Positions 1-24,829 of a DNA stretch of 24,829 nt are shown here, one piece after another. The first letter of the stretch is position 1. Every line of letters begins with the position of its first letter. The DNA lies in IMG/VR virus record IMGVR_UViG_3300027772_001322, positions 1 to 24,829 of that record. One strand, written 5' to 3'. This stretch comes from a virus (taxonomy: Duplodnaviria > Caudoviricetes). Both the position numbers and the translations under genes were made by a program. The notes under the pieces were generated by a model. The model did no database searches and was not told the DNA's origin. It saw nothing but the letters and a program-made list of their open reading frames with translations.

Positions 1-1220
1 TCTTTAGTCATCTCAATTACTTCGCCTGATTTGCCAGTAGTAGTGCCTAATGGAGTTCCGGGGCTAAGTTTTCTGTTAGGAGCAGTCTGAATAATCTTGG
101 TTATTTTATCAGTCCAAGTTGGCCACGCCGCTGGACCTTTGAGAATCTTTTTACTGTTTAGTCTTCCGCCTGATGTTGCACCTGCTTTAATTTCTAAATT
201 AGTGCCGGCAATAATCAAATCTCCGCCGTGTGATGCTTTTTGCGCTGGACTTCCCATCATACTCAACGCCATTTCACCTGGGCCAATTGCGCCGCTTGAT
301 TTACCTGGGCTCCATGAAAATACACCATAGCTAGAGAACAGATCTAATATATCCTCGTAGCCAACCACATGGTCTTTAACATTGCCTGCATCTACTGATA
401 TCAACGCTTCCATATCGATAACTTGTCCGTTATAACATGCATCTAAGAATTCTATAATAGTGTTTCGATCAATTTCTTTATTTTGTCTCAACATACGCAT
501 TATCATTCCAAAAAATGCCTGCTTGAATATTGCGGCAAAATTTCTTGCATTATCGTGTATTTTCTTTTCTGCCTTGTTCAATGCTTTGTATGTGTTGTCG
601 TCAATTGATGTGTAACCCTGTACCTTGTTGGCCAGTAGTTCGAGTTTATCAAACATGCTGTTGGTAATTTCTTCAGCTCTCAGTACATATTTCTTTTCAA
701 GTGTTTTGAATTCTTTTTTTGCATTTTTTACCATTTTGACAGCAAGTGATGCAAGATCTACAGTTTGGTCAAGTTTCATTAACCCTTGAGTTTCTAGAAA
801 CTTGATATTTTTTATTGCAATGGCTATTTCTTCAGGAGAAACATCAGACGATTTTGATTCTTTCAGTATGTTATCTGATGTTAGTGTTTTGATTAGATCT
901 AAAACTAATCTTTTAGCAGGTTCCCAGTCAGGTATGCTGTTGGCATCTGCAACTAGTTTTCTTAACTTACTACTTACAACACCTGCAAGAATAGAAGAAC
1001 GTTCATCAGGTTGTGGTTGTGCTTGAGCTACTGGAGCAGGCAGCGCCACAGGAGTAATAGGTTGTGGTTGTGCTTGAGCTACCGGAGCAGGCTGTGCTTG
1101 AGCTATTGGAGTTTCTTCAGGTTCAACCTGAGGTTGTTCTCCGTTAAGAGCCGCAAGTTGTTCCTCGTCTTCTTCTGGAGTTGTGGGGGCTAATTCAAAT
1201 AAAATATCTAGTACACGCAT
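1..1220 (-). CDS. Large protein (partial, runs off the left edge) with a Pro/Gln/Ala-rich linker and a PD-(D/E)XK nuclease-like motif
   Basis: Not in the ORF track. Manual translation from ATG at 1220: MRVLDILFELAPTTPEEDEEQ..., open to position 1 (>400 aa). Contains GPGEMALSMM...GGDLIIAGTNLEIKA. TAAATA lies 8 nt upstream. Confidence 0.8.
   Translation of the reverse strand, partial: MRVLDILFELAPTTPEEDEEQLAALNGEQPQVEPEETPIAQAQPAPVAQAQPQPITPVALPAPVAQAQPQPDERSSILAGVVSSKLRKLVADANSIPDWEPAKRLVLDLIKTLTSDNILKESKSSDVSPEEIAIAIKNIKFLETQGLMKLDQTVDLASLAVKMVKNAKKEFKTLEKKYVLRAEEITNSMFDKLELLANKVQGYTSIDDNTYKALNKAEKKIHDNARNFAAIFKQAFFGMIMRMLRQNKEIDRNTIIEFLDACYNGQVIDMEALISVDAGNVKDHVVGYEDILDLFSSYGVFSWSPGKSSGAIGPGEMALSMMGSPAQKASHGGDLIIAGTNLEIKAGATSGGRLNSKKILKGPAAWPTWTDKITKIIQTAPNRKLSPGTPLGTTTGKSGEVIEMTK
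1008..1111 (-). repeat. Intragenic direct repeat encoding PAPVAQAQPQP
   Basis: 34-nt copies at 1008-1041 and 1059-1092 (1 mismatch), plus a partial third copy at ~1089-1111; in frame. Confidence 0.85.
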
Positions 1221-1231
1221 AGTGCTAGTAT

Positions 1232-1912
1232 TTAGCGTATTTCAGGGAACAAACAATCCTGAATGAAATGTGTGACATCCTCTTCACTTAGCCCTAAACT
1301 GACCATAACTTTAGGTGTATGCGGGTTCTGTTTCTGATTAACGCAGTAGTAGTTCTGCGCATCTGTAGTGTCTCTAGCAGTTTTATTAGTTTCGTCCACA
1401 GTTTCTAAATAGTGATCAACACCTTTCTTTGCCATGGCGAATATCTGCTCTAATTCAGCTGGTTCGCTCACATTGCCAGCGGCAATCATATTACCACTGA
1501 AAATACGTTCTGCCCAGTCTGGAAGTTTACGCTTGCGATTCCAATCCAGTTTGTTAGATTCATCAGCAAACCAATCCAACATGGGATGTTCTGTATCACC
1601 AGCAGGACTATAATCGTAGAAACAGCCAGTTATTTTACGTTTGCCAGCAATCACATCAAAGCCAAAAATAGGTGCAGGATTGTGTGTGTATGGAAAAATG
1701 CAACAGTGCATCATCCACAGTCCTTTTGTTTCTCTAGCATCTACAACATCAATGTGTGCTCTGCGATAGCGACTACTTTGCCACACTTTGTTGACCCATC
1801 CTGGTTGATTGAAACGATCCATGCCTGGTTCGTGTATAATACTGCCGGTTGCGTAAAAGCGTGATTCGAAGTATTCTTCGATTTTAATTAATGTATCCCA
1901 GACGTCACTCAT
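1232..1912 (-). CDS. pcyX: Ferredoxin-dependent bilin reductase, PcyX type
   Basis: FDBR motifs RRAHIDVVD, WMMHCCIFP, PIFGFDVIAG, LPDWAERIFS, QKQNPHT. His69/Asp86 pair present, with Asp55 where cyanobacterial PcyA has Glu (recalled PcyX signature). Directly downstream of heme oxygenase. Confidence 0.88.
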   Translation of the reverse strand: MSDVWDTLIKIEEYFESRFYATGSIIHEPGMDRFNQPGWVNKVWQSSRYRRAHIDVVDARETKGLWMMHCCIFPYTHNPAPIFGFDVIAGKRKITGCFYDYSPAGDTEHPMLDWFADESNKLDWNRKRKLPDWAERIFSGNMIAAGNVSEPAELEQIFAMAKKGVDHYLETVDETNKTARDTTDAQNYYCVNQKQNPHTPKVMVSLGLSEEDVTHFIQDCLFPEIR

Positions 1913-2453
1913 CTGTAACCTGTGTCATCATTTGTTCAAATAGTTTACCAGCAAATTCAAAACATACAACTGCTTCATCTGCAAGGCTGTCATCCAGTTT
2001 GGCACGTAGAATATTTTTAATAGCTTCTGGATCGCCATCAAACTGATACATCTTACCAGCACCTGGTACTCGCTTGGCAATCATTTGTCCACCACTCAAA
2101 TCACCAAAATGACGTACATACAAGTGTGCCAACAGTTTTTTAGGATCATCTTTAATACTAATAATATATTGTATGTATTCGTTTACTGCTGGACACATGT
2201 ACGGTGAACTGGTGTCATCTCCCCATAGTTCTAAGAAGTCGGACAGTATAGCAGGTGCTCTACGAATGGCGGGATAGTCATTCATCAAGCCGTGTGGCAT
2301 AGCACACACTTCTAAAATTTCATAACAAGGGTGTTGATTCTTAAGGAATGTTGCGTACAGCTTGGGATCAATTTTACCTGAAAACAATACCTTAACAAAA
2401 GGCTTGGTCTCTGCCGCTTTGTGGGCCGCATGTGTGAGATCTTTTAAGCTCAT
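1905..2453 (-). CDS. hemO: Heme oxygenase (biliverdin-producing)
   Basis: LKDLTHAAHKAAE proximal His helix and AHLYVRHFGDLSGGQMIA distal helix signature. Confidence 0.93.
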   Translation of the reverse strand: MSLKDLTHAAHKAAETKPFVKVLFSGKIDPKLYATFLKNQHPCYEILEVCAMPHGLMNDYPAIRRAPAILSDFLELWGDDTSSPYMCPAVNEYIQYIISIKDDPKKLLAHLYVRHFGDLSGGQMIAKRVPGAGKMYQFDGDPEAIKNILRAKLDDSLADEAVVCFEFAGKLFEQMMTQVTDE

Positions 2454-2752
2454 TCTTCTTCCAGTTTAATCTGCAATGGGTGGCCGTTGGTACGTGCTTG
2501 ATTTGTGGCTTCAACTGCTTTTGCTTCAGCAATTTCAAAACTGTAAACACCTGCAATGCCCGACCCAGTTTCGTGAACATCCAGCATGATTTCACGTGCA
2601 GTATCGTCTGTGTGTTTGAAAATTTCTATTAATACTCCAATCACAAACTCCATGGGAGTTGAATCGTCATTTAACAATATGACCTTCCAACGTTTTGGTT
2701 CTGATATAGTTACTTTAATTTTTTCATCTAATTGGATGTCAGTGGTTGCCAT
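2450..2752 (-). CDS. clpS: ClpS N-degron adaptor
   Basis: KVILLNDDSTPMEFV and MLDVHETGSGIAGVYSFEIAEAK motifs. Start moved to ATG 2752 (MATTDIQ); its stop overlaps the hemO start (ATGA). Confidence 0.93.
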   Translation of the reverse strand: MATTDIQLDEKIKVTISEPKRWKVILLNDDSTPMEFVIGVLIEIFKHTDDTAREIMLDVHETGSGIAGVYSFEIAEAKAVEATNQARTNGHPLQIKLEEE

Positions 2753-2766
2753 TATGTTCTCTTTCA

Positions 2767-2788
2767 AAGAGGGGGAGTTTCCTCCCCC
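2767..2788 (-). terminator. Hairpin/weak intrinsic terminator after hsp20
   Basis: Minus strand GGGGGAG-GAAA-CTCCCCC followed by TCTTT; GNRA loop, short U tract. Confidence 0.65.
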
Positions 2789-2795
2789 CGGTTTA

Positions 2796-3218
2796 TTATT
2801 TAATCTCGATTTGTCGAGGCTTCAATGCTTCTGGCACAAGACGTTGAATGTCTATTTGCAACATTCCGTTTTCTACCTTAGCACCCCTAACTTCCATATA
2901 CTCAGCAAGAGTAAATGTCTGTTCAAAATCACGAGCTGCCAATCCTCGATGCAAGTATTCTACTTCGCCTTCGTTCGGACGATTTTTTACGCCACGGATT
3001 GTTAGTTGGTCTTGATCCACTTCTACAGTAACTTCTTCTTTGCTGAAGCCTGCCACAGCAACTTCAATACCGTAACTACCATCATTATATTTTACAATAT
3101 TATGTGGAGGATAGTTACCATTTTGGTGATGCGGTGCAGTGAAGTAGCGATCAAATCCCACTAGTGCTCTACTTAGTTGGGCAAGAGCTGCCGTATCTAT
3201 TGTTCTAAGTTGGTTCAT
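2796..3218 (-). CDS. hsp20: Small heat shock protein (Hsp20/IbpA-like)
   Basis: NYPPHNIVK, IEVAVAGF, YLHRGLAARDFEQTFTLA, ENGMLQI motifs. Start ATG 3218 behind an AAAGGAGA SD. Confidence 0.95.
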   Translation of the reverse strand: MNQLRTIDTAALAQLSRALVGFDRYFTAPHHQNGNYPPHNIVKYNDGSYGIEVAVAGFSKEEVTVEVDQDQLTIRGVKNRPNEGEVEYLHRGLAARDFEQTFTLAEYMEVRGAKVENGMLQIDIQRLVPEALKPRQIEIK

Positions 3219-3271
3219 AATTTTCTCCTTTAAATAAGCAAGAACCGTGTAGGGCCCCGGAGGCACCCTAC
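3216..3271 (-). promoter_or_regulatory. hsp20 5' leader: tetraloop hairpin plus ROSE-like RNA thermometer
   Basis: GTAGGGT-G-CC-TCCG-GG-GCCCTAC hairpin, then TTCTTGCT...AGGAGAA with UUGCU pairing the SD around a bulged G. Confidence 0.8.
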
Positions 3272-3283
3272 GTTTGTATTATA

Positions 3284-5191
3284 TTACTTTTTCTCTGCAG
3301 GGTCAACTTCTGTGAAGCTAGCATCTACAGTTTGTTCAGTCGCTGGCGTTGCTTGGGCAGTTGCTTGAGCACTTTCGGCGGCTTGTTTCTTAGCCATAAC
3401 TGGTCCTGCGGCTTCGAAGAATGTTTCAACTGATTTTTGAACAGCATCCTTATCTTCTCCGGCACAGGCTTCCTCTACAGCTTTAACTGATTCGTCAAAC
3501 TTTGTGCGTTCTTCTTCAGTCAATTGATCTTTGTACGTATCGTAATCTTTCTTAATGCTGTGGGTTGTTGCTTCAGCATTGTTACGTGCATCAATCAATT
3601 CTTTTGCCTTCTTGTCTGATTCAGCATTTTCTTCAGCTTCACGGACCATGCGTTGGATCTCAGCTTCGGTCAATCCGCTATCAGATTTGATAGTAATCTT
3701 ATTTTCTTTGCCAGTGTTTTTATCCTTGGCACTTACATTAAGAATACCGTTGGCATCAATGTCTAAGGTAACTTCAATTTGTGGGGTACCACGCATTGCT
3801 GGAGCAATACCTTCTAAATTGAACTCGCCTAACAGTTTGTTAAATCTAAACAAGTCACGTTCGCCTTGCGCAACTTTAATAGTTACAGCTGGTTGATTAT
3901 CATCAGCAGTACTGAATGTTTGACTGTGTTTAGTTGGAATAGTTGTGTTCTTGGCAATCAGCTTGGTAAACACTCCGCCCATTGTTTCAATACCTAGTGT
4001 CAATGGAGTAACGTCCAACAACAACACGTCTGTCTTGTCGCCAGATAATACCGCACCTTGAATGGCAGCACCTGCGGCCACTGCTTCGTCTGGGTTGACG
4101 TCTTTACGTGGGGCCTTGCCAAACAGTTTCTCAACTGCTTCTTGTACTTTAGGCATACGTGTTTGTCCACCAACAAGAATAACTTCGTCGATGTCTGCGG
4201 CTGTAACTTTGGCATCGGACATTGCAATCTTACATGGCTCAATACTACGCTCGATTAGTTTTTCAACCATTTGTTCAAACTTAGTACGACTAATGGTTAC
4301 ATTCAAGTGTTTAGGACCACTTGCATCAGCTGTAACATATGGCAAGTTAACTGTGGTTTGAGCTGTGCTAGATAACTCAATCTTGGCTTTTTCAGCTGAG
4401 TCTTTCAAACGCTGTAAGGCAAGCATATCTTGTTTCAAGTCAATGCCGTTTTCTTTCTTAAACTCATCAACTAGATAATCCATAAGAGCCTGGTCAAAGT
4501 CTTCACCGCCAAGGAATGTATCGCCGTTTGTTGACAACACTTCAATTTGCTTGTCGCCGTCCACATTGGCAATTTCAATTATGGAGATATCAAATGTGCC
4601 GCCGCCCAAGTCGTATACCGCAATCTTGCGATCTCTCTTGTCTTGTTTGTCTACACCGTATGCCAGTGCGGCCGCTGTTGGCTCGTTGATAATACGCAAT
4701 ACTTCTAAACCTGCAATCTTACCTGCATCTTTGGTTGCTTGGCGTTGGCTGTCATTGAAGTAAGCTGGAACTGTAATAACCGCTTGAGTTACTGTTGTGC
4801 CCAGATAGTCTTCAGCAGTCTTTTTCATTTTTCTAAGTACTTCAGCTGACACCTGTTGTGGTGCTAGTTTTTCTCCATTTGCTTCAATCCATGCATCACC
4901 ATTGTCTGCTTGGACAATAGCGTATGGCATCAAGTCAATGTCTTTTTGTACTTCTTTCTCGTCAAACTTACGTCCAATAAGACGCTTGCTGGCGTAGATA
5001 GTATTCTTTGGATTTGTGACTGCTTGTCGTTTTGCTGTTGCGCCTACCAGTACTTCTTTGTCTGTATACGCAATGATTGATGGTGTTGTTCTAGCACCTT
5101 CGCTGTTTTCAATTACTTTGGCAATTCCGTTTTCTAGGATTGCCACACAGCTATTTGTTGTACCTAAATCGATACCGATGATTTTGCTCAT
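3284..5191 (-). CDS. dnaK: Chaperone DnaK (Hsp70)
   Basis: [47 protein letters not shown] motifs. Start ATG 5191 (MSKIIG) behind AAAGGAGA. Confidence 0.98.
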
Positions 5192-5245
5192 AATTTTCTC
5201 CTTTAAATTAAGCAAGAATATGTAAAACCCTTACGGCGTTTTACA
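5189..5245 (-). promoter_or_regulatory. dnaK 5' leader: tetraloop hairpin plus ROSE-like RNA thermometer
   Basis: TGTAAAAC-G-CC-GTAA-GG-GTTTTACA hairpin, then TTCTTGCTTAATTTAAAGGAGAAAATTATG, near-identical to the hsp20 leader. Confidence 0.8.
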
Positions 5246-5257
5246 AATTTATTTATC

Positions 5258-5542
5258 TCAGATATTCTCTAAATTCTGAATATTTGACCACTTTTTTAGC
5301 TTTTCAATTTTGGCTTCCTGGGCACGTTCAATGTTGGTATAGGACACAATATCCATACTGTGCAAGATATCAATCATTGCCAACATATCACCCAATTCTT
5401 CTTCCAAGTGTTCTCGATTGGTTTTGGGTTTGCCTGGCTTGAAATTGTCCAGTCCAAAGCGGCTGATCTTACTTACCGCTTGTATAACTTCAGCACATTC
5501 TTCTTGGAGAATGTCCATTACTTCTTTAATTTGACTATCCAT
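5258..5542 (-). CDS. MazG-like NTP pyrophosphohydrolase
   Basis: LQEECAEVIQAVSK ... LEEELGDMLAMI (EExxE / EExxD metal-binding motifs). Confidence 0.85.
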   Translation of the reverse strand: MDSQIKEVMDILQEECAEVIQAVSKISRFGLDNFKPGKPKTNREHLEEELGDMLAMIDILHSMDIVSYTNIERAQEAKIEKLKKWSNIQNLENI

Positions 5543-5545
5543 ATA

Positions 5546-6127
5546 TTACCTTTGATTTGCAAATGGTGCGATGTAACTTCCACCGCTTGTGGTACTGGTA
5601 CGCAATGTGTTATAGACAGTTTGAATACCAACAGCTTGATTCCATGCATCCTCAAGAGCATGGTGAGCTGTGACTGGTGGACGCTGAGGATTGATACCTA
5701 AATCAAATGCTGTGCGTACATCACGTACTTCCCAGAATTTCCAAGGAATAGCACGATTGATTTTACGGTAAACATGTTCGCAAATGATGATGTCAAAACA
5801 ACTACCATTTGACCAAACACGTTTTGCACCCCAGCAGAATTTATACAGTCGAGCAAATGCTTCTTCTATATCAATTCTATCATTAGGGTCAAATGCGGCT
5901 TCTTGCGCTTCTTTGCTTTGATTAGCCCACCAAGCAATGGTATCGTCACTTGTTGTTAAGCCAATCCTGTCACAGCTATCAACATCTACTCGACAGTAAA
6001 AACTATCCATTTTGGGTTCTTTAATTTCAGATCCAAACGGATCAAACTTTACAGCACCAATTGTGAGAATAGTTGCGTCAGGAGTTGTGTTTAGAGTCTC
6101 CAAATCTATCATAATGTCAGTATTCAT
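5546..6127 (-). CDS. DEDDh 3'-5' exo(ribo)nuclease (RNase AS-like)
   Basis: IMIDLETL, WSNGSCFDI, RDVRT, HHALEDA motifs. Confidence 0.88.
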   Translation of the reverse strand: MNTDIMIDLETLNTTPDATILTIGAVKFDPFGSEIKEPKMDSFYCRVDVDSCDRIGLTTSDDTIAWWANQSKEAQEAAFDPNDRIDIEEAFARLYKFCWGAKRVWSNGSCFDIIICEHVYRKINRAIPWKFWEVRDVRTAFDLGINPQRPPVTAHHALEDAWNQAVGIQTVYNTLRTSTTSGGSYIAPFANQR

Positions 6128-6133
6128 ACAAAC

Positions 6134-6162
6134 ATTATAACAGACTTAGATTGTGATGTCAA
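6134..6162 (-). promoter_or_regulatory. Consensus sigma70 promoter, probably leaderless transcript
   Basis: TTGACA(6162-6157)-17 nt-TATAAT(6139-6134); ATG 6 nt later with no SD. Confidence 0.85.
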
Positions 6163-6392
6163 TACATTTTCTTAGGTAATTGCTGATCTCTGAGCTTCTT
6201 TTTCCAACGTGCTTTGGCGGCACCTTTTTTACGTTTGCGCTCTGTAGTTGGTTTTTCGTAAAATTCTTTGGCACGTAAGTCGTCCAAAAGACCTGAGTCT
6301 TCAATTTTACGTTTAAATCGTCGCAAGGCTTGGTTGATGTTTTCACCGTCTTTGACAGTTACACCAGTTCCCTTACTCTTCTTGTACATCAT
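6159..6392 (-). CDS. rpsU: Ribosomal protein bS21
   Basis: [19 protein letters not shown]...[14 protein letters not shown] signature. Start is 6392 or 6389 (GAGG upstream). Confidence 0.93.
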
Positions 6393-6789
6393 CGTCTTCA
6401 TCCTCTTCGTAGTTTTTAATTTGGTTCACAATCCAGTCTAAATTATATATGCGATTTTTACTTATCAGATTAAATGGAGTGGTATCATCTTTAGTGATAT
6501 AGTGTGTATTGGCTTGTGCTAATAAAAACGTAGAAAACTGTTTGGTGATTGGATCGCAATTATCGATATCCAAAATGATAACTTCTACTTGGTGAGCAAT
6601 GCTCAACATCCAGCCAATATCGTGATCTTCGTTATCAAACACAAAAACGTTGATGTCATCAATGCTTTGACTTAGAATTGTTTGGAATTGTTCTTTAACA
6701 TAGTTGCTAGGTTTAACTAGCAAATAACTTAAATTCATATTAAACAATTTGTCTGGTGGCGTAATTAAGGTTATTTTTCCTAAATTCAT
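6373..6789 (-). CDS. Hypothetical protein
   Basis: 138-aa ORF tiling between neighbours; acidic tail overlaps the bS21 start. Confidence 0.8.
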
Positions 6790-6905
6790 ATAGTATTCTT
6801 TTTAATTTTTGTCCAAAGCGAATTGTTTGATTGTTCTGCATTTTGAACATAGCCTATCTGCTCTTCACTTGTATGTGACCCGTAGGGTCCTTGATCATAT
6901 AAGTC
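6786..6905 (-). other. Putative -1 frameshift extension (39 aa) of the 6854-8164 protein
   Basis: The -1 frame after A_AAA_AAG reads [39 protein letters not shown]; its TGA (6788-6786) overlaps the next ATG. Confidence 0.6.
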
Positions 6906-8164
6906 TTTTTTTTTGAATCTTCAGGTTCAATAACTTCTGTAAAATCCGGACGTATTCTGGTTTGATTATAGTAAGACACTGAATCAACCCACTGACTTCC
7001 ATTAAAAGTAAATTCCCTTGGAGTATCAAAGTCCATGCGAGTGAAGACTTGGCCTTCAACTGGATTATATGGAAACTGTGTTCCTTGATCTTTATCCAGT
7101 TCTTTTTGAAGTTCAGGAATAATTTGATACTTTCTAGCTTCTTTCTCAATTACTTCCTTTTCAACTTCTTTCTCGGCCTCTTCAATCATTTTGTTCCATT
7201 GCTCTAATGGTATATCCTCTACCATTTCTGCTGGCTTTTCCTCCGGCGCTGTTATATCACCTCCTAGTGCAGTCGACGGTGTTTCGCTTGGAACTTCTTC
7301 TGTGTGTGTTGGTGTAATTTCTTCTACTTCGTTTATGGGTTTGTCCACGCCAGCAACAGGCGTTTCTGTATGTGGTACAGTTGTGTGTAAAAGGTGTTCG
7401 TCTTCATCCTTCTTCCAACCAAAGGTCATCTGTGCGGCCAACAACATGATAACTGCTAATGGATCAAATACAATAACAATGAGAATAATAATCCATGTTA
7501 CTGCTCGTTCCAACATATTTTCATCTGCACCTTTTTCACCGTAGATGAATTTGGCAATGTATTTGATTGGACCTACTTCTGCTTCTACCTTCCTGACCTC
7601 GGCCGCGATTGGAGCCCGTTCTTGACTAACGGCAGCAATAGCTTTCTGTTCGGTTGTGATCTCAGACTGAAGCCTTGCACGTTCTTTTTGTTGACTACGT
7701 CTAATTTGAACTGCTTTCTCGGCGCCTTTTTCATCACTGCTTCTGCCCATGACTTGGTCCACAGCCTCATCCATCTGTTTAAGCGCCTTGCGGTTGGCAT
7801 CTATATTGTCCTTTGCAGTTTTAATCTTTTCGTCATAGATAGCAATCTTACTTTGAACATCACCACTAACTAGATTTTGATCGTTGTGTGCTTTGGAAAG
7901 GAATCCAAAAATACCCATCGAGGTAATAATCATTAACACAACTACTGAAATGATCATGTAGTATTTTATAAAACGTGGAGCACGTTCCCAATTGGCTTTT
8001 AACCAACTTGCACATACCAATTTACCTACTTCTAAAGCTGATCCCATTATTATAATAGGAATCACAGCCGCGGAAAATATAGCAGTTAAACCTACTACAG
8101 AATAGTAGATTGCAACTGCTGATATTATTAAACCTGTTAGAAGTAATAGCCAAGCTAAAATCAT
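6854..8164 (-). CDS. Membrane protein: 3 N-terminal TM helices, coiled coil, fourth TM, acidic tail
   Basis: Hydrophobic segments near aa 1-90 and 222-247 flank a heptad-rich region. Confidence 0.85.
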   Translation of the reverse strand: MILAWLLLLTGLIISAVAIYYSVVGLTAIFSAAVIPIIIMGSALEVGKLVCASWLKANWERAPRFIKYYMIISVVVLMIITSMGIFGFLSKAHNDQNLVSGDVQSKIAIYDEKIKTAKDNIDANRKALKQMDEAVDQVMGRSSDEKGAEKAVQIRRSQQKERARLQSEITTEQKAIAAVSQERAPIAAEVRKVEAEVGPIKYIAKFIYGEKGADENMLERAVTWIIILIVIVFDPLAVIMLLAAQMTFGWKKDEDEHLLHTTVPHTETPVAGVDKPINEVEEITPTHTEEVPSETPSTALGGDITAPEEKPAEMVEDIPLEQWNKMIEEAEKEVEKEVIEKEARKYQIIPELQKELDKDQGTQFPYNPVEGQVFTRMDFDTPREFTFNGSQWVDSVSYYNQTRIRPDFTEVIEPEDSKKKTYMIKDPTGHIQVKSR

Positions 8165-8174
8165 ATGCTAGTAT

Positions 8175-8510
8175 TTATTTGAATACAATTAAAGCCAATA
8201 GAGCGGCTTGTACAAAAAATCCAAATCCAATGGTAACAATGTTTAGCAAGTCCTTTTGGATGGTTGCTTTAATAAACAAGCAAAACAATCCAGCCCAAGC
8301 AAACAACACCATATCCACTGGTGGCATCTTTTCAGTTAACCCTGTCAGCACAGCAATCATGGTGGGCACGGTAGCAAGGTGTAACAGTACCACAGCAACC
8401 CACCCCATGGTTTCCGCACTTAAATGTGGTGCATTTTCTTTAATGGTTTTGACCCACAAGTTCAAATCAAAGAAATCGTGTATGCTAGTTTTAAGTTTTT
8501 CAATGTTCAT
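8175..8510 (-). CDS. Small 3-TM membrane protein (holin candidate)
   Basis: Three hydrophobic segments; directly downstream of the cell wall hydrolase; AGGA SD. Function inferred from context only. Confidence 0.7.
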   Translation of the reverse strand: MNIEKLKTSIHDFFDLNLWVKTIKENAPHLSAETMGWVAVVLLHLATVPTMIAVLTGLTEKMPPVDMVLFAWAGLFCLFIKATIQKDLLNIVTIGFGFFVQAALLALIVFK

Positions 8511-8518
8511 AATGTATC

Positions 8519-9049
8519 CTAGTTATAAAAAATATGACGACCAATTTTTGCCACTGGCTGTTTGCCCCATTTGGGATTGACATAGTCACCATGGAAGTAA
8601 AGTGCATGTTTGATAGAAGGCAATCTAAATCCTTCCAACAATACCTTTTTGGCCACTTCCATACTTTCTGTGTACACCGGTCCGTTCATGGGTTTCTTAA
8701 CACTAGGACCTTCGCAGTACCAACTAAACTGGCACAGAACTTTTTCGTACACAATATTTTTTTGATAGACAACTTGGCAGATGTCGCTGGGAAATTGTCC
8801 GCTTTCTGCTCGATTAATTGTAACCTGAGCTACTGCTACCTTTCCTTCAAATGGTTCACCACCGGCCTCGTGATATATGTTGCGAGCCAAACAATCTAGT
8901 TGTTTTTGTCTTAGTTCGGCTGTGACCGGACTTACGTTCATGCGGGCTTCTTTAAGATGGTCTAATTTATAATTAATGACCTTGTAGCCTGCATATGTCA
9001 CTGCTAGAAGTGCTAGAGTGAATATTACAAATTTTATGATGCGTATCAT
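8519..9049 (-). CDS. SleB-like cell wall hydrolase (Hydrolase_2) with N-terminal anchor
   Basis: CLARNIYHEAGGE...AVAQVTINR, CQFSW, IGRHIFY motifs; AAAGGAGA SD. Confidence 0.92.
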   Translation of the reverse strand: MIRIIKFVIFTLALLAVTYAGYKVINYKLDHLKEARMNVSPVTAELRQKQLDCLARNIYHEAGGEPFEGKVAVAQVTINRAESGQFPSDICQVVYQKNIVYEKVLCQFSWYCEGPSVKKPMNGPVYTESMEVAKKVLLEGFRLPSIKHALYFHGDYVNPKWGKQPVAKIGRHIFYN

Positions 9050-9220
9050 GTTGTTATCTCCTTTACGCTGGATCAGGAATTGCTAGTTCCGTCAATGGTT
9101 AAATTATGGCTCCGATACATCTCCTTGTGCGTTAAAAGCCTTACTTCTTTGATCCCGAACCTTTCGGGGTACAATATATAGTTATGCCAATATGTAGAGT
9201 ATAAAAGCATAAGTTTTAAA

Positions 9221-9616
9221 TTATCTACGCATAGAGGATATCGCAATAGCCTCTTCATCACTGAAAACTGGTACTGCGTTACTTTTATGCATGGTGGCAA
9301 TTCCTTTTACCATAGTGCCTGTATAAACTTTACTTGGCTTAAGAACAGCATTACCACCAGTATCCACACTTTTGATGTGTGCAGTGGTATTACGGCCTTC
9401 GGGTATCTTTAGGCTGTAGACACTAGATAGACTGGGTGCGCTCATAGCACGAGTACGTTTCTTTTCGTCTTGTTCAATACCTTGCCGCCTAAGCAAGTCT
9501 TTCCACGATTCGTCCAATTCTCTAGCCTTTCTTGCATGTTCTGCTGAAGCAAATTTCTTTTTGCCTTTCTTTTTGCCAGTGGTACTGAGCCACGGACCTT
9601 CTAAATGCATACTCAA
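9221..9616 (-). CDS. Basic hypothetical phage protein
   Basis: GGAG SD precedes TTG 9616 (alternative ATG 9610); C-terminal YTGTMVKGIATMHKSNAVPVF; has its own sigma70 promoter. Confidence 0.8.
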   Translation of the reverse strand: MSMHLEGPWLSTTGKKKGKKKFASAEHARKARELDESWKDLLRRQGIEQDEKKRTRAMSAPSLSSVYSLKIPEGRNTTAHIKSVDTGGNAVLKPSKVYTGTMVKGIATMHKSNAVPVFSDEEAIAISSMRR

Positions 9617-9647
9617 TTTAAACTCCAAAAGTTATTACAATACTAGT

Positions 9648-9676
9648 ATTATACTAGTAAAATTGAACTATGTCAA
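9648..9676 (-). promoter_or_regulatory. Consensus sigma70 promoter
   Basis: TTGACA(9676-9671)-17 nt-TATAAT(9653-9648). Confidence 0.85.
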
Positions 9677-9682
9677 AGATTA

Positions 9683-10009
9683 TTATACTCGAAAACTTTC
9701 GCCGCAACCGCAACGGTCACGTTCGTTTGGATTGATGAAATCAAAACCTTCATTTAGTCCATTGCGGACCCAATCCATTGTCAAGCCATTTAGATAGACT
9801 AGACTTTTGGCATCTACCAATACTACAAAATCTTTTTGAGCAAAGTTAGTTACGCCCTGTTCAGCTTCATAACTATCCACATATTCCATAGTATAGGCCA
9901 ATCCACTGCACCCAGTAGTTCTTACACCTACACGAATGCCTGCGCCTTTGCCGCGGCGCTCTAAATTTTGCTTGATTTTTTTATATGCTATGTCGGTTAC
10001 GGTAATCAT
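9683..10009 (-). CDS. iscA: A-type Fe-S carrier IscA
   Basis: RVGVRTTGCSGLAY and NPN...CGCGESF (3 conserved Cys). Confidence 0.95.
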   Translation of the reverse strand: MITVTDIAYKKIKQNLERRGKGAGIRVGVRTTGCSGLAYTMEYVDSYEAEQGVTNFAQKDFVVLVDAKSLVYLNGLTMDWVRNGLNEGFDFINPNERDRCGCGESFRV

Positions 10010-10364
10010 TCACAGCCGCTTTGATAGCATCTTCTGCCAATATACTGCAATGTATCTTTACAGGAGGTAGGGCTAGTTCTTCGGCGATGTCGGAGTTTTT
10101 GATAGACGACGCTTGATCAAGACTCATGCCTTTTACTAACTCAGTAATAAGACTACTACTAGCAATAGCACTGCCGCAACCATATGTTTTAAAACGTGCA
10201 TCAGTAATAATGCCATCTTCACCTACCTTTATTTGCAGTTTCATCACATCGCCGCAAGCAGGGGCACCAACCATACCAGTACCAATACTAGGATCACTCT
10301 TATCAAAAGATCCAACGTTCCTGGGATTTTCATAGTGGTCAATGACCTTGTCGCTGTATGCCAT
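9981..10364 (-). CDS. iscU: Fe-S scaffold IscU
   Basis: MAYSDKVIDHYENPRNVG, APACGDVM, FKTYGCGSAIASSS, LPPVKIHCS. Confidence 0.97.
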   Translation of the reverse strand: MAYSDKVIDHYENPRNVGSFDKSDPSIGTGMVGAPACGDVMKLQIKVGEDGIITDARFKTYGCGSAIASSSLITELVKGMSLDQASSIKNSDIAEELALPPVKIHCSILAEDAIKAAVNDYRNRHSI

Positions 10365-10379
10365 ATTGTATTTATGTTA

Positions 10380-10574
10380 TTATTTTGGTTCTTTTCGTGC
10401 GTTTTTAACTGCGGTAACATCGTTACGTGTGTCTTTGCACAACTTTGCCAAATCTTGACAATGTTTACGAACACGGGTGCCGGCAGCGCCAACTTCCTTG
10501 TCATAAAACTTTTCAAAGTCTGCTTCCATTGCTTCTACTATTGCTGTGAATTCTGCGTGTTTGTTTGTAGCCAT
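10380..10574 (-). CDS. Histone H1-like (Hc1 N-terminal-domain-like) small protein
   Basis: DFEKFYDKEVGAAGTRVRKHCQDLAKLCKDTR matches the recalled KF..K...AAGTR.RK pattern; AAAGGA SD. Confidence 0.72.
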   Translation of the reverse strand: MATNKHAEFTAIVEAMEADFEKFYDKEVGAAGTRVRKHCQDLAKLCKDTRNDVTAVKNARKEPK

Positions 10575-10614
10575 TTTATTAATCCTTTATATGAAGTACA
10601 GAGTACTTATATCT

Positions 10615-10643
10615 AGTGTAACAGGGTAGAAAATAAATGTCTA
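10615..10643 (-). promoter_or_regulatory. sigma70-type promoter, with a TATAAGTA late-type element just downstream
   Basis: TAGACA-17 nt-TACACT with TGn extension; TAAGTA at 10609-10604. Confidence 0.65.
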
Positions 10644-10644
10644 T

Positions 10645-10956
10645 TTAATTGGCTATAACATTTGGTGATCCAGCAGTAATGGCTCCGCCGTCTGTACTAT
10701 CGCCCACTCTGGCAACTCCAATTCCGCCTACAAACACATTGCTTGATCCTGCATTGATAACAGCAGGATGGGGAATACAACTACCTCTTGGACCACCATT
10801 TATGGTGTGAGCGGCAGTTGGATTACCAACGCACTCTATAGCAATGCCATTGGCAAACACCTGAGCACCAGCACCTGTAGGGCCAGTGACTGTGGTTGTT
10901 CCATCACAACCATGACCGGTTGTGGTTGGATCTCCGTTTCGAGCAATTGCTGGCAT
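10645..10956 (-). CDS. PAAR spike-tip protein (T4 gp5.4-like)
   Basis: MPAIARNGD...GHGC, AHT, CIPH, GSSNVFVGGIGVARVGD, GSPNV repeats. Confidence 0.92.
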   Translation of the reverse strand: MPAIARNGDPTTTGHGCDGTTTVTGPTGAGAQVFANGIAIECVGNPTAAHTINGGPRGSCIPHPAVINAGSSNVFVGGIGVARVGDSTDGGAITAGSPNVIAN

Positions 10957-10964
10957 GCTAATAC

Positions 10965-11255
10965 TTATGCCAGTGCAATACCAGTAGTGCTTTCAATAAA
11001 CTGTTTGGCAAATTGTGCATCTGTTGCTTCAGCTACTGTAACAGTAGACTTTTGTAGTTTGATCTCAGTGTTGGGATTAACTGTGAACAAGTAAGGCATC
11101 AATCCTGGGCCTTTTGGCCCCATACCAATAACTTGCGGATTTTTTAATGTGTAATGTAACGGACCGTCTTGTACCAGCTTGGCAACAATTTCTTCGCCGC
11201 TGGTTAGTTTGAGCGTGACCACTTCACCTTCTGAGAAACCTTTTGAAATAAACAT
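10965..11255 (-). CDS. Hypothetical protein, probable Sm-like fold
   Basis: GEVVTLKLTSGEEIVAKL resembles the Sm1 motif. Confidence 0.65.
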   Translation of the reverse strand: MFISKGFSEGEVVTLKLTSGEEIVAKLVQDGPLHYTLKNPQVIGMGPKGPGLMPYLFTVNPNTEIKLQKSTVTVAEATDAQFAKQFIESTTGIALA

Positions 11256-11256
11256 G

Positions 11257-11499
11257 TTATACCTTTAGTGTGTTGAAAAATTCTTCGTCTTTGTCCGCTA
11301 GGCCTTGAAAGCCTCCTGGGATAAGAACGCCATTCTTGAAAATTTGTGGGACTGAACGTAGTCCTTGCTCCATGAGAAACTCACGTGCGCCAGAGTTTTC
11401 TTCCATTTTGATTATTTTAAATGGAACATCTTTACTTTCTAATAGTGCTTTTGCTCTGTCACAAAACGGACAGTTGTTTTTTGAATATACTGTGATCAT
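11257..11499 (-). CDS. grx: Glutaredoxin
   Basis: CPFC active site, RSVPQIF, GGF; follows nrdB. Confidence 0.93.
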   Translation of the reverse strand: MITVYSKNNCPFCDRAKALLESKDVPFKIIKMEENSGAREFLMEQGLRSVPQIFKNGVLIPGGFQGLADKDEEFFNTLKV

Positions 11500-11511
11500 C
11501 TTTTTCTCTTT

Positions 11512-12612
11512 TTATAGTGCGGGCAAGTCATCATATTCCAATGCTTCACTCATTACTCCAATAACATAGTTTGTGCTTTCGCTTTCCTGTAGTGCTGTTT
11601 GTTTCTTACTGGTATCAGTATGTTTGTTGAACCAAGGTATTGGAGTTGACTTTGGCGCTGGGTTGTTGTACTTGATACCAATTTGTTTAAGAGCATCCAC
11701 TGCGGTGTAGTCCACAAAGTCACGCAAGATATTGGCATTGAGTCCAATCACTGGGCCCATTTTAAACAAATAAGTTGCCCAATCTTTTTCTTCACGAATA
11801 ACGTCCATGTACAAATTATACACTTCTTGTTCGCATTCTGCTTTGATTTCGGCAAACCTTGTGTCTTCTTTTACCACCTGATTGATCAAGTAGGCTGTCC
11901 AACCTTTGTGTAGCAGTTCGTCTTGTAGTATCAGGCTGATAATATTACCATTGCCAATAAAGATTTTGTTCTCAACCATAGCCAAACTGGTGGCAAAGCT
12001 AACCATGAAACGGAATGCCTCTAAAGCATAGCTGGCATGCAATGCCATATAGATTGCTCTAACATGTTCTTTCTCAGTAACTGCTTCGCCTAGTTGTTTA
12101 CGGCAATTGACCACATGCAGTGCTTCGTAATAGTCGCCTACTGAACTAGCCATATCCACAATTTCTTGTGTATCATGGATTGTGTTGAACACATCCTTGG
12201 GTACATTATAGATGTTGCGAATGATGTGGCTGTAGCTCTTTGAATGAATGTTTGTTTCAAAGAATGTCCAGTTGTATACAAGTGCCTCTAGTTCAGGCAA
12301 ACTGATAACAGGCATAAAGATTTGACTTGGGCCACGTCCTTGCAAACTGTCCAATGCTGTTTGACGTAACAAGTTGCTGGTGAAGATATGTTTGATTGCT
12401 TCGCTGGCATCTTTAAAATCATTTGAATCTTTGGTAAGACTGATCTCTTCTGGTTGCCAAAAAAAACCACGTGCGGTTGCTTCAAAGTCTGCGATCTTTT
12501 TGTACTTGACTTCTTCAAATCTTTGAATGGTAACTGGGCCAGCTGGATCCAGAAACATCTTGCGATTGAGATAGTCTGTCTTGGTGTTTAAATTGTATTG
12601 TTGTTTTGACAT
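11512..12612 (-). CDS. nrdB: Ribonucleotide reductase class Ia beta subunit
   Basis: FFWQPEEI, LDSLQGRGP, ETNIHSKSY, LEAFRFMVSF, DELLH, C-terminal QESESTNY. Start ATG 12612. Confidence 0.96.
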   Translation of the reverse strand: MSKQQYNLNTKTDYLNRKMFLDPAGPVTIQRFEEVKYKKIADFEATARGFFWQPEEISLTKDSNDFKDASEAIKHIFTSNLLRQTALDSLQGRGPSQIFMPVISLPELEALVYNWTFFETNIHSKSYSHIIRNIYNVPKDVFNTIHDTQEIVDMASSVGDYYEALHVVNCRKQLGEAVTEKEHVRAIYMALHASYALEAFRFMVSFATSLAMVENKIFIGNGNIISLILQDELLHKGWTAYLINQVVKEDTRFAEIKAECEQEVYNLYMDVIREEKDWATYLFKMGPVIGLNANILRDFVDYTAVDALKQIGIKYNNPAPKSTPIPWFNKHTDTSKKQTALQESESTNYVIGVMSEALEYDDLPAL

Positions 12613-12613
12613 T

Positions 12614-13270
12614 TTAATATTTTCCTGATGCAAGTACTATCTTGCAAATGTGTTCTAATCGTTCAATATGTTCGTATGCTCGCCATGGGGTGTTGCCAAT
12701 GGCTACCACGCCGTGTCCTTTGATTCCTACTATATCAAACTTGATGTTGCCGTCGCGGTCAAGTCCCAAGTTGTGATGACAAGCTTCGCCCAATTCTTCA
12801 CTGATAGGAGCAACATCTCCCACATTGTGTGCTACCTTGGTATAACGATTTAATTCTGGAAACGAATCACTAACAGTGCCCAAGTCAATACCGGCATGCA
12901 TGGCCGCAATACAGTAGGTGGGATGAACATGAACCACCACACGCACATCGTCTTTGTGCTGTCCCAATTCTTTCTGTAGTCCAAAATGCAAAGGCATCTC
13001 ACCACTAGGTTCCAAGTTGCCCGACAAGTCAGTTTGTTCAATAACACTCCATGAATAGTTAAATGCGCCGGAACCAACACCACTGTTAATTGTTCTCCAT
13101 ATGGCAATCTTTTTAAACATCTCTGGTTGCATCTGCTGTTTACGCACACCACTAGGTGTCACATAAAAATGATCACGGTCATGATGGCGTATAGAAATGT
13201 TACCATCTCTACTGGTGATCCAATTACGCTTGTAAGCGTCTACTAATATATCGCAACATGTTTCTAACAT
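12614..13270 (-). CDS. Class II aldolase/adducin family protein
   Basis: DGNISIR, VTPSG, SGEMPLH, HVHP and GHGVVAIG (three Zn-binding His). Confidence 0.9.
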   Translation of the reverse strand: MLETCCDILVDAYKRNWITSRDGNISIRHHDRDHFYVTPSGVRKQQMQPEMFKKIAIWRTINSGVGSGAFNYSWSVIEQTDLSGNLEPSGEMPLHFGLQKELGQHKDDVRVVVHVHPTYCIAAMHAGIDLGTVSDSFPELNRYTKVAHNVGDVAPISEELGEACHHNLGLDRDGNIKFDIVGIKGHGVVAIGNTPWRAYEHIERLEHICKIVLASGKY

Positions 13271-15615
13271 TATAATTTACACGACTCACAGTCGTCCTCT
13301 AGTTCGTCATATTGGTAACCATTCACTTGAACTCCGTTTACTTGTGTTTGTTCTGGTGCAATCTCAGCAACTTGTTTACTGCCTTGTTTGTTGATCAAAC
13401 TGTAGTAGAATGTTTTCAATCCCCACACATGTGCCTGCATCAAATTCTTGGCAATCAATGTGGTTGGCACTTTGCGATCTGCAAAGTGTGCTGGATTGTA
13501 AAATGTGTTGGTACTGATACTTTGATCCACATAGGCTGCGAGCACTGCACTGGTTTTTAAATAACCATCACAATCTTTTTGTTCCCACATCATTTGATAC
13601 TTGTTCTTTAACTTGTGGTACTCTGGTACAACTTGTACAAAACTTCCTGCCTTTGATTCTTTGACTGATATCAAGCTCATGGGCAACTCAATTCCATTAG
13701 TGCTGTTTATAACAACGCTTGAGCTTTCGACTGGGGCAATGGCCATTAGTGTGGCATTGCGAACACCGTACTGTTTCATGTTAACACGTAGCGTTTCCCA
13801 ATCAAGTTCTGGAGCAAAGTCTGCTAGTTCATTAACACCCTTTGCTCGTAATTCCCAAGGGAATATGCCTTGGCCGTATCGTGTGTGTTCACTGTGTGTA
13901 CATGCGCCGCGCTCCTTGGCCAGTTCAACTGTGGCTTCTGTCAAGTAGAATGCTTGATGTTCCATCCATGCTTTAACATCTTGTAACGCATCCTTCTCGC
14001 CATAACGTAATCCACGTTTGGCGTGCCAATAGGCCAAGTTGGTGACACCAATGCCTAATGGTTGTATCTCATCGTTACTTAGTTTGCTTTGAATACTCAA
14101 GAAGTCTTGGTAATCAAGTATGTTGCACAAACTACGTTGCAAAATGCGACAAGCCCTGCGCATGTCTTCTGGGTTTCGGAAAGCTCCCCAGTTGATAGAA
14201 CCAAGAGTGCATAAAGCGATGCGACCATCAGCATCATCGAGACGCTTAAAAGACTTAGTAGGTAATAGTATTTCACAGCATAGGTTACTCTGGTAAATTG
14301 TATGATACTCAGGATCAAATGGTCCTTGCTTCATTACGTTGTCAATGAACACAAGATAGATACGTCCTGTGTCAGTACGTTCTTTCAATATGCCGCCTCT
14401 GAACACATCTTCTGCATTCATAGTTTTCTTGCGTAGATCCTTGCGCTTTTCATATTTCACATACAGTTCTTCAAATAGTTCAGTATTTTTATAAAACGCT
14501 TCATACAGGTCAGGCACTTCGTTGGGATCAAAGAATGTTATGTCTTGTTTGTTTTTAAATCGTCGCCAGAAGAAAGCACTAAGCACAACCCCATAATCCA
14601 TATGACGGACTCGGGTTTCTTCTGTGCCTTGGTTGTTTTTAAGTACAATAAGATCATCAAACTGATGATGCCAAATAGGATAAAATACAGTAGCACTTGC
14701 ATTACGGATACCTCCTTGTGAGCATGAGCGCAGATCACCAAACCATTTCTTTAAGAATGGTATCATACCAGTATGCATGATTTCGCCACCGCGAATTGGG
14801 GAGCCCAATGGGCGTAGTCGACCGATTTCCAATCCGATCCCCGCACGTTTACTGGCATACTTGGCCATCATTTCGCCAGAAGCAAAAATGGAGTCAAGAT
14901 CATCATCACTGCGAATGAGCACACAACTACTGAACTGCTTAGTGGGAGTGCCAAGCCCAGCAAGAACAGGAGTAGCGAGAGTAAATAAACCGTCTGAAGC
15001 CGCATTGTAGTATTCCTTAATATATTTCATTCGAGCACTGTTGGGTTCTTCTTTGTGAAAGATTGTTGCGGCCGCTATCATGTATCTAATTTGTGGAGTT
15101 TCGTAGGTTTGTTTAGTGCTACGATTTTTTACCAGATACTTTTCAATCAATTGTTCAATGGCCGCATATGAATATGTTTCATCCTTTTCGTGATCCAACA
15201 TGTCATTCATGCGGTTCCAATCTTCTTCACTATACCATTCTAACAGTTCGCCGGTGTATAAGCCAGTTGCTACATTTTTCTGCACAATGGAATACAAACT
15301 GGGAACTGCATAAGAACCATACACATCTTTTCTCAGCATTGAAAGTCTTTGCTTGCCTGCCACATATTGGTAATTGGTGTGTCCAACATCTGGATTGTTT
15401 TCCACGTCAATAAGATCCACTATGGCACGTAGAGTTATACCGTCAATTTCTTCTGTGGTGATTCCATCATAGAAGTGAGGCTGTGCTTTGATTTCTATCA
15501 TGCTTTGACTAACATCTGCAATGCCTGCACATACCTTGGCCACCTGAGCCTGCCATTTTTCTACTGCCAATAGTTCTCTGTTGCCATTTCTTTTTATTAC
15601 TGTAATTTTGGTCAT
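13270..15615 (-). CDS. nrdA: Ribonucleotide reductase class Ia alpha subunit with ATP cone
   Basis: VIKRNG ATP cone, FSSCVL, QSNLCCEI, ALCTLG, KTFYY, C-terminal CESC; no intein or intron evident. Confidence 0.98.
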   Translation of the reverse strand: MTKITVIKRNGNRELLAVEKWQAQVAKVCAGIADVSQSMIEIKAQPHFYDGITTEEIDGITLRAIVDLIDVENNPDVGHTNYQYVAGKQRLSMLRKDVYGSYAVPSLYSIVQKNVATGLYTGELLEWYSEEDWNRMNDMLDHEKDETYSYAAIEQLIEKYLVKNRSTKQTYETPQIRYMIAAATIFHKEEPNSARMKYIKEYYNAASDGLFTLATPVLAGLGTPTKQFSSCVLIRSDDDLDSIFASGEMMAKYASKRAGIGLEIGRLRPLGSPIRGGEIMHTGMIPFLKKWFGDLRSCSQGGIRNASATVFYPIWHHQFDDLIVLKNNQGTEETRVRHMDYGVVLSAFFWRRFKNKQDITFFDPNEVPDLYEAFYKNTELFEELYVKYEKRKDLRKKTMNAEDVFRGGILKERTDTGRIYLVFIDNVMKQGPFDPEYHTIYQSNLCCEILLPTKSFKRLDDADGRIALCTLGSINWGAFRNPEDMRRACRILQRSLCNILDYQDFLSIQSKLSNDEIQPLGIGVTNLAYWHAKRGLRYGEKDALQDVKAWMEHQAFYLTEATVELAKERGACTHSEHTRYGQGIFPWELRAKGVNELADFAPELDWETLRVNMKQYGVRNATLMAIAPVESSSVVINSTNGIELPMSLISVKESKAGSFVQVVPEYHKLKNKYQMMWEQKDCDGYLKTSAVLAAYVDQSISTNTFYNPAHFADRKVPTTLIAKNLMQAHVWGLKTFYYSLINKQGSKQVAEIAPEQTQVNGVQVNGYQYDELEDDCESCKL

Positions 15616-15764
15616 TTATTTCGCTTGTTTAGTTAATTATGGCAAGTATTTAGTGGCAACGATTTTCTCTCCTAAGGTTATTTTTAAATAACGTTTAAGG
15701 CTTGTTTACGAACGGTTTTTTCAATTTTTAGATGTTAGCAAATACTATCACAATGCACATACAA

Positions 15765-15793
15765 ATTATATGCGCATTTATTACAAAAGTCTA
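15765..15793 (-). promoter_or_regulatory. sigma70 promoter for the nrd operon
   Basis: TAGACT-17 nt-TATAAT; an additional TAAATA at 15652-15647. Confidence 0.7.
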
Positions 15794-15804
15794 GCAGTTT
15801 GGTT

Positions 15805-17727
15805 TTAAAACTGCGAACGATATGAATAGTTCAAAGTTCCAGCATCGCTTGCAAGAGTGTTTGAATATCTAATTGATATGGAAGTTGGCACTTGCCCAGC
15901 TGAAGCAGTGTATGATCCGCCCACCTGATCTAAAAATTCAGCACTGAATTCTAACACAACTGAATTTGGTGTTGTGACTGAAACATTATCAGTTGCGCTG
16001 GCAAAATCAAATTCGTCATACATTTGAATTTTTGCAGTTGCTCTACTGGCAACAATGGTCAGTGTGCCTCTTCTGCTGTATGCATTGGAACCAGTTAACG
16101 TGCTGGCATAGTTGTAGTCCAGCTTGTAGCTTATGGTGCCAGTTGGTGTTCCACTTTGATTGGTTGCCATTGGCAATCTAAAAATCTGTGTTGGATCCGG
16201 GTCTGTCACATTGAGTTCAACACTATGAGTACTGAATGAGTTGTAGATACCTTTTCCACTTACTTCAGGCACATATGGCACTGCGATGTTTCCAGTTAAT
16301 AAACTGTCTGCTCTGTCAGTGTAAATTTTCTCTGCGGTGTTACCAATTGTTCCAAAAAATATTACTGGGTAAGTAACTGTGGCAATGCCGCCGCCGTTAG
16401 CACCAACATTGATAAATCTACAATTTTGAACTGCATTGCCAGTTCCTTTGATAACCAATACACCTTGTTGTTTTACGTTATAGAATTTGCTATTAACGAT
16501 CTGTGTTTCTCTTGGGCCGTATACTTGTCCAGCAGTTACACCGTCTGCACCTTCACCTAGCACAACCCCTTGACTGATAATAGAAAAATTACAATCCACA
16601 AATGTATTGTTTAAAATATCTTTCATGGAAATTATGCCGTAATAAAAATTATTGAAACTCACATTCTTAAACAAGTTATGTTCGCATGTTACTAATGAAC
16701 TCACAGCATTAAGTCGTATGCCCACAGCAGTTGTGTTGACCACTGATGCACCATCCAAGTTGATATTTTCAAACACACTGTCTCTCACAGAGTCAAGTTG
16801 TATGCAAGTGTTCTGTCCTGAAATAGATTTGATAGTCATTTCAGACATGTTGATACGACGTGGAGCATATACTCCAAGTGTGTCGTTAGCATCAGCTGTT
16901 ACATAGTTGGATGAAGTACTTGTGTCGTTAACAAACTGCACCGCTGGTTTGTTTAAAACAACAGTTAAAGACAAACCAGTTCCTGTGCCTGTTGCTCCTG
17001 CACTGATAACAAAACTAACCCCAGCTACCACAGACAAAATAGTTGCACCTGCAGGAATATTTGTACCAGTAACACTAGCGCCTACCATTATAGCATTTGC
17101 ACTGGTAGTTGTCACTGTTGTGCTGTTGTTGATAGTGCCAGCTGTAACAATAGATGTAGGATTGTAACTTATGATAGTTTTTTCAGCACCAGCACCAACC
17201 AGTGTGGCATAGCTGGGAATATATAAGGGTTTGGTTGTGATGTAAATTCCAGACGGAATTTCTAATCTGATTCTAGTAGCAGTGCCAGAAGCTGTTTGGG
17301 CACTGGCTCGGTTGTTGGTGTTTAAGAACAACTGATTGATGGCTCGCTGTAATGCTGGCGTATCATCAGTACTGCCATCACCTGCTGTTCCAAATTCCAC
17401 AGTGGTGATAAAGTCGTCTAGTCGTTGCTGTAAACTTCTGCTGATAGGAGCATTTACGCTGGTACCAGTAATGATTGTGGTGTCAGTTGTTTTGTACACA
17501 TATTGTAACAACCCAATCAAGTTACCCTGTGCAGACAAGTCGTTTTGTGTTAAAATTTTAGTGTTGCCAACTGCTGGAGCACCTTCACTCACTGAGCCAT
17601 TACCAATGTACAATTGCTGGGCATCAATTGCCCATGCCATTTCTCCACTGGCCAGTTGCGGTAAACCTGTGCCAGCGTTGGCCTGGCCTCTACGTATTTG
17701 AATTCTTGAGATTTGAACGACAGCCAT
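15805..17727 (-). CDS. Tail fibre/tailspike-like virion protein with pectin-lyase-type beta-helix
   Basis: N-terminal RIQIRRG...LASGEMAWAID...LYIGNG anchor motif; FGTAGDGSTDDTPALQRAI beta-helix cap; Asn/Thr-rich coils; GAGGA SD and TAAATA. Confidence 0.82.
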   Translation of the reverse strand: MAVVQISRIQIRRGQANAGTGLPQLASGEMAWAIDAQQLYIGNGSVSEGAPAVGNTKILTQNDLSAQGNLIGLLQYVYKTTDTTIITGTSVNAPISRSLQQRLDDFITTVEFGTAGDGSTDDTPALQRAINQLFLNTNNRASAQTASGTATRIRLEIPSGIYITTKPLYIPSYATLVGAGAEKTIISYNPTSIVTAGTINNSTTVTTTSANAIMVGASVTGTNIPAGATILSVVAGVSFVISAGATGTGTGLSLTVVLNKPAVQFVNDTSTSSNYVTADANDTLGVYAPRRINMSEMTIKSISGQNTCIQLDSVRDSVFENINLDGASVVNTTAVGIRLNAVSSLVTCEHNLFKNVSFNNFYYGIISMKDILNNTFVDCNFSIISQGVVLGEGADGVTAGQVYGPRETQIVNSKFYNVKQQGVLVIKGTGNAVQNCRFINVGANGGGIATVTYPVIFFGTIGNTAEKIYTDRADSLLTGNIAVPYVPEVSGKGIYNSFSTHSVELNVTDPDPTQIFRLPMATNQSGTPTGTISYKLDYNYASTLTGSNAYSRRGTLTIVASRATAKIQMYDEFDFASATDNVSVTTPNSVVLEFSAEFLDQVGGSYTASAGQVPTSISIRYSNTLASDAGTLNYSYRSQF

Positions 17728-17769
17728 GAAAATATCCTCTTATAGTATATTTATGACTTGTTAGTCATG

Positions 17770-17798
17770 AAAAAGCCCCAGTGGTACTAGGGCTTTTT
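17770..17798 (-). terminator. Intrinsic terminator (possibly bidirectional)
   Basis: AAAAAGCCCTAGT-ACC-ACTGGGGCTTTTT; the U-G wobble pairs only on the minus-strand RNA. Confidence 0.85.
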
Positions 17799-17809
17799 GA
17801 ATGTGAAAA

Positions 17810-18190
17810 TTAAGCTATTGTTAGTGATGTAGCAAGTGTAACAGTTGTGCCGCTGATATCAATACTGTTTGGACCTACTGCTGTAACAGTACCGCTAGCA
17901 GGCTTGCCAACGTTACGAATACGTGTGCGTAGTTCAGTTGCATCGTTAACGCTCTTGTCCATGATAACATGTATTTTTCCACTGTTATCTGCAGGCATGT
18001 AAAATGCCAGTGGGTTAATTTCTTTAAGAATCTGTTCTACCACTTCATCCATTCCATCATCTTCTGCTTGCAGATCAACTGCTGTTGCGTTTGCAATTTT
18101 AACTGTGATCAAATAAGCATTGCAATTGTCCATGAACATTGTACCAACTAGGTTTCTTAACCCGTTAACTCTTGTGACTGTTTGTACCAT
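17810..18190 (-). CDS. Small probable virion structural protein
   Basis: 126 aa, Thr/Val-rich, with its own TAAATA (18215-18210), GGAG SD and terminator. Confidence 0.7.
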   Translation of the reverse strand: MVQTVTRVNGLRNLVGTMFMDNCNAYLITVKIANATAVDLQAEDDGMDEVVEQILKEINPLAFYMPADNSGKIHVIMDKSVNDATELRTRIRNVGKPASGTVTAVGPNSIDISGTTVTLATSLTIA

Positions 18191-18215
18191 ATCAAATCTC
18201 CGTTTGTTTTATTTA

Positions 18216-18932
18216 TCAGTTTTCACTGTAGTACTGTTCAACCCGATTCCACCATTGTTTTTCCCAATGATCAAACATGCTGTCAGTCAGTATGAATTCT
18301 TGATACGCAGGATCTCCCCAAACCAACGGCTTAATTTCTGGAGGTTTTACACACATAAACACCACGCCCTTGCGTATGTTTGTGCTATGTACTTTGTTGT
18401 GTGCTAGGGCATAAGCAACCATTTGCAAGTAGTAGTCTTCAATCCACTCTTCTTTCTTGGGTTTGTTGGTTTGCTTATGGTCCATGATGGCATCTTCGCT
18501 AAGATGTACACCCACACAGTCAGTGGTTCCTGCATATAGTCCAGGATAGTATAAAGGAACTTCTACTCCCCACACTTCGTCTACATTCTTAAGTCCGTTT
18601 TCAATAATGTGTTTGGCCATCTTGTGGCTTTGTACTGAGTATGGATTTGTGCCAGGTTCGTTGACTGTGCCTTGCACAATGTAGTCTTCTAGAAACTTGT
18701 GCATACGTGTGCCACGTCCTGCGGCTTCAGTCACAATTTCTTGTGCCTTAGCTTCGCCCACACGTTTCTTCCAGTTGGCCAAAGCCAACTTCTTTTCTAG
18801 TGGTTTAGTTTTGTCTAGTATGGTAGTAACGCTTGGAACTTTGCTACCATCTGGAGTTGCGTATAAACGCTTGCCTTCTACACTGGCTCTGTCCAGAGGT
18901 GTGTAGTCATATTTGTGTATTAAAAGGGTCAT
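18216..18932 (-). CDS. PD-(D/E)XK exonuclease
   Basis: PSVTTIL, RGTRMH, EVPLY, YAGTTDCV, IMDHKQT, QMVAY motifs. Confidence 0.9.
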   Translation of the reverse strand: MTLLIHKYDYTPLDRASVEGKRLYATPDGSKVPSVTTILDKTKPLEKKLALANWKKRVGEAKAQEIVTEAAGRGTRMHKFLEDYIVQGTVNEPGTNPYSVQSHKMAKHIIENGLKNVDEVWGVEVPLYYPGLYAGTTDCVGVHLSEDAIMDHKQTNKPKKEEWIEDYYLQMVAYALAHNKVHSTNIRKGVVFMCVKPPEIKPLVWGDPAYQEFILTDSMFDHWEKQWWNRVEQYYSEN

Positions 18933-18937
18933 GAGTA

Positions 18938-18966
18938 AGTTTACATTAACTTACTATCAATGTCAA
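18938..18966 (-). promoter_or_regulatory. sigma70 promoter, probably leaderless transcript
   Basis: TTGACA-17 nt-TAAACT; ATG 5 nt later with no SD. Confidence 0.75.
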
Positions 18967-19289
18967 GCCTTCATTGCCCTTTTTGTAGCACTTTTGGCTG
19001 CTTTGTCTACCATGTTTGGTGCTGGCTTGCCTTGTCCGGGTTGATCAACGTTCTTGTTAGTTTTAATAACTAGACCATTGCCATCAAACCTGTCCACAAG
19101 TTTTTTCATGATGGGATCACTTTCCCAACGTTTTGAGAAACGATCATAATCTATATCGGGCGAGCTGTATTGTTGACCTGCTTGATTCAGAGCTTCCCAG
19201 GTCATGGGTGCGATTACATCTTCGCTGTTTGCTCTGCTTTGTAGAGCCCTTAGTGTTAAAACCAAGGGGTCCACTGTCTCACTAATTAC
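18963..19289 (-). CDS. Hypothetical domain, probably expressed as a -1 frameshift fusion to the upstream protein
   Basis: Frame is open from the slippery site at 19289; the first candidate start is GTG 19274 with no clear SD. Confidence 0.7.
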   Translation of the reverse strand, partial: VISETVDPLVLTLRALQSRANSEDVIAPMTWEALNQAGQQYSSPDIDYDRFSKRWESDPIMKKLVDRFDGNGLVIKTNKNVDQPGQGKPAPNMVDKAAKSATKRAMKA

Positions 19290-20254
19290 TTTTTTTTTGA
19301 TTGTGCCAATAACATGCCTAATTTACGGCTGTAGTCAATGCTTTCACGTTTCATTCTGTCTTCTTCTGGCGCAGGAGGAGTCATTTCTTCTGGAGCTCCC
19401 ATTGCTTCTTCGCCTGGCATGCCTGCTGGTGCGCCCATTGCATCTGGTGATGGTGTGCCCATTGTTGGTGCCTCTCCGCCTGATACTAGTGCTAATCCGC
19501 CTTGTAATCCTTGACGACTTGCTTCTAAAGCTGTGTAAATTGCCTCTAGGGCAGGTTTCACTGCATCGCCGTATTGCTGAGCAACATCGCTGCCTAGTGT
19601 TTCTCTTATAGAGTCTTGTAATTCTAAAAGCTGTTCAGCTTTCATAGCGGCTGTGTCTTCTAACCACCCAGTGATACGATCTACCATGTCCTTGGTGGCC
19701 ATAATAACTTTGGCTTTGTCTTCTTCGCCTTCTGCTAGGTACACAATATAGTTTGCTGTGCTTTCTGCCAAATCATAACGTAGTGTTAGTTCAGCACTTA
19801 GTTCTGCTTCATCAGATTCGCCTAGGCTGATTCTGTTAATTGCATTGTTGATCCAGCTGGCTGGAACTTTGTACTGTTGAGCCTTTTGTCTAATTGATTC
19901 AGCTTGAACTTTCTTGCGCAATTCAGCTTTTTCATCGTCCATGCTTTCATCTACTTCATCACACTCACATGGATCTTTGTGGCATTCTTCGCACTTGCCT
20001 TCTTCGCGTTCCATGATTTCTTTGTTGATAACATCCAACAAAGCACGAGTCTTTTGGTATTTAGGATTGATGTGTAAGTTGTCGAAGCTTTCGTTAACTT
20101 CAAACTGGCTCATTTCTGTACGCAGTTTGTTACGCACGTCTTCCAGCTGAACATCACTAAAGTGTTCTAACTTTAATTTATAACCAAATTGACTGGCCAA
20201 GTTTTCGTTTAGTCTTTTGCTAGTTACAGGTTTTGATAATTCTCTTATTTGCAT
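19286..20254 (-). CDS. Acidic helical protein, prohead core/scaffold-like
   Basis: 322 aa, Glu-rich, many [LIV]-x-E sites, Pro/Ala/Gly-rich linker; TATAAATA at 20295-20288. Function is inferred. Confidence 0.7.
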   Translation of the reverse strand: MQIRELSKPVTSKRLNENLASQFGYKLKLEHFSDVQLEDVRNKLRTEMSQFEVNESFDNLHINPKYQKTRALLDVINKEIMEREEGKCEECHKDPCECDEVDESMDDEKAELRKKVQAESIRQKAQQYKVPASWINNAINRISLGESDEAELSAELTLRYDLAESTANYIVYLAEGEEDKAKVIMATKDMVDRITGWLEDTAAMKAEQLLELQDSIRETLGSDVAQQYGDAVKPALEAIYTALEASRQGLQGGLALVSGGEAPTMGTPSPDAMGAPAGMPGEEAMGAPEEMTPPAPEEDRMKRESIDYSRKLGMLLAQSKKK

Positions 20255-20290
20255 GATGGTGGTATCCTAAGCATTCTTTTTATAGTGTAT

Positions 20291-20731
20291 TTATACAAAT
20301 GTCCACTTAAACATTCTGGAAATCACTTCCTTGTAGTAAGCAGACACTTCTTCACTGTGTTCTAATTTATTTAACAAAATCACGTATCTATCGAAATCTT
20401 TAGCCCGTTTGATGTTGTGCTTGTAAACCTGCACATCGCTAAAGAAATTCCAATATTTTGTATCAATTCGCTTGATTTCAAAGAATTTATTAAGGTTTAT
20501 TGTGTATTGTTTTGCCGCCATTAGGGCGCAGGTTTTAAGTTGAAAACTTTCCAACAAGTACATGCTGGATAAATTGTACAACCCCCACATGCCCGCGGAT
20601 GTGCGTTTTATTATAAAATTTTTATAAACTATACTGCCGTTGGGCTGTATGCTGATGGGCAAACTGCGATTCAATTCAGCTTCAAATTGTACCGCTAGTT
20701 CTTTTACTTGTTTTTTATTTTGTTTTTTCAT
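20291..20731 (-). CDS. Hypothetical basic protein
   Basis: ATG 20731 overlaps the end of the upstream gene; 146 aa. Confidence 0.78.
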   Translation of the reverse strand: MKKQNKKQVKELAVQFEAELNRSLPISIQPNGSIVYKNFIIKRTSAGMWGLYNLSSMYLLESFQLKTCALMAAKQYTINLNKFFEIKRIDTKYWNFFSDVQVYKHNIKRAKDFDRYVILLNKLEHSEEVSAYYKEVISRMFKWTFV

Positions 20732-20969
20732 TTGCAACTACGCTAGGGTTATTGTGTCCTATCTTAGTTACCAAACTTTTGCGAACCATGGCCGCAATCC
20801 TGAACTGATCAGTTTCACTTAGACTGCTCAAACGAACTGGCTTGTCCAGCTTTTTTAAGATTTCACGTTCTTCGTTGGTGGTCCACACAGTAAAGTGATC
20901 AAGCAGTTCAAACTTGTCAGCTTCTTTAATGATAGTGTTGTCAATACCAACCAGTTCTGCTATTTTCAT
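20715..20969 (-). CDS. Hypothetical protein
   Basis: 84 aa; ATGA overlap with the upstream gene; starts MKIAEL. Confidence 0.78.
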   Translation of the reverse strand: MKIAELVGIDNTIIKEADKFELLDHFTVWTTNEEREILKKLDKPVRLSSLSETDQFRIAAMVRKSLVTKIGHNNPSVVANEKTK

Positions 20970-21775
20970 CTTAGGCCTGCAATCATTCGCATTTTTTCTA
21001 ACAAGTCATCATCTTCTTCACGTAGCTGTTTCATGTCAAACTGCTCTGGCGGTGTTGGGTCTTTAGGTATGCCGCCTGGCCCAGCAACTTCTCCAGCATC
21101 CAGATCCAGTCTGTCTTTGAGCAAACGAATACGTTGTTCAACTTGTTTCTCGTATGGCGTTCCCATTGCCTTGGCACGGAACTGCAACAGCTTGGCCATC
21201 TGTGGACTGGTCTTGGCCCATTCTTCGGGACTCTTGTTGCCCAAGCCAAGGAACTCGTCCAGTGGCTCTTCGCCATCTTCTGGTCCGTACCCCATAGCCG
21301 CTTCAGCTTCAGCATCGCGCACATCATTAATAAATGCGCCAGTGCCGTCGCCGCCAATATCTTCGTCTGTATTTTTCTCTCCAAACTCGTTTTCTAAACG
21401 ATTAAACACAATTTCCTCAATTTGTTCAAAGTCGTCGTCTGGGTGAAATCCGTGATCTATCATGACATCATCTGCCATGTCTTGGACATATCGGCCAGCT
21501 GGAGTATTGGCACTGAACAGTTGATATAGTGCATCAAAGTCTTCGTTGGCAACAATATCACTTAATTCTAGATGAATCTCGCTCATTGCTCCTTCGCTTG
21601 TTTGTTCATCTCCGCCTAGGTTAAGAGTTCCCTTTTCTTGAGCCTGCTTCATGATGTCAGCAGTGGCTTGATCAGCTGTGCCAATTGGCTTGCCATCCAC
21701 TTTGAGCTGTTGAGCACCTGGCATTGGCTCAGTTGTGATTTCAGTTTCTCTTAATACAATGTCTTTAATCTTCAT
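20966..21775 (-). CDS. Acidic hypothetical protein (probable head-internal protein)
   Basis: 269 aa, GAGG SD, starts MKIKDIVLRE, ends LLEKMRMIAGLR. Confidence 0.78.
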   Translation of the reverse strand: MKIKDIVLRETEITTEPMPGAQQLKVDGKPIGTADQATADIMKQAQEKGTLNLGGDEQTSEGAMSEIHLELSDIVANEDFDALYQLFSANTPAGRYVQDMADDVMIDHGFHPDDDFEQIEEIVFNRLENEFGEKNTDEDIGGDGTGAFINDVRDAEAEAAMGYGPEDGEEPLDEFLGLGNKSPEEWAKTSPQMAKLLQFRAKAMGTPYEKQVEQRIRLLKDRLDLDAGEVAGPGGIPKDPTPPEQFDMKQLREEDDDLLEKMRMIAGLR

Positions 21776-22466
21776 ATTGGTCCTCGAGGCTTAGTTTAGC
21801 ACTTGTTAATTTATCTATGTATTTACGCAATTTGTCAATCTGTCCTCTAGCTCTGAGCAACTTAAATGCTAGATTTTCCACACTTTGTTCGCCACCTGTT
21901 TCCAACCCAGCTTTGCGCAGTCGTTTCAGTTCATCCATCACACCCTTGCATTTGTCTATGTCCTGACTACGCATGGCGCTGTTGATTTTGGCTGAGTAGT
22001 TTCTTGCTTTGTTCTTGATGGCTTTGGGTTCCACTGTGGGTTCTTCGTGTTTGGGCTCAGTTAGCCATTTGTTTTGTTTCACACTGTAGATGCCGTTGCT
22101 GACATGTGGTTGCTCTGCAGGTTGCACATACAGTTCAACTGGTATGTCTTTGATGCTTAGGGTGTAGTTTGAATTGTACTGATTCTTTTTAGCTGTGAAC
22201 AGTTCTTCGTCCTTGCTGTCTACATCACTTACTACCAAGTGCAAGTCTATGTCGCTGTAGTCGCTGTAGTTGTATCCGGCACTGGAACCACTGAGGGTGA
22301 TGTCTTTTAGTTTTAAATTGGGCACATTGAGATAGTCAATGAAGTGATCTGCTATCTTGAGAAGTTTAGAGCGTACTTCTGAACGCATGGCATTATTGTC
22401 CCATATGACTGGGTTTAAATGATGATGATGTGGATTGGGATCAACGGATAATTCTTGAATGTTCAT
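21765..22466 (-). CDS. Pol-beta superfamily nucleotidyltransferase
   Basis: ITLSGSSAGYNYSDYSDIDLHLVV (GS...DxD) with a third acidic residue in PVELYVQ. Confidence 0.85.
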   Translation of the reverse strand: MNIQELSVDPNPHHHHLNPVIWDNNAMRSEVRSKLLKIADHFIDYLNVPNLKLKDITLSGSSAGYNYSDYSDIDLHLVVSDVDSKDEELFTAKKNQYNSNYTLSIKDIPVELYVQPAEQPHVSNGIYSVKQNKWLTEPKHEEPTVEPKAIKNKARNYSAKINSAMRSQDIDKCKGVMDELKRLRKAGLETGGEQSVENLAFKLLRARGQIDKLRKYIDKLTSAKLSLEDQYED

Positions 22467-22482
22467 TCTGTATTTAACAGAA

Positions 22483-22830
22483 TCAGAGTCCCAAGAACTT
22501 TAATATGTGTGGGAACTGAACTGAGTTGAGCCAACCTGTGCCAGCGGCAAATGCCAATGCAGCCATGGCATACATTGTGTACTTGCTTTTGACTCTTTCT
22601 AAGTCATTAATTTTGTTAGCCAGTTCTGCATGTTGACTGTTTGATTGCTCCGCCATTTCACACAGCTTCTTGTCCAGCAGGTCACGAGTTTGATCTAGAC
22701 AGTCGTGCATGTCTTTGACGCCCACTTTGAGTTCGTCAAGTTTTTCTTCTATTTGATCTACTTTGGTTTCAACTATTGCTACACGCTCAGGTAACATAGC
22801 TAATTGTGCTACTGCTTCTTTTGTGGCCAT
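22483..22830 (-). CDS. Coiled-coil protein with C-terminal hydrophobic helix
   Basis: Heptad pattern over aa 10-85, then YAMAALAFAAGTGWL; GGAGAG SD. Confidence 0.8.
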   Translation of the reverse strand: MATKEAVAQLAMLPERVAIVETKVDQIEEKLDELKVGVKDMHDCLDQTRDLLDKKLCEMAEQSNSQHAELANKINDLERVKSKYTMYAMAALAFAAGTGWLNSVQFPHILKFLGL

Positions 22831-22940
22831 CTGGGCTCTCCAATGTGTTTAAGTCAGGGACTCGCTCCGAGTCATGTGCCTAATGTATGATTGAATGCCT
22901 AAGTGTTTACGTGTACTAAATTGCCTACAATGTTATTTAT

Positions 22941-23342
22941 TCAATTTGAAAAAAAACTGATGTTCCTGCCAGGTCCTTCTGTAACAAATACCGCATGGGT
23001 TTGTTCCATGGCTTCATCTAAACCAGCAATGTAAGGCACTAGGTGGAAATCTTTTATTAGAAATGCCACTGGGTTGCCAGCATCTTCGTAGAGATAGTCA
23101 CGTTCAGTGCTCCAATCAAATCGCCAGACTTTTACAATTTCGTCAGTGTCAAAACCAGCTTGGCGGCCGCCCATGTGTAACACATCTGGTCCGCTAGCAT
23201 ACCAAATATTTGATCTAATACCCAGAGTATGAATCAGTGTGTTAAAGTTTTGTTCTTTTAATCGCAATGCTTCCTTGCCTGGCTCGGCCCGATACTGTTT
23301 GGTATGAGTCACATCAACAAGTGTGTAGAGTTTATAATCCAT
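22941..23342 (-). CDS. Hypothetical protein
   Basis: Start re-called to ATG 23342 (MDYKLYTLVDVT), because the longer track ORF runs through a terminator and a TAAATA element. Confidence 0.8.
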   Translation of the reverse strand: MDYKLYTLVDVTHTKQYRAEPGKEALRLKEQNFNTLIHTLGIRSNIWYASGPDVLHMGGRQAGFDTDEIVKVWRFDWSTERDYLYEDAGNPVAFLIKDFHLVPYIAGLDEAMEQTHAVFVTEGPGRNISFFSN

Positions 23343-23360
23343 GCTGTATTTAACAGCCGT

Positions 23361-23387
23361 AAAAAAGCCTACTGTTAAAGTAGGCTT
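23361..23387 (-). terminator. Intrinsic terminator
   Basis: AAGCCTACT-TTAAC-AGTAGGCTT followed by TTTT. Confidence 0.88.
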
Positions 23388-23416
23388 AGTCTTCCCATCC
23401 CTGAGAAATAAAACTA

Positions 23417-23818
23417 TTAGATAGCTACTTGAGCACAACCAGCAACGTCTGTTACTGTGGCTGCAACACCACCGTTACCAGCGGCAATAGCTGTTTCCAA
23501 AATACCGTAGCCTGTTCCGTCAACACCAATGTTACCTTGTTGACCACCTGCGCTGTCGCCGGCCCACTGAGTGTGAGTTGCAATAACAGCATTGAAACTG
23601 TCTGGTGAACCGTCTACTGGTGTGAATACTGACCAAACTTCAGCTGTTTGTTGCAATGCACGAACTGATTTGGTGAACAAGCTGTTTGCGTTTGCAAAGT
23701 TAACAAATACGTCTGCAACTGCAATGTTGATAACTGATAAACGACGTGTACCAAATTGTGTTGTTGGTATTGTCTTTAAATAGTTTGTTGTTACGTCTGT
23801 TCCTAATAATGATGGCAT
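23417..23818 (-). CDS. Small probable virion structural protein
   Basis: 133 aa, Ala/Gly/Thr/Val-rich; TATAAATA (23895-23888), GAGGAG SD and a terminator. Confidence 0.72.
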   Translation of the reverse strand: MPSLLGTDVTTNYLKTIPTTQFGTRRLSVINIAVADVFVNFANANSLFTKSVRALQQTAEVWSVFTPVDGSPDSFNAVIATHTQWAGDSAGGQQGNIGVDGTGYGILETAIAAGNGGVAATVTDVAGCAQVAI

Positions 23819-23942
23819 AATATGTCTCCTCTTTTACCATACTGCTCGAACTCTTCGAGCGACCTTCTAATAAGGCCTTTGTATAATTATTTATACCAAA
23901 TGGCAAAAACCATGGGGTTATGGTTGAATTTTGGTAGATAGT

Positions 23943-24197
23943 TTAGGACTGTTTGTCCTCTTGAATACGCTTGATACCGCGTTTGAACTTGGTTACATCG
24001 TTGGCACGTATGCTGTTGATAAAGCGGCGCTCTAGTTCTGCGGCTGTTTCTAGATCGTAGTTTTCACGTATCATGTCCAGTAGGTTGATAGCACTTTGGA
24101 TTATGTTGCTTCCACGGCTTTCTATAACCAAATCTGGATTACGGCTTAGTCCGACGTCACTTAATTCTTGTAATATGCTACGTGTACTTTTACGCAT
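23943..24197 (-). CDS. Hypothetical protein
   Basis: 84-aa helical ORF, first gene of the leftward unit. Confidence 0.8.
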   Translation of the reverse strand: MRKSTRSILQELSDVGLSRNPDLVIESRGSNIIQSAINLLDMIRENYDLETAAELERRFINSIRANDVTKFKRGIKRIQEDKQS

Positions 24198-24225
24198 GTT
24201 GTTCTCTTTATACGTTATTTATTTG

Positions 24226-24288
24226 ATTATACAGTCTAGTTATCATTAGATCAATCAGGTTGATAAATTGTGCGGTCGCACATATAAT
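24226..24288. promoter_or_regulatory. Back-to-back sigma70 promoters with a palindromic operator
   Basis: Minus: TTGATC(24254-24249)-17-TATAAT(24231-24226). Plus: TTGATA(24260-24265)-17-TATAAT(24283-24288). TGTGCG-GT-CGCACA lies in the plus spacer. Confidence 0.75.
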
Positions 24289-24345
24289 AACTAAATACTC
24301 AGTAGAAACCATGAGTATCTACTTACACATATACAGGAAAACACA

Positions 24346-24522
24346 ATGAAATACATATCAGAACGGATGCAGTCTATCCTGGAACGCTTATCCGAGATGT
24401 TCCCAGGTAGCAGTTATCAATCAAGTCTAGATGCTTATCTAGCAGACAAAGGCATTACCGATGCCGCACAATTGGAAAACTACATCCAACAGTTTAACTA
24501 TCAAAAGGAAAAATACCTATGA
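24346..24522 (+). CDS. 58-aa protein, possibly DUF3563-like
   Basis: Below the track cut-off. MKYISERMQSILERLSEMFPGSSYQSSLDAYLADKGITDAAQLENYIQQFNYQKEKYL; AGGA SD. Family call is tentative. Confidence 0.75.
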   Translation: MKYISERMQSILERLSEMFPGSSYQSSLDAYLADKGITDAAQLENYIQQFNYQKEKYL

Positions 24523-24644
24523 AAACAATATTAAACACCATCTGGTCAGTACTAGAAGCATTTGGCCAAGCACGTTATGCGGCTAGCCTTGCTCGTCAAG
24601 GTCGCGTGGAAGAATCCAAAGCTGTGTACAATGGACGAGCATGA
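24519..24644 (+). CDS. 41-aa hypothetical protein
   Basis: MKTILNTIWSVLEAFGQARYAASLARQGRVEESKAVYNGRA; AAGGA SD; ATGA overlap. Confidence 0.72.
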   Translation: MKTILNTIWSVLEAFGQARYAASLARQGRVEESKAVYNGRA

Positions 24645-24744
24645 TCCAGTAGAATCAGTGGTCAAACACATACACATCGTGCTACCCATTGTGGGAGCAG
24701 TATTGATGTTTATGTTGGCTTTTATTGCCATCACTATGGCTTGA
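24631..24744 (+). CDS. 37-aa single-TM protein
   Basis: MDEHDPVESVVKHIHIVLPIVGAVLMFMLAFIAITMA. Confidence 0.65.
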   Translation: MDEHDPVESVVKHIHIVLPIVGAVLMFMLAFIAITMA

Positions 24745-24772
24745 CGCTGTACAACACCTGATAAATATTGGC

Positions 24773-24829
24773 ATGAACTTGGTGTACATTCATGGAGCAA
24801 ATGCCACAAGCGAGAGCTTCAACTATATT
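24773..24829 (+). CDS. Probable alpha/beta hydrolase (5' fragment)
   Basis: MNLVYIHGANATSESFNYI resembles the HG oxyanion strand; TAAATA 5 nt upstream; only 19 codons visible. Confidence 0.55.
   Translation, partial: MNLVYIHGANATSESFNYI

Follow-up and report, generated by a model that had tools for sequence, protein, structure and literature searches.

Does this phage gene encode one protein or two? The window, by which we mean the whole stretch of 24,829 nucleotides that we analyzed, comes from a virus of the Caudoviricetes, a huge phage from a lake. It contains a gene for a membrane protein of 436 amino acids with a 12-mer near its 3' end, and this 12-mer had been put forward as a -1 frameshift signal. 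Its coordinates and frame were predicted correctly, and translation confirms the predicted tails: 16 amino acids in frame 0 and 39 amino acids in frame -1, where the stop overlaps the start of the next gene as ATGA. The relevant features are

6854..8164, minus strand: frame-0 open reading frame (ORF) of 436 amino acids, the short or "S" product, from the ORF list and its translation

6916-6905, minus strand: slip site TCA AAA AAA AAG (TCAAAAAAAAAG), in the frame of the 436-aa ORF (8164..6854)

6914-6906, minus strand: run of nine A's (A9), containing the heptamer A_AAA_AAG in frame

6854..6904, minus strand: frame-0 tail with motif A (TYMIKDPTGHIQVKSR), 16 amino acids plus a TAG stop (6856-6854)

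6786..6905, minus strand: -1 frame tail of 39 amino acids plus TGA, starting at G6905, which would give the long or "L" product

6851-6831, minus strand: motif B, YVQNAEQ, followed by a conserved W, inside the -1 frame tail

6867..6904, minus strand: interrupted hairpin

6373..6789, minus strand: ORF of 138 amino acids, downstream and syntenic in relatives

6159..6401, minus strand: bS21 ribosomal protein gene (PF01165, E = 1.1e-19)

The predicted short-tail junction peptide is TYMIKDPTGHIQVK, and the predicted long-tail junction peptide spans KKK-DLYDQG.... The TGA of the -1 frame (6788-6786) and the ATG of the 138-aa ORF (6789-6787) form the ATGA. The next gene had also been said to overlap bS21, and indeed the 138-aa ORF and the bS21 ORF share 29 nt.

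Our answer is that the A9 run is a conserved slip site from which two C-termini would arise, and that RNA polymerase most likely adds A's there, with ribosomal -1 shifting possibly helping. We give this reading a probability of roughly 0.58. As far as sequence comparison can tell, the programmed recoding site is real: it appears to be a known trick in a previously undescribed gene family.

Conservation of the run of A's

An in-frame run of eight or nine A's is present in 68 of 80 related phage loci as well as in the window, and 5 of the other 12 loci were lost at contig ends. There are 46 distinct sequences, of which 42 have A9 and 4 have TCT followed by A8. All 46 share the G and the eight A's that precede it, and 42 also have the ninth A. 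Counted over 70 loci, A9 occurs in 60, A8 in 8, and A10 in 2. Both the TCT-A8 variant and a CCA-A9 variant retain the two-frame layout. The run is invariant even at wobble positions, and the entropy of the upstream linker is 1.5-1.9 (46 distinct sequences). Elsewhere in these genes, lysine is encoded 859 times by AAA (68%) and 405 times by AAG (32%), and the longest run of A's is 5-7. The SKKK that the site encodes is missing in the run-less relatives. Across the 46 distinct sequences, purifying selection acts on the nucleotides of the run, synonymous positions included. In a quick tree, which has a very distant outgroup and for which a more careful search was incomplete, the run-less clade forms one group (100) that is nested weakly (86) among the run-bearing sequences and has a long branch.

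Conservation of both tails

Downstream of the run, both frames are conserved as protein. Frame 0 encodes a tail with the pattern TYMxKDxxGxIQxKxR (motif A), which is 16-18 amino acids long in 69 of 69 site-bearing sequences. In all 69, frame -1 is likewise open downstream of the run, and it encodes YVQNxEQ...W (motif B), with no change in Y, Q, N, E, Q, or W across 45 tails. The codons of motif B vary at wobble positions and are fixed at positions 1-2, and variability in the overlap region is highest at the third positions of frame 0 (mean H of ~1.17 vs. ~0.7). Motif B is also the in-frame C-terminus of the same protein in 444 database proteins, and in the non-recoded relatives, motifs A and B are contiguous. 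Motif B is found once per genome, and there are no further copies in the window or in a relative of 356 kb.

Because the run and the two overlapping frames are kept in dozens of related phages, it is likely that these phages make products with two different tails by a one-base slip. Conservation of the -1 tail in relatives had been proposed as a check on the original prediction. The tail is indeed conserved, and together with the conservation of the run and of the frame-0 tail, this supports a real recoding signal that would give two C-termini. Since gene callers stop at the frame-0 stop codon, they miss the conserved -1 tail and also, in relatives, a domain of 70 amino acids. In other words, part of the conserved proteome of an abundant clade of lake phages has been left unannotated.

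The end of the -1 frame differs among relatives. In long-tail relatives, it fills a gap of 228-249 nt that is otherwise non-coding, and where we could place the ATG of the next gene, the -1 frame reaches 35-47 nt into that gene before it stops. The ATGA overlap is limited to a short-tail subgroup (5 of 46 distinct sequences). Termination-linked coupling to the next gene is possible. A predicted fold of the -1 tail from relative L005 has a small helical domain (pLDDT of ~84) and a motif B stretch with values below 50; a Foldseek comparison of this fold to the PDB gave no match at E <= 0.001. We also considered that a second slip could occur at the frame-0 stop and thereby rejoin motifs A and B; we rejected this, as the sequences at that stop vary and have no common slippery pattern.

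A second site in the same phage

The exact 12-mer occurs twice in the window, vs. an expectation of 0.04, and none of 100 shuffles had two or more copies. The second copy is in another gene:

19289..19300, minus strand: second copy of the 12-mer, directly 5' of the TAA of a 322-aa ORF (19286..20254)

The -1 frame at this copy continues to 18963. Of 51 distinct contexts (80 loci), 50 keep the second site, and the -1 ORFs there are 100-122 amino acids long. The A9 of this site (19298-19290 in the window) is fixed, and its last base is G, A, or C. So the idea that this phage reuses one signal in an unrelated gene is borne out. The presence of both sites in one phage suggests that these genomes routinely use A9 slippage as an expression device. 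The 356-kb relative contains at most four A9 tracts.

Polymerase or ribosome?

We favor slippage by RNA polymerase over a purely ribosomal mechanism because the run is longer than the heptamer needs, because some lineages have A10, and because some RNA contigs have extra A's. First, the conserved run contains 8-10 A's vs. the 6 A's and a G that make up the heptamer, so conservation reaches 2-3 A's past it. According to PMC5009743, bacterial RNA polymerase on 9 A's or T's produces transcripts with 1 to 6 extra bases, for example in Thermus dnaX. PMC3711429 gives a homopolymer of ~8 or more A/T at the frame junction as a criterion for transcriptional slippage, and the window has A9 there.

Second, three lineages (L023/L024, L028, and G002) have A10 in their DNA. 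In these lineages, the DNA frame encodes the long form, and motif A and its stop are intact in the other frame, which is +1 of the DNA frame. The A10 lineages thus keep a motif-A frame that is out of reach of a -1 ribosomal shift.

Third, five metatranscriptome contigs from 4 runs span the site, and these assembled contigs (depth of ~4-6; not reads) have A9 in two cases and A10, A11, and A14 in one case each. The altered contigs (3 of 5) have +1, +2, and +5 A's, i.e., all of the changes are insertions. The A9, A9, A11, and A14 contigs have 0-1 mismatch to the window, and the A10 contig has a flank identical to relative L005, whose DNA contig has A9. As a control, we used 72 DNA contigs with the same flank, which come from other samples' assemblies and were made with other assemblers: 71 have A9, 1 has A10, and none have A8 (RNA vs. 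DNA contigs, Fisher p = 5e-4). The extra A's in the RNA contigs may stem from slippage of reverse transcriptase during library preparation. Also, the long form would be encoded by just 1 of the 3 altered contigs (+1, from a relative), and a truncated form by the +2 and +5 contigs.

The leading alternative is that the ribosome makes the shift alone or for the most part, by programmed -1 frameshifting on A_AAA_AAG: tRNA-Lys slips one base backward in both the P and A sites, and the mRNA is uniform. We think that this is less likely than polymerase slippage. It would explain why the heptamer is in the correct frame with an invariant G (46 of 46 distinct sequences), and the A8 variants retain the heptamer. 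Furthermore, A_AAA_AAG is the shift site of E. coli dnaX and of IS elements and is the most shift-prone -1 heptamer in E. coli, and certain phage shifts need no stimulators (PMC5009743). On the other hand, the invariant G also begins a conserved D/E codon of the -1 frame, and the sister site has a fixed A9 but a variable last base. The longer conserved run, the A10 lineages, and the extra A's in RNA also argue against this alternative.

The original prediction included a hairpin just downstream of the slip site. The hairpin does fold in the window (-12.6 kcal/mol), but its role as a stimulator does not hold up: z = -1.36, 19 of 200 shuffles fold equally well, its pairing is kept in 55.4% of cells across relatives vs. 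55.8% when shuffled, and RNAalifold on the 46 relatives found 0 pairs and no consensus structure. As it is neither better than shuffles nor conserved, we rejected it. On the 5' side of the run, positions -17 to -12 have GAnGAn and not GGAGG, and this conserved sequence codes for acidic residues; there is no clear Shine-Dalgarno-like element upstream of the run in the sequences of the 46 distinct relatives.

So the predicted recoding site stands, but the purely ribosomal mechanism that came with it is probably wrong, given the A10 lineages and the extra A's in RNA. The embedded A_AAA_AAG may still contribute, and transcriptional slippage would be less frequent in the four A8 lineages. More broadly, the natural A8, A9, and A10 variants, along with environmental RNA data, bear on the question of polymerase vs. 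ribosome.

Other explanations

Homopolymers are slippery for DNA polymerase too (PMC3711429), and replication slippage between A9 and A10 could in principle produce phase variation, with one form per genome. The A10 genomes in three lineages would fit this. Nevertheless, we consider it very unlikely: run length is identical within 14 of 14 groups of loci that share identical flanks, and these were assembled independently; the same-flank contigs have A9 in 71 of 72 cases; and A10 is fixed within a lineage (L023 and L024 are from two samples).

It is just as improbable that there is no recoding, with the gene ending in frame 0 and the -1 frame being either a remnant in decay or a separate small gene that starts in an unusual way. 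The -1 tail in the window is only 39 amino acids, as this would allow. However, there is no ATG, GTG, or TTG in the window's -1 frame between the run and motif B, and no such start was seen in the -1 tails of relatives either. The open -1 frame in all 69 site-bearing sequences, the invariant residues of motif B despite variable wobble positions, and its in-frame use in the 444 proteins also speak against this explanation.

Finally, although homopolymers are error-prone in some sequencing chemistries, we dismiss an assembly error (a true genome with A10 and a single ORF), as 71 contigs from many samples agree on A9, run length is constant within the identical-flank groups, the TCT-A8 and CCA-A9 variants share the two-frame layout, and the frame-0 tail is conserved as protein.

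The protein and its possible isoforms

The 436-aa protein has four hydrophobic segments, a long helical hairpin between the third and the fourth, and an acidic C-terminal region. From hydropathy, the loop at 48-68 has 5 K/R vs. 1 D/E. An AF2 model of the relative L034 has helices at 71-148 and 152-215 (pLDDT of ~85-92). The full-length model of L034, which is not recoded, has a mean pLDDT of 60 and a pTM of 0.27, with both tail motifs in stretches below 50, and we discarded a fold search with it because the model is too weak. Two genes lie upstream:

8175-8510, minus strand: hydrophobic ORF of 111 amino acids

8519-9049, minus strand: cell-wall hydrolase (PF07486)

Judging from its predicted features, the gene product is a coiled-coil protein with four transmembrane segments that is encoded beside a cell-wall hydrolase. 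Similarly, the homologue in Pelagibacter phage Mosig is directly 3' of a "putative glucosaminidase"; the A run is absent from its 3' end. None of four queries (the 436-aa protein, the -1 tail, and the ORFs of 138 and 111 amino acids) had an above-threshold hit in Pfam, PHROGs, or NCBIfam. The window's protein has just a sub-threshold match to Tetraspanin in Pfam, and a search of the ESM Atlas returned viral hypothetical clusters only. We rejected DUF4407 (PF14362), as only relative L023 matches it (E = 0.0014, 18.4 bits vs. a cut-off of 31.3). There are no tRNA genes in the window. Outside of subscription journals, we found no literature on A9 sites in lake phages or on this gene family.

If RNA polymerase does slip on the run, then unslipped mRNA (A9, or A12) would encode the short form that ends with motif A. 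The long form would be read from transcripts with +1 or +4 A's and would have, in place of motif A, a hydrophilic linker and motif B; in many relatives, the long form would also gain a helical domain of ~70 amino acids, which is missing from this phage. Transcripts with +2 or +5 A's would encode a form that ends 3 codons later. Both tails are predicted to be flexible peptides on the predicted cytoplasmic side. They might act as alternative docking peptides, so that a fixed share of subunits would bear each one. Because tail motifs that are otherwise contiguous would be split into exclusive isoforms, this gene offers a direct handle for finding the partners of the tails. It is also a well-controlled natural example of recoding outside of the tail-chaperone and transposase cases.

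A more ambitious version is that a clade of huge freshwater phages uses polymerase stuttering on YC-A9 tracts to generate isoforms in several unrelated genes. Motifs A and B would have been made mutually exclusive, giving three C-terminal states; the short-to-long ratio, set by run length, would time lysis as in holin/antiholin systems; and as the long frame stops at or within the start of the next gene, how strongly the bS21 operon is expressed would depend on the slip. We view this as a long shot.

Comparison with known systems

Like the phage gene, Thermus thermophilus dnaX has a nine-A run inside the coding region. Its transcripts gain from one to several A's, as those of the phage appear to do, and it gives two proteins with a common N-terminus and different C-termini, as predicted for the phage. 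Run length varies between species in both cases: 7-10 in dnaX genes and 8-10 in the lake-phage gene (PMC5009743, PMC3711429). However, both of the shifted frames in Thermus dnaX stop at once, so slippage yields a shorter protein, while in the phage gene it would yield a longer one. Also, unlike in Thermus dnaX, the phage -1 frame carries a conserved motif (and a domain in relatives). The gene families are different, and in the phage, it is contigs that point to slippage.

E. coli dnaX and OrfAB of the IS3 family resemble the phage gene in having the identical heptamer, the identical frame, and two products in a fixed ratio, the last of which is a prediction for the phage (PMC5009743). They have a downstream stem-loop or pseudoknot, whereas the phage site has no conserved structure, and E. 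coli dnaX has a Shine-Dalgarno-like stimulator upstream (PMC5009743). The phage run is also longer than the heptamer, unlike in these systems.

For the idea of coupling, the nearest precedent is Shigella spa13/spa32, in which slippage adds a C-terminal extension whose coding end reaches into the beginning of the next gene and influences how that gene is expressed (PMC5009743). But that is a bacterial type III secretion operon, and the ATGA overlap in the phages is limited to the short-tail subgroup. In G/GT of phage lambda, the 3' end of a phage gene is extended by a -1 shift to make a minor fusion product (PMC5009743). That shift is ribosomal, at a different heptamer, with a role in tail assembly, while the lake-phage gene encodes a membrane protein outside of any tail module. 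Lastly, transcriptional frameshifting in tssM of Citrobacter rodentium gives two length variants of a membrane protein (PMC4256274). In that case, slippage rescues a prematurely interrupted gene in one species, whereas the two frames of the phage gene are conserved across a clade.

Slip site and its two tails

The window is a 24.8-kb piece of an uncultured virus record, and every gene is on the minus strand. The features at issue are:

6916-6905, minus strand: TCA AAA AAA AAG, in frame of the 436-aa ORF
8164..6854, minus strand: the 436-aa ORF (frame 0), which ends with TAG
from G6905, with TGA at 6788-6786, minus strand: -1 frame tail of 39 residues
18963-20254, minus strand: sister slip site gene, with TCA AAA AAA AAG directly before the TAA of a 322-aa ORF

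Past the slip site, frame 0 reads TYMIKDPTGHIQVKSR and then TAG. The -1 frame TGA shares bases with the ATG of a 138-aa ORF, and that ORF overlaps a bS21 gene. Everything that the original prediction described is present. A scan of the window turned up one further copy of the 12-mer, at 19300-19289 (minus strand); 0.04 exact copies were expected rather than the 2 observed, and at least two occurred in 0 of 100 shuffles.

The A run is conserved as nucleotides

With the 436-aa protein as query, a scan of viral contigs yielded 579 confirmed stretches coding for relatives, of which we retained the best 80 loci. In 68 of the 80, an in-frame A7G is preceded by at least 150 open codons; 7 have no such site, and in 5 the contig ends before the site. 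Among 46 distinct 192-nt segments (window included), the run is A9 in 42 (41 TCA and 1 CCA) and TCT-A8 in 4; the G and the eight A's preceding it are invariant. Column entropy in the 24 linker bases directly upstream spans 1.1-1.97 and is mostly at least 1.4. Lysine codons elsewhere in these genes number 859 AAA and 405 AAG, and other A runs there reach at most 5-7. Because the A's are invariant, the linker is variable, and elsewhere AAG is common and A runs are short, the run must be selected as nucleotides rather than as Lys-Lys-Lys. No relative that lacks the run has SKKK at the corresponding place.

We also note that YC precedes both slip sites (window 6915-6916 and 19299-19300, minus strand): TC in nearly all relatives and CC in a few. 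At 6916-6905 this C is invariant (46/46 sequences, TCT-A8 variants included). To our knowledge, neither known mechanism (ribosomal shift or polymerase slippage) accounts for the YC.

Both frames encode conserved protein

The original prediction gave the membrane protein two C-termini, and both tails are indeed kept as protein in relatives. The frame-0 tail always has 16-18 aa, with the consensus TYMxKDxxGxIQxKxR (motif A). Entropy in the overlap is highest at frame-0 third positions (mean ~1.17 vs ~0.7 at the other two), so frame 0 is under purifying selection there. The -1 frame is open from the run onward in 69/69 sequences, none of which has a start codon in that frame. Past the frame-0 stop it encodes motif B (YVQNxEQ...W), whose Y, Q, N, E, Q, and W are invariant in 45 -1 tails, with wobble variation confined to third positions. 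The -1 frame extends for 100-115 aa in 39 of 45 distinct tails; these long tails encode a small helical domain (predicted pLDDT ~84) and occupy a 228-249 nt stretch that is otherwise non-coding. The window belongs to a minority with short tails (39-43 aa) that lack the helical domain, and a quick tree suggests that this form arose several times.

Four related loci (L034, L046, L060, and L061) have no A run. Instead, a single frame encodes ...SWMEKDTQGNQVKKVKE-I-YQQNAEQNEKTLWQRIQ..., in which a stretch that resembles motif A and has its length runs directly into motif B. Searching a database with this run-less C-terminus gave 444 proteins; of the best 120, 105 have motif B in frame. In this sister group without the run, the two peptides are contiguous in one frame. 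The run-bearing clade never encodes both motifs in one frame. Since run-less relatives carry them contiguously, motifs A and B belong to one protein family; in the run-bearing clade they are mutually exclusive. The tree is compatible with either arrangement being first.

The signal is reused

The 322-aa OR​F at the second copy has a weak match to a virion protein as its sole PHROG match. Its -1 frame adds ~107 aa (DPLVxTLRALQS...). Across 80 related loci, 50 of 51 distinct contexts have the layout [T/C]CA-A8-N TAA with a -1 ORF of 100-122 aa, and the exception comes from a locus that stops short of it. Reuse of the same signal in an unrelated gene therefore holds up. A 356-kb relative (96%-complete) has only four runs of at least nine A's, all on the coding strand, and two of these are the slip sites. 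The third, at G001:C1:163015-163023 (locus L165), falls midway through a long ORF (Q K K T), with stops in both other frames within 8-10 codons.

Polymerase or ribosome

We favor slippage by RNA polymerase as the main mechanism, with a probability of about 0.58. A mainly ribosomal -1 shift, as first proposed, seems less likely; in its favor, A_AAA_AAG is perfect and in frame at the site, and its G is invariant. Against the ribosome acting alone, the conserved run exceeds what the heptamer needs by 2-3 A's, and at the sister site the last base is G, A, or C while A9 is fixed. Nor is there conserved downstream structure: RNAalifold found no pairs downstream of the run in relatives. The hairpin that was proposed as part of the signal is present in the window, but its pairing holds across relatives in 55.4% of cells (55.8% in shuffles), and its fold is no more stable than those of shuffles (z = -1.36).

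Also, three lineages (L023/L024 from two samples, L028, and relative G002) have A10 in DNA. There the long form is in the DNA frame, and motif A and its stop are still intact in the other frame, which a -1 shift could not reach but transcripts of varying run length could.

Five assembled metatranscriptome contigs (four runs; depth ~4-6, contigs rather than reads) cross the A run. Two have A9; one has A11 and is otherwise identical to the window; one has A14 with 1 mismatch; and one has A10 with a flank exact to relative L005, whose DNA contig has A9. Viral-collection DNA contigs with the same flank have A9 71 times, A10 once, and A8 never (Fisher p = 5e-4 for RNA vs DNA contigs). The RNA libraries may hold some DNA, and the extra A's may come from slippage by reverse transcriptase. 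Where loci share identical flanks (14 groups), run length is uniform within each group.

According to passages of the review PMC5009743, bacterial RNA polymerase that meets nine consecutive A or T adds one to six bases to its transcripts, in falling proportion, and ribosomal shift and polymerase slippage may both act at one site. Readings other than a mainly polymerase or a mainly ribosomal slip are together very improbable.

Under polymerase slippage, the short form with motif A would come from A9 or A12 transcripts, and the long form, with its hydrophilic linker and motif B, from A10 or A13 transcripts. On A11 or A14 transcripts, translation would stop after three more codons; the TGA within the conserved ATGA closes the +1 frame.

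The membrane protein and its neighbors

Family searches with the 436-aa protein returned no match that gives it a name. It has four hydrophobic segments, and its first ~250 residues are nearly invariant across the clade. Because loop 48-68 is basic, the positive-inside rule predicts an acidic C-terminal region within the cytoplasm and a long helical hairpin (~95-215) outside it. Both tail motifs lie within low-confidence stretches of the predicted models; these are probably flexible, which would fit with short docking peptides.

In the window (8175-9049, minus strand), the gene order is a cell-wall hydrolase (PF07486), a 111-aa hydrophobic ORF, and then the membrane protein. Its homologue in Pelagibacter phage Mosig comes after a different cell-wall hydrolase ("putative glucosaminidase"), so the group may form a lysis-type cassette in which the hydrolase has been swapped. 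These gene orders are read from the window and from locus L083 (3307-4939). That the gene follows a cell-wall hydrolase in both suggests a possible part in lysis or envelope handling.

Host-like genes are densely packed at 1232-6401 and 9683-10574 (minus strand): bilin reductase, heme oxygenase, ClpS, Hsp20, Hsp70/DnaK, MazG, a 3'-5' exoribonuclease, bS21, IscA-like and IscU/NifU proteins, and an Hc1 histone-like protein. At 12614-13270 (minus strand), a class II aldolase/adducin-domain gene lies between the genes for the large and small ribonucleotide reductase subunits and overlaps both ends.

Coupling and known systems

The slip was also proposed to couple translation of the next gene, and this is possible. 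Of 46 distinct sequences, 5 keep the ATGA overlap; in L017, a short-tail relative, the next ATG lies 2 nt past the first base of the -1 stop. In those long-tail relatives whose downstream ATG was located, the -1 frame extends 35-47 nt into the next gene (our script did not locate the ATG in 9 sequences). Shigella spa13/spa32, described in a passage of PMC5009743, sets a precedent for coupling. The layout of the A9 run in L165 is like the Thermus dnaX-gamma type. Slippage itself is already a known mechanism; as far as our literature search shows, the gene family, the layout with exclusive motifs, and the signal in environmental RNA are new.

Follow-up and report, generated by a model that had tools for sequence, protein, structure and literature searches.

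The ORF1-ORF2 junction

The window, meaning the whole 24.8-kb stretch of DNA analyzed here, comes from an uncultured jumbo phage of fresh water and holds a series of genes on the minus strand. Related records extend up to 345-356 kb, and the sequencing runs with matches are from lakes or other freshwater. Two open reading frames, ORF1 and ORF2, precede an exonuclease gene whose closest cultured matches include many RaK2/GAP32/CBB-type jumbo phages, and the following features were recognized at this locus:

19286..20254, minus strand: ORF1, 322 aa, predicted all-helical; homolog of the virion proteins GAP32_293, RaK2 ORF135 and CBB gp298; several [ILV]-x-E sites
19289..19300, minus strand: putative slippage cassette TCA AAA AAA AAG, with nine A's (A9) at 19298-19290 and the ORF1 stop TAA (19288-19286) immediately after
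18963..19289, minus strand: ORF2, 108 aa counted from V-I-S-E, -1 frame; conserved start absent; predicted winged-helix-like domain plus C-terminal helix; weak homology to GAP32_294, RaK2 ORF136 and CBB gp299 (synteny, and HMM E 5e-4 to 7e-3 at Z=1000)
19278..19289, minus strand: junction peptide V-I-S-E, candidate gp21-type prohead-protease site and apparently what is left of the M-R-L-x-E leader seen in stand-alone homologs
19241..19274, minus strand: conserved, covarying RNA hairpin, starting 14 nt past the AAG codon, with a GTG buried inside
18216..18932, minus strand: exonuclease gene, a synteny marker downstream of ORF1-ORF2 in uncultured and cultured relatives

As stated in the original prediction, ORF1 ends TCA AAA AAA AAG TAA and is followed by ORF2 in the -1 frame, which reads V-I-S-E-T-V-D-P-L-V-L-T-L-R-A-L and continues over 108 codons to a stop at 18965-18963. 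Fusion of the two frames would give a protein of 430 aa by computation, for which the expected junction-spanning peptide is VISETVDPLVLTLR. The only start codons close to the beginning of ORF2 in the window are the GTG at 19274, which the prediction had named, and a nearby TTG. A sigma70-like promoter match (10/12) lies at 18938-18966 on the minus strand, at the end of ORF2 and just upstream of the exonuclease gene; with 3 such matches observed and 2.6 expected, it is at chance level.

A survey of 224 records (223 loci and the window, with the truncated locus L082 dropped) yielded 83 distinct junctions, 6 of which came solely through the junction pattern, the remaining 77 having a locus found through its proteins. 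The anticipated conservation of the lysine codons, slippery site and stop was borne out, since [T/C]CA AAA AAA AAN TAA is present in 77/77 of the latter (N being G in 66, A in 7 and C in 4), and ORF2 is in the -1 phase in 83/83. No further run of at least nine A's was found within the 433 kb surrounding 68 representative loci, where about 17 would be expected from base composition, and the junction pattern is thus far beyond chance. All nine A's are conserved, three beyond what the heptamer A_AAA_AAG needs. As a control, we looked in the body of 60 ORF1s (median identity 62%) for conserved columns in which one codon is used at a level of at least 95%; these were 0/29 four-fold, 0/6 Ser and 0/7 Lys columns, although 7/46 two-fold columns do hold one codon at 95%. 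Conservation of the A9 therefore acts at the nucleotide level.

The beginning of ORF2 has no ATG, GTG or TTG nearby in 49 of the 68 representatives, and 60 of them lack an ATG, while Glu is found at ORF2 residue 3, 4 or 7 in 68/68. Taken together, the A9, the phase, the loss of the ORF2 start and the invariant Glu make a programmed fusion of ORF1 and ORF2 very likely, ribosomal and polymerase mechanisms being counted together, and they support the proposed -1 transition that would yield both 322-aa and 430-aa forms. In a sub-clade of eight loci (L001, L004, L006, L014, L019, L020, L022 and L024), 3-4 codons of the VIQTIRES type have been inserted after the stop and ahead of the hairpin, which thereby moves to about 22 nt, with the E site retained.

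A second site and the separate-gene relatives

The same 11-mer occurs once more in the window, in a gene unrelated to ORF1:

6905..6916, minus strand: second cassette TCA AAA AAA AAG, inside a 436-aa ORF (8164-6854), with A9 at 6914-6906
6786..6905, minus strand: -1-frame extension of the 436-aa ORF, 39 aa past the three lysines here and longer in most homologs

This is the sole other A9 on the minus strand of the window, and it lies 16 codons ahead of the stop of the 436-aa gene; the TGA of the extension overlaps the ATG (6789) of the next gene. After 5 truncated and 25 duplicate sequences were removed from 81 records, the 51 distinct homologs read C-A9-G in 42 cases and T-A8-G in 4, with no run in 3 and differing sequence in 2. 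The -1 extension is conserved, its motif being in frame 0 in 5/50 distinct C-termini, and no conserved hairpin was found at this site among the 51 homologs. Across five related large records (G001-G005; 1.3 Mb), these two sites account for 9/13 runs of nine or more A's. Another run, TC-A9-C in a gene of about 546 codons (L428, G001:C1:163015-163023), is in a different register, in which slippage would shorten the product; the run may be incidental.

The ORF1-ORF2 order ahead of the exonuclease is retained in 14 outgroup loci, of which about 10 are distinct, and all of them lack the nine-A run. Their ORF2 has its own ATG, which overlaps the ORF1 stop as ATGA in 12/14, forms TAATG in one and lies 1 nt away in one; the ATGA and TAATG arrangements have the same -1 phase as the recoded junction. 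Distant ORF2 homologs are likewise stand-alone proteins with an M-R-L-F-E-type leader, the Glu of which aligns with the junction Glu. In one outgroup branch (P0156, P0166, P0171, P0190, P0265; L448:2501-3892), proteins of 134-771 aa start independently with the ORF2 domain and continue in a C-terminal extension, the domain there serving other cargo as its N-terminal module.

In cultured relatives, the two homologs are also separate genes (GAP32, RaK2, CBB and Vibrio phage 2.275.O). The pairs GAP32_293/294, RaK2 ORF135/136 and CBB gp298/299 occupy the same place before the exonuclease as the pair in the window, but the RaK2-like ORF2 starts at an ATG of its own, a 3-12-nt spacer past ORF1, the A-run is absent and most of the ORF1 homologs are shorter, at 207-215 aa (the one in Vibrio phage 2.275.O has 299 aa). 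Homology to the RaK2-like proteins is clear for ORF1 (HMM E 1e-13 to 2e-8, Z=1000) and weak for ORF2, for which it rests partly on synteny. These cultured relatives were reached via the exonuclease and synteny only, tblastn having returned none for ORF1, an outgroup ORF1 or a stand-alone ORF2, apart from one chance match for ORF2 (E 0.1). One search for ORF2 within proteins of 215-2000 aa found none, which is weak evidence; another detected ORF2-like N-terminal domains in proteins of 261-771 aa, none of which is, by position, an ORF1 fusion.

Ancestrally, the two genes were likely ATGA-coupled, with the -1 phase in place even then; the start codon of ORF2 and the greater part of its leader would have disappeared afterwards. 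We infer this order of events, with the coupled pair first and the recoded fusion second, from the broader distribution of separate genes rather than from a tree. The locus would thus illustrate a route to a recoding site in which the ATGA overlap supplies the -1 phase beforehand. It would also imply that ORF2 is mis-annotated in this clade, with arbitrary internal starts.

Run length, the downstream hairpin and the source of the predicted fusion

Run length was read from Logan contigs, not raw reads, of six RNA (metatranscriptome) runs and two DNA runs. A contig bridges the junction in five of the six RNA runs, X18 having no coverage of the site. Ten A's (A10) were found in two of these five contigs, X17 (2017; depth 15.8) and X20 (2025; depth 14.6), which carry a single extra base in the run and are otherwise identical, with the two ORFs fused in frame over 430 aa. 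The nine A's on which the original prediction was built were recovered in RNA contigs X15, X16 and X19 and in both DNA runs, X3 and X7, but not in X17 and X20. Furthermore, when metagenomes were searched with a pattern that tolerated runs of other length, 119 loci were obtained, of which 28 are unrelated and 91 belong to the family, and all 91 read C-A9-N-TAA; no run-length change was seen in 90 family contigs, L252, probably the window's own record, being left out. A10 is more frequent in RNA than in metagenome contigs (Fisher p 0.002, from samples that are not independent), a result that comes from only five RNA runs, without a reverse-transcription control and with DNA runs not known to be from the same samples. 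Reverse transcriptase is described as producing +1/-1 indels on homopolymers (PMC5737442), and stutter during reverse transcription or PCR is a possible source of the A10; in a chance model with 20% stutter and three molecules per contig, A10 in two of five has a probability of about 9%. Contigs are less deep over ORF2 than over ORF1 in the six RNA runs and also in the two DNA runs, and their depth cannot be used to rank the genes. In X3, a DNA run, the contig is also interrupted at the hairpin.

Downstream of the run, the window folds as a simple hairpin (19274-19241; -22.1 kcal/mol, z -2.7). In comparison with synonymous-codon shuffles of 68 unselected sequences, z is below -2 in 56/68, versus 8/68 for a control window. 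In 38 of the 68 sequences, picked for a shared stem register and hence biased toward structure, 86% of cells pair and double changes are shown by 28, against 0/500 shuffles. The pseudoknot proposed originally did not hold, since its two stems, CACTAA and AAGGG, share bases and the TTAGTG/CACTAA stem is found in only 2/68. The junction region gave no Rfam match. Intrinsic termination was considered and rejected, with a U-tract 40-70 nt past the stop in 0/68 and no minus-strand terminator predicted, as was an antisense terminator using the T9, for which the distance between stem and run is too large in most homologs. The hairpin is likely a guard rather than a trigger, and it would either block restart at ORF2 or shield the untranslated tail of unslipped mRNA.

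We propose that RNA polymerase likely slips on the A9 that closes ORF1, so that a share of transcripts gains one A and ordinary translation would yield the 430-aa fusion alongside the 322-aa protein; slippage would then set the ratio of the two forms. The polymerase is presumably that of the host, because no RNA-polymerase beta subunit was found in G001-G005, and PA5oct, a related phage, is described as depending on the host polymerase (PMC7318152). Bacterial polymerase is reported to slip efficiently on nine A's or T's (PMC5009743), and E. coli polymerase to do so weakly on poly(A) of up to 8 nt (PMC6260861). Shiftiness of A_AAA_AAG has been linked to the absence of tRNA-Lys(CUU), and a dedicated AAG tRNA may disfavor ribosomal shifting (PMC5009743). 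Such a tRNA is encoded in G001, G002 and G004; none was found in the scanned G003 loci, and the G005 loci held two tRNAs, neither of them Lys. The A10 in RNA, the retention of all nine A's, the lack of Shine-Dalgarno (SD)-like or well-spaced 3' stimulators and the phage tRNA-Lys(CUU) together favor slippage of RNA polymerase, which is probably the main source of the fusion. Running counter to it are, among others, the strong conservation of a 3' hairpin for which slippage has no need, the A9 carried by 3/5 RNA contigs, the reported weakness of E. coli polymerase on poly(A) and the failure to find tRNA-Lys(CUU) in the scanned G003 loci. The tRNA clusters of G001, G002 and G004 (L464-L493) are large and include both Lys anticodons, and an Ile(UAU) tRNA, unusual for bacteria, is present in G001, G002 and G003.

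The same 430-aa protein could be made if ribosomes shifted into the -1 frame on A_AAA_AAG, or on the A_AAA_AAA that overlaps it, aided by the adjacent stop and the hairpin; A10 in RNA would then be minor or a library artifact. Ribosomal 3' stimulators act at a spacer of 5-9 nt. The in-frame heptamer put forward originally is present: both sites hold the run in the sole register that places A_AAA_AAG in frame, 66/77 junctions at the first site read A_AAA_AAG and the remainder A_AAA_AAA or A_AAA_AAC, and 4/51 homologs of the second site keep A8-G alone. The covarying hairpin also lies 1-9 nt past the site in some homologs (29/56 at 9 nt or less when extended stems are counted). Its core, however, starts anywhere from 1 to 40 nt after the AAN codon and falls at 5-9 nt in just 7/56 (9/56 with extended stems), an SD-like element upstream of the run was found in 1/68, a conserved hairpin is missing at the second site, and tRNA-Lys(CUU) is present in three records. 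Frameshifting would also fail to account for the A10 of X17 and X20, RNA runs separated by eight years. As the main source of the fusion we consider it unlikely, if still a serious contender, and a ribosomal contribution alongside slippage is possible; a purely ribosomal origin is, like the pseudoknot and the scaffold label, a part of the original prediction that the data do not support.

Accounts without recoding fared worse. ORF2 might be expressed from its own weak start through reinitiation after the TAA, as in its coupled ancestors, with an incidental A-run; it is separately expressed in outgroups and cultured relatives, the window has its GTG, and some ATG, GTG or TTG lies near the beginning in 19/68. 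We nevertheless hold this to be very improbable given the absence of any start in most representatives, the conservation in the -1 frame of codons ahead of the GTG (E in 68/68), the invariance of the A9 relative to codon controls and the position of the GTG within the hairpin. Genomes could instead toggle between A9 (split) and A10 (fused) by replication slippage, to which A-runs are prone (PMC3711429), and the A10 contigs would then derive from A10 genomes, the DNA compared not being sample-matched to the RNA. This too has little to recommend it: no fused or length-variant junction was seen in the 83 viral junctions, the 90 family metagenome contigs or the two DNA runs, nor was a protein of fused length among the best 120 ORF1 homologs. 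Assemblies hide minority variants, and rare switching is possible. Homopolymers are prone to error, but a window that was wrongly sequenced or assembled can practically be dismissed, and so can pseudogene decay, as ORF2 is intact and conserved, the phase is -1 in 83/83 and the A9 recurs in DNA runs, viral junctions and family metagenome contigs.

Predicted products and known systems

The model of ORF1 is all-helical and of low confidence overall (pLDDT 72, pTM 0.33), and its Foldseek matches are uncharacterized phage proteins. ORF2 has the predicted topology H-E-H-H-E-E, which fits a winged helix; the best match of its model is modest (VIA Z 5.3, rmsd 3.1 over 69 residues) and falls on the winged helix of MCM8, tied with TFIIE-beta. 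Nucleic-acid binding by ORF2 is a guess from this model. Neither protein matched a Pfam family, and solved-structure homologs were absent from one search and reached at best E 0.04 in the other.

The scaffold-like label first given to ORF1 is not supported by gene position. In G001 and G002, the place between the protease and capsid genes, which marks the scaffold, is taken by a different gene of 364-366 aa, with ORF1 about 225 kb away, and a T4 gp22-like role was rejected on this basis. The position of a lambda G/GT-type tail chaperone was likewise rejected, as the neighbors of ORF1-ORF2 are the exonuclease and small genes, not major tail or tape-measure genes.

The protease of T4, gp21, cleaves at hydrophobic-x-E. 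A T4-type prohead protease and a major capsid protein are encoded in three of the five large related records, the gp21-type (S77) protease being that of G001, G002 and G005, and the G001 capsid protein has L-L-E-S near its N end. The suggestion that the junction I-S-E is a prohead-protease site gained from the hydrophobic-x-E match, the alignment of its E with the leader E and this related protease; the cleavage itself is a prediction. ORF2 would enter the head as a passenger on ORF1 and then be freed at V-I-S-E by the gp21-type protease, a scheme drawn from the motif, the protease gene and the leader alignment. The homologs in CBB are virion-associated, with CBB_298 (10 peptides) and CBB_299 (2 peptides) appearing in its virion mass spectrometry table (PMC5259590).

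A close likeness is to dnaX of Thermus thermophilus, where nine sense-strand A's give extra-A mRNAs and two proteins from one locus (PMC5009743, PMC1088944), about 50% of each being made through A9 slippage (PMC5009743). There, as these papers describe it, the long form comes from unslipped mRNA, whereas at the phage junction it would come from slipped mRNA; moreover, the phage junction concerns a virion gene pair, with a stop directly after the run and a 3' hairpin. Slippage fuses two ORFs, with conserved run length, in IS elements with A9 between orfA and orfB (PMC1088944) and in two-ORF dnaX genes with 9-10 A's (PMC3711429), and also in Citrobacter tssM1, in which A11 is followed by a stop and both forms are needed (PMC4256274). 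Those are cellular or mobile-element genes, while the phage has two sites per genome and a visible ATGA-coupled origin. Among phages, lambda G/GT, the T7/T3 capsid extension and head or tail proteins of A2 and PSA resemble the present case in that a fixed share of a structural or assembly protein receives a C-terminal extension, but they are described as ribosomal, belong to other gene families and have no A9 run in that account (PMC5009743).

The phage recoding examples given in the same review are ribosomal (PMC5009743), and searches of an open-access library listed no paper on transcriptional slippage as a programmed event in tailed dsDNA phages. We tentatively suggest, as an idea short of an established one, that freshwater RaK2-related jumbo phages use host-polymerase slippage on C-A9-G as a reusable stoichiometry device in at least two late genes per genome. 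At the junction, this device would act as a slippage-dosed cargo loader, in which a winged-helix protein lacking start and leader enters the head on its neighbor and is freed by the prohead protease. If true, this would represent programmed transcriptional slippage in tailed phages that is visible in wild transcriptomes and has a traceable evolutionary origin. The locus itself contributes an outgroup series that reaches cultured phages with characterized proteomes, together with the recurrence of its 11-mer at another site.

The window also carries a phage-encoded ribosomal protein bS21 (6159-6401, minus strand; Pfam E 1e-19); phages encoding bS21 have reportedly been the subject of a published study. 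Further accessory or host-like genes on the minus strand encode a ferredoxin-dependent bilin reductase, Hsp70, an IscA/IscU-like pair, a histone-H1-like Hc1 and a PAAR protein, at 1232-1912, 3284-5215, 9683-10364, 10380-10574 and 10645-10956.
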